From: Abditibacteriaceae bacterium
GTDB lineage: Bacteria > Armatimonadota > Abditibacteriia > Abditibacteriales > Abditibacteriaceae
DNA: 36,242 bases
Assembly (NCBI GenBank): GCA_031372065.1
Contig: JANMKN010000122.1
Coordinates: forward strand, 1 to 36,242
Reading direction: 5' to 3'
Shown here: in pieces, positions 1-36,242 of the stretch
Position numbering within the stretch: position 1 is the stretch's first letter
Layout of the letters: every line of letters begins with the position of its first letter
Position numbers and translations under genes: made by a program
The notes under the pieces: generated by a model
Seen by the model: the letters and a program-made list of their open reading frames with translations, nothing else
Database searches by the model: none
What the model was told of the DNA's origin: nothing

Positions 1-1618
1 GGCGCGCACCGTGCGCTTTTTTGAAGTGTTGCGCGAGCGCTTTCCGCAAGTGGTCATTCCCTTTAAAGAAATCGTGCAAACCGCCAAAGCCTATGGCAGT
101 TTGGGCGAACGCGAGCGCGAAATTCAGGTTTTGCGCGCCACTGCCGAAGCCAGCTTCAGCCGCGAAGCCAAAGTCGCAGGTGCGCTTGAAGATGAAGGCG
201 AATTCAAGGCGTCGTATGATTATGTCGCGGCGCGGGCGCGCGAATATCCCGATGTGGCGAACGTCGAAAGCGCGCTTTATGCCCTGGCGCAAACCGTGGC
301 GCAGCGCGCCGACGAAGAGCGCAAAAGCGGCAAAAAAGAAAGCGGCAAAGAACTGGGCCAGTTAGCGGCGGGCCTTTTGCGCGACTTTTTAGCCGCACAT
401 TCGGAAAACCCGGCGGGCGATGAAGCCGCTTTTGCTTACGCGGTTAATTTAGTCGAGCAGGAAAAATTCGACGAAGCCGCCGCGTGGAGCCTGCGCAGCC
501 TAACGCGCTACGAAAACAGCGCCTACGAAGACGATTTGGTTTACATTGCCACCTACGCGAATTATCTGGGCGAACATTTCGATGAGGCCTTAAAACTCGC
601 GCAAGATTTGGTTTCCAAAGATTATGCGCGCAAGGACGGCAGCAAAGGCAAAAGCGATTACCGCAACTTCGCGCTTTATATCGCGGCGCAAATTTTCCAC
701 GCGCGCGGCCAAGCCGGAAAAGCTGTCGAGTTTTATCGTGAAGTCGGCGCGCAGTTTCCCGACGCGCGCGAATCGGCGGCCTATTTTGGAGCCAAAGAAT
801 TAAAAATCCCCGAAGTCGTCGCCATCGCGCCGGGCGAGGCCGCCAAGCTGAAAATCGCGGCGCGCAACCTCAAAGAAGCGCAAATTTCGGTTTACAAAGT
901 GGACTTGCTCAAGTTCTATCAAAACCGCAAAAACCTGATGGATTTGGGCACCATGAATCTGGCCGGCATCAAGCCGATTTGGGAAAGTTCGGTGGATTTG
1001 GGAGCCGAAGAATTCGTGGACAAAACCAAAACCATCGAATTGCCACTCAAAGAAAAAGGCGCTTATTTCGTGACTGTAAAAGCCGATGACGGCGAAGCAC
1101 GTTTCACGGCATCGGGCGTGATTGTGCGCTCGGAAATAGAACTCGAAGTGCAGGAAGATACGGCCAGCGGACGCGTGCGCGTTAACGTGGCAAAGCACAC
1201 GCAGGGCGATAAAAACGGCCCGCCGCTTTCCAAAGTCGAAGTGTGGGTCGCGGGCAGTGCCAACGATAGTTTTCGCAAAAGCCAAACCGATTTGCGCGGC
1301 GTGATGATGGCCGACGATGTGCGCGGCAAGCCAACGATTATCGCTTACAAAGACGGAGATTATGCCTTTTACCGCAGCGAGAAAATCTTGCAGCCGCAAT
1401 ATGTCACGTTGCCCTCAGCGCCCGCTGCAAACCAAGTCGCCAAGCCTGCCGCCAAGTCGTTCAAAGATCAGGCGCGCGATGCTTACATTGACAACAACGA
1501 AAAAGCGCAGCAAGCGCAACTCGGCAATTACCGCGCGCTGCAAGGCAAGAACGCCAACAACGAAATCCAAAATGCGCCCGCCGATGCGATGGGCGTCGCA
1601 GCAGGCAAGGCGTTTTAG
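1..1618 (+). CDS. 5'-truncated large TPR-repeat protein with C-terminal alpha-2-macroglobulin MG-like beta domains
   Basis: The frame is open from the window edge. TPR-like helices (DEAAFAYA, ALYIAAQIFHARGQAGKAVEFY) are followed by a beta-rich segment (GAYFVTVKA...SEIELEV...RVRVNV...QTDLRGV) resembling bacterial A2M MG domains. Confidence 0.6.
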   Translation, partial: ARTVRFFEVLRERFPQVVIPFKEIVQTAKAYGSLGEREREIQVLRATAEASFSREAKVAGALEDEGEFKASYDYVAARAREYPDVANVESALYALAQTVAQRADEERKSGKKESGKELGQLAAGLLRDFLAAHSENPAGDEAAFAYAVNLVEQEKFDEAAAWSLRSLTRYENSAYEDDLVYIATYANYLGEHFDEALKLAQDLVSKDYARKDGSKGKSDYRNFALYIAAQIFHARGQAGKAVEFYREVGAQFPDARESAAYFGAKELKIPEVVAIAPGEAAKLKIAARNLKEAQISVYKVDLLKFYQNRKNLMDLGTMNLAGIKPIWESSVDLGAEEFVDKTKTIELPLKEKGAYFVTVKADDGEARFTASGVIVRSEIELEVQEDTASGRVRVNVAKHTQGDKNGPPLSKVEVWVAGSANDSFRKSQTDLRGVMMADDVRGKPTIIAYKDGDYAFYRSEKILQPQYVTLPSAPAANQVAKPAAKSFKDQARDAYIDNNEKAQQAQLGNYRALQGKNANNEIQNAPADAMGVAAGKAF

Positions 1619-1631
1619 AGTTTTTAATGGT

Positions 1632-1670
1632 CGCAAAAAGGCGCAAAAGTGGTTCCTGCGCCTTTTTGCG
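1632..1670. repeat. REP-like inverted repeat / possible terminator
   Basis: Perfect 14-bp arms CGCAAAAAGGCGCA / TGCGCCTTTTTGCG, just after the stop codon. Confidence 0.6.
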
Positions 1671-1759
1671 GCTATGACACTTTTTCGCTTTGCGTCTTAG
1701 CAGTTTGGCGTGAGATTTTCTAAAATAAAAAGTCGTTTCGCAAAGGAGTTTTTCATTTC

Positions 1760-1975
1760 ATGTCACTTCGCATTCAAAAAAGTTGGGCGCAATTGGGGCA
1801 CCCGAAAGAACCGGGCACGCATTCGGTGCGCGGCATCGGCAAAATTGTCAATCTCACGCAGGAACACATCGAAGCTGCCGCGCAGCATGAGGGCAACGCG
1901 ATGGTGGTTTTGGGCCACCACGAGACCACCAGCATGGTGCCACACTGGGAAATTATCGAAGTGCGTGCCGTGTAG
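1760..1975 (+). CDS. small hypothetical protein (71 aa)
   Basis: AAAGGAG upstream of ATG, protein-like composition, followed by a terminator. Confidence 0.65.
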   Translation: MSLRIQKSWAQLGHPKEPGTHSVRGIGKIVNLTQEHIEAAAQHEGNAMVVLGHHETTSMVPHWEIIEVRAV

Positions 1976-1987
1976 AAATCGAAACAT

Positions 1988-2024
1988 AAACAGGCTGGTC
2001 ATCTTTTCGATGACCAGCCTGTTT
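1988..2024. terminator. bidirectional intrinsic terminator
   Basis: AAACAGGCTGGTCATC-ttttc-GATGACCAGCCTGTTT between convergent genes. Confidence 0.8.
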
Positions 2025-2028
2025 TGCT

Positions 2029-2409
2029 TTAGGGTTTGCGGTCGGCCTGACAAATGGTAAATCGTTTCGTAAATGCCTTCATGCGAACATAATTGCGCTC
2101 GTCTTCGCGCGCGTAAACGCCAACTGTGCCTTGCGGCTTGCGCACTGTCCAGCCGTGCTGCGTCATGTAATTATCAATTGGTTTCGATTGGTGGTCGCGG
2201 CGCACAAGCCAGCGTTGACCGCTCGAACCGACTTCGCCCATCGGCGCGCCGGAAATATCTAAACGCGCCGCCGCGCAGAGAATGAAAAACGTATCGTTTT
2301 CTTGAAGCAGCGCCGACCCGAAAGACAATATGTAAAGCGCAGGCACAATCAAAGCCAGCATCAGCCAATCGCCGATGGAGCCAAAGCGTCGTTTTCGTTT
2401 GTCTTTCAT
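2029..2409 (-). CDS. hypothetical protein with N-terminal transmembrane segment
   Basis: 126-aa ORF with a basic N-terminus then hydrophobic WLMLALIVPALYILSF; ends at the shared terminator. Confidence 0.55.
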   Translation of the reverse strand: MKDKRKRRFGSIGDWLMLALIVPALYILSFGSALLQENDTFFILCAAARLDISGAPMGEVGSSGQRWLVRRDHQSKPIDNYMTQHGWTVRKPQGTVGVYAREDERNYVRMKAFTKRFTICQADRKP

Positions 2410-2422
2410 TTTGAAACATTTG

Positions 2423-2568
2423 AATAGAACACGGAGGCTTCGCCTATCCGCCCAGAGGGCACCCGAAACGACACGGATTTTCGCGGTTACTTCGTAAATA
2501 GAAAAACCTAAAAAATCCGTATTTATCCGTGTTTATCCGTGCTGTTTCCGTGAAATCCGTGTTCTATT
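2423..2568. repeat. REP/MITE-like element with 13-bp terminal inverted repeats and internal TCCGTG-type iterations
   Basis: AATAGAACACGGA (2423-2435) / TCCGTGTTCTATT (2556-2568); several ACACGG and (A/T)TCCGT(G) copies inside. Confidence 0.65.
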
Positions 2569-4539
2569 TCACTTCCACTCTTCGTTAAAAAAGCCTGCGT
2601 CCACAACTTTTCCGGGCCAGCGTGGGCCGGGCGCTTCGTTCAAATCAATGACGCCCCAATCGGGCAGTTTGGGCGTTTGCAGCGCGTTATTGCCGTAGCC
2701 ATCGGCGCGAAAATCGAGGCCACTGTTGATAACAACATAACGTTGTGGATTAAGCGGATTCGGGAAAATCAAAATGGGCGCATGATGCGATGAATCGTAA
2801 GTTTTGCCGCGAAAAACGAGACTTTTAGCATCCCATTTTATAGGTAAGCGCCGGATAATATCTGCCAAAACCTCATTCGATGATGGGTCGCCCCACAAAA
2901 TGAGGTTCTTATTTTTCATATCGGTGACGCCAATTGCCAGATCATCTTTTACTTCTACATCGCCACGAAATACATCGCGCCATAATTTGGCGGAATAATC
3001 CATTTCGCTGTTCACCCAAGCGCCAATTTTTTCATTGAGCGGTTTGCCCGTTGGTCGCACGAAAAGGAAAGGTTCTACAATCGCGTCGTCAATGGGGCCG
3101 GTCAAACCGGGACGTTTGCGCGGCACCACGCCATTATCGGAAGTCCTCCATTTGCCGCGCACTTTGGCAAAAAGAAGCCTGCTTGGGTAACGACGACTGA
3201 TCGTGTTTGGGCCATAAAAGCGAATACTCTGACCATCCAATACAACCGTGGCCGGCTGCACGCCATTAAAAGAAAGCATCGTTACGTTTTTGGTGTCGGC
3301 GCTGATGGTTTTGTCGTCGGTGAAGCGTGCTTTTACATCGGCGCGCTGCCAATGCGTTTCCATGCCTTCGATGCGCACCCACGAGGCTTCGGGATAGCGC
3401 AGCGTGTAAGTGGTCAAATGCACTTCGCGCGGCGTGGTGTCGCGGCCTTTATCTAATAATTCTTCGAGCCGCGTTGTCAGCGCTTTTTTGGTTTCAGGTT
3501 CGTAGGAATGACCGGTTTTTGGGCCGATGAAGCGCTCTAATTTCAAGCCTTCGGCTGCCATTGCGGTTTCCATGATGTCGGCGGCTTGTTTTTGGCCGTC
3601 AATTTCGCCGCTGTAGGCTACTGTCGGCACATTGAACAGGTTCGCCGCCGAATTGATGGCATCATATTGCGCCCACAATTTTTGTTCCCACAGCGGGCGC
3701 GGCTCTTTGCCGGGCGCAAGGGCTTTGGTAAATTCCGGCGTTTCGGAAAAACCGGCGCCGGGCGAAGCGGCGCACCACAAACCCGAATAATGCACCGCCA
3801 AATGCCACGCGCTACCGCCACCCATCGAAAAACCGGCGACTAAAATGCGTTGTGGGTCAATTTTATAATCGCTTTTTGCAGCGTTGAGCGCTTCAAAAAC
3901 ATCACTTTCGCCCGCGAATTTGGTGGCGTTGCAAAAGCGCCCATAAGGAATGAGAATCAGCGTGTTGGCGGGCGTAATATCCGGCGCACGGCCTTCGCGC
4001 TCGGCTAAAAACGCCAGTTCGGTGCGCTTTTCGCCGCGCCCCAAAAGCCAAACCATCGCGCGATTATTGGCCGCGTTCGCGCCTTCGGGCACCACAAGGC
4101 CATAAGGCTGAATCGAGCCATCAATTTTCGAGCGATAGCCGCGCACGACAAGGCCGCTGGCTTGCAGCCACGGCATTTTTCCGGCGCGCATTTGGTCAAC
4201 GCGTTCGCGGCCTTCTTCGATTAAATGCTTGCCGAACGCCACTTCTTTGGGCGAGAAAAATTCATCGTAACGCAAGGCCCAATCTACCGCTTTGTGGAAA
4301 ATTTCCACGTCCGGCAAATGCGCCGTCATTTTCGCATCGTTAGCAATAACGGGTTTGAGCGCCGCAATCTCTTGGCGCAGCGTGGCCGCGCCTTTTGTGA
4401 GTTCATCGCGTTCGGCATCGCTTAATGTGATGCCGGGCGGCGGAATGGGTTTGGGCGGCGCTTGGGCGAATGCAGGCGCAAGGGCACACAAAACAGTGGC
4501 AAGAGCGGCAGGGCGAAAGGGCGAATGAAAAGTAATCAT
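2569..4539 (-). CDS. secreted alpha/beta-hydrolase (prolyl oligopeptidase/esterase-like)
   Basis: Signal peptide ending AFA-Q; nucleophile elbow GFSMGG; GEID (Asp) and KTGHSY (His) candidates; AAAGGAG upstream on the minus strand. Confidence 0.8.
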   Translation of the reverse strand: MITFHSPFRPAALATVLCALAPAFAQAPPKPIPPPGITLSDAERDELTKGAATLRQEIAALKPVIANDAKMTAHLPDVEIFHKAVDWALRYDEFFSPKEVAFGKHLIEEGRERVDQMRAGKMPWLQASGLVVRGYRSKIDGSIQPYGLVVPEGANAANNRAMVWLLGRGEKRTELAFLAEREGRAPDITPANTLILIPYGRFCNATKFAGESDVFEALNAAKSDYKIDPQRILVAGFSMGGGSAWHLAVHYSGLWCAASPGAGFSETPEFTKALAPGKEPRPLWEQKLWAQYDAINSAANLFNVPTVAYSGEIDGQKQAADIMETAMAAEGLKLERFIGPKTGHSYEPETKKALTTRLEELLDKGRDTTPREVHLTTYTLRYPEASWVRIEGMETHWQRADVKARFTDDKTISADTKNVTMLSFNGVQPATVVLDGQSIRFYGPNTISRRYPSRLLFAKVRGKWRTSDNGVVPRKRPGLTGPIDDAIVEPFLFVRPTGKPLNEKIGAWVNSEMDYSAKLWRDVFRGDVEVKDDLAIGVTDMKNKNLILWGDPSSNEVLADIIRRLPIKWDAKSLVFRGKTYDSSHHAPILIFPNPLNPQRYVVINSGLDFRADGYGNNALQTPKLPDWGVIDLNEAPGPRWPGKVVDAGFFNEEWK

Positions 4540-4829
4540 AAAAATCGGGGACTCCTTTTATTATGAGGCGAAATCCGGCTTAATGGTAGCGGCGTTTCAC
4601 TTGACAGGAATCTCGACAAAAATAGGGCTACGCGATACTTGGTTCGGCAACAATGCTTATTCTTGGGGTTAGAGTCCTGAAAAATTTACAATAAAAATTT
4701 GAGTATTAACATGGCGTTAAGACGCCTCGCTTTGTAGAATTGAAACGTCCCCGGCACACCAAAAATCAAAAATTCGTGAGGGACTGCACGGCTGACAAAG
4801 AGCGGCTGTCGGAGAAGTGGAGGCGCCTG

Positions 4830-6518
4830 ATGTTTCGATCAATTGCCCAGGATTCCGGCCCACAAAGCCATTTAAGTCAACGTGCTGCGGCTTCTGTAAA
4901 TTGCACCGCAATGCACAATTCTGAGTTTCAAGAGTTCTCTGACGAACTCATGCTTCATGCCGAAGATCGTCCGCAAGAAGAATGCGGTGTCTTCGGCATT
5001 TACGCGCCGGGCGTAGATGTGGCCCGTCGCACTTTTTTTGGCATCTTCGCCTTGCAGCATCGCGGGCAAGAATCGGCGGGCATCGCGGTCAGCGACGGCG
5101 CGGCGCTCAAAGTTCACACCGCTATGGGCCTTGTTTCGCAGGTGTTCAGTCAGGACACGCTCGAAACGCTGAAAGGCGATATTGGCGTCGGGCACACGCG
5201 CTATTCGACGACGGGTTCGTCGCTGGCGTGCAACGCCCAGCCGATTCTTATCAATTCGCCCGATGGCGAAATGGCTCTGGCGCACAACGGCAATTTAGTC
5301 AACGCCTCGGTTTTGCGCGAAGAATTGGAAGCGCAAGGTGTGCGATTTTCGACTTCAATGGACACCGAAGTCATGGGTCGCCTCATCGAAAATTCTCACG
5401 ATTGCACGCTTGAAGAGGCGCTGATTCACATGATGCGCCGCGTGCAAGGCGCTTATTCCTTGACCATGATGACGCGCGACACTCTAATTGCCTTGCGCGA
5501 CCCCAATGGCGTGCGCCCGCTTTGTTTGGGGCAACTGAGCGAAGAAGAAGGCGGCGGCTACGTCGTCGCCAGCGAAACCTGCGCGCTGAACGTGGCCGGC
5601 GCGAAATTCGTGCGCGAAATTGAGCCGGGCGAGATTCTTTTCATCAACCAAGATGGCTTGGAATCCATTCGCTTCACCGAAGCCGGAACCGACCGCGAAG
5701 AGCGCACCGCGCTGTGCATTTTCGAGTTTATTTACTTGGCGCGCCCCGATTCGCAGTTGATGAACAAAAATGTGCATCACGCGCGCCGCAGAATGGGCGA
5801 ATTATTGGCGCAGCAAGCGCCGTGCGAGGCCGATGTTGTGATCGGTGTGCCCGATTCGGGCCTGCCCGCCGCCATCGGCTACGCCACGGGCAGCGGCATT
5901 CCCTATCAGGAAGGCTTAATCAAAAACCGCTACATCGCGCGCACGTTTATTCAGCCCGACCAAACGCAGCGCGAACTGGGCGTGCGCATGAAATTGACGC
6001 CTCTGGACGATGTTTTAGAAGGCAAGCGCGTGGTGGTTGTCGAAGATTCCATCGTGCGCGGCACGACGACTAAGCGCATTGTGCAAATGATCCGCGATGC
6101 GGGCGCCAAGGAAGTGCATTTGCGCATTTCCAGCCCGCCTTACAAATGGCCATGCTTTTATGGAATTGACACGGCGGCGCGCAAAGATTTGATCGCTTAT
6201 CAGCGCAGCGTCGAAGAAATCCGCCAATACAATGGCGCCGACTCGCTGGCGTATATTTCGATGGACAATCTCATCGAAGCCGTCGGACAACCCAAAGAAG
6301 TTTTCTGCCGCGCGTGTTTCGATGGCGAATACCCGATTTCCATTCCGCACGATATTAAATTCACCAAATTAGTGCTGGGAGAAGACGGACAAAATCACAT
6401 CGTCAACGGCATCAATGGCACGAATGGTTACGCAAAACCGCAAGCCACTTCGGGCGACCCCGGCCCGGAAAGCGAAAGTGATTTGGGTGTTTTAGTCGGC
6501 GAAGCGCCCAGCGCTTAA
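4830..6518 (+). CDS. purF: amidophosphoribosyltransferase ([4Fe-4S], propeptide type)
   Basis: EECGVFG, QHRGQESAG, GHTRYST, HNG and PRPP motif VVVEDSIVRGTT; Fe-S cysteines in CIFE, PCFYG and CRAC. Start set at ATG 4830 because GGAGG lies at 4819-4823; ATG 4911 is an alternative. Confidence 0.95.
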   Translation: MFRSIAQDSGPQSHLSQRAAASVNCTAMHNSEFQEFSDELMLHAEDRPQEECGVFGIYAPGVDVARRTFFGIFALQHRGQESAGIAVSDGAALKVHTAMGLVSQVFSQDTLETLKGDIGVGHTRYSTTGSSLACNAQPILINSPDGEMALAHNGNLVNASVLREELEAQGVRFSTSMDTEVMGRLIENSHDCTLEEALIHMMRRVQGAYSLTMMTRDTLIALRDPNGVRPLCLGQLSEEEGGGYVVASETCALNVAGAKFVREIEPGEILFINQDGLESIRFTEAGTDREERTALCIFEFIYLARPDSQLMNKNVHHARRRMGELLAQQAPCEADVVIGVPDSGLPAAIGYATGSGIPYQEGLIKNRYIARTFIQPDQTQRELGVRMKLTPLDDVLEGKRVVVVEDSIVRGTTTKRIVQMIRDAGAKEVHLRISSPPYKWPCFYGIDTAARKDLIAYQRSVEEIRQYNGADSLAYISMDNLIEAVGQPKEVFCRACFDGEYPISIPHDIKFTKLVLGEDGQNHIVNGINGTNGYAKPQATSGDPGPESESDLGVLVGEAPSA

Positions 6519-6539
6519 TTTCTCTTTTAATTTTCCTTC

Positions 6540-7253
6540 ATGCCGCAAAAATCCACCGTCGAAGAAATTCGCGCCCGCTTCGATGCCGATGTCGAGCGCT
6601 TTTCCAATCTCGAAACCGGCCAATCGGCCACGATAGATTCGCCGCTTTGCCTCGAACTTATCGCGCAAGCGGCGGCTGCCGTCACGCCACACGCCAAATC
6701 GGTGCTGGATGTTGGCTGCGGCGCGGGAAATTACACGCTCAAATTGCTGAAAGAACGACCCGATTGCGATTGCACCTTAATTGATTTGAGCCTTCCGATG
6801 CTCGAACGCGCCAAACAGCGCGTCGGCGCCGCGACAAGTGGCAACGTAGAAATCCTGCAAGGCGACATTCGTGAAATCGAGTTGGGCGAGGCGCGTTTCG
6901 ATGTTATCGTGGCCGCCTCGGTTTTGCATCATTTGCGCAGCGAAGCCCAGTGGCGCGCCGTTTTTGCGAAATTCCATCGCGCTTTGCGACCGGGCGGTAG
7001 TTTGTGGATTTTCGATTTAATCGAGCATTCGCTAACGCCTGTGCAAAACTTGATGTGGGCGCGTTATGGCGAGTATTTGACGGCCCAAGGCGGCGCGGCT
7101 TATCGTGACAAAGTTTACGATTACGTCGCCAAAGAAGACACGCCCGCGAGCTTGCTTCAACAATTAAATTGGCTGGACGAAGCCGGATTTTCGCAACTCG
7201 ATGTCCTACATAAAAATAGCTGTTTTGCGGCGTTTGGGGCCGTGAAAAATTAA
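6540..7253 (+). CDS. class I SAM-dependent methyltransferase (CmoA-like)
   Basis: VLDVGCGAG motif I, LIDLS motif II, FDVIVAASVLHH, LRPGG. Confidence 0.85.
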   Translation: MPQKSTVEEIRARFDADVERFSNLETGQSATIDSPLCLELIAQAAAAVTPHAKSVLDVGCGAGNYTLKLLKERPDCDCTLIDLSLPMLERAKQRVGAATSGNVEILQGDIREIELGEARFDVIVAASVLHHLRSEAQWRAVFAKFHRALRPGGSLWIFDLIEHSLTPVQNLMWARYGEYLTAQGGAAYRDKVYDYVAKEDTPASLLQQLNWLDEAGFSQLDVLHKNSCFAAFGAVKN

Positions 7254-7256
7254 AAA

Positions 7257-8291
7257 ATGAGCGAAATACCTCTCACTTACGCCTCGGCGGGCGTCAATAT
7301 CGAAGCGGGCAACGAAGTAGTGCAGCGCATTAAAAGCCATGTGGCGCGCACCCGAATTCCCGGCGTTTTGGGTGGCATCGGCGGTTTTGGCGGCCTGTTT
7401 CAGCCCGATTTGCAGGGTTATAGCGAGCCGGTTTTCGTGTCGGGCACCGATGGCGTCGGCACCAAATTAAAACTCGCCTTCCAATTGAATAAACACGATA
7501 CCGTGGGCATTGACCTTGTGGCAATGTGCGTCAATGATGTTTTATGTGGCGGCGCTAAACCCTTGTTTTTTCTCGATTATTTTGCAACCGGCAAATTAGA
7601 GCCGCAAGTGGCCGAAGCCGTGGTTCAAGGCATCTCCGATGGCTGCGTGCAGGCGGGATGCGCTTTAATCGGTGGCGAAACAGCCGAATTGCCCGGCTTT
7701 TACGAAGCGGGCGAATACGATTTGGCCGGTTTTTGCGTCGGTTTGGTGGACAAACCGAAAATTATTGACGGCACAACCATCGCGCCCGGCGATGTGATTC
7801 TCGGCTTGCCTTCCAGCGGCCTGCATTCCAACGGTTTTTCCCTCGCGCGCAAAGTTTTGGAGCCGCTGGGCTACGAAACGATTGATTCATCCTTAAATTG
7901 TGCCCTTGGCGAGGCGATGCTCGAACCGACGCGCATTTATGTAAAACCCGTTTTATCGTTATTGGAATCGGTGCTGGTTAAAGGCATGGTTCACATCACG
8001 GGCGGCGGTTTTTACGAAAACATTCCGCGCGTCATGCCGCAAAACACACGCGCCGTTATTCATAGAAAATCATGGCCGGTTTTGCCCTTGTTTCAAATGA
8101 TGCAAGAAGAAGCCAATATCGCCGAGCGCGAAATGTTTACCACCTTCAATATGGGCATCGGTTTCATCTTAATTGTCGCCGCGCACGCGGTTCAAAACGC
8201 CAAAGCGCATTTAGAAGCACAAGGCGAAACCGTTTATCAACTGGGCACAATTGAAGCGAACAGCGGCGAAGCGCACGTTGAATTGATGTGA
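7257..8291 (+). CDS. purM: phosphoribosylformylglycinamidine cyclo-ligase (AIR synthetase)
   Basis: TYASAGV, GGFGG, GTDGVGTK, GGETAELPG, SSGLHSNG, HITGGG, FNMGIG. Confidence 0.97.
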   Translation: MSEIPLTYASAGVNIEAGNEVVQRIKSHVARTRIPGVLGGIGGFGGLFQPDLQGYSEPVFVSGTDGVGTKLKLAFQLNKHDTVGIDLVAMCVNDVLCGGAKPLFFLDYFATGKLEPQVAEAVVQGISDGCVQAGCALIGGETAELPGFYEAGEYDLAGFCVGLVDKPKIIDGTTIAPGDVILGLPSSGLHSNGFSLARKVLEPLGYETIDSSLNCALGEAMLEPTRIYVKPVLSLLESVLVKGMVHITGGGFYENIPRVMPQNTRAVIHRKSWPVLPLFQMMQEEANIAEREMFTTFNMGIGFILIVAAHAVQNAKAHLEAQGETVYQLGTIEANSGEAHVELM

Positions 8292-8340
8292 TTCTTCTGC
8301 CGAAAATTATTTAACAATTCAAAGCATTCAGGAGATTCTC

Positions 8341-9696
8341 TTGGCACAAAGCTATTCATTTCCCAAAAAATTCGCGTGGGGCGTGGCAACGGCGTCAGCG
8401 CAAATCGAAGGCGCCGCCTTTGAAGACGGCAAGGGCGAAAGCATCTGGGATCGCTTTCCCCAAATGCCCGGCAAAGTTTTCAACGGCGACGCGCCCGAAG
8501 GCGCCTGCGACCATTATCATCGCTACCGCGAAGATATCGCCCTGATGAAAGAATTGGGCTACGCCAATTATCGTTTTTCCATCGCGTGGCCGCGCATTTA
8601 TCCGACAGGCCGCGATACCATCAACGAAAAAGGTCTGGACTTTTATGACCGCTTGATAGATGCGCTATTAGAAGCGGGCATTACGCCGTGGGCGACGATG
8701 TTTCACTGGGATTTGCCGCAGGCTTTGGAAAACGAAGGCGGCTGGCGCGTGCGCTCCACGCCGGATGCATTTGCCGCTTACACGCAAACCATCGTGCGCC
8801 GTTTTGGTGATCGCGTGAAAAACTGGATGACACTCAATGAAGTGCCATGTTTCATCGGTTTAGGCTACGAAAATGGCATCCACGCGCCGGGGGCACAAGA
8901 ATCAAAAAGCGTCGTCAATCAAGCGTATCATCACGCGCTTTTAGCGCACGGTCATGGCGTCCAAGCGGTGCGCGAATGGGGCGGCAAAGGCGCGCAAGTC
9001 GGCTTTGTGCATAACCCGGCCACGTTTATTCCGGTTTGCGAAAGCGAGGGCGATTTGGAAGTCGCCAAAACCGCTTATCTGCGTGCTACGGAGCAACTCA
9101 TGGGGCCGCTGTTTTTGGGTGGCTACACCAAAGACTGGCTCAAATTGGCAGGCGCGGATCGCCCGCAAATTATCAAGGGCGATGCCGATTTTATTGGGCA
9201 GCCAATTGACTTTTTAGGGCTTAATATCTACGCCGGTTCCTTTGTGCGCGCCACGAAAAATCGCGGCAAAATCGCACCCGAAGTTTTGTCGTGGAACAAT
9301 GGTTATCCAAAAGCCGATTTGGATTGGCTTAAAGTCACGCCGCAAGCGCTTTATTGGGCCGTGCGCCACGCCTACGAAGTCTATGGCGTGCAAAATACCT
9401 ACATCACTGAAAGCGGCTCGGCATGGGCCGACGAAGTAAATGCGGGTGGCGAAGTTCTCGATTTGGGCCGCCGCGAATGGCATCGCAATTACTTAATCGG
9501 CTTACATCGCGCGATTCAGGAAGGCTACAAAGTAAAGGGCTATTTCGCGTGGTCATTCATGGACAATTATGAATGGGCCGAAGGCTACGCCAAGCGTTTT
9601 GGCCTTGTCCACGTTGATTACGCCACGCAAAAACGCACGCCGAAACTGTCAGCGCAATGGTATGCGCAAGTGATTGCCGAAAACCGCTTAGTGTAA
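8341..9696 (+). CDS. GH1 beta-glucosidase
   Basis: FAWGVATASAQIEG, YRFSIAWPRI, HWDLP, TLNEV (acid/base), YITESG (nucleophile), DNYEWAEGY; TTG start with AGGAG. Confidence 0.92.
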   Translation: MAQSYSFPKKFAWGVATASAQIEGAAFEDGKGESIWDRFPQMPGKVFNGDAPEGACDHYHRYREDIALMKELGYANYRFSIAWPRIYPTGRDTINEKGLDFYDRLIDALLEAGITPWATMFHWDLPQALENEGGWRVRSTPDAFAAYTQTIVRRFGDRVKNWMTLNEVPCFIGLGYENGIHAPGAQESKSVVNQAYHHALLAHGHGVQAVREWGGKGAQVGFVHNPATFIPVCESEGDLEVAKTAYLRATEQLMGPLFLGGYTKDWLKLAGADRPQIIKGDADFIGQPIDFLGLNIYAGSFVRATKNRGKIAPEVLSWNNGYPKADLDWLKVTPQALYWAVRHAYEVYGVQNTYITESGSAWADEVNAGGEVLDLGRREWHRNYLIGLHRAIQEGYKVKGYFAWSFMDNYEWAEGYAKRFGLVHVDYATQKRTPKLSAQWYAQVIAENRLV

Positions 9697-9716
9697 GAAA
9701 TACACAAGGCGAACCG

Positions 9717-10649
9717 TCAGCGGCCAAAACGCGCGTTGACTTCAGCGGGTGACAGTGAAAGATTGCTGGTTGCGCCCGTATCCTGCAAGATTTTCTGCGC
9801 GATCAGTTCGTTGGTCGGCGCTAACGAGCTAAAATGCGTGGCGTTTGCAATTTCGATGAAATGCGCTTTTGGATTGGTTGAATTTTGCTGCATGGCGCGC
9901 AACGAATCAATGTTGCCTTCGTTAGCGCCTTCGATAATCCACACCGGCGACTGAATCGAAGGCAGCCAGTAGCCGGGCGAGCGCAATTCCACTTCTTTTT
10001 TGTTGGAAACATCGAACGGCAAAAAGCCCGAAGAGGCGCCATAACCGGCCACATCGTCCACCGGGCCAAAGGAAAAAACAGCGCGAAAACGGTCGGACGA
10101 TTCGGCCACCAAAAGCACCAAAGTGCCGCCGGTGCTATGACCGCCCAAATAAATGCGTTTGGGGTCAACGTAATTTTGCGTTTCCAAAAATTTTGCGGCA
10201 GCCAAAACATCGTCTACTTCGCCGAAAAATCCTTCTTTGGTGCCCGGATTATCATTGCCGCCGCGCAGCGAGGGGAACATCAGCACGATGCCCGCTTTGC
10301 GATAAGCCGCCGCTGTTTGGTCGTTGTCGGGAGAAGCAGGCGTCCACAGATCGCCAATGGAATTGCAATCGCCGCCGGTAATCCAGATTATAGCGGGATG
10401 CTTTTTTCCATCGCCCGGATCGGGCGTTAAATAAGCCGCCAATTCGCCCACGGGTGATGGATATTTCAAGGTGCGAAACACATTCGGCGGTGCGGCCTCG
10501 GCTGCTTCTTTGGCGCCAACAGATGCTGTCGCCACTGTTTTAAAACCGCGCCGTGCCTCGCTTAAAGAAGCGCCCGACGAAGCAGTTTGCGCGTTTTGCG
10601 ACGCGCAGCCGGCCAACAACAAAAGAGAAAACAACGCGAATTTTTTCAT
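9717..10649 (-). CDS. lipoprotein alpha/beta-hydrolase (S9-like peptidase/esterase)
   Basis: Likely start MKKFALFSLLLLAGC (lipobox) at 10649; GHSTGG elbow; ATHF His. Confidence 0.8.
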   Translation of the reverse strand: MKKFALFSLLLLAGCASQNAQTASSGASLSEARRGFKTVATASVGAKEAAEAAPPNVFRTLKYPSPVGELAAYLTPDPGDGKKHPAIIWITGGDCNSIGDLWTPASPDNDQTAAAYRKAGIVLMFPSLRGGNDNPGTKEGFFGEVDDVLAAAKFLETQNYVDPKRIYLGGHSTGGTLVLLVAESSDRFRAVFSFGPVDDVAGYGASSGFLPFDVSNKKEVELRSPGYWLPSIQSPVWIIEGANEGNIDSLRAMQQNSTNPKAHFIEIANATHFSSLAPTNELIAQKILQDTGATSNLSLSPAEVNARFGR

Positions 10650-10758
10650 AAGGAATCGCGGCGCAGTTTGACCGTTTCCTGAATTAATTGCCAATAAAAC
10701 CCGCAACTTTTGACGCGGTTCTCTTCTAAACTCAGCATAACTTTCAGCGAGGATTATC

Positions 10759-13700
10759 ATGCGAATTTCTCTTTGTCTTTTCAGCGCCGTGCTTTTCTTT
10801 TTGGTTTCGACTTGCCGCGCCCAAATGGTGACGCGCGATGAAATGCCGGGCTTTGGCGAAGCGTTCGGCCTCAAAAAAGAAGCGCAAATCAAAGATTTTA
10901 CCATCGCGCAAAGCGGCTCAAATTTGGGCGCCAATGTGCTATGGCCGCAGGAAAAAATCGAACTGACTTTTCTTGTCCACAACACGGGCGCCGTGCCGTT
11001 AAAATTGGGTGGCAAACTCGAAACAATTGCTTACAACACGCGCGTTGAAGCGGGCGATGTGTGGGTGCCGCACGTGGCGCGCGAAAGCGTTATCGGCAGC
11101 GTGCCGTTTGAAATTGAAGTGCCCGCCAAAACCACGGCGATGTTAAAAGTCGCGCCCACTGTGCCGGAAAAATTCGGCGGCTATGTGACTGTTTTCGATT
11201 GCGGCGCGCAGGGCCGCGCTTTTGGTGCCGCGCTGGTGCGCGTGCCCAAAGCCGATGCGGGCAAAGTGTTCGAGCCGTCTTACGCCTTAGATTTGCCGTG
11301 GCCTTTCGAGATGAGCGAGGCCGTTACCAAAACTTTCGGGCGCCTCGGTGTGCGCGGCGCTCGTATGGGCGCCAGTTACACGCCAAGCGATAATGCCAAT
11401 TTTCAAAATTCGCTGAACGAACTCGAAGAACATCTCAAATGGGCGCAGGAAAATAACATTACGGTCATGCTGACCATCGGCAGCGGCCCGCAAAATGACA
11501 AGTCGCAGCCGCTGGGCCGCGCTCGTCCGTGGCTCGATGAAAACGGCGCGATGCAAGACACCAAAACCGACACCGCGTGGCTGCCGCAATATGATGATGA
11601 TTTTCAAAAATGGGTGACGCAAGTCGTCAGCAAATACGGCTGGCCGCGCGGCCCGGTCAACGCCGTCGAACTGTGGAACGAGCCGTGGGAAGGCATCTCG
11701 ATTTCCGGTTGGGGCGCCGATTTGCCGCGCTATCGTGAACTTTACGAGCGCATGGCAAAAGGCGTGGTGGAAGCGCGCAAAAGCGGCGTGCAAGTGCTGA
11801 TTGGCGGCGCTTGTTCCAGCACTAACACCTGGGACAAATTGTTTCCCGATGGCGACCAAAAGTTTCTGCCCTTGCTCGATTTCGTTTCGATTCACTATCA
11901 GGAAATGGCCGCTTCGCCGTCCCTGGTGCGAACATGGCAAAGCCGCAAAAGCCCGTATGGCCGCGTGCGCGTTTGGGACACGGAAAGTTGGGTCGCTAAT
12001 TCGGAAGATCGCGTGGCGGGCGTCATCGCTTCGATGCGCGCCCAAGGCCAAGATCGCACGGCGGGCATTTATCAGGGCAACGTTTACACGCCGCAATGGG
12101 TGGACGAAAACGGCAAAGAAGAATTCGATGGACGCCGCCGCAAATTCCCCGTCGCGCAAGCGTGGGCGCCCGCTGCGGCTGTGGCGGCAGTTAATCAATA
12201 TATCGGGCAGCGCCATTATCGCGGCCTCTTGTTTCAAAACGGCTTGCCGTGGATTTTCGTGTTCGACGGCTCCCGCGTGGGCCGCGCTTTGAACGCGCTG
12301 CCCGAAGGCGACGCCGATGACGGCACCGTTGTCGTTTTGGGCGATTTGGGCGGGCTGTATAACAAAGACAAAACGCTGTTTCGCGGCGTGCAAGGTTTGA
12401 GTAACGCGCCCAAAGTCGCCGACTTGAAAAGCAAAATCGCCGCGCTTCCTGCCGACTCAAAAGAGCGCGAGGCTTTGGAAAAACAACTCAAAGCGGCGAC
12501 GATTTTAAGCGGCGCGAAACTGACTTTAAGCAGCGACAAAGGCCGGTTTCGCTTGCTCGATTTTTACGGCAATGCTGTGGCCGAGCAAAACGGAAAAATC
12601 GAAGTGCCACTCGGCGGTTTGGGTTACTTTTTGCGCACCGATGGCAGCAAGGGTTCGTTTGAGGCGCTTTTACAAGAACTGCGCGCGGCGCGCATTGAAG
12701 GCTTCGAGCCGATTGATATTGTGGCGCACGATTGGACGCAATCGCTGACGAAAAACCCGCCGCTGCATTTGACTTTGACTAACATTTTAAACCGACCCGT
12801 GCAGGGCGCCATTCGCATCGAAAGCGACGGGAAATTGCTTTATACAGAAGGTTTATCTTTTGAGCCGAACGAAACGCAGGAATTTCTCGCGCCGCTTGAA
12901 ATCGCGCCGCGCGCCGACAATCGTTACAACATCAAAATTCGTTTCATCACGGGCCGCGACGGGCAAGCCGACCACGAAGAAATTTTGCACGCCAATGTCA
13001 TCGCCAAGCGCACGATTAAAGTAGACGGCAAGCTCGACGAAGCCGAATGGCAAGGCGCTTTGCCGCAAATTCTCAGCGCGCAGGGACTGGAAAAAAGCCT
13101 CGCCGAAAACGCGTGGTTGCCGTTCGTGAAATTTGAAAACGCCACGCAAAACGGCGCGGCGACGGGATATTTGGCTTACGATAATCAGAACTTTTATTTC
13201 GCCGCCAAGATTGCCGATGCGACGCCCGATGCCGGCAACGTGCGCTTTTCAACGCGCGACGATGACTCGTATTATTATCCCGCCGTCAGTTACGAAGTCG
13301 CCAAAGACGGCACCAAAAAAGAATTGAAATGGCCGGACGGCGTGCGGCGTTATTCGTATAAACGCGGCCCGGATTTGCCGTCGGGCAACGCGCCCAAACA
13401 CGACAATGTGCAAATCGCCTTTAATGCGGTTCCGCTCGGCAAAGACGATTGGCTGCCCAACCCGCCCGGCGCGCCGCCGCGCTGGATGGTCTACAAAGAC
13501 ACCGACTACGAATACGCGCTCAACGATGTCGCGCCCGCGTTTGGCGGCGGCACCGAATTGTGGCGAATGCTGGTGCCGAATATGCCGCGCAAAATGTTTT
13601 ATCCGCGCCAACCGAAATGGCCCGGCGATAAAATTCACAGCGAAGGCGCCGTTGCCAAAGGCGCTTTAGCCACGCGGCGCGAGGGCAACACACGCTTCGT

Positions 13701-13914
13701 CGAATGCGCCCTGCCGTGGAGCGAAATTCCCGACGTGAAACGCTTGCTTGATGGTGGCAAACCGCTGAAATTCTCCTTCCGCGTCAACGACAACGACGGC
13801 CCCGCCTACGAATTAGCGCAAGAACGCAGCGTCAGCAAAATCAACGACCAAGCGTTTCATGTAGATTGGGTCACACACTGGGCCAACGAAGTGGAATTTG
13901 GGTGGGAGAAGTAA
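10759..13914 (+). CDS. large secreted clan GH-A glycoside hydrolase-like protein with C-terminal CBM9-like domain
   Basis: Signal peptide; ELWNEP acid/base, FVSIHY, VWDTES nucleophile-like; IKVDGKLDEAEW and AYDNQNFYFAAKIAD are typical of CBM9/DOMON-like domains. Confidence 0.7.
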   Translation: MRISLCLFSAVLFFLVSTCRAQMVTRDEMPGFGEAFGLKKEAQIKDFTIAQSGSNLGANVLWPQEKIELTFLVHNTGAVPLKLGGKLETIAYNTRVEAGDVWVPHVARESVIGSVPFEIEVPAKTTAMLKVAPTVPEKFGGYVTVFDCGAQGRAFGAALVRVPKADAGKVFEPSYALDLPWPFEMSEAVTKTFGRLGVRGARMGASYTPSDNANFQNSLNELEEHLKWAQENNITVMLTIGSGPQNDKSQPLGRARPWLDENGAMQDTKTDTAWLPQYDDDFQKWVTQVVSKYGWPRGPVNAVELWNEPWEGISISGWGADLPRYRELYERMAKGVVEARKSGVQVLIGGACSSTNTWDKLFPDGDQKFLPLLDFVSIHYQEMAASPSLVRTWQSRKSPYGRVRVWDTESWVANSEDRVAGVIASMRAQGQDRTAGIYQGNVYTPQWVDENGKEEFDGRRRKFPVAQAWAPAAAVAAVNQYIGQRHYRGLLFQNGLPWIFVFDGSRVGRALNALPEGDADDGTVVVLGDLGGLYNKDKTLFRGVQGLSNAPKVADLKSKIAALPADSKEREALEKQLKAATILSGAKLTLSSDKGRFRLLDFYGNAVAEQNGKIEVPLGGLGYFLRTDGSKGSFEALLQELRAARIEGFEPIDIVAHDWTQSLTKNPPLHLTLTNILNRPVQGAIRIESDGKLLYTEGLSFEPNETQEFLAPLEIAPRADNRYNIKIRFITGRDGQADHEEILHANVIAKRTIKVDGKLDEAEWQGALPQILSAQGLEKSLAENAWLPFVKFENATQNGAATGYLAYDNQNFYFAAKIADATPDAGNVRFSTRDDDSYYYPAVSYEVAKDGTKKELKWPDGVRRYSYKRGPDLPSGNAPKHDNVQIAFNAVPLGKDDWLPNPPGAPPRWMVYKDTDYEYALNDVAPAFGGGTELWRMLVPNMPRKMFYPRQPKWPGDKIHSEGAVAKGALATRREGNTRFVECALPWSEIPDVKRLLDGGKPLKFSFRVNDNDGPAYELAQERSVSKINDQAFHVDWVTHWANEVEFGWEK

Positions 13915-13947
13915 AATAACCCAACAATTAGGCGGCAAGAGCGAAAT

Positions 13948-14172
13948 ATGATGCGGGTAGTTTCATTTGTAGCGAGACTCGCCATGAGAGGGTTTTTCCC
14001 ACTTGCGACTCTCACTTTGACTGGTGTAGCGGTTTACGCTGTCGTAATGGTTCTTGAATTGATTATTGGGCGTCGCTTTCCAAATTACACAATTTTAATC
14101 TTGGCTTTTGTTTGTTGGATAAACATCATGCTAAGAATAAGACCTCCTCAAGATGAGACATCTCCTGAGTGA
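13948..14172 (+). CDS. small two-TM membrane protein
   Basis: 74 aa with two hydrophobic stretches; visibly lower GC than its neighbours. Confidence 0.5.
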   Translation: MMRVVSFVARLAMRGFFPLATLTLTGVAVYAVVMVLELIIGRRFPNYTILILAFVCWINIMLRIRPPQDETSPE

Positions 14173-14201
14173 GCAGTCAAAGGGAATTGAGTTTGGTTAA
14201 A

Positions 14202-14249
14202 GTAGGGGCACGCTACGGCGTGCCCGGACACGCCGTAGCGTGTCCCTAC
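14202..14249. repeat. GTAG-family REP doublet (REPIN-like)
   Basis: GTAGGGGCACGCTACGGCGTGCCC followed by the inverted copy GGACACGCCGTAGCGTGTCCCTAC. Confidence 0.85.
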
Positions 14250-14423
14250 AGGCGCCGCAAAAAATCCTCTTGCCAGTCGCGCCTTGTTTTTGCCATAATT
14301 CTGAGTGACCACAGCGGGAAAAGAGGGCGGTGCAGGGCGCAAACCTGAATTTACACGCCGCGTTCAGGGGCAGAGGCCCGCTTTGTTGCGTAAGACGCGC
14401 TGTTTGAGGCGCCAGATGAGAAT

Positions 14424-14600
14424 CGTATTGCCCTTTATAGAGGGTGTAAATCGCTATTGGAGCGACGTATAGAGCTATACAAGGCTCGTAAATCACTATA
14501 CGCGGGTCGTATAGGTCTATACAGAACTCGTAAAGCCCTATACGCCCTTCGTAAAGCACTATACGACGCTCGTATAGTGCTATACACCTCTCGTATAGTG
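14424..14600. repeat. 21-bp period tandem array of palindromic GTAWAG-NN-CTATAC units
   Basis: Unit starts at 14424, 14445, 14466, 14487, 14508, 14529, 14550, 14571 and 14592 (partial); exact 21-bp spacing. Confidence 0.92.
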
Positions 14601-14658
14601 CCCGGCGCGGCGCGTTTTTCGATGTTTGAGGATGATCTCTGCCATCAGGAGGGAATCG

Positions 14659-15321
14659 GTGTTTAAACCACGTTTCAAAGACAACGATGGCCTGTTTGCG
14701 GATCAGGCGGAAGGCTTGATTCAGTTTTTCCGCGACAACAAAACGCGCTTGGGCCTCACTGACGCGCAAATTGATGCCCTCGAAGCCATCGTGTCGCCGT
14801 TTCGTCCGGCACTCAATGCTTACAATGCCAGCGTGTTGACAACGCATAGCAGATCGCTGGTGCGCGACACCGCCAAAGAAAACGCGCTGAAGGCGCTCGG
14901 CACTTTTGTGGACAATCTTGGTGACAAGTTCACCAATCCCGACCGCGTCGCCAACGAGATGCCCGAACTCACCGGCCCCGGCGGGCCGCGTCCGGTGCCG
15001 AGCGAAGTGCCGCTACTTGTTATCACCAACGGCGCGCCGAGCGAATTCAAGGTGCAAATTTTCGATGCCGCTCATCCGGCGCGTCTGGGCAAGCCCGAAG
15101 ATGTGGACGACGCCGAACTGCGCTGGGAAGAAGACGATGGCAATGTGCCCGCCGATTACGACGATTGGCATCCCTGCATCACACCGACGAATTTTCGTTC
15201 GCCGTCTAAATTGCGCCTTAAACCGGCCTTGCGCGGCAAAACCATCCTCGTGGTGGCGCGCTTTCGCAATACCAATGGCGATGGGCCGTGGAGCCAACCC
15301 GTTTCCGCCATTTTAGCGTGA
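14659..15321 (+). CDS. hypothetical cytoplasmic protein: N-terminal helical domain plus C-terminal fibronectin type III-like domain
   Basis: GTG at 14659 with AGGAGG; helical N-half, Pro/Gly linker, then GKPEDVDDAELRW...VARFRNTNGDGPWSQPV (Fn3-like G-P-W-S end); no signal peptide. Confidence 0.75.
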   Translation: MFKPRFKDNDGLFADQAEGLIQFFRDNKTRLGLTDAQIDALEAIVSPFRPALNAYNASVLTTHSRSLVRDTAKENALKALGTFVDNLGDKFTNPDRVANEMPELTGPGGPRPVPSEVPLLVITNGAPSEFKVQIFDAAHPARLGKPEDVDDAELRWEEDDGNVPADYDDWHPCITPTNFRSPSKLRLKPALRGKTILVVARFRNTNGDGPWSQPVSAILA

Positions 15322-15338
15322 AGCTAAAAGCTCCAACA

Positions 15339-15372
15339 AAAAGCGCGTTTCTTGCTCAAGAAGCGCGCTTTT
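15339..15372 (+). terminator. intrinsic terminator after the Fn3-like gene
   Basis: AAAAGCGCGTTTCTTG-ct-CAAGAAGCGCGCTTTT (one G:U). Confidence 0.65.
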
Positions 15373-15522
15373 AAGCGGGCGAGACACCCGCGCCATATTA
15401 AATTATGAAAAGCAACTCATATTGCGCGGTTGCTTTGTGTTAGAACAAAGAGCGACGAAGTCGCTCTTTCCAGTGCCTACCATAAGCGCACTGTGTAACG
15501 TGAGTGAGAAAGGAAGAAACCG

Positions 15523-16662
15523 ATTCGTATTCTTGTGACGGGTGGCGGCAGTGCAGGGCACATTAGCCCGGCGTTGGCCGTGATTCAAACCCTTAAGGAC
15601 AGCGCGCCCGATGGCAATCGGGCGCCGGAGTTTTTGTATCTGGGCGGGCGACGCGGCTTAGAAGAAGAGCAAGTGACGCGCGCCGGAATTCGTTTTGCGG
15701 GCGTCGAAACCGGCAAATTGCGGCGTTATTTCTCGTGGCAGAATTTCACCGATGCCGGACGGGTGCCGCTCGGCATTTTACAAGCGGTAGGCATTGTGCG
15801 GCGCTTTCGTCCCGATGTGGTTTTTTCAACCGGCGGTTATGTCAGCGTGCCGCCGGTCATGGCCGCGCGGCTTTTAAACATTCCGATTTTGATTCATGAA
15901 CAAACGGTGCAAGTCGGCCTTGCTAATCGCATCGCGGCACGCTGCGCCACGAAAATCGCGCTCAGTTGGGACAGCGCGCTGCAAGATTTAACGCCGAATT
16001 TGCAAAAAAAGGCTTTCGTTGCGGGCAATCCGGTGCGCGGGCAGATTTTCGCGGGCGATAAAGCTGCCGCGAATCGCTTTTTCGATTTTGACGACGAAAA
16101 TCTGCCGTCGCTTTACGTCACCGGCGGTAGTCAGGGTTCGCGCCTCATCAATCGCGCGGTGGAAGATGCGCTGCCCGAATTATTGAAAACTTGTCGCATT
16201 ATTCATCAATGCGGCAAGCAACCGGATGGGCAGGAACAAGATTTTGATCGCCTTGAAAACGCTGTGAAGAATCTGCCGCCGGAATTGGCGCGGCGCTATC
16301 GTTTTACGCGCTATGTGCGCGAGGAAATCAATCACGTTTTCGCGTGGGCCGATTTGGTTTTAGGGCGCGCGGGCGCCGGAACGGTGAGCGAATTGTGCGT
16401 TCTGGGCAAACCGGCGGTTTATGTGCCTTTGGTGCCCACCGGCGGCGACGAGCAAACGCGCAACGCCCAAATGGGCGAAACAGCAGGCGCCGCGAAAATC
16501 ATCAAGCAAAGCGAATGCGATGCGGCGAAACTATGGGACGTTTTGCCGCCCCTCTTAAACGATGGCCCGCAATTAGCCGAAATGAGCGCCGCCGCGCTCA
16601 CTTTAGCCAAACCCGGCGCCGCGCAGACTTTAGCAAATACCATTTTGGAATTGGGAAAATGA
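15523..16662 (+). CDS. murG: MurG UDP-GlcNAc:lipid I GlcNAc transferase (GT28); start uncertain (ATT 15523 or GTG 15535)
   Basis: TGGGSAGH, GKLRRY, STGGYVS, HEQ, GNPVR, GGSQGS, GRAGAGTVSE, EQTRNA. Confidence 0.88.
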   Translation: MRILVTGGGSAGHISPALAVIQTLKDSAPDGNRAPEFLYLGGRRGLEEEQVTRAGIRFAGVETGKLRRYFSWQNFTDAGRVPLGILQAVGIVRRFRPDVVFSTGGYVSVPPVMAARLLNIPILIHEQTVQVGLANRIAARCATKIALSWDSALQDLTPNLQKKAFVAGNPVRGQIFAGDKAAANRFFDFDDENLPSLYVTGGSQGSRLINRAVEDALPELLKTCRIIHQCGKQPDGQEQDFDRLENAVKNLPPELARRYRFTRYVREEINHVFAWADLVLGRAGAGTVSELCVLGKPAVYVPLVPTGGDEQTRNAQMGETAGAAKIIKQSECDAAKLWDVLPPLLNDGPQLAEMSAAALTLAKPGAAQTLANTILELGK

Positions 16663-16702
16663 TTCATCGCGTCTCTGCGGTGAATTTAAATTAAGGAGCC
16701 AA

Positions 16703-17820
16703 ATGCAAGACCCTCGCATTGAAAAATTAGCGGACGTTTTGGTGTCGCACTCGTGTCAGTTGACCAAGAAAGACACTGTTTTAATCGAAGCCTTCGATGT
16801 GCCCGAAGCGATGACGATTGCGCTCATCAAAGCGGTGCAGGCCAAAGGTGCGACGCCCATTGTCAACGTGCGCCAATCGCAAGTGACGCGTGCTTTGATG
16901 CACGGCATGACCAAAAAAACTGCCAAATTGAACACGGCCATCGCGATGGAGCAAACCAAAAAAGCCGATGCTTACATCGCGGTGCGCGGGGCCAATAACA
17001 CCGCCGAAATGTCGGATGTGCCACCGGAGAAACAGAAAATCTACTCGGCCAACGGGGGACATGATGTGCAGTTGCGGCGCGTTAATCACACGCGTTGGGT
17101 GGTGCTGCGTTTTCCCTCGCCGTCAATGGCGCAAGACGCGCAAATGTCCACCGAAACGTTTGAAGAGTTCTTTTTTCAGGTTTGCACGATGGACTACGCG
17201 AAAATGGCGCGCGCCTGCGAACCGCTCGTTGAACTGATGGAAAAAACTAATCGCGTGCATATCACAGGGCCGGGCACCGATTTGAAATTTTCGATCAAAG
17301 ATATTCCGGCGATTCCCTGTTTTGGCGAGCGCAACATTCCCGACGGCGAATGCTTCACGGCGCCGGTGAAAAACAGCGTCGAAGGCCAAATCACCTTCAA
17401 TTCGCCCACCATTGAATCAGGCGTGACACATGAAAATGTGTGCCTGAAATTCAAGAAGGGCAAAATCGTCGAGGCGACTTCGAGCAATTCGGAAAAGCTC
17501 AACGAAGCCTTAAATCGCGACGACGGCGCGCGTTATATCGGCGAATTTGCCATCGGTTTCAATCCGTATATCACCAAACCGATGCGCGACATTTTGTTCG
17601 ACGAAAAAATCGCCGGTTCTTTTCATTTCACGCCCGGCCAAGCCTACGAAATCGCCGACAACGGCAATCGCAGCGAAGTGCATTGGGACATGGTCTGCAT
17701 TCAGCGCCCCGATTTCGGCGGTGGCGAAATTACTTCGACAACAAACTGATTCGCAAAGACGGCCTTTTCGTGTTGCCGCAATTGGAAGGTTTGAACCCGG
17801 ACAATTTGAAAAGCGAATAG
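16703..17820 (+). pseudogene. M29 (thermophilic metalloprotease / AmpS-like) aminopeptidase with a 1-nt frameshift near the 3' end
   Basis: DPRIEKLA, NIPDGECFTAP, GEFAIG, DILFDEKIAGSFH, HWDMV. The frame shifts at about 17730 into [13 protein letters not shown]...; may be a sequencing error. Confidence 0.8.
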
Positions 17821-17832
17821 GGAATCAAAACA

Positions 17833-17868
17833 AAAAGGGGAGACATGATTTTTCATGTCTCCCCTTTT
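17833..17868. terminator. bidirectional intrinsic terminator
   Basis: AAAAGGGGAGACATGA-tttt-TCATGTCTCCCCTTTT between convergent genes. Confidence 0.85.
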
Positions 17869-17886
17869 GTGTTCTGTGGTTGCCTT

Positions 17887-18393
17887 TTACTGTTCTCGTT
17901 CGGCGGACATAACGGCTCCAGCGATGATGATACCGACGCCGGATAAGAGTTGCACCATCGAGGAGATGGTCAGGCCGCTTTGCGCTTGGGCGGTGTCGTA
18001 ATCGGTGCCCGCAGTGGGCGTGGTGGCGTCTTCGATGGGCGTGTAGGCATCAGGCTCTTGATGCATCGCGTATTCGCCGAGCGCCATGCTGGCAACCGAT
18101 GACACCAGCGCCGTGACCATCAATAAATCTTTGACAGCCGCCGTAGTTTTGTAACAACTGCTGGCGTTTTCAGGGCCGCCGCGCCGGATGGCGACGTGCG
18201 AAATCAAGGCGCCAAGCAGACCGGCTGCCGCCCACGGCTGAAACAAGGCCCAGCCTTCGTCCACCATTTTGCCGCGTTCTTCGGGATCGTCCAGCACTTC
18301 GACGGCGGGATTCATCGCCAGTGTGCCCATCAACGTGCCGCCAAACCACACAGCGGTGCCGAGATCGTGAATTGCTTTGCTAATTTTGCCCAT
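17887..18393 (-). CDS. hypothetical 4-TM membrane protein
   Basis: AGGAGG precedes ATG at 18393; HDLGTAVWFGGTLMG helix and three more hydrophobic segments. Confidence 0.75.
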   Translation of the reverse strand: MGKISKAIHDLGTAVWFGGTLMGTLAMNPAVEVLDDPEERGKMVDEGWALFQPWAAAGLLGALISHVAIRRGGPENASSCYKTTAAVKDLLMVTALVSSVASMALGEYAMHQEPDAYTPIEDATTPTAGTDYDTAQAQSGLTISSMVQLLSGVGIIIAGAVMSAEREQ

Positions 18394-18523
18394 GTAAGGC
18401 CTCCTGAATTTTGGGAAATTTGATTTATCCAACGCTAACCCGATAAGTTTACTTCGTAACGGCGCATTCGGAAGTTCAAGATTTCAGGCTCTACGTTGAC
18501 GGTGGAGCCTCGACCTGCAACTC

Positions 18524-19225
18524 TCACGCCGTCGCGCGCTGCGGAACATAGGTTTCGGTCAAAGAGCCGTCGCGCATTCGGAAAATCACATCGGCGTCGT
18601 CCAAAATTTCCAAATCATGCGTAACTGTAATCAACGCGCCGTGTTCGCGCTGTGTTTTCAAAACCTGCATCACGCGGGCGCCGGTGGCGAGATCGAGATT
18701 GGCCGTTGGCTCATCCACAAACAGATAGCGTGGGCGATGCACCAAACCGCGCGCAATCGAAACGCGCACGCGCTCGCCACCAGAGCATTCGTTGGGAAAT
18801 TTCGGCGCTAATTCGGCCAATCCCAAATGCTCCAAAAGCCAATAGGCGCGATCAATGTCTTCTGGTTTTGGGTCTTCGACTGGCACTAAAATGTTTTCGA
18901 GCAGATTTAAATACGGAATCAAAAACGGCTGCTGAAAAATGAAACCGAAGTTCTGACGGCGAAATGATAATTGCTGCGGAATCGGCGCTTTGGAAAAGTG
19001 AAAATCGCCGAAATAAACCTCGCCCGCCGTGGCCGTTTTGAGGCCCGACAGCAAATAAAGCAGCGAACTTTTGCCGCTGCCCGACGGCCCGACACTGCCC
19101 GCGAAAGAATTTTCGCCGATGCGCAAACTCACCGAACGCACCGCATACGTCGTCGTGCGCGGCGTGATGTAAGTCAGCGTCAAGTTTTCGCACTGAATTG
19201 AATGTGGTGAACGACGTTCTGTCAA
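18524..19225 (-). CDS. ABC transporter ATP-binding protein (LolD/MacB-like)
   Basis: GPSGSGKS, FIFQQP, CSGGE, FVDEPT, VTHD. Start placed at TTG 19225 because upstream codons are repeat-derived. Confidence 0.9.
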   Translation of the reverse strand: MTERRSPHSIQCENLTLTYITPRTTTYAVRSVSLRIGENSFAGSVGPSGSGKSSLLYLLSGLKTATAGEVYFGDFHFSKAPIPQQLSFRRQNFGFIFQQPFLIPYLNLLENILVPVEDPKPEDIDRAYWLLEHLGLAELAPKFPNECSGGERVRVSIARGLVHRPRYLFVDEPTANLDLATGARVMQVLKTQREHGALITVTHDLEILDDADVIFRMRDGSLTETYVPQRATA

Positions 19226-19290
19226 ATGCGGAACGCGGAATGCGAAGTGCGGAGAGTAATTTCGCACTCCGCACTTCGCATTCTGCATTT
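19225..19290. repeat. inverted heptamer tandem repeat
   Basis: TGCGGAA CGCGGAA TGCGAAG TGCGGAG ... TTCGCAC TCCGCAC TTCGCAT TCTGCAT. Confidence 0.8.
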
Positions 19291-19292
19291 CT

Positions 19293-20537
19293 TCACCTTC
19301 TTTCCATGATCGAAATGGGGTCAAGCCGGTAGAGGCGTGATAAAACGGTGCCCAAACTGGCGATGCCGACTAAGAATGGTGTCGGCAAAGTGTAAAGCAG
19401 TGCTAACGAGTTGATGCGCGCTAAAATCAGGCCGCGCGGCATCATGTAATAGTGATCTAACAAGCGTAGAACAAGCCATGTGAACACTAATCCCAGCAGC
19501 CAACTAACCGCGACCAAGGCGCCGGTTTCGATAAACAAGCGGCGTGCCAAACGGCCTCTTTGAAAGCCCATCGCCAGCAATAATCCAAATTCGCCGAGGC
19601 GATTTTCGAAATAAATGTTGGCTAAAAAGCCGGAGAGGAGCGCCACAGCGCCGATCACCAAACCATCGGCGATGGCGAGAAAATTAAAAAAGTAACCCAA
19701 ACTTTTGCGCACTTCCTCCACCATGTCTTCGTGCGTGAAAAATTTCGCGTAGCGCACTTGCGAGCGCGATAGATGATATTTCTTCGGGTTTTTCAGGAAG
19801 CTATCAACCCTTTTGTTGATAGCTGGCAAATCGCCGGGCTTTTGTGGAATTAATAAATAGGCCGGGCGAATGACATTGATGTCGGGAAACGAACCGATCA
19901 CGAAATCAATGTCAGCCATCGCCAAATTCGAGCCGCCTTCCAGCAAACCAACCACTTTTTGCGGCTCCGTGATCGTTGGAAAGCGCTCATCGCTATTGGC
20001 GAAGGTTTTTCCCAGTTTCACGCCGATATTATTGGCCCACGTTCTGCTCAAAACCACGGCGGCTTCGCCGGGTTGCGGCAGACGGCCTTCGACCAGTTTA
20101 TTGCCGGTGAGAGCGATAATTTCGGGCATATCTTGCGGGTCAAGGCCGTAAATCGGGACAGGCAACTCGCCGAATACCGTTTTGATGGAGCGCAAATACG
20201 GCACGGCGTTGATAACGTGTTTGAGGTCTTTATCATCGCGCACACGCGCTTTGAGCGGCGGCGAAACATCGCGCTCCAATTGGGCCACCAAAACTGAAAA
20301 ATGGCGCACGAAACCGTAATTGCCCGTGATGGAATCGTCTACCGAATTGAGCAGTGTGACGATGCCCGCGATGAGGAAAACCGAAATCAAAATCGCGCCG
20401 CCAATGGGCAGCGAACGCGCCATGTTGCGGCGGTAATACGTTAGCGGCGAGAGCGGCGGCAGCAATTGGGCAAGACGCGGCGGCGCGAGGGAGGTCGCAT
20501 CGGGCGGTGGTGAGGAATCAAGAGAGGAATCGGGCAC
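19293..20537 (-). CDS. ABC transporter permease (FtsX/MacB-like)
   Basis: N-terminal TM, periplasmic domain with LVEGRLP, then RLGEFGLLLAMGF and three C-terminal TMs ending LDPISIM. Confidence 0.88.
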   Translation of the reverse strand: MPDSSLDSSPPPDATSLAPPRLAQLLPPLSPLTYYRRNMARSLPIGGAILISVFLIAGIVTLLNSVDDSITGNYGFVRHFSVLVAQLERDVSPPLKARVRDDKDLKHVINAVPYLRSIKTVFGELPVPIYGLDPQDMPEIIALTGNKLVEGRLPQPGEAAVVLSRTWANNIGVKLGKTFANSDERFPTITEPQKVVGLLEGGSNLAMADIDFVIGSFPDINVIRPAYLLIPQKPGDLPAINKRVDSFLKNPKKYHLSRSQVRYAKFFTHEDMVEEVRKSLGYFFNFLAIADGLVIGAVALLSGFLANIYFENRLGEFGLLLAMGFQRGRLARRLFIETGALVAVSWLLGLVFTWLVLRLLDHYYMMPRGLILARINSLALLYTLPTPFLVGIASLGTVLSRLYRLDPISIMERR

Positions 20538-20736
20538 GCGTGTTCATGTCAGTTTAGGAAGCCTTTGCATCCTGTGACAAGCCGGATTCTTGCGTAAGAC
20601 AATGCATAAACTTGTGACAATTGTCGCTTAATGATAAATTCCCATTAATTCACTGCTTTCTATCCCAACGTGTTGTAAAATCCATTAGTCGAAACTTTGA
20701 AGGGCTTGGGAGCAAAGACTTTCTGCGAGAAACCTC

Positions 20737-21486
20737 ATGTTAAATTTTTCAAATAACCTGATTCGTCAGTTGGAAGATAACTCAATGACGTTGTTGGCCG
20801 AAGCGATGCCGGATGTGCGCGCCTCGGCTGGCCCGGCACTGGCGAATGTGCCCGACAGCGAGCTAAACGTCGCGCTGTATGCTGTGATGCTAAAAATCAT
20901 TGATTTTCTGCGCGAAAGTAGTGGTGTGCGCGAGGAAGACAATGCGCCCAGTTCGCTGCCACAACTTTTTTTGGCGCACGCCAAGAGCATCATGGAATAT
21001 ATTGATGGTCAAAGCGCTTACACCGTCGGGCACACGCCCGCTGTGGTGCGCCATGTGGTTTCCATTGGCTCGCGCATGGGCCTCTCGGACAGCGAAATCG
21101 GCGATCTCGAATATGCGGCGTGGATTCACAACATCGGCTTGATTAATCAGGCCTATCGCCTTGATACGCTGGCGCGTTCGCTGACGCAGGACGAATTGAA
21201 ACAAGCGCGCAATCACACGGTTATCGGCTCCGAAATTGTGCGCCCGATTGAATTTCTCTCGAATATGGTGCCCGTGATTCGCTATCACCATAACCATTTC
21301 AACAGTCAGCCCGATTTGCCCTTGGGCGCGCGCATTATCGCGTTAGCCGATGCATATCAGGCCATGCTGGAGCCGCGCGCTTATCGTCCCGCCCTATCGC
21401 GCGCCGAAGCGTTACAAGAAATTACCAAAGGCGCTGGCACGCAGTTCGACCCGGATTTGGTGATGTATGCTCACGATTTGACGTAA
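20737..21486 (+). CDS. degenerate HD-GYP domain protein
   Basis: YTVGH, AAWIHNIG (HD replaced by HN), HTVIG, IRYHH, PLGARIIALADAY, RAYR, GTQFDP; GYP loop absent. Confidence 0.8.
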   Translation: MLNFSNNLIRQLEDNSMTLLAEAMPDVRASAGPALANVPDSELNVALYAVMLKIIDFLRESSGVREEDNAPSSLPQLFLAHAKSIMEYIDGQSAYTVGHTPAVVRHVVSIGSRMGLSDSEIGDLEYAAWIHNIGLINQAYRLDTLARSLTQDELKQARNHTVIGSEIVRPIEFLSNMVPVIRYHHNHFNSQPDLPLGARIIALADAYQAMLEPRAYRPALSRAEALQEITKGAGTQFDPDLVMYAHDLT

Positions 21487-21510
21487 AACCCAACACAGAA
21501 AGCGCAATCT

Positions 21511-21557
21511 AAAACTGCGGAGCATGGCACCAAAGCCACGCTCCGCAGTTTTGTTTT
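21511..21557 (+). terminator. intrinsic terminator
   Basis: AAAACTGCGGAGCATGGC / GCCACGCTCCGCAGTTTT (one mismatch), followed by GTTTT. Confidence 0.75.
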
Positions 21558-21569
21558 GGGTTTTGCAAC

Positions 21570-22454
21570 ATGAGCGAATCAACGAACTATCGTCTGACAC
21601 CGCCCGGTTTCTCGCGGGGACAACGCGCACAATTTGACCGCGACGGCTATTTGCATTTGCCCGGCGCGCTGTCGGACGACGAAGTGGCGCAATACCTCGA
21701 AGTCATAGAGCGTATCGCGCAAAGCGACGCGAAATTTGTGCCCGATAAATTCTTCGCGCGCGAGCATATTGTCGAACTTGATCCACTTTTCACGGCGTTG
21801 ATAGACCATCCGCGCCATGTTGGTTTCGCTTACGATTTTTTCGGCGAACTGCTGAAATTGCATATTTCGCAGTTCTTTTTGCGACCACACGGCGGCGGTT
21901 ACAACAAATGGCATCCCGATGGCGCCCGCGCCGTGCCCTACGGCGTTTTTTCGCCGCTTTTGCCGATGCAAATCAAGTTTGCCTATTGGCTGACCGATAT
22001 TCCCCGCCCGAAAATGGGCAATCTCGTAGTGCGTCCCGGTTCGCAGCACGAGCAGTATTTCGACGGCTACGACACCGAAGATTCGTATCCCGATGAGCAT
22101 ATCGTTTGCGCCGAGAAAGGCACCATGACGATTATCAACGGCAATATCTGGCATCGCGTGGAAAACAATGATAGCGACATCGTGCGCCAAAATATCTTCA
22201 TCGCTTATTGCCCGTCGTGGATTGTCGCTGCCGACCATTTGCGTTCAAACCCCGATTGGTTGGCAACTTTAAATCGCGAACAGCGCATCATTTTGCGCGA
22301 TTACGATTACGCCTATGACCATACCAAGCCGCCCGCCAAAGATTTCCCGCTCTTTCTTGACCGCGAAACCGGCCTTGACCACGATCCCGATAAATACCAT
22401 GAGCGCGTCGCCAAAAGCCGCCGCAAGCGTATGTTAGCGCACGAGAAACGGTGA
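21570..22454 (+). CDS. phytanoyl-CoA dioxygenase family Fe(II)/2OG oxygenase
   Basis: FDRDGY, WHPD (HxD), GNLVVRPGS, IWHR and a conserved Arg. Confidence 0.85.
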   Translation: MSESTNYRLTPPGFSRGQRAQFDRDGYLHLPGALSDDEVAQYLEVIERIAQSDAKFVPDKFFAREHIVELDPLFTALIDHPRHVGFAYDFFGELLKLHISQFFLRPHGGGYNKWHPDGARAVPYGVFSPLLPMQIKFAYWLTDIPRPKMGNLVVRPGSQHEQYFDGYDTEDSYPDEHIVCAEKGTMTIINGNIWHRVENNDSDIVRQNIFIAYCPSWIVAADHLRSNPDWLATLNREQRIILRDYDYAYDHTKPPAKDFPLFLDRETGLDHDPDKYHERVAKSRRKRMLAHEKR

Positions 22455-22464
22455 AAGATGACTT

Positions 22465-25029
22465 ATGAAATATCTTCTTGCCCTTTTGCTTTGCCTGCTT
22501 CCAGCGGCCAAGGCACAAACGAATTTCAATCCTGACGCGAATTCGCTGGCGATGCCGCCTATCGGCGCGCAGTGGATGCGCGTTTTGTCGTCGACAGTGT
22601 TGGAATTGACGTTGATTAACAGCAAAACACCGGAAGGGCGCGTGGATTCGTGGGACTATGTGGATGACAACGCGCAACTGCATTTGCCCGCTGCTACAGC
22701 ATTTCGCGTGATGGCGAACGGCAAAAACAGAGACGTAAAAGCGCTTGGTTTCAAGCGCCGTCCGCTTTATGCGCCCTTAGCGAAACGCGATTTGCGCATC
22801 GGCAACTATTTATATCTACAACTCGCTGCGCCGTTGCCCGAAGGCGCCAAAATCGAAGTGTCCGGCGCCGAACTGAAAGAAAAATTCGTTGCGACCTTTG
22901 ATAAAACGCGCTTTAGCCCTGTGCTTCATGTAAATCAGGTTGGTTACGGGCCGAATCTGCCGAAAATCGCCGAAGTCGGCTATTATTTGGGCAGTTTGGG
23001 CGAGTTGGAAGTGAGCGCGCCGCAGTTTCAAATTGTCGAAGTGGGCAGCGGCAAAACCGTTTTCGCGGGCGATTTAAAACCGCGCCGCGATGAAGGCTAC
23101 ACCTACACCGTTAAGCCGTATCAACAAATCTGGCAGGCCGATTTCACCGCTTTGCAGGCGCCGGGCGAATATCGTTTGCAAGTCGCAGGTTTGGGCGTCT
23201 CGTTTCCGTCTGTCATCAATGAGGGTGTCGCGGCTAACTTCGCGCGGGCGTATGCTTTGGGCCTTTATCATCAACGCTGCGGCGCCGAAAATGCCTTGCC
23301 GTTCACGCGTTTTGTCCATGACAAATGTCACACCGCGCCCGCCGAAGTGCCGACAATGGAATTTGCCAAAACGCAGGCCCGTTTAGCGAGCATGACCGAA
23401 AGTTACAAAAGCGAGCCGCGCCACAGCGCGCCGCAATTGAAAAATACCGAAGCGAGTCTGTATCCGTTCGTGCGGCAGGGCAAAATTGATGTGTCAGGCG
23501 GGCATCACGATGCGGGCGATTATTCAAAATACACCATTAACAGCGCGCAGTTGATTCATCATTTGGTGTTCGCGGCGGATAATTTCCCCGGTGTGGCCCA
23601 ATTGGATAATTTGGGCTTGCCCGAAAGTGGCGATGGCAGTAGCGACATCTTGCAAATCGCCAAATGGGAAGCCGATTTTCTCGCCAAAATGCAAGACGAC
23701 GATGGCGGTTTTTACTTCTTGGTTTATCCACGCGAACGCGAATACGAAAGCAATGTTCTGCCTGCTAAAGGCGATTCGCAAATTGTCTTTCCCAAAACTA
23801 CAGCCGTTAGCGCGGCGGCGACAGCGGCACTGGCACAAGCCGCGTCTTCGCCTACTTTTAAAAAGCAATTTCCCGAAGCGGCAGCAAAATACTTGGATAA
23901 AGCGAAAAAAGGCTGGGCATTTTTGCAAAATGCCCTTGAAAAACATGGGCGCGACGGCGCTTATCAGAAAATTACTCATTACGGCGACACGTTTTTGCAC
24001 GACGATGAATTAATCTGGGCTGCGACGGAGATTTTCTTAGCGACAGGTAATGAAAAGGCGCATCAGCAACTGTTAAAAACCTTCGATCCAGCCAGCCGCG
24101 AGGCGACGAAATGGGGTTGGATTCGCTTGTTTGAGGGCTACGGTTGCGCGACTCGCGATTATGCGTTTGCCGCCAAAAGTGGGCGCGTGCCAGCGGGAAA
24201 ATTAGATGCGGCGCTTTTGAAAAAATGCGAAGAACAAATCGTTTTGGGCGGCGGCGATCAAGTCAAATGGGCGCAAATGAACGCTTATGGCACCAGTTTT
24301 CCCATTGAAAGCAAGCGTTTTCGCAATGGCGGGTGGTATTTCCCACTCTCGTCGGCCTTCGATATTGCCGTTCTCGCGCAATTGCAGCCGCGAGCCGAAC
24401 AAACCGACGCTATCTTTTCCAATTTGAACTTTGAAGGCGGCTCGAATCCGAATAACGTGGCATTTTTGACTGGCATTGGCTGGAAGCGACAGCGCGAAAC
24501 GGTGCATCAATATGCCATGAATGACCGCCGCGTTTTGCCCCCGTCGGGCATACCACTGGGCGCCGTGCAGGAAGGTTTTCCCTATCTTGAACATTACAAA
24601 CGCGAATTGGGTGCGCTGACTTTTCCTTCGGACGGCGACAAGGAAAACGCTTATGCGTTTTATGACCGCTGGGGCGACACGTTCAACACCTCAACCGAGT
24701 TCGTTAACGTCAATCAGGCGCGCGGTTTAGCCACAACTGCGCTTTTGATGGCAAACACGCCGCAAGCCAAACAAGCATGGCGCAGCGCAAATGCGAAAAT
24801 CGTTTTGTCCAAAGCGCAAATCAAAGCGGGCGAAACGGTTACAGCCAAGGTGGAAGTGCCCAATATGAATGTCCAAGGCGCGCAGATCGTGTGGGAAGCA
24901 GGCGGCGAGCCGGTTTTCGGACGCGAATTCTCGTTTGTGCCGCAAAAAGGCGCGCAATGGCTCGAAGCCGAAATCCTCTGGCCCGATGGCCGCCGCGCCT
25001 TCGCCAGCACTGAATTCGTCGTTGAATAA
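22465..25029 (+). CDS. secreted GH9 glycoside hydrolase with N-terminal Ig-like domain
   Basis: Signal peptide; HVNQVGY (CelD-N-like), YHQRCG, SGGHHDAGDYSKY, DELIWAATE, FYD...TE. Confidence 0.85.
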   Translation: MKYLLALLLCLLPAAKAQTNFNPDANSLAMPPIGAQWMRVLSSTVLELTLINSKTPEGRVDSWDYVDDNAQLHLPAATAFRVMANGKNRDVKALGFKRRPLYAPLAKRDLRIGNYLYLQLAAPLPEGAKIEVSGAELKEKFVATFDKTRFSPVLHVNQVGYGPNLPKIAEVGYYLGSLGELEVSAPQFQIVEVGSGKTVFAGDLKPRRDEGYTYTVKPYQQIWQADFTALQAPGEYRLQVAGLGVSFPSVINEGVAANFARAYALGLYHQRCGAENALPFTRFVHDKCHTAPAEVPTMEFAKTQARLASMTESYKSEPRHSAPQLKNTEASLYPFVRQGKIDVSGGHHDAGDYSKYTINSAQLIHHLVFAADNFPGVAQLDNLGLPESGDGSSDILQIAKWEADFLAKMQDDDGGFYFLVYPREREYESNVLPAKGDSQIVFPKTTAVSAAATAALAQAASSPTFKKQFPEAAAKYLDKAKKGWAFLQNALEKHGRDGAYQKITHYGDTFLHDDELIWAATEIFLATGNEKAHQQLLKTFDPASREATKWGWIRLFEGYGCATRDYAFAAKSGRVPAGKLDAALLKKCEEQIVLGGGDQVKWAQMNAYGTSFPIESKRFRNGGWYFPLSSAFDIAVLAQLQPRAEQTDAIFSNLNFEGGSNPNNVAFLTGIGWKRQRETVHQYAMNDRRVLPPSGIPLGAVQEGFPYLEHYKRELGALTFPSDGDKENAYAFYDRWGDTFNTSTEFVNVNQARGLATTALLMANTPQAKQAWRSANAKIVLSKAQIKAGETVTAKVEVPNMNVQGAQIVWEAGGEPVFGREFSFVPQKGAQWLEAEILWPDGRRAFASTEFVVE

Positions 25030-25037
25030 GTTTTCGA

Positions 25038-25083
25038 AAAAACAAAAAAGCCCGGCGCAATGGCGCCGGGCTTTTTTGTTTTT
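25038..25083. terminator. bidirectional intrinsic terminator
   Basis: Perfect 21-bp arms AAAAACAAAAAAGCCCGGCGC / GCGCCGGGCTTTTTTGTTTTT. Confidence 0.9.
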
Positions 25084-25088
25084 GGTTT

Positions 25089-26456
25089 CTATTGCAACTG
25101 AAAGTAACCGCTGCGATTACCAACTCTGATGTTGATGCGGCGTGTGTTTTGGTCGTAGATGGCGGTGCCACCGATGCCTTCGAGTAGGGTGCCCAACGGC
25201 GCGTAGAGCATGCCGTTGTGCCGTTGGGTGGCAATCGAAAGGCTGGTGCGACGGCCTGAGAGATCAACATTGGTTGAGTTTTCTTTCAAACTCAGCACAT
25301 AGTTGCCGCGCGTCACTTTAATGATGTCGCGGGTCACTTTGGTCGAAGCGCCAGCCCACTTAGCGATTTCCATAACCGGGCCTAAATAAACGCGGCTGGT
25401 GCCTTGTCTGGTTTCTTTATCGGCGTAAACCAAAGGCGCACCGAAATCGAGGTTTCCGGTTTGCGAGTTGTTTTGCGTGTCGCTTTGGTAAGTCGGCGGG
25501 TAAGTTGTCGGCTGAGATTGTGAATCAGGCGTATTTGGGTAATACACCGGAGTATTTGGATTCGATGAGTTCGGATAATAATTCGGCGTGTTCGGATTGT
25601 AAGCCGGATTATATGGCGAGGCGTTGTTCCATGTGTTGCCGCCGCCAGCCATCCACTGTTTTGGGCCGCCACTGCGCCGGGCCACATCGGTCAAGTTTTC
25701 ATCGGCTATGATTTTTGTGACTGTAGCCTGACGCTTTTTGGGGTCGGGGTGGCTTGCCAGATATTTGTCGAGAAAACCGCTGCCTTTGCCATCGTCCAAC
25801 TTGCCGAGCATGGTGTAGGCCGCTTGCGGGTCGTAACCCAATTGGCTCATCCAGCGCACGCCAACAACATCTGCGTCCGTTTCCTGATCGCGCGAGTAGC
25901 CTTTTTCCCACACGTTAAACGCCACACCACCCAGAGCGCCGATAGTGTCGCTGTTTTTGCCTTTGCCCAAAATTGCGCCCAAAATGCCGACTAATAAACC
26001 GGCTTTTTGCTGCTTTTCAACGCTTTCCACAATGTGTTTACGCTCAATGTGGCCGGTTTCGTGGCCCAGAACATAAGCGAGTTCTGCATCGTTGGAAGTC
26101 GTCGTGACCAATTTGCGTGTCACGAAAATCGGGCCGCCGGGCGCTGCGAAAGCGTTCAGCACTTTGTCGTTCGCCAGCACCTGATAGCTGTAAGGGATGT
26201 TTTTGCGCGTCGAAAGATGGGCGAATTGCTGCCCGATAGCGCGCACACGCACCGACATCGGATCGTTGTAAGGCAACGCCGCCCCGTATTCTTTTTGCGC
26301 TTGCGCCGCGACTTCTTTGCCAGCGGCGATTTCGTCTTTTTCCGACAGGCCAAACAAGCCAGCCTGCGCGGGAGTTGTCAATTGCGGCGCCGCCAAAACC
26401 GCACTCAAGGCGAAAAGCGGCAGACAGTTTTGAGTTTTGAGATTTTTAAGTTTCAT
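25089..26456 (-). CDS. secreted M48 metalloprotease with Asn/Pro/Tyr linker and C-terminal copper-amine-oxidase-N-like domain
   Basis: NAFAAPGG, ELAYVLGHETGH, YSRDQETDAD, SHP; C-terminal NGMLYAPL...YDQNTRRINI. Confidence 0.88.
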   Translation of the reverse strand: MKLKNLKTQNCLPLFALSAVLAAPQLTTPAQAGLFGLSEKDEIAAGKEVAAQAQKEYGAALPYNDPMSVRVRAIGQQFAHLSTRKNIPYSYQVLANDKVLNAFAAPGGPIFVTRKLVTTTSNDAELAYVLGHETGHIERKHIVESVEKQQKAGLLVGILGAILGKGKNSDTIGALGGVAFNVWEKGYSRDQETDADVVGVRWMSQLGYDPQAAYTMLGKLDDGKGSGFLDKYLASHPDPKKRQATVTKIIADENLTDVARRSGGPKQWMAGGGNTWNNASPYNPAYNPNTPNYYPNSSNPNTPVYYPNTPDSQSQPTTYPPTYQSDTQNNSQTGNLDFGAPLVYADKETRQGTSRVYLGPVMEIAKWAGASTKVTRDIIKVTRGNYVLSLKENSTNVDLSGRRTSLSIATQRHNGMLYAPLGTLLEGIGGTAIYDQNTRRINIRVGNRSGYFQLQ

Positions 26457-26628
26457 GGGTTCCTCCGTCCAAACAGCTTGTAAAACGCCAAGCTGGGTGT
26501 GTGTGTTCAGTGTAATATTTGGCTGCCTAAAACATATAGCAAACTTTGCGCCTTCAATTTTCCTTTGGGCAAAGATTCACCTATAATAACAAAAGGAAAA
26601 AAGTCCCCGACGAAAATGAGGAGAAATT

Positions 26629-27483
26629 ATGAGCATTGAAGCTAAGGGTTACGCCCATCCTGAAGTCTTGGTGGATGCCGATTGGGTGCAGGCCCACAAG
26701 GGCGATGACGGCGTCAAACTGGTCGAAGTAGATGTGGACACCAACGCCTACGCCGAAGGTCACATTCCCGGCGCGATTGCGTGGAACTGGACATCGCAAC
26801 TCAACGACCAATTGCGCCGCGATATTCCGTCCAAAGAGCAAATCGAAAAATTGCTTGGTGACAGCGGCATCAAGAGCAGCGACACGGTTGTTTTGTATGG
26901 CGACAACAACAACTGGTTTGCCGCGTTTGCCTTTTGGATTCTGAAAATTTACGGCCATCAAGACATTCGCCTGATGGATGGTGGTCGCAAAAAATGGCTG
27001 GCCGATGGCCGCGAAACCACCGCGCAGGACGAAAATCCGCAAGCCACCACTTACACCGCGCAAGAGCCTGATTTGTCACTGCGCAGCAATGTTATGGAAG
27101 TCGTCAAGCAAATCGAAGCGGGCGATTATAATTTGGTGGACGTGCGTTCGCCCGCCGAATTCACTGGCGAAGTGATTGCGCCTCCCGGCATGACCGAAAC
27201 CGCGCAACGCGGCGGCCATGTGCCGGGCGCCAAAAATATCCCGTGGGCGCAAGCTGTCAACGACGATGGCACCTTCAAAGATGCGGACGCGCTGAATACG
27301 CTTTATGGCGGCAAAGGCATCGAAAAAGGCAAGCCGGTCATCGCTTATTGCCGCATTGGTGAGCGCTCGTCGCACACTTGGTTTGTGCTGCAATATCTGC
27401 TCGGCTTTGAAGGCTGCAAAAACTACGACGGCTCTTGGACAGAATACGGCTCCATGATCGGCGTGCCGATTGAAAAGCCGTAA
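26629..27483 (+). CDS. two-domain thiosulfate sulfurtransferase (rhodanese)
   Basis: GHIPGA, DVRSPAEF, YCRIGERS active-site loop, YDGSWTEY; GAGGAG RBS. Confidence 0.93.
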   Translation: MSIEAKGYAHPEVLVDADWVQAHKGDDGVKLVEVDVDTNAYAEGHIPGAIAWNWTSQLNDQLRRDIPSKEQIEKLLGDSGIKSSDTVVLYGDNNNWFAAFAFWILKIYGHQDIRLMDGGRKKWLADGRETTAQDENPQATTYTAQEPDLSLRSNVMEVVKQIEAGDYNLVDVRSPAEFTGEVIAPPGMTETAQRGGHVPGAKNIPWAQAVNDDGTFKDADALNTLYGGKGIEKGKPVIAYCRIGERSSHTWFVLQYLLGFEGCKNYDGSWTEYGSMIGVPIEKP

Positions 27484-27484
27484 A

Positions 27485-27551
27485 CAGTGGTCGGTGGGCA
27501 GTGGTCAGTGAGCAGAAAAACTGACCACCGACCACTGCCCACTACCTACTG
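27485..27551. repeat. inverted heptamer tandem repeat
   Basis: CAGTGGT CGGTGGG CAGTGGT CAGTGAG ... CTGACCA CCGACCA CTGCCCA CTACCTA. Confidence 0.8.
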
Positions 27552-27553
27552 AA

Positions 27554-27922
27554 ATGTCAACTTCCTCCACTTTTTACAAAAAAACGCTCGCCAACGCGGA
27601 AATGGCGCAGGTGATTTTTCGCGTGGCGGTTCTGGAAAAATATCGCGAATCCAGCGATGCGCGCGTGACGCGCACCAATACTGTCGGACGCGTCAAAGGC
27701 ACCTCGTGGACGTTGGATTTTGGCATCGCGCCCGATGAAAACAGCGTTCATGTGCCACTTTCGGCGCTCAAAACGCGCTTGCCCGAACGAGAATTGGAAC
27801 ATTGGCTTTCGTTTGTGGATGATTCGCGGTTTTCTGAAAATTTCCTGAAAATGCAATCTTCTCACGCTTGCATTGATGACGGCGGCTATCGCGAATGGGG
27901 CGAAGAAGAAGCGCTATTTTAG
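27554..27922 (+). CDS. hypothetical protein (122 aa)
   Basis: Typical codon usage; co-oriented with the rhodanese gene. Confidence 0.7.
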   Translation: MSTSSTFYKKTLANAEMAQVIFRVAVLEKYRESSDARVTRTNTVGRVKGTSWTLDFGIAPDENSVHVPLSALKTRLPERELEHWLSFVDDSRFSENFLKMQSSHACIDDGGYREWGEEEALF

Positions 27923-27955
27923 CATCAATGCTAAAAGCCACCGCAAAAAATAATC

Positions 27956-27984
27956 TTGACAACGCAACGGTCAAACAGTAAAGT
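27956..27984 (+). promoter_or_regulatory. sigma70-type promoter
   Basis: TTGACA (27956-27961), 17-bp spacer, TAAAGT (27979-27984); A-rich UP-like tract upstream. Confidence 0.75.
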
Positions 27985-28044
27985 TTCGATTCGTTTGCAA
28001 GTCGCAACGCAATTTCAAATCCATTACCCAAGGAGGTGCCTGCT

Positions 28045-28149
28045 GTGAAAAATCACAATTCATTTCAACCCAGTTTTAGTTTCAGTTCACCGAACCCTTT
28101 TCCGGCAGGGCACCTTGCGGAATGCTTTTGGCGCGTCTTGATTTCATGA
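28045..28149 (+). CDS. putative attenuator leader peptide, 34 aa, MKNHNSFQPSFSFSSPNPFPAGHLAECFWRVLIS
   Basis: AGGAGG at 28031-28036, 8 nt before GTG; AGT codons at positions 10, 12 and 14; lies between the promoter and the terminator. Confidence 0.75.
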   Translation: MKNHNSFQPSFSFSSPNPFPAGHLAECFWRVLIS

Positions 28150-28180
28150 CCGCTTAATGCATTCAATTTTTCGCATAGAG

Positions 28181-28219
28181 CGCCCTCACCGGAATTTCGG
28201 TGGGGGCGTTTTTGTTTTT
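28181..28219 (+). terminator. attenuator terminator
   Basis: CGCCCTCACCG-gaattt-CGGTGGGGGCG (11 bp, one G:U) followed by TTTTTGTTTTT. Confidence 0.88.
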
Positions 28220-28221
28220 CA

Positions 28222-28306
28222 GGTGGGTTGGCTGAGTGGTCGAAAGCGCTTCACTGCTAACGAAGTGAACCTATGGGTTCCGGGGGTTCGAATCCCTCAC
28301 CCACCG
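28222..28306 (+). tRNA. tRNA-Ser (anticodon GCT), no encoded CCA
   Basis: Acceptor GGTGGGT/ACCCACC plus G73; D arm GCTGAGTGGTCGAAAGC; anticodon loop CT-GCT-AA (GCT at 28256-28258); long variable arm GAACC/GGTTC; T arm GGGGG-TTCGAAT-CCCTC. Confidence 0.93.
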
Positions 28307-28325
28307 CTGAGGTTTTGAAGTCATC

Positions 28326-29387
28326 ATGAACAGTGCAGTTTCTCTAACTCCGGCGCGTTTGCCGGAATTTTTATTGAATGTGGCAACGGTGCGTCCGGTT
28401 TTCATCTGGGGGCTGCCGGGCATCGGAAAATCCTCGCTCGTCGAAGAATTCGCGCGCAGTGTTGGTTTGAAATGCGTGTCGCTTTTGGGTAGCCAACTGG
28501 CGCCGGAAGACCTTATCGGCGTGCCCCGCATCGAAGACGGCAAAAGCATTTTTTGTCCGCCGCGCCTCATCGCGCGCGACGAGCCGTATTGCTTGTTTCT
28601 TGACGAATTGAACGCTTGCTCACACGAAGTGCAAAAGGCGTTTTATTCGCTGATTCATGACCGCCGCTTGAGCGAATATGAATTGCCAGCGGGTTCGATT
28701 GTTATTGGTGCGGGCAACCGCGCGCAGGACAGCGCCATTGTCAAACCGATGTCTTCGGCGTTGCTCAATCGCATGGTTCATGTGCATTTGCAGGTGTCGC
28801 ACCGTGATTGGCTGGCTTGGGCTGGAGCGAATGGCATTCATCCTTTGATTCTCGAATATATTGGGCTGCGTCCCGACCATTTGTGGAGCGCACCGCCCAA
28901 ACATGAAGAGCCTTTTTCCACGCCGCGCTCGTGGCATATGCTGTCCGATGCGCTGAATGCGGCGGGCGCAAGCGGCGAAAGTGCGGGCGATGAACTGCTG
29001 GACGTTTTGTCCTTTGGCTGCCTGTCGCCGCAACACGCCGGGCAGTTCAAAGCGTTCAACAAGCAACTGCGCCATCGCTATCAATTGAATTCGATTCTCA
29101 AAGGCGATGTCGGTTGGCCGCACGCGCCCGAAGACCGCGATGTGCTTTATTTTCTGGCGCAATCGCTGCGGGCGCGCTTGATGAAAGAACTGCCGCCAAC
29201 GCGCGAAAATTTAGGCGGCTCGCAGCAGGAATTGGCCCATCGCGCCAAGGCTTTGCTAACCGAACTGGCCGGTCTCAGTTTGGAAATCGCGCAAATGAGC
29301 GTGGCCGAACAAGACGGGCAAACTTTGCCCGCGTGGTTTATGACCGAAATCGTGCGTGACTTGCCGCGCTTGGTGGTGAAGAAATAA
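28326..29387 (+). CDS. MoxR/dynein-related (AAA_5-like) AAA+ ATPase
   Basis: WGLPGIGKS Walker A, DLIGVP, LFLDELN Walker B, GAGN sensor I, ALLNR arginine finger, TPRSW sensor II. Confidence 0.9.
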   Translation: MNSAVSLTPARLPEFLLNVATVRPVFIWGLPGIGKSSLVEEFARSVGLKCVSLLGSQLAPEDLIGVPRIEDGKSIFCPPRLIARDEPYCLFLDELNACSHEVQKAFYSLIHDRRLSEYELPAGSIVIGAGNRAQDSAIVKPMSSALLNRMVHVHLQVSHRDWLAWAGANGIHPLILEYIGLRPDHLWSAPPKHEEPFSTPRSWHMLSDALNAAGASGESAGDELLDVLSFGCLSPQHAGQFKAFNKQLRHRYQLNSILKGDVGWPHAPEDRDVLYFLAQSLRARLMKELPPTRENLGGSQQELAHRAKALLTELAGLSLEIAQMSVAEQDGQTLPAWFMTEIVRDLPRLVVKK

Positions 29388-29436
29388 TTTCGTTTCCCCC
29401 TTCTTTTCAAGGGGAGGGGAAGGCAGGATAGGGTTT

Positions 29437-31248
29437 ATGGCACGCAAAAAGAGCGGCGAAAACAAACGCGATGTTGCGACGGAAAATTTTAGCGCGGGCA
29501 TGGTTTTGGTGTCGCGCCATCCGATTTTCGCACGTTTATGGCAATACGCGGCGATTTATCGCAGCGAAAGCTATGCGATGCCCGCCGATGGTTGGGCTTA
29601 TGTCACGTCCAACGGCGAAATTTTCGCGCATCCCAAACGCCGCGCCGCGCCCGAAGAATGGCTGCACGTTTTCGCGCATTGCCTGCTGCACTTGGGCTTC
29701 GGACATTTCCGCGAACGCGAAAATGCTGCCGCGTGGCAAGCGGCCTGTGATTGCTATGTCGCAAAGTTTTTGGGAGACATGAAATTGGGCCGCGCGCCGC
29801 TGGAAATGCAAGGCGCCATCGAAATGGCGCGCGATGAAGAAACGCTGTATCGCCGCTTTTGCGAAAACGGCGTGCCGCCCGGCACTCTGCATTTGGGCGC
29901 GCTTGGCCCAACGCGCCCAGATATGGTTTTCGTGGCGCCGTCAGCTTATCAGTCGTTGTATCGGGCGAAGCCATCCGATTGGTCGCGTTTGCTGGGTGAA
30001 GGCTTGGCTGATGCGGTTTCGGATGCCGTCAAAGTGGCGGCGGGCGTCTTGCCGCATTTAGGCGCGACAACTACGATGCGCAGCGCCGCGCAACGCGCCC
30101 GCGAGTGGTTTGTTTCGTCGTATCCGCTGCTCGGCGCGTTGGTGACGGCCTTTGATATTATTGAAGATCAGCTTTTTAGTCATCGCAAGGAAAATTCCGT
30201 GGCGGCGGTGGATATTGAAGGGCGCGAAATTTTCATGAATCCGGCGGCGGGTTTGGATGAAATGGAGTGCCGTTTCGTGATGGCGCACGAAATTTTGCAC
30301 GCCGCCTTGCGCCACGATGCACGGCGCCAAGGGCGCGATGCGTTTTTGTGGAATGTTGCCTGCGATTTCGCCATCAACGGCTGGCTGATAGAAATGGGCG
30401 CCGGTGAAATGCCTCGTTTGGGTGGTTTGCACGATGTCGAACTGAAAGGCTTGTCTGCCGAAGCGATTTATGACCGCATTGTCACGGATATGCGACGCTA
30501 TCGCAAACTTTGCACGCTGCGCGGCGTGGGCGCGAGCGATATTCTCGAACGCGGCACGCCGGATTGGTGGAATTGTCCGGCGGGCGTGACTTTGGACGAG
30601 TGGTATCGCCGCGCTTTGGGGCAAGGATTGGAGTTTCATCAAAGCCACGGGCGCGGCCTTTTACCCGCTGGTTTAATCGAAGAAATTCGCGCTTTGGCCA
30701 TGCCGCCGGTGCCGTGGGATGTCGAATTGGCACGTTGGTTCGATCAGCATTTTCCGCCGCAGGACAAAGTGCGCTCCTATGCCCGCGCCAGCCGCCGCCA
30801 GATGGCAACGCCGGATATTGCGCGTCCGGCTTTGGTGCGCGACAAAGAACTGCCCACGCGCACTCTCGGCGTGGTGTTGGACACGTCCGGTTCGATGGAC
30901 AGGCGCTTGTTGGCGCAGGCGCTGGGCGCAATTGCATCCTACAGCGTGGCGCGCGAAGTGCCCACCGCCCGTGTTGTTTTTTGCGACGCACAGGCGCACG
31001 ATGCCGGTTATATGGCGCCCGAAACCATTGCCGAACGCGTCCAAGTGCGCGGGCGGGGCGGCACCGTTTTGCAGCCGGGCATTGACCTTTTGCAAGACGC
31101 CAACGATTTCCCGCCCGATGGCCCGATTTTGATTATCACCGACGGCTATTGCGACCACGTGCGCGTGCGCCGCGAACACGCTTTTTTGCTGCCCGAAGGC
31201 CACAGTTTGCCTTTTGTGCCGCGCGGCCCGGTGTTTCGCTTGAAGTGA
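29437..31248 (+). CDS. DUF2201-like putative metallopeptidase plus VWA domain protein
   Basis: AHCLLH...WQAACD and AHEILH...WNVACDFAIN peptidase-like units; VWA MIDAS LDTSGSM, GRGGT, IITDG. Confidence 0.85.
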   Translation: MARKKSGENKRDVATENFSAGMVLVSRHPIFARLWQYAAIYRSESYAMPADGWAYVTSNGEIFAHPKRRAAPEEWLHVFAHCLLHLGFGHFRERENAAAWQAACDCYVAKFLGDMKLGRAPLEMQGAIEMARDEETLYRRFCENGVPPGTLHLGALGPTRPDMVFVAPSAYQSLYRAKPSDWSRLLGEGLADAVSDAVKVAAGVLPHLGATTTMRSAAQRAREWFVSSYPLLGALVTAFDIIEDQLFSHRKENSVAAVDIEGREIFMNPAAGLDEMECRFVMAHEILHAALRHDARRQGRDAFLWNVACDFAINGWLIEMGAGEMPRLGGLHDVELKGLSAEAIYDRIVTDMRRYRKLCTLRGVGASDILERGTPDWWNCPAGVTLDEWYRRALGQGLEFHQSHGRGLLPAGLIEEIRALAMPPVPWDVELARWFDQHFPPQDKVRSYARASRRQMATPDIARPALVRDKELPTRTLGVVLDTSGSMDRRLLAQALGAIASYSVAREVPTARVVFCDAQAHDAGYMAPETIAERVQVRGRGGTVLQPGIDLLQDANDFPPDGPILIITDGYCDHVRVRREHAFLLPEGHSLPFVPRGPVFRLK

Positions 31249-31343
31249 AAACTTTGATCTGATAACTATTGCGGCAACTTAGAGCGTTCACGCGGCGTCG
31301 AAAGCATTGCTTTTGACGCCGCGTTTTTTTGGCAAGTTTTCTT

Positions 31344-32669
31344 ATGCGATTTTTGTCTCGTTCATTTTTCATTTTTGCTTTTTCACTTTTCATTTTTCAT
31401 TGCGCCCACGCGCAGCCTTTGCCCGAACGCGCGCCGTTGCTGGGAAAAGTCACTACGACTGCCGCTTTGCCGATTGGCGGCGCGACAGTGACCGTCACGC
31501 GGCAGGATTATCAAGTCGTCGGCGAAGCCGCTTTTTGGGGCGGGCGCTTGCTGACCGGTTCCGATGGCGTCTTCAGCTTTCCCGAAGGCGAAGAAGGTAT
31601 TTATTCGCTGTCGGTGGTGGCTGAAGGCTACGAACCTTTTACCGGCACACTCGAATGGCAGCCAAAAGCGCCGCTTTATGTGACCAAAATGCTCAAACTC
31701 ACGCCACAGCCGCTGCACATTTTGAAACCGGATGGAACACCGGCAGCGGGCGCCAAAGTGTTTTTGTATTGGCGCGGACAACCGCCGGGACACGTTTCGC
31801 CCGCGTCTTTTGTCGCCGATGCCGCCGGAAACGTGGCTGTGCCGCCCCTCACGCCCGCGCAGTATTGGTTGCACGCTGTTGTGCCGGGCGTTGGCTACGC
31901 CATTTTTCCTCGTTTCCTCGTCAAAGAAAACCAGCCGCAAACCGCCGAAGTGAAATTGCAAACCGGAGGCATCATTCGCGCCACGGCTCGCACTGCCGAG
32001 GGCAAAGCGCTCGGCGGCGTGGCGTTGGGATTAAAAGAATGGGTCTCCGATGCTGCTGCGCAAGCCGAAGGTGGCATCGCGCAGGGCAACGATGGCGCGC
32101 TCTATTTGCAAACGCAGCCGCACTCGACCTTAGTCACGCAAGATGGCAGCGGCCAAATGGAAATTTTGGACGTGGCGCCGGGACGCTATCAGGTGCGCTT
32201 CTATATGCCGGGCGAAGCGAATCCGCTCGCGCAAACGATTGAAGTCAAAGCGGGCCAAGCTACAGAAATTAGCGGCATTTACACTTTGCAAGGCACCAAA
32301 ACGCCTTTGCAACTCACCGTTCAAACCTCTGATGGCAAGCCCGCTGCGGATCGTGAATTTGTGGTGCGTTTGCAGCCTTTGCGCAACGGTAATCCGGTGG
32401 CGTTTGCCGCTGAAGGCCCGCCGGTTCCGCCCGATGTGGCGCCGACAGTGGCGAGCTTGTTTCAAAGCGATTTGCTGCGCCGCATCAAAACCGACAGCAA
32501 CGGCAAAGCCACCCTTTTCCCGTTGCGCGCCGACGAATGGCAAGTCGTTGTTTTAGAGGATGCGCAAACGGTAGCGACCAAACCGCGAGCGACTGCCAAT
32601 AAAATTACGTTAGGCGAGCAGGGTGGCGAATTGACAGTCAAACTTGCGGCTCCCGCAGCACAACCTTAA
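31344..32669 (+). CDS. secreted protein with repeated carboxypeptidase-regulatory-like/Cna-B beta-sandwich domains
   Basis: Signal peptide ending AHA-Q; repeated P(I/A)xGAxV...TxxDG...GxY units. Confidence 0.75.
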   Translation: MRFLSRSFFIFAFSLFIFHCAHAQPLPERAPLLGKVTTTAALPIGGATVTVTRQDYQVVGEAAFWGGRLLTGSDGVFSFPEGEEGIYSLSVVAEGYEPFTGTLEWQPKAPLYVTKMLKLTPQPLHILKPDGTPAAGAKVFLYWRGQPPGHVSPASFVADAAGNVAVPPLTPAQYWLHAVVPGVGYAIFPRFLVKENQPQTAEVKLQTGGIIRATARTAEGKALGGVALGLKEWVSDAAAQAEGGIAQGNDGALYLQTQPHSTLVTQDGSGQMEILDVAPGRYQVRFYMPGEANPLAQTIEVKAGQATEISGIYTLQGTKTPLQLTVQTSDGKPAADREFVVRLQPLRNGNPVAFAAEGPPVPPDVAPTVASLFQSDLLRRIKTDSNGKATLFPLRADEWQVVVLEDAQTVATKPRATANKITLGEQGGELTVKLAAPAAQP

Positions 32670-32673
32670 TTCC

Positions 32674-33063
32674 GTGAAAATCGTTCGCCTCGTTAATCGC
32701 GCCCAAAATTCGGTTTTATGTGAACGTTGTTCCATCGCTGATACCTTTTGGACGCGTTTGCGCGGCTTGCAATATCGCCCGCCGCTGGCGCCAAACGAAG
32801 GCTTATTTATTACAAATTGCCCCTCAATTCACATGATTGGCGTCAGTTTTTCGATTGATGTAGTCTTTCTTGATGCCGAAAACCGCGCGACGGATTGGGT
32901 CGAAAACCTGCCCGGCGGCTTTCATTTTTACGTCGCCAAAGCGCGCCCAGACCAAGGAAAGCAAACGTTCGGCAAGCCCCTCAACGCCATCGAATTGCCT
33001 GCGGGCAGCATCGCGCGCCAAAACCTGCAAATCGGTGACGAAATTGCGATAGAAACGGCGTAA
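32674..33063 (+). CDS. DUF192 family protein
   Basis: ADTFWTRLRGL, SIHMIGVSFSIDVVFLD, IELPAG, LQIGD; GTG start at 32674. Confidence 0.85.
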   Translation: MKIVRLVNRAQNSVLCERCSIADTFWTRLRGLQYRPPLAPNEGLFITNCPSIHMIGVSFSIDVVFLDAENRATDWVENLPGGFHFYVAKARPDQGKQTFGKPLNAIELPAGSIARQNLQIGDEIAIETA

Positions 33064-33090
33064 AAACGGCTTTTCGCACTCAAAAATGCC

Positions 33091-33375
33091 TTCGGTAAAC
33101 GTTTCCCGACCTTCGCGGGCTTCCCGGACGGCTTCCGCAAACGTTTCCCGAAGGCATCTGGAAAGCCCGGCAGACTCGGCAAACGTTTGCGGGACGCGCC
33201 GGGGAATGTAGGAATACTTGGCAAACGTTTGCCAAGACCATCGGGGAAGCCCGGCAGAGTCCGCAAACGTTTGCCGAAGGCACCGGGGAATGCAGGAACA
33301 CTTGGGAAACGTTTGCGGAGCGTGTCGGGGAATGCAGGAACACTTGGGGAACGTTTCCCGAAGGCGCTGGGGAAT
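33091..33375. repeat. 42-bp period tandem array with palindromic AAACGTTT core (7 units)
   Basis: Cores start at 33097, 33139, 33181, 33223, 33265, 33307 and 33349 (last one GAACGTTT). Confidence 0.92.
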
Positions 33376-33507
33376 AGACTTCTGGCAAAAGTGGCTTTTC
33401 GCGGGGCTTGCCTCCTCTTTCAGTTGTCTCGCTAAGGATTGGAAGAGGGTGCCAGCCCCGCCGAATTTTTTTGAATTTCCCATCGCGAAACCCTATAGAA
33501 TGACCGA

Positions 33508-34680
33508 ATGAAGATTGCTTTTTTCTGCGACGCTTACAAACCGACACGAAACGGCGTCGCGGTTAGCGCCTCGACTACTGCCGAAGAATTACGCCGTCGC
33601 GGGCACGAAGTGATAATCTTCGCGCCGCGTTATCGCGGCCACGAAGATGGCGAAGCGCACGAAATTATCGTGCGCTTTCCGGCAATGCAGTGGTTTCGCG
33701 CCAAAGATTTCGCCCTCGCGCTGCCGATTCTCTCTTCGCCCTACATCATGCCGGTTTTGCGTGCCCAAGAACGCTTTTTCGCGGCGCAAAAATTCGATTT
33801 GGTGCATACGCATTCGCCGTTTACCATTGGCACTATCGGCGCGCGTTGGGCGCGAAAATACGGCGTGCCCGCCGTTTTTACGTTTCACACGCTGTATCAT
33901 CGCTATTTGCATTACGCGCCGCTGCCGCTATGGTATTCGCGGCCTTACACCGTGAAACGCGTGCGGCGCCATTGCGGGTTTTGCCGCCATGTTATCGCGC
34001 CCTCGCAAGCCATCGCGCGCCGCATGAACTATTTTTGTCCCGGCATGAAGGTTTCTGTCGTGCCAACCGGCGTGCGAATTGAAAATTTCGCCAATGGCGA
34101 CGGCGAAAACGTGCGAAATCGCTACGAAATCGCGCCCGATGACCTCGTTTTGCTTTATGTCGGGCGAATTGTGCGCGAGAAAAGTCTCGATTTCCTGTTG
34201 CGCTCTCTCTCGCCGCTTTTGGGCACCAAAAACGGTCAGCGCGTGCGTTTAATGCTCATCGGCGGCGGCCCGGCCACGCGCGAATTGCAAAATTTAGCGG
34301 CTCGATTGGGTGTCAGCGACGACATTATTTGCACCGGCTTCGTGGACGCGCCGCAAATCCCCGATTTCCTCGCGGCGGGCGATATTTTCGTTTTCGCCTC
34401 GCGCAGCGAAACGCAAGGCGTTTCGATTTCCGAAGCCTTGGTTTCCGGCCTGCCCTGCGTCGTTGTCGGCGCGCTGGGCGCTGCCGAAGCCGTCACGCCC
34501 AACGAAAATGGCTTTGTCGTGCCGCCCGACGAAGAAAAATTCCGCACCGCCGTGCAAAAACTCATCGAAAACCAAAATTTGCGCGAAAAAATGGCCGCAT
34601 CCGCGCGAAATTCCGCGCCGAAATTAGCTTTGCAAAATAACGTGGACGAACTGGAAAAAATCTACGAAGGCTTATTTTGA
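33508..34680 (+). CDS. GT4 glycosyltransferase (diacylglycerol glycosyltransferase-like)
   Basis: MKIAFFCDAYKPTRNGV, HTHSPF, TFHT, YVGRIVREK, FASRSETQGVSISEA. Confidence 0.9.
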   Translation: MKIAFFCDAYKPTRNGVAVSASTTAEELRRRGHEVIIFAPRYRGHEDGEAHEIIVRFPAMQWFRAKDFALALPILSSPYIMPVLRAQERFFAAQKFDLVHTHSPFTIGTIGARWARKYGVPAVFTFHTLYHRYLHYAPLPLWYSRPYTVKRVRRHCGFCRHVIAPSQAIARRMNYFCPGMKVSVVPTGVRIENFANGDGENVRNRYEIAPDDLVLLYVGRIVREKSLDFLLRSLSPLLGTKNGQRVRLMLIGGGPATRELQNLAARLGVSDDIICTGFVDAPQIPDFLAAGDIFVFASRSETQGVSISEALVSGLPCVVVGALGAAEAVTPNENGFVVPPDEEKFRTAVQKLIENQNLREKMAASARNSAPKLALQNNVDELEKIYEGLF

Positions 34681-35348
34681 TCGCTAATACCCAAACGCAA
34701 TTGCTTTTGCAGACTGTAAACCACGCTAAGAATCACAAACGAAACCACCAATAAAAACAGCGAAGTGCGCGCGGCGCTGGCGTAATCCATGCTTTGCACG
34801 CTGTCGTAAATCGAAATCGAAACGGTGCGCGTCACGCCCGGAATGTTGCCGCCGACCATCAAAACCACGCCAAATTCGCCCAAAGTGTGCGCGAAACTCA
34901 GCACCAAACCCGCTAAAATGCCCGGCCAACACAGCGGAACTGTGATTTCCCAAAACGCGCGCAGCGGCGAGGCGCCAATGCTCTGCGCCGCTTCGATGAG
35001 GTTTTTATCCACGCCGCGCAACGCCGCTGTAAACGGCTGCACGGCAAACGGCAGCGAGTAAAGCACCGAGGCAATCAGCAATCCGCTGAATGAAAACGGC
35101 AATTGCGAGTCGAAACGGCCTTCCCAGAACTTTCCGAGCGGACTTTTTGGCCCCAGCGCCACCAAAATGTAAAATCCGATGACCGTCGGCGGCAAAACCA
35201 GCGGCAAAGCGACAATCGCTTCGACGAAAACGCGCCAGCGCACTTTGGTTGTCGCCAGCCAATGAGCCAGCGGTAAACCGATAAAAAATAAAAGCGCGGC
35301 TGTTGTCGCCGAAAGCCGCGCTGTCAGGGCAATTGCCTGCCAATCCAT
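34662..35348 (-). CDS. modB: molybdate ABC transporter permease
   Basis: LPLVLPPTVIGFY, EAAQSIGAS EAA loop, FAHTLGEFGVVLMVGGNIPGVT. Confidence 0.95.
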   Translation of the reverse strand: MDWQAIALTARLSATTAALLFFIGLPLAHWLATTKVRWRVFVEAIVALPLVLPPTVIGFYILVALGPKSPLGKFWEGRFDSQLPFSFSGLLIASVLYSLPFAVQPFTAALRGVDKNLIEAAQSIGASPLRAFWEITVPLCWPGILAGLVLSFAHTLGEFGVVLMVGGNIPGVTRTVSISIYDSVQSMDYASAARTSLFLLVVSFVILSVVYSLQKQLRLGISDQNKPS

Positions 35349-35351
35349 GCA

Positions 35352-36113
35352 CTAATTAAAACTGAAACCGAACTTTTGTAAAATCGCGCGGCCTTTTTTG
35401 CCACTCAGTTCCTGCCTGAAAAGCCGCGCGCCCGCTGCATTTGGTGCCTTTTGCAAAATCACGCCGCCTTGTTCGAGGCGTGGATACAATTTCGTCGGCA
35501 CATTCCAAAACTGCCCTTGCGCCTTCATAGTGGGAGAAAGTGCCAGCGAAAGCGCGATTAGTCCGGCATCCGCCGCGCCCGATTGCACAAATTGCGCGGT
35601 TTGCGCCACATTTTCGCCGAATACCAATTTGCTTTTGATTTTCTCGTAGATGCCCGCTTTTTTTAGCGCCGCCTGCGCCGCGCGTCCATAAGGCGCGTGT
35701 TGCGGGTTGGCGATGGCGATTTTCTTCACTTGCGCTTCCAGAAGCGCCGCGAAACCATTTTTTACCTGTATTTTTGACGATTTCGGCGCCCACAAAACCA
35801 AATGGCCGATGCCATACAAGAAAAAACTGCTGCCATCCGCCTTTTTGCGCGCGATAAGCTGGCGTGGATAAGTGGCGTCCGCCGACAAAAACAAGTCAAA
35901 CGGCGCGCCATTGTCAGCTTGCGCGAATAAATTACCGGAGGAACCGTAAGTTACACGCACCAAATAATCGGGATATCCTTTTTGAAACTGCCTATTGAAA
36001 GCGTCCAAGGCAAATTTCAAATCGGCGGCGGCAGCAACGGTAATAATTTGCTTGGCTTGTGCGATTTGCGCCGCCACAAGCGCGAAACATAACACAAAAA
36101 ACAGCTTTTTCAT
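35352..36113 (-). CDS. modA: molybdate ABC transporter substrate-binding protein
   Basis: Signal peptide; VAAAADL, YGSSG, GAPFDLFLSAD, IANPQHAPYG, GENV. Confidence 0.95.
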   Translation of the reverse strand: MKKLFFVLCFALVAAQIAQAKQIITVAAAADLKFALDAFNRQFQKGYPDYLVRVTYGSSGNLFAQADNGAPFDLFLSADATYPRQLIARKKADGSSFFLYGIGHLVLWAPKSSKIQVKNGFAALLEAQVKKIAIANPQHAPYGRAAQAALKKAGIYEKIKSKLVFGENVAQTAQFVQSGAADAGLIALSLALSPTMKAQGQFWNVPTKLYPRLEQGGVILQKAPNAAGARLFRQELSGKKGRAILQKFGFSFN

Positions 36114-36242
36114 GACTCAAAGTGTAGCAGTCAAAGGTGTTTTTCTTTAAAAATGCATTTTGGGGTCTTTCAGGACGCATTTTTCCAAAATTAACGCGAA
36201 ATCGGGCCAGTTTTTACCGCTGTGGACGGGTTTTTCCAAAAA

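Follow-up and report, generated by a model that had tools for sequence, protein, structure and literature searches.

A 21-bp phased array upstream of a helical and Fn3-domain gene in an Abditibacteriaceae genome, and its counterparts beside homologous genes

A tandem array of 21-bp units lies directly upstream of a gene for a 220-aa protein in an Abditibacteriaceae bacterium. The array, the recurrence of such arrays upstream of homologous genes, their B-DNA period (21 or 42 bp, rarely 22 or 43 bp) and their gene-less copies were all observed directly. We propose that the array and the downstream gene form one module, in which the protein would coat its own array on the DNA, and put the probability of this reading at about 0.55. 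Repeats of this kind are, by themselves, already known. What appears to be new here is the pairing of array and gene, together with the helical domain of the encoded protein; the mechanism is as yet unproven.

The array and the gene behind it

The window, by which we mean the whole stretch of DNA analysed (36,242 nucleotides), is an entire contig (C378) of a 6.14-Mb assembly. The features of the locus are as follows.

14270..14299, + strand: sigma-70-like promoter match TTGCCA-18-CATAAT with extended -10, from a consensus scan (10/12 matches)
14424..14600, no strand: 21-bp phased array of 8 full units plus 9 nt (8.4 units) on an exact 21-bp grid; consensus CGTAWAG-NN-CTATACR plus a 5-nt linker, the two gene-distal units being the most decayed
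14556..14580, no strand: internal inversion centre with 11-bp perfect arms and a 3-nt loop, where unit orientation flips
14647..14652, + strand: ribosome-binding site AGGAGG, from the sequence
14659..15321, + strand: gene for the 220-aa protein, with a GTG start at 14659 and a stop ending at 15321
15339..15372, + strand: terminator-like inverted repeat with 16-bp arms, 3' of the gene, not detected by the terminator scan

An earlier note on this DNA had described phased 21-bp units that decay away from the gene, and both observations were confirmed. The conserved dyad that it gave, GTATAG-NN-CTATAC, is exact in only 3 of the 8 full units; a relaxed form, GTAWAK-NN-CTATAC, is present in 6 of the 8, and 0 of 100 shuffles gave 9 matches of it (largest shuffle count, 0). 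The linkers, read in the note as 6 nt long and all different, do differ in every unit (8/8), but the frame reads better as 7-2-7 followed by a linker of 5 nt, with T as the last base in 6 of the 8 linkers. The inversion centre at 14556-14580 is also found in sister arrays on contigs C139 and C315. Where contigs of two further samples from the same study cover the array, no other letters were seen within it, such contigs being of a kind that drop rare variants.

The array ends 58 bp before the gene, which has its own ribosome-binding site and terminator-like hairpin, as the note had stated. The promoter scan of the region found 2 sites against 1.2 expected, and the match at 14270-14299 is therefore weak. 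If this promoter is used, the array would lie in the transcribed leader. Its location, with the probable promoter on one side and the start codon on the other, suggests autoregulation.

The locus is neighboured by a glycoside hydrolase, a 74-aa ORF and a MurG-type glycosyltransferase. Two REP-like elements had been read as flanking parts of the cassette, and this reading failed: the element at 14202-14249, a 48-bp GTAG-type palindrome, has 22 copies in the genome, the sequence at 15374-15400 is single-copy, and GTAG-type palindromes are not enriched near family genes (4/41, compared with 234/4746; p 0.14). Another dispersed palindromic element, with ~38 copies, lies at 15415-15489, just upstream of the MurG-type gene. 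Elsewhere in the window, heptamer tandem runs of the CAGTGRK, ACTGACC and TTCATTT types occur at 27485-27552 and 31349-31401; 127 lag-7 segments were counted genome-wide, and such runs are also common in the related genomes G002 and G003. At 28222-31248, a tRNA-Ser(GCT) precedes genes for a MoxR-like AAA_5 ATPase and for a DUF2201 metallopeptidase/vWA protein, and this group is possibly an insertion at the tRNA.

The 220-aa protein consists of a helical module (residues ~1-102, with a long helix at 48-90), a Pro-rich linker and an Fn3 domain (111-220). An AlphaFold2 model (pLDDT 94.6) comprises a helical hairpin, a 43-residue helix and a beta domain, the last being a seven-stranded Fn3 sandwich (VIA-align Z 12.7, rmsd 1.7 A over 95 aligned residues of model positions 111-220; Foldseek E 8e-6). 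The model and the structural match to Fn3 bear out the helical plus Fn3-like architecture proposed earlier. Pfam gave no match for the protein, an 88-member alignment of it matched no family in Pfam or NCBIfam at the curated level, and 30 paralogues matched no curated-level Pfam family. It is matched by 99 representatives of ~220 aa, mostly at 23-35% identity; named homologues are hypothetical proteins, for example from Tannerella and an Opitutaceae bacterium, and an Atlas search returned unnamed clusters plus one cluster with fn3 on 32% of its members. The homologue alignment contains no invariant column and no candidate catalytic residue; Pro and Gly occupy the near-invariant positions.

The protein is predicted to pair as a two-fold symmetric antiparallel rod about two DNA turns long. 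The homodimer prediction scored 0.73, against 0.00 for the best control, with a pLDDT of 87 and with runs agreeing in at least 95% of contacts; 20 of 30 solved homodimers attain the score mark used, as does 1 of 23 single chains, and the dimer model contains protein alone, no DNA. The predicted contacts (48-76, 51-72 and 55-69) are antiparallel and span residues 41-91. At 1.5 A per residue this span measures ~75 A, compared with 71 A for 21 bp, by arithmetic from standard rises without coordinates. The protein is acidic (net charge -5), the conserved basic positions 69 and 73 sit inside the predicted dimer interface, and further conserved basic residues fall in the Fn3 domain.

Arrays and homologous genes across genomes

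An iterated-profile search of the genome gave 42 ORFs at E < 0.1, one of which was removed by eye, leaving the 41 genes treated here as the family. Thirty-three of the 41 have an upstream array, compared with 238 of 3722 control ORFs (6%; p 2e-31), and these counts argue against chance adjacency. The eight remaining genes include two with 22- or 23-bp arrays, one with a more distant 42-bp array, two at contig ends and three without an array. Seeding from array-adjoining genes raised the candidates to ~90 in several length classes, the 23 seeds having been picked for having arrays; homology of the all-helical classes to the 220-aa protein is weak (hhalign mostly < 20%). Paralogues within one cell are each preceded by an unrelated array sequence.

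In a sample of the phylum, 25 of 301 genomes contained a match to the protein. At 30 loci (of 57 matches), an array was found upstream at 21 and downstream at 1. When the two loci of this genome are left out, 19 of 28 homologous loci in other genomes have an upstream array; 18 of these 19 arrays have the 21/42 period, and their unit sequences are unrelated. The array-plus-protein module put forward in the earlier note is upheld by these counts and those within the genome.

The coupling of array and gene is not obligate, as some homologues have no array. None was present at 9 of the 28 closer homologues in other genomes, and among all-helical homologues in relatives only 2 of 10 passed the array threshold, with 0 of 6 in genomes G004 and G012. 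G004 has dispersed arrays although its five detected homologues lack them. We also considered, and rejected, a correlation of genome-wide array density with hits of this protein's subfamily: 100-kb samples contained 0, 0, 0 and 2 arrays in four genomes with subfamily hits, compared with 4, 1, 1 and 1 in four genomes without. The motif of the 14424-14600 array family was not found in five relatives, a pattern scan of a species-genome collection gave 3 isolated matches, none with an array or gene, and no relatives of P0003 were found in metagenomes.

Several individual loci depart from the common arrangement. A one-module homologue common to this genome and a congener (L055/L021; G000:C265 and G003:C228) has three 23-bp perfect-looking dyads upstream and no long 21-bp array; in sequence, these dyads seem to resemble an ordinary operator. 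A 22-bp array is present at C122:29779. Array-linked genes of only 121-126 aa, without Fn3 and some with basic tails, occur on G000 contigs C50, C168, C102, C368 and C41, which suggests that the helical part is what accompanies the array.

Within the genome the array is not unique, and ~400 arrays of 20/21 or 41/42 bp, belonging to many sequence families, were found. Genome-wide autocorrelation identified 242 regions at lag 21, 255 at lag 42 and 39 at lag 41, and 0-16 regions at every remaining lag between 8 and 50. A segment scan counted 306 segments at lag 21, 33 at lag 20 and 6 at lag 22, and 319 at lag 42, 59 at lag 41 and 3 at lag 43. Merging, with removal of 17 heptamer runs, left 402 arrays (median length ~230 bp) in 149 sequence clusters. 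Only 40 of the 402 lie within long ORFs; the arrays lack a coding signal and are mostly non-coding. In the 194 clear 21-bp arrays, conservation peaks at the harmonic of 10.5 bp (0.195, compared with 0.1 for a flat distribution), and consensus units are more palindromic than shuffles (11.7 and 10.6 of 21, respectively). In-phase inverted units or blocks are present in 34 of the 194, and exact adjacent unit duplications in 59; the latter affect 2 of the 21 arrays that accompany the 41 family genes, compared with 57 of 173 others (p 0.04).

Most arrays stand without a gene of the family. A candidate gene follows 68 of the 402 arrays, and a recognised family gene is absent beside 295 of 363 non-coding arrays; 96 of these 295 directly match a gene-linked array. 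The view that the array is specific to the cassette is contradicted by these numbers. The earlier note had named a genome-wide occurrence independent of the gene family as evidence against a module, and such independence was found in part (295/363). Sister arrays of the 14424-14600 family occur on C139, C315 and C154 with no such gene adjoining, and clustering gave 7 members. Several of them contain runs of identical whole units, indicating that slippage acts on this family. These runs, along with the exact adjacent duplications in 59 of 194 arrays, are at odds with the notion of unique, information-bearing spacers.

In three congeners (79-97% complete), no array-gene cassette was found next to murG, and gene-less arrays are missing from syntenic sites; the syntenic junctions there, though without an array, are too diverged for a target-site duplication to be read. 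Terminal repeats or a shared leader or tail were not found for the 14424-14600 family. The left flank of the locus is single-copy, the lone weak hit of the right flank falls in unrelated sequence, and genome-wide only 44 of 425 flanks match a flank of the same family. No phage or plasmid hit was obtained.

Three further arrays were noted in passing. A second array in the window (33086-33375), of the 42-bp type with a AAACGTTT dyad and no adjoining family gene, clusters with the array upstream of gene C225 and is absent at the syntenic gap of ~20 bp in G001. Another (L193; G000:C373:6707-6989), likewise gene-less, has 21-bp units and belongs to the C118 family. It sits within recG in the gene's reading frame, adding heptad peptide repeats to a linker, and it is absent from recG of congeners G001 and G002. 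The third (L194; G000:C83:11358-11477), of the 14424-14600 family, lies at a contig end, apparently in frame within the first part of a signal-peptide gene, and Pfam gave no match for the gene fragment.

Repeat symmetry and protein architecture

Repeat symmetry was found to track protein symmetry: one-module proteins are associated with dyad-rich 21-mers, and two-module proteins with either weak-dyad 21-mers or 42-bp palindromes. For 20/21-bp arrays, the mean dyad z was 1.2 at 22 short one-module proteins and 0.06 at 16 all-helical proteins of ~230 aa (p 0.002), a comparison in which classes were assigned by length and eye, paralogues are not independent, and the duplication in the all-helical ~230-aa class is mostly presumed. 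Sixteen arrays of the 41/42-bp type, next to genes shown or presumed to encode two modules, had a mean dyad z of ~3.5. Exceptions are C190 (198 aa, 42 bp) and two one-module genes with 22- and 23-bp arrays.

Nine paralogues of 306-313 aa, consisting of two modules plus Fn3, contain the module twice (hhalign 95.8%), and all have palindromic units of 41/42 bp (dyad z 3.5). These nine proteins form one clade, and their 9/9 long period therefore counts as one event. Two families of ~323 aa are likewise internally duplicated (hhalign 97.6 and 97.2%), yet they have 20/21-bp arrays in 8 of 8 scored cases (dyad z 0.37), a ninth gene, C45, near a contig end, being left out of scoring. Doubling the module thus does not always double the period, and a rule to that effect was discarded. 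A simpler rule that fits is that a two-module chain equals a homodimer.

The two-module part of the paralogues folds in prediction as one rigid body (pTM 0.78, pLDDT 94; 10 sequences). A fold search with this helical part gave no match at E 0.001 and middling structural matches (best Z 9.2, rmsd 3.4, 127 aligned residues), which does not show a new fold; the best-scoring ones are helical hairpins that extend over both long helices.

Proposed mechanism, alternatives and known systems

In the proposed mechanism, one dimer would bind each 21-bp unit, so that the DNA between the probable promoter and the start codon would be coated. The long helices may act as a ruler, and the C-terminal part may touch the DNA, this part being Fn3 here and a short basic tail in some other array-linked classes. 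A chain with a duplicated helical module would act as a pseudo-dimer with an unchanged 21-bp footprint, arranged head-to-tail on asymmetric 21-mers and head-to-head on 42-bp palindromes. The result would be a filament with a 21-bp step, in which homodimers take symmetric units and pseudo-dimers take direct or head-to-head units. The array would then serve for autoregulation, as an operator or a roadblock. Copying of gene-linked arrays, together with slippage and inversion in phase, would give rise to the gene-less copies, and these would provide extra binding sites. Several points count against coating. The protein is acidic, and its conserved basic residues 69 and 73 lie in the predicted interface; moreover, coupling to arrays is not obligate, and array density did not follow subfamily hits.

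Alternative explanations were weighed against the same evidence. The array and gene could constitute a selfish mobile element, in which the protein, by stabilising 21-nt loops or hairpins in its array, helps the array, and at times the gene, to be copied to new sites, with regulation being secondary. The ~400 arrays and ~90 candidate genes in one genome, the failure to find the cassette at murG in three congeners, the absence of gene-less arrays at syntenic sites and the in-phase inverted blocks (34/194) would all suit such an element. The lack of an invariant or candidate catalytic residue, where only Pro and Gly are near-invariant, speaks against it, as do the missing shared leader or tail of the 14424-14600 family, the few matching flanks (44/425) and the absence of phage or plasmid hits. 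We consider it unlikely, and it is partly compatible with coating. The array might also be a cis element read through DNA geometry or by an unrelated host protein, while the gene travels along and its product does something else, for example as a scaffold. The acidic protein, the existence of homologues without arrays, and the arrays of G004, whose five detected homologues have none, are in keeping with this explanation; it leaves unexplained why period and symmetry vary with protein architecture, and why unrelated array sequences precede each paralogue in one cell. It seems to us about as probable as the mobile element.

A role for the array as RNA, either as a structured mRNA leader to which the protein binds or as a precursor cut into unit-length RNAs, appears still less probable. 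A promoter-like site does lie upstream, and RNA folding gave z scores of -5.8 for the array and -3.2 for the leader, but good folding is expected of any palindrome-rich sequence. B-DNA has 10.5 bp per turn and A-form RNA 11, and the observed period suits the former, with only 6 segments at lag 22. Further evidence against RNA comes from the 5-nt linkers, which carry little information, from the non-paired positions in the six best units, which are A-A, T-C or C-A and never G-U, from the Rfam search, which gave nothing above noise, and from 49 of 214 placed gene-less arrays lying between convergent genes. Of the two branches of the original inference, a DNA platform or a processed RNA, the DNA platform is the one supported. 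The most improbable explanation is that the array is a neutral slippage minisatellite whose place next to the gene is fortuitous, or that it encodes heptads, 21 bp being 7 codons. Whole-unit duplications are common (59/194), as slippage would produce; against a minisatellite stand the upstream-only linkage in many genomes and the one dominant period. Frames are open on both strands across the 14424-14600 array and read as heptads. Coding heptads were nevertheless rejected: period 3 is not raised (harmonic share 0.084, compared with 0.1 if flat, in 194 arrays of 21 bp), and the sister array on C315 has a stop codon in the heptad frame. In addition, arrays have 1.65 open frames compared with 1.51 in reversed controls (the gap to a column-shuffle control is larger, 1.76 and 1.42), and 39 of the 194 have no open frame at all.

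Coating of the array by its own protein would have parallels in known systems. Phased arrays bound by a dimeric protein are found in ParR/parC and SopB/sopC, and in plasmid centromere systems the array is often also the operator for the gene of the binding protein. The omega/parS heptads of pSM19035, as described in the available portion of PMC9499535, are likewise a plasmid centromere and operator array of contiguous phased repeats bound by a dimeric protein. By analogy, the array-gene module likely works like these arrays. Unlike omega/parS and ParR/parC, the protein shows no ribbon-helix-helix or HTH/ParB fold, its model being a helical hairpin, a 43-residue helix and Fn3. The setting also differs: no ParA or ParM was present among 25 window proteins scanned, the neighbouring genes are chromosomal housekeeping genes with no plasmid hit, and dozens of paralogues each have a different array. 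CRISPR and TIGR-type systems also combine a short-period array containing a dyad with an adjacent protein gene. In contrast to such guide arrays, the present units have non-random 5-nt linkers and 2-nt centres, identical whole units recur in sister copies, and no Cas or Nop-domain protein is linked to the array. The BrickBuilt MITE of Porphyromonas gingivalis is described in the available part of PMC4596501 as dispersed intergenic imperfect direct repeats of ~20 nt that change by whole units; its units measure 23 nt, it has a leader and a tail, and its terminal inverted repeats match an IS. By comparison with that description, the 14424-14600 family has unique flanks, no terminal repeats and a linked gene that does not encode a transposase.

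The closest precedent is the report of Subirana and Messeguer (PMC8161180), the available text of which describes bacterial tandem repeats of constant 20-21-nt length and variable sequence, with many families per genome, mostly non-coding, present in many bacterial groups and remarked to correspond to two helical turns. The arrays here agree with that description in their constant length and variable sequence (306 segments at lag 21 and 6 at lag 22; 402 arrays in 149 clusters) and in being generally non-coding (40/402 inside long ORFs). They differ from the repeats as described there in having a 41/42-bp class, dyads, in-phase inversions and a linked gene. Section 4.1 of that text speculates on a protein whose polymerisation on DNA would require repeats of constant size; the available text names neither such a protein nor a gene linkage. 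The available part of PMC6749651 adds nothing further on 21-nt repeats. A literature search, covering for the most part freely accessible articles, found no paper on array-gene pairing.

A wider and more tentative hypothesis, which we think rather less likely than coating itself, is that these proteins form a widespread and so far undescribed class of rulers. Such proteins would be rods of fixed length, either homodimers or pseudo-dimers, and would polymerise along their cognate helically phased arrays in steps of 21 bp, with a different sequence recognised by every paralogue. They would drive array copying and in-phase inversion across the genome, and would thereby explain the constant length of the 20-21-nt repeats of bacteria. 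The present family is proposed as a candidate for the unknown polymerising protein guessed at in the available text of PMC8161180. The symmetry rule predicts homodimers on dyad 21-mers, and pseudo-dimers on direct 21-mers or 42-bp palindromes, and the question could be put to the test with a single purified protein of 24 kDa and 180 bp of DNA. One genome would supply dozens of natural protein-array pairs usable for studying specificity, and, if the hypothesis is true, ruler proteins would be a natural set of orthogonal DNA-coating protein-array pairs.

Follow-up and report, generated by a model that had tools for sequence, protein, structure and literature searches.

Why should a tRNA gene lie behind a terminator and a short ORF whose codons that same tRNA reads? 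The question was raised by a window of 36,242 nucleotides (contig JANMKN010000122.1 of an Abditibacteriaceae bacterium), in which an earlier note had recognized such an arrangement and read it as attenuation of the trp/his type, through which a tRNA would be governed by its own codons. The regulation of single tRNA genes in bacteria has been called largely unknown (PMC8421152), and one mechanism was found described for spare tRNA arrays, a cyanobacterial repressor. The comparative predictions of that note were borne out, and its reading is supported. With a probability of about 75%, we consider the locus to be a ribosome-mediated transcription attenuator, under which a spare tRNA-Ser(GCU) is made only once the decoding of AGY codons slows down. 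If this is true, it would represent a protein-free and isoacceptor-specific feedback on tRNA supply, likely a counter to tRNA-cleaving toxins, and the codons of such leaders could predict which tRNAs are attacked in nature. Since it has one tRNA and three control codons, the focal unit is the simplest test case.

Parts of the Focal Locus

The promoter, the AGGAGG with its GTG, the 34-codon ORF, the AGT codons, the terminator and the tRNA-Ser(GCT) were all found where they had been placed, on the forward strand, to which the window positions below refer. The predicted promoter is of the sigma-70 type (TTGACA-17-TAAAGT, 27956..27984), and a similar site occupies the equivalent place in a relative of the same genus (G001). 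It ranks top among 5 promoter-like sites in 26400-35000, and because shuffled sequences average 3.9 such sites, the match by itself is not significant. Between promoter and terminator lie a ribosome-binding site and a short ORF: the Shine-Dalgarno sequence AGGAGG (28031..28036) stands 8 nt 5' of a GTG at 28045, which opens a leader of 34 sense codons (28045..28149, stop at 28147-28149) homologous to a 37-codon leader in G001. The leader contains 6 Ser codons in total, among them the control codons AGT at 10, 12 and 14 (28072..28086), and it is Phe-rich (5 codons), a richness that is not kept in G001. Under genome codon usage, 3 AGY in 33 codons corresponds to p=0.039. All three AGT codons fall within the 10 codons before the antiterminator boundary and none in the other 23; the boundary was defined as the place where the antiterminator ceases to form when the RNA downstream of a ribosome is folded at each codon.

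From folding, segment 1 (28034..28051) comprises the end of the Shine-Dalgarno sequence and the start codon and pairs with segment 2 in ribosome-free RNA, a form that is not kept in G001. Segment 2 (28098..28114) is the predicted 5' strand of the antiterminator and begins with 11 nt that are the same in G001. Segments 3 and 4 form the stem (28177-28212) of a predicted intrinsic terminator (28177..28219), whose U-tract ends at 28219. The tRNA-Ser(GCT) follows at 28222..28306 (ARAGORN; Rfam RF00005, 55.8 bits); it is a second copy, with no encoded CCA and with an A31:C39 mismatch. A single 1280-nt DNA contig, possibly from the source sample, spans the leader, the tRNA and the start of the next gene, which encodes an AAA ATPase, with 0 differences.

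Alternative Folds of the Leader RNA

The three mutually exclusive helices that had been drawn by hand were supported by energies and by folding of the focal RNA. The predicted energies were -23.4 kcal/mol for the 1:2 duplex, -19.1 kcal/mol for the 2:3 duplex and -27.0 kcal/mol for the 3:4 hairpin. The fold check suggested in the earlier note, with and without occupancy of the leader, gave two different forms. The free full-length RNA folds as 1:2 plus 3:4 (z -4.2, 0 of 200 shuffles), while a ribosome with codons 10-14 in its A site is predicted to leave the transcript, taken to 28197, in the 2:3 fold. With the ribosome at codon 20 or at the stop codon the 2:3 fold was not predicted, and a stall anywhere in codons 2-16 permits it. 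In these predicted folds, the antiterminator excludes the terminator and sits directly past the control codons. Among codon-shuffled focal leaders, 11 of 300 paired with the terminator arm equally well. At equilibrium with segment 2 free, the terminator was still favoured (-53.6 versus -48.1 kcal/mol); since it wins there by about 5 kcal/mol, the switch would have to be kinetic and decided during transcription, as is likewise the case in classical attenuators.

Taken alone, the focal locus is suggestive of an attenuator. Because the single-locus statistics (p=0.039; 11/300 shuffles) go no further than this, it is the comparative data that carry the claim.

A Spare Copy of tRNA-Ser(GCT)

The tRNA-Ser(GCT) of the window is a spare copy. 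A separate housekeeping tRNA-Ser(GCT), for which a check of the genome had been proposed, was found on contig C208 with a promoter immediately in front of it. The focal tRNA is 59% identical to this housekeeping copy, from which its anticodon stem-loop differs, and 75% identical to the copy in G001.

Of 27 family genomes, 16 had more than one Ser(GCT) copy, with three layouts among them. At five loci (L157, L158, L161, L163 and L164), a second tRNA-Ser(GCT) and a transaldolase-like gene lie within the S10 ribosomal-protein operon without a leader (labels from translations). A terminator-free variant occurs in G009 (L162) and G018 (L160) between a tRNA-Leu(CAG) and a second tRNA-Ser(GCT): a short ORF begins with an ATG behind a Shine-Dalgarno sequence and has AGT as codons 5 and 7. 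No terminator is present, and the ORF enters the tRNA in frame, its stop being the TAA of the anticodon loop. G016 (L165) has this variant minus the start codon and minus the 5' half of the tRNA.

The Counterpart in G001

When the 27 family genomes were searched at the DNA level, the unit's tRNA turned up in G001 alone, where it follows a promoter-like site, a leader of 37 codons, four of them AGT (p=0.009), and a terminator. The neighbours differ from those in the window, being a divergent ribosomal-protein-like gene (rpmB, label from translation) and a convergent gene. The predicted leader-terminator-tRNA unit is thus conserved independently of its neighbours.

The predicted recurrence in relatives was borne out in G001 for the leader, the AGT codons and helices 2:3 and 3:4, with compensatory changes in the terminator; in an alignment read by eye, two of its pairs differ from the focal sequence in both bases and four in one. 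The 2:3 helix can form in G001 at -15.2 kcal/mol, with 214 of 300 shuffled leaders as good. Unlike in the focal helix 1:2, the start region of G001 is sequestered in the fold by the 3' part of the ORF. Conservation of the helices therefore held for 2:3 and 3:4, while 1:2 as originally drawn is particular to the focal genome. A hand-drawn helix 1:2 for G001 was rejected, as the greater part of it did not reach beyond the likely start site, and a different form was given by the fold.

Leader-Terminator-tRNA Units across Genomes

Altogether, 24 leader-terminator-tRNA units from 15 genomes were scored. A first set of 13 units in 7 genomes came from low-scoring tRNA clusters fetched in relatives, and a later set comprised 11 units, three of them outside the family. 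Excluded from the counts were the housekeeping loci among the 40 regions fetched, L277 (a hairpin with only three T), L283 and the first L289 cluster, and, for want of an upstream terminator, the second sub-clusters and the accessory-looking clusters L211, L220, L230 and L280, which have no leader.

The focal genome (G000), which is included in these counts, contributes two further promoter-leader-terminator-tRNA units, on contigs C4 and C272. A strong terminator stands <=140 nt upstream of 4 of its 33 tRNA units. In 3 of the 33 the terminator lies between promoter and tRNA, and a leader is present in all three; the fourth is a housekeeping cluster with a promoter-like site 3' of the terminator. 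Judged from these sequences, the leader-terminator design is general in the focal group. Against codon-shuffled leaders, the antiterminator pairing stood out only in 5 units of 13, in which at most 21 of 300 shuffles did equally well. A metagenome pattern scan for the focal tRNA type yielded 7 loci, and by inspection none of these had both leader and terminator.

On C272 (L238, 5671-6900, reverse strand), the leader-gated unit contains 8 tRNAs and is followed by genes for DUF6847, RlaP and a 1094-aa protein and, last, by a gene that we take to be KptA-like. The C4 unit (L239, 9970-10700, forward strand) is a leader-gated His/Trp remnant; its leader fits the longer arrays of G001 and G003 (Leu/Phe/Gly/Arg) more closely than it fits its own array, which suggests loss of tRNAs. 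Outside the family, L277 (G264) is a 23-tRNA array with a hairpin of like type, an upstream ORF and three T after the stem. On contig C398 of the focal genome (L293), a terminator-like hairpin with a T-run lies directly 5' of rtcB at the contig end, so that a leader, if there is one, would lie beyond the contig. Many Leu tRNAs (L203, L210, L219, L235 and L236; G000 C83:135-208) are 73-78 nt long and have no long variable arm.

Matching of Leader Codons and Anticodons

In the predicted leaders, the codons follow the anticodons of the tRNAs behind them. The leader zone reads CRCDRRSDCSDR before an Arg/Cys/Asp/Ser(GCT) array, LNLNQQNLQLQLQ before a Gln/Asn/Leu array and SDKKNQTNSQN before an Asp/Gln/Ser/Lys/Asn array. 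Permutation of leaders against arrays gave counts that overstate the match, because the starts of the 13 leaders in the first set were picked by eye and the units are related (several of the later set being homologous to first-set units). With the first set sorted into 9 homology groups, 3-36 of 362,880 permutations equalled the real pairing when whole ORFs were compared, and 1 of 362,880 did so within the 15-codon zone; for the later set the counts were 13 and 47 of 40,320 (zone) and 38 and 75 of 40,320 (whole ORF). The fixed rule applied to the later set erred in 4 of its 11 units, with a wrong frame in L276+ and a misplaced boundary in L286, L288 and L289. These errors were left uncorrected in the permutations; for the boundary-clustering analysis, starts were set by hand. 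The doubtful Thr(CGT) call on C4 of the focal genome was not counted as an anticodon.

The cognate codons are concentrated where the switch is decided in the predicted folds. They account for 144 of the 240 codons within 10 codons before the antiterminator boundary versus 343 of 1032 elsewhere, a clustering matched by 0 of 20,000 random window placements. The zone holds two or more AGY in 6 of the 11 units that include a Ser(GCT) gene (L290 being placed in this group) and in 0 of the 13 that do not. Where a G34 tRNA does the reading, the codon ends 40 times in U and 19 times in C; genome usage predicts 23 U, and thus the wobble-read codon is preferred. Matching was weak for the C4 and the Tyr/Ser units, and the 20-tRNA array of G013 showed no enrichment of matching leader codons. 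Across the 24 units, the leader-codon/anticodon matching that had been anticipated held in both the permutations and the AGY counts.

Proposed Mechanism and Trigger

Considering that the layout recurs and that the codons match the tRNAs that follow, the cell probably makes these leader-gated spare tRNAs only when its ribosomes run short of them. Normally, a ribosome trailing RNA polymerase would cover segment 2, and the terminator would form; with no ribosome the leader would fold upon itself, and the terminator would form as well. With a ribosome held at AGT, segment 2 would be available to pair with segment 3 while segment 4 was yet to be made, and the 2:3 pairing would allow polymerase to read into the tRNA and probably also into the AAA/DUF2201 genes behind it. 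The fresh tRNA would relieve the stall, and the loop would be closed. The likeliest trigger would be loss of the GCU isoacceptor by cleavage or inactivation. In mycobacteria, ribosomes stall at the codons of a tRNA that has been cleaved (PMC10287673). Among the neighbours, the RNA-repair gene RlaP after the C272 array is consistent with damage, as are the RNA-repair genes next to some homologues of the AAA/DUF2201 pair. For the wider group, we are slightly inclined to see a codon-level self-test of the tRNA pool, in which spare tRNAs and arrays stand behind leaders of cognate codons, and loss of an isoacceptor to anticodon nucleases would call up its own replacement together with linked RNA-repair genes. 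The Ser(GCT) unit would then be its minimal form, and the terminator-free variant of the sister genus may act via tRNA processing.

Stalls of other origin within codons 2-16, such as those caused by an antibiotic, are also expected to open the attenuator. This permissiveness of the 2:3 pairing also suits a general translation-stress attenuator like those of whiB7, vmlR or hflXr, which would respond to any early stall and in which AGT would play a minor part in vivo; many ribosome antibiotics induce the tRNA array of Anabaena (PMC8421152). A general sensor, however, gives no reason for codons to vary with array content, yet they do vary, and the cognate codons concentrate at the switch boundary, so that we regard it as unlikely. 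Less probable still is a serine-starvation sensor, which would raise the supply of Ser tRNA when charging falls. The six Ser codons of the leader would fit it, and classical attenuators respond to uncharged tRNA. However, extra tRNA would not remedy a lack of serine, the sister leaders carry Leu, Gln, Asn, Cys, Arg and Asp codons according to isoacceptor content, and the adjoining genes are for RNA repair, not biosynthesis. Moreover, serine starvation in B. subtilis slows TCN codons and not AGY (PMC3862929, which cites AGY as insensitive to starvation in E. coli too), and therefore AGT would be a poor starvation sensor. Damage to the tRNA is the more likely trigger for the attenuator proposed here. 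About equally improbable is a silent relic, that is, an acquired tRNA held off by the terminator with an ORF and helices that do not function here: the A31:C39 mismatch, the absence of the tRNA from pattern searches of two further genomes of the genus (79% and 97% complete) and the marginal single-locus statistics would agree with it, but the intact ORF, the AGT cluster, segment 2 and the covarying terminator are found in two species whose tRNAs are 75% alike.

Comparison with Known Systems

Leader-peptide transcription attenuators include trpL, hisL, pheL and the multivalent thrL. As predicted from its sequence, the focal unit shares with the trpL/hisL/thrL type a short translated leader, control codons and the 1:2/2:3/3:4 logic of antiterminator and terminator, helix 1:2 being arranged differently in G001. 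It differs in its output, a tRNA by which the control codons themselves are read, and the loop would therefore sense the supply of an isoacceptor rather than of an amino acid. It controls no amino-acid biosynthesis or synthetase gene, its output being the tRNA and the AAA/DUF2201 pair, and because a tRNA and not a biosynthetic operon is controlled, it is not a strict member of the trp/his/thr class. In Bacillus, His leaders precede hisS paralogues (PMC2965389). A T-box riboswitch was rejected, as only RF00005 reaches the gathering score in the window.

The trn L-array of Anabaena likewise provides spare tRNAs beside a housekeeping set, which stay silent as long as translation is not impaired and have a link to RNA repair (rtcB), and the focal unit would serve a like purpose; the array differs in being controlled by the repressor TrcR at promoter repeats (PMC8421152, PMC10272220). 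It is a long multi-tRNA array, whereas the focal window has one tRNA. The word "leader" is absent from the main text of both papers. Control by TrcR was rejected for the focal genome: its operator repeats, which belong at the -10 box, number 0 at the three leader promoters, and there are 0 tandem copies genome-wide.

With whiB7 the focal unit has uORF-gated attenuation in common, which is predicted here. In mycobacteria, VapC5 cleaves tRNA-Ser(CGA), ribosomes stall at the cognate codons and whiB7 is raised; there, a transcription factor or resistance gene is produced instead of the tRNA that has been depleted, and no matching of codons to output is described (PMC10287673). No resistance or ribosome-protection gene, the output of ermC, vmlR and whiB7 systems, lies downstream of the focal leader. 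Phage tRNAs replace tRNAs cut by anticodon nucleases and, like the focal copy, are spares with an anticodon stem-loop unlike that of the housekeeping copy (PMC10264068); the focal unit differs in being bacterial and, as predicted, leader-gated. Full-text literature searches, which reached only a minority of the subscription journals, gave no report of leader-peptide attenuation of tRNA genes, also when directed at T-boxes before tRNA genes.

Downstream Genes and Surroundings

An AAA_5 (MoxR/dynein-related) ATPase gene (28326..29387) is followed by the gene of its partner, a DUF2201 metallopeptidase plus vWA-like protein (29437..31248). Since only 19 nt separate the tRNA from the AAA gene, co-transcription of the pair with the tRNA is likely, and an intrinsic terminator at 31290..31332 (16 pairs and a T-run) is the probable end of the read-through transcript. 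Some transcripts could stop at a small hairpin that is followed by a T-run and lies near the start of the AAA gene (28349-28366).

The proposed gating of these downstream genes did not hold as a conserved feature: the coupling of AAA gene and leader is not conserved, a strong terminator <=200 nt upstream being present at 0 of 87 close AAA homologues. Among 107 loci with AAA homologues, 103 of which were placed on the query, a tRNA-Ser just upstream was found only at the window's own. When 52 of the 103 candidate neighbours were scanned, AAA/DUF2201 homologues stood beside an RtcB, RlaP, RtcA, Hen1 or RF-1-domain gene at 9 of 43 loci. The focal genome has six PIN-domain matches and one RtcB.

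Directly 5' of the promoter lies a 122-aa ORF (27554-27922, forward strand) with no Pfam match, part of which is covered by a relative's contig with 20 differences. Between this ORF and a rhodanese gene, a short inverted repeat with tandem units (27485-27552) was observed, and related sequence occurs on other contigs.

Follow-up and report, generated by a model that had tools for sequence, protein, structure and literature searches.

A tRNA-Ser(GCT) gene in the genome of an Abditibacteriaceae bacterium is followed after 19 nt by the gene for a MoxR-type ATPase and, another 49 nt downstream, by a gene for a DUF2201 peptidase-VWA protein. This arrangement raises the question of what switches such a unit on, and whether its control tells us anything about the function of the two proteins. 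A first-pass annotation of the window (the whole stretch of DNA analysed, 36,242 nt) had proposed one attenuator-controlled operon, and had read co-regulation by a ribosome-stalling sensor as pointing to a role of the pair in translation stress. The reading we favour, with a probability of about 0.58, is that a leader-peptide attenuator sensing the speed of AGU reading gates a spare tRNA-Ser(GCU), and that the MoxR ATPase and the peptidase-VWA protein were inserted under the same control.

Locus layout and insertion of the cassette

The elements read from the sequence are a promoter, a Shine-Dalgarno (SD) sequence, a leader with three AGT codons, a terminator, a second copy of the tRNA, two protein-coding genes and a single closing terminator. 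The features are as follows:

27928..31270 (ends approximate), + strand: inserted cassette (promoter, leader, terminator, tRNA, ATPase, peptidase-VWA), between the stop of a 122-aa gene and that gene's ancestral terminator
27956..27984, + strand: predicted sigma70-type promoter, TTGACA-17-TAAAGT, 10/12 match
28030..28036, + strand: leader SD, AAGGAGG, read from sequence; in the untranslated state predicted to pair with 28099-28118 (anti-antiterminator; MFE, whole leader)
28045..28149, + strand: leader ORF, 34 codons from GTG; peptide after the start residue KNHNSFQPSFSFSSPNPFPAGHLAECFWRVLIS
28072..28086, + strand: sensor run, AGT as leader codons 10, 12 and 14, which are read by tRNA-Ser(GCU)
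28090..28200, + strand: predicted antiterminator hairpin capturing the terminator 5' arm, -44.3 kcal/mol
28177..28221, + strand: intrinsic terminator with GC stem and U tract, abutting the tRNA start; 16 pairs, -26.3 kcal/mol
28222..28306 (28222-28307 by ARAGORN), + strand: tRNA-Ser(GCT), second divergent copy; Rfam RF00005, 55.8 bits over 28222-28306
28326..29387, + strand: MoxR-type AAA+ ATPase, 353 aa; Pfam AAA_5 above cut-off
29437..31248, + strand: DUF2201_N and DUF2201 protein with C-terminal VWA domain (Pfam), 603 aa
31290..31331 (congener counterpart at window 31271-31330), + strand: closing terminator, ancestrally that of the upstream rhodanese operon; z -5.5

The coordinates confirm the spacings first reported: the tRNA discriminator G lies at 28306 and the ATPase ATG at 28326, leaving 19 nt with a weak SD (GAGG, 28309-28312), and the VWA gene begins 49 nt past the ATPase. 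As had also been claimed, a sequence scan found neither promoter-like nor terminator-like sites between tRNA and ATPase, and none was accepted in the unit anywhere after the tRNA; a promoter-like 9/12 match at 29361-29388 was rejected, since 6 such matches were found where chance predicts 4.6. The attenuator is present as well, upstream of the segment that had been annotated (promoter 27956-27984, SD from 28030, ORF 28045-28149, terminator 28177-28221). The tRNA-ATPase junction is spanned, with no sequence differences, by contigs of two samples that belong to one study, X1 over 27516-28795 and X2 over 28265-28819; X1 may be the source sample. No T-box or other Rfam leader reached its gathering score, and the tRNA is the sole Rfam match in the window.

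The 3.35-kb unit is absent at the corresponding site in all three congeners compared (G001, G002 and G003), where the stop of the 122-aa gene adjoins the closing terminator directly. The unit is therefore an insertion with the boundaries of an operon, and the stretch from promoter to VWA stop counts as a single insertion relative to 3/3 congeners. A search for signs of integration turned up neither a duplicated tRNA end nor direct repeats at the flanks, and no close copy of the gene pair was found in G001-G003. The insertion left the rhodanese operon and the leader with no terminator between them. One insertion against three of three congeners, with no internal promoter or terminator, leaves a single attenuator-gated unit as the best reading of the locus, in agreement with the first-pass annotation.

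The leader and its AGU codons

The locus has the layout of a leader-peptide attenuator: a promoter, an SD and a short ORF, followed by an intrinsic terminator ahead of the gene under control. An alternative in-frame GTG at 28036, which overlaps the SD, is the less likely leader start. Folding predicts an alternative antiterminator at 28090-28200 that would exclude the terminator depending on ribosome position; it has a z of -4.98, with 0/200 shuffles equally stable, and the SD-pairing hairpin taken alone is within the shuffle range (z -0.72). Capture of the terminator 5' arm is predicted to be stable with the ribosomal A-site at codons 1-14 and gone by codon 18, and the end of the AGT run coincides with the onset of this predicted failure in both the host genome (G000) and G001. 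Equilibrium folding favours the terminator wherever the ribosome stands (about 0.95), and a kinetic switch is therefore required. The fold of naked nascent RNA also captures the 5' arm (0.7), and failure to initiate the leader may consequently give read-through too.

AGT accounts for 0.64% of codons genome-wide. For the best 12-codon window in the locus leader, p values against two backgrounds were 0.0003 and 0.003 for AGT and 0.012 and 0.034 for AGY. The two serine leaders contain AGT at 7 of 71 codons, versus 9 among the 697 codons of 19 further host-family leaders (Fisher p 2.5e-4), a comparison in which both AGT leaders are homologous and come from a single genus, and in which AGT instead of AGY was picked after data inspection; read within these limits, the control codons appear enriched and bear on what the gene downstream does.

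The tRNA-Ser(GCT) of the locus has no encoded CCA and carries an A31-C39 mismatch in its anticodon stem; the other copy in the genome lies on contig C208 at position 20745. In congener G001 the same AGT leader and tRNA occur, and no ATPase follows them. There the promoter, leader, terminator and tRNA are kept at a different site, the stems being changed yet paired, and an equivalent promoter precedes the leader. Because this unit exists without the ATPase, and because 0/80 ATPase relatives follow a tRNA-Ser, the AGU-matched serine sensor belongs to the tRNA and not to the gene pair, and the earlier use of a general stalling sensor as a clue to the function of the pair is not supported. In the host family, five second copies of tRNA-Ser(GCT) lack a leader. 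A loose metagenome pattern for further leader-tRNA units gave, among the matches listed, mostly ordinary tRNA-Ser(TGA) and none with a leader, and a phylum-wide pattern with matches in 269 genomes yielded no convincing AGT leader outside the host family in the 18 inspected.

Promoter-leader-terminator units lie upstream of rtcB in 18 of the 23 scorable host-family genomes, with unconserved peptides, and leaders of attenuator type precede spare-tRNA arrays too in this family. A strict genome-wide scan of G000 gave six promoter-to-terminator units, preceding spare tRNAs (three), rtcB, an ABC transporter and an ordinary tRNA gene (one each). Codons read by the downstream tRNAs make up 11/12 of the window in the G014 leader and 12/12 in the G005 leader (0/5000 genome-background draws for each). 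Matching is 9/12 in the C272 leader (p 0.09/0.017), has p values of 0.08-0.16 in G009 and G018, and is not significant in G013; for the C4 leader (2/12, p 0.66) it was rejected. The G009 and G018 leaders are built differently and also contain AGT; folding of these overlap leaders did not show an AGT-stalled ribosome freeing the cloverleaf. Directly after the C272 tRNA array come genes for DIP1984, RlaP, a HEAT-repeat protein and KptA, which sets a precedent for placing protein genes downstream of attenuated spare tRNAs.

The ATPase, its partner and their neighbourhoods

The ATPase is a MoxR-type AAA+ protein by its motifs, AAA_5 profile, MoxR-clade fold and adjacent MIDAS-bearing VWA partner. 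Walker A (GLPGIGKS), Walker B (LFLDE), sensor-1 (GAGN) and the arginine finger (NR) are invariant across 40 relatives; AAA_5 scores 49.5 bits (cut-off 22) and AAA_3 stays under its cut-off. The top ten Foldseek matches are NorQ, with CbbQ at rank 19, sequence matches are to midasin, and three of four plasmid relatives are annotated as MoxR family ATPase.

The partner fits the DUF2201 metallopeptidase-VWA class by its domains and HExxH motif, and peptidase activity is predicted. Both DUF2201_N (93 bits) and DUF2201 (32.2 bits) are over their cut-offs. The protein comprises a degenerate zincin-like module (HCLLH), an intact zincin module (HEILH and H293) and a C-terminal VWA domain with the MIDAS motif DTSGS, and shows an internal duplication (28% over 102 aa, E 2e-6). 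Residues H284, E285, H288, H293, D482, S484, S486, T543 and D569 are invariant. The structure model (pLDDT 83.6) has VWA fold matches, all with E of at least 0.001; neither NCBIfam nor PADLOC gave a match, and the PDB gave no strong one by sequence. A PHROG label, 'HNH endonuclease', conflicts with the motifs of the protein and was discarded. Homologues of the partner number at least 4553, the nearest being 88%, 81% and 76% identical, and another pair in the genome, on contig C29, has a 387-aa partner. Complex prediction lent weak support to an ATPase-partner complex, at 0.56 versus 0.00 for the best control, with contact agreement of at least 65% and partner pLDDT of at least 73; the mark used is reached by 116 of 157 solved pairs and 2 of 215 mismatched pairs, at values up to 0.60 by 18 solved pairs and by both of the mismatched ones. 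Solved structures already exist for like complexes (NorQD).

Neighbourhoods were surveyed for the best 80 of 358 GTDB relatives of the ATPase, and ATPase and partner are adjacent in all 80 loci. A gene for RtcB, RtcA, RlaP, PrfH, Hen1 or Pnkp lies near 17 of the 80, in several lineages, versus 26 of 4790 G000 genes. These repair-linked relatives fall in at least six places of a quick tree, eight of the 17 forming one Comamonadaceae-type clade, and relatives of the pair sit inside rtcR-rtcB-rlaP-rtcA, rtcB-prfH and hen1-pnkp operons. In 63/80 no repair gene was detected nearby and neighbours are varied. No RNA ligase or healing enzyme is co-located with the pair in the host genome; rtcB, hen1, pnkp, rlaP and kptA are carried by contigs other than this one.

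The first-pass annotation had looked to homologues for association with tRNAs, attenuators and RNA-repair genes, and the last of these was borne out by the 17 of 80. The tRNA link was not: no tRNA-Ser lies upstream of the ATPase in any of these best 80 of 358, five have any tRNA in the locus, and 0/10 phylum relatives (partly the same records) link tRNA and pair, which leaves the host genome only. Attenuator-like leaders are mostly lacking, being found near 1/79 relatives at the strict and 7/79 at the relaxed cut-off; the strict terminator finder missed AT-rich Clostridial leaders, which were recovered by eye and at the relaxed cut-off. Five Clostridia share a terminator/antiterminator leader different from that of the locus: in three it immediately precedes the ATPase, in one rtcB-prfH-ATPase and in one a deletion derivative. 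A translation-stress role of the pair is thus still suggested by its repair-gene neighbours, independently of the attenuator, and the argument from co-regulation by a stalling sensor found no support. The proposed response to toxins or phage found no direct support, as neither protein matches an anti-phage defence family in PADLOC (0 families).

Proposed mechanism, alternatives and known systems

According to the favoured reading, with ample charged tRNA-Ser(GCU) the ribosome would clear codons 10-14 and melt the antiterminator, and transcription would end at 28221. Were this tRNA cut, modified or uncharged, or early leader elongation slow, the ribosome would wait at or before codon 14, 28090-28200 would fold and RNA polymerase would continue. 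Processing of the tRNA out of the transcript would leave an mRNA with a 19-nt leader for ATPase and partner. The ATPase ring and the MIDAS-bearing partner would form a remodelling pair, which most likely grips and pulls or cuts protein in stalled or damaged translation complexes, letting RNA-repair and release enzymes act. The sensor would have evolved for the tRNA, the pair being recruited behind it in the host lineage. A much broader proposal, which we offer tentatively and with the odds against it, is that the whole translation-damage response of the host family runs on leader-peptide attenuators, each spelled in codons read by the spare tRNAs that it releases, and that the tandem-zincin VWA/MoxR pair is a so far unrecognised ATP-driven protease or remodeller of the RNA-repair pathway, turned on in this genome specifically by destruction of tRNA-Ser(GCU).

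Alternatively, the attenuator-tRNA unit may be real and the pair a chance passenger that borrows its transcription, with a generic remodelling or proteolytic function unrelated to serine decoding or translation stress. We consider this unlikely. It would agree with the G001 unit lacking the pair, the varied neighbours in 63 of 80 loci, the patchy occurrence of the pair in the genus, with no close copy in G001-G003, and the position of the host copy outside the supported clade of host-family relatives in the quick tree; it sits poorly with the recurrence of repair-gene neighbours across unrelated lineages, with Clostridia that put the pair behind an attenuator-like leader of their own, and with the lack of any duplicated tRNA end or direct repeat at the flanks to mark an integration, and with insertion boundaries that match the whole operon.

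More doubtful still is a leader that senses translation stress in general, in the manner of the whiB7 uORF or the family's own rtcB leaders, and answers ribosome-targeting antibiotics, its AGT codons being there by accident or for structural reasons. In its favour, the predicted antiterminator survives a stall at any codon from 1 to 14, the rtcB leader peptides of the family are unconserved, and ribosome antibiotics induce spare tRNAs and rtcB in Anabaena (PMC8421152 and PMC10272220). Against it stand the enrichment of AGT relative to other leaders, the codon matching of the G014 and G005 leaders, and the presence of AGT in the G009 and G018 leaders, whose build is different. The two readings are not exclusive, as a codon-tuned attenuator would answer early stalls too. 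Finally, it is very improbable that the hairpin is a plain terminator, now also stopping rhodanese-operon read-through, with a silent or decaying tRNA and a pair barely expressed or served by an unseen promoter: the missing terminator between rhodanese operon and leader and the A31-C39 mismatch would fit, but the conservation of promoter, leader, terminator and tRNA elsewhere in G001 with changed but paired stems, the antiterminator z of -4.98 and two intact genes with catalytic motifs all speak against it.

If an AGU-sensing attenuator does gate the tRNA, a tRNA gene controlled by a run of its own codons would constitute a direct feedback loop on tRNA supply, and attenuation would explain how spare tRNAs and rtcB stay silent until needed in a lineage without a known regulator for them. 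The pair is widespread and uncharacterised, and its repeated placement with rtcB-rlaP-rtcA, rtcB-prfH and hen1-pnkp names a pathway in which to search for clients; the locus would be the meeting point of an attenuated spare tRNA and an RNA-repair-linked pair.

Leader-peptide transcription attenuators include those of trp, his, leu, thr and pheST. The present locus shares with such attenuators of amino-acid and aminoacyl-tRNA-synthetase genes the promoter, the short ORF with a run of control codons, the predicted competition of antiterminator and terminator, and the position of the codons at the switch point. It differs in that the first regulated gene is a tRNA reading the control codons and not an enzyme or synthetase, and in that the control codon represents one serine box (AGU), pointing to tRNA supply or damage instead of amino-acid supply. 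In the literature searched we found no description of leader-peptide attenuation of tRNA genes; Streptomyces examples of leader-peptide attenuators are given in the consulted part of PMC8079986.

The whiB7/wblC uORF terminator of mycobacteria, as presented in the part of PMC10274678 consulted, senses translational stalling, with codon content tuning the response and feeding back on supply. It is likewise a uORF-coupled terminator acting as a stalling sensor, but gates a transcription factor, whereas here each target (tRNA arrays, rtcB, ABC transporter) has a leader of its own. In the cyanobacterium Anabaena, with its silent trn array and TrcR regulon, translational stress induces spare tRNAs, which share their regulation with rtcB (PMC8421152 and PMC10272220, in part). 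Control there is by a repressor and promoter repeats, a layout from which the leader architecture of the present locus differs; the terms 'attenuat' and 'leader' are absent from the main text of PMC8421152.

Operons for RNA repair and ribosome rescue, rtcR-rtcB-rlaP-rtcA, rtcB-prfH and hen1-pnkp, are described in PMC6514570, PMC7790460 and PMC12776372; in the portions consulted, PMC7790460 mentions neither MoxR nor vWA, and PMC12776372 and PMC6514570 do not mention vWA. The pair itself resembles NorQ-NorD, CbbQ-CbbO, RavA-ViaA and midasin in its NorQ/CbbQ-like AAA+ fold and adjacent MIDAS-bearing VWA partner, and, as far as the consulted parts of PMC7824862 and PMC7159879 go, the jumbo-phage MoxR/metallopeptidase-vWA pair in its peptidase-VWA fusion. 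It departs from known MoxR/VWA pairs in a partner of about 600 aa with two zincin-like modules, one of them degenerate, and from the jumbo-phage pair, on the same partial basis, in that its neighbours point to RNA repair and not to virion assembly.

Architecture of the cassette and proposed mechanism

The window, contig C378 of a 6.14-Mb genome (G000), carries a tRNA-Ser(GCT) gene behind a short leader, followed by genes for a MoxR-type AAA+ ATPase (28326-29387) and its DUF2201 peptidase-VWA partner (29437-31248). Upstream of the ATPase gene the following elements were located:

27956-27984, + strand: promoter TTGACA-17-TAAAGT, upstream of the leader
28030, + strand: Shine-Dalgarno (SD) AAGGAGG, upstream of the leader ORF
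28045-28149, + strand: leader ORF of 34 codons
ending at 28221, + strand: terminator, upstream of the tRNA
28222-28306, + strand: tRNA-Ser(GCT), identified by tRNA detection and Rfam

The first-pass annotation had placed the ATPase ATG 19 nt after the tRNA discriminator base and the start of the partner gene 49 nt beyond the end of the ATPase gene, with neither promoter nor terminator between tRNA and ATPase. The spacing is correct, a sequence scan confirmed the uninterrupted junction, and this junction is spanned by contigs of two samples from one study. The ATPase-partner gap, far shorter in most relatives, contains a small purine/pyrimidine hairpin without a U tract (29393-29425).

In the congeners G001, G002 and G003, the stop of a 122-aa gene directly adjoins a terminator equivalent to window 31271-31330; in the window, the two are separated by an added segment that begins with the promoter and reaches to the VWA stop. 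A single insertion, as suggested by this sequence comparison, would agree with one operon, and its parts could have arrived jointly or separately. No att-like repeat was found at the cassette, and the two genes of the pair have a codon usage typical of G000. The 122-aa gene (27554-27922), located downstream of a rhodanese gene, is conserved in 5/5 family genomes searched and has no match in Pfam, NCBIfam, PADLOC or PHROG. Elsewhere in the window, a palindromic repeat array with 42-nt spacing lies between two genes (33086-33365).

We propose, with a probability of about 0.58, that slow decoding of AGU in the leader would allow an antiterminator to form and release a spare tRNA-Ser(GCU), accompanied in this lineage by a remodelling/protease pair likely acting on stalled or damaged translation complexes. 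We infer that tRNA, ATPase and partner are co-transcribed.

The pair and its genomic neighbourhoods

The AAA+ motifs of the ATPase are intact, and its structure model best matches the folds of NorQ and CbbQ; the partner combines one degenerate and one intact zincin-like module with a MIDAS VWA domain. Complex prediction (0.56 versus 0.00 for the control; agreement of 65% or more, partner pLDDT of 73 or more) is weakly suggestive of a physical ATPase-partner complex, and like complexes have already been solved. A second, distant ATPase/DUF2201-like pair (L002, G000:C29:3224-5388, - strand; 38% ATPase identity, 387-aa partner) sits downstream of large repeat-protein genes.

Neighbourhoods were counted in the best 80 of 358 GTDB relatives of the ATPase, many of these loci ending at contig ends. 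The partner directly follows the ATPase in 80/80, and RtcB, RtcA, RlaP, PrfH, Hen1 or Pnkp (Pfam-checked) occur within ~6 kb in 17/80 (13 operon-like, one remnant, three weak or peripheral), against a G000 background of 26/4790 genes that is understated because contigs are short. In a quick ATPase tree, the repair-linked loci are spread over six or more positions: eight related Burkholderiales-type genomes share SPFH-rtcB-rlaP-ATPase-VWA-rtcA, Clostridia carry rtcB and/or prfH upstream of the pair, a Nitrosospira record reads rtcB-rtcA-rlaP-rlaP-hen1-ATPase-VWA-pnkp, and a Desulfatiglandales record has rtcB near the pair. The first-pass annotation had also proposed a survey of homologues for tRNAs and leader-terminators; tRNA-Ser lies upstream in 0/80 and any tRNA in 5/80 loci, and a terminator-like hairpin just upstream of the ATPase in 1/79 (strict) or 7/79 (relaxed). 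Five Clostridia share a conserved AT-rich leader RNA with alternative pairings, two U-tract hairpins and no Rfam match; it lies upstream of the ATPase at L122, L123 and L142 and is also present at L140 and L124. At L124, the beginning of rtcB and the end of prfH survive as fused remnants.

The varied neighbours at the other loci would suit a pair that is simply a passenger behind the tRNA, and the recurrent repair neighbours speak for a function in translation damage; we regard the passenger explanation as unlikely, if the strongest competitor. The earlier observation is confirmed. Its interpretation, co-regulation of the pair by a stalling sensor in translation stress, is partly supported: the repair neighbours of the relatives agree with it, the assignment of the sensor to the pair does not.

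The leader and its spare tRNA

The other tRNA-Ser(GCT) of G000 sits on contig C208 behind a plain promoter, and the window copy differs from it in stems and at position 32 (conventional tRNA numbering). Second-type copies occur in 11/26 other family genomes: one (G001) has the same terminator-type AGT leader as the window, in two (G009, G018) an AGT ORF runs into the tRNA, three are array members preceded by a terminator and five are leaderless. At a different site, G001 has the whole series of promoter, leader (with four AGT codons), terminator and tRNA; the gene behind it is convergent, and the ATPase is missing there; this copy is the only tRNA-Ser(GCT) found in that 85% complete genome, where "spare" is putative. 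Judged from these arrangements, the sensor is that of the tRNA rather than of the pair.

At L318 (G009:C3:3395056, -) and L316 (G018:C246:1425, -), a tRNA-Leu(CAG) precedes an SD and an ORF of 26 codons, two of them AGT, which enters the second tRNA-Ser(GCT) gene and ends within its anticodon loop. Around the SD, the sequence is reverse-complementary to the D arm and the anticodon stem of this tRNA, giving folds of -61 and -54 kcal/mol. This overlap may be a translation-controlled tRNA-maturation switch.

AGT, read by the downstream tRNA, occupies codons 10, 12 and 14 of the window leader. It makes up 7/71 codons in the two Ser leaders (G000, G001) versus 9/697 in 19 others (18 rtcB, one ABC transporter; Fisher p 2.5e-4), the two being homologous and AGT picked post hoc (for AGY, p 0.012-0.034 for the best 12-codon span). 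Other arrays support codon matching at the sequence level: with leader ORFs chosen by eye, downstream tRNAs would read 11/12 codons of a 12-codon span in G014 (Arg/Cys/Asp/Ser) and 12/12 in G005, each with 0/5000 genome-background draws; the C272 leader is borderline, and those of C4, G013, G009 and G018 are not significant in this test. The G024 leader resembles that of G014, both (L315, G014:C4; L363, G024:C192) having a run of Cys/Arg/Asp/Ser codons only ahead of tRNA arrays for these four amino acids; the last tRNA of the G014 array is followed by a 1057-aa protein without Pfam match. Spare His, Trp and Thr tRNAs at L063 (G000:C4:9975-10703) lie behind a terminator and a leader without codon matching.

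Six promoter-to-terminator units came out of a strict scan of G000: the one in the window, two before further spare-tRNA clusters, one each before rtcB and an ABC transporter, and one at an ordinary tRNA gene. The transporter unit (L067, G000:C211:5259-7800, -) has the same leader-terminator design and also precedes a DUF1854 gene of cyanophycin-associated type. The eight-tRNA array L062 (G000:C272:139-6960, -) lies behind a leader and terminator, as does L369 (G001:C707), and after 29 nt is followed by genes for DIP1984, RlaP, a 1094-aa HEAT-repeat protein and KptA; thus, protein genes after putatively attenuated spare tRNAs are a local pattern. Both leader peptides end in ALAA, as does the G000 tmRNA tag. 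Among 26 family rtcB loci (L287-L312; G000:C405 and C398), 23 had enough upstream sequence for scoring: 18 have the conserved arrangement of promoter, SD, leader ORF and terminator, two a terminator only and three none. The rtcB leader peptides are not conserved, and a few rtcB genes have long in-frame insertions resembling inteins. A leader acting as a general stress sensor would be in keeping with the unconserved rtcB leader peptides and less so with the AGT share; we hold it to be improbable, somewhat more so than a passenger pair.

For AGU-dependent release, the folding evidence is as follows. The whole leader folds better than 200/200 shuffles (z -4.23), and 28090-28200 forms a single predicted hairpin capturing the terminator 5' arm (-44.3 kcal/mol, z -4.98); in a codon-by-codon ribosome model, capture is stable with the A site at or before codon 14 and gone by codon 18. 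The terminator prevails at equilibrium in every ribosome state and capture also appears in naked nascent RNA, therefore the switch would have to be kinetic. An inert terminator, against which the stability of this hairpin and the conserved unit in G001 speak, is very improbable.

Comparison with known systems

In the literature searched, largely without subscription papers, no description was found of attenuation of tRNA genes or of a link between RNA repair and the pair or DUF2201; supplements of Aravind-group papers may be relevant to the pair. The classical attenuators are those of trp, his, leu and thr, and RavA-ViaA is a known MoxR/VWA pair. Further systems for comparison are the whiB7 uORF (PMC10274678), Streptomyces leader attenuators (PMC8079986), Anabaena spare tRNAs and TrcR (PMC8421152, PMC10272220), MoxR/VWA pairs (PMC7824862, PMC7159879) and RNA-repair or ribosome-rescue operons (PMC6514570, PMC7790460, PMC12776372).
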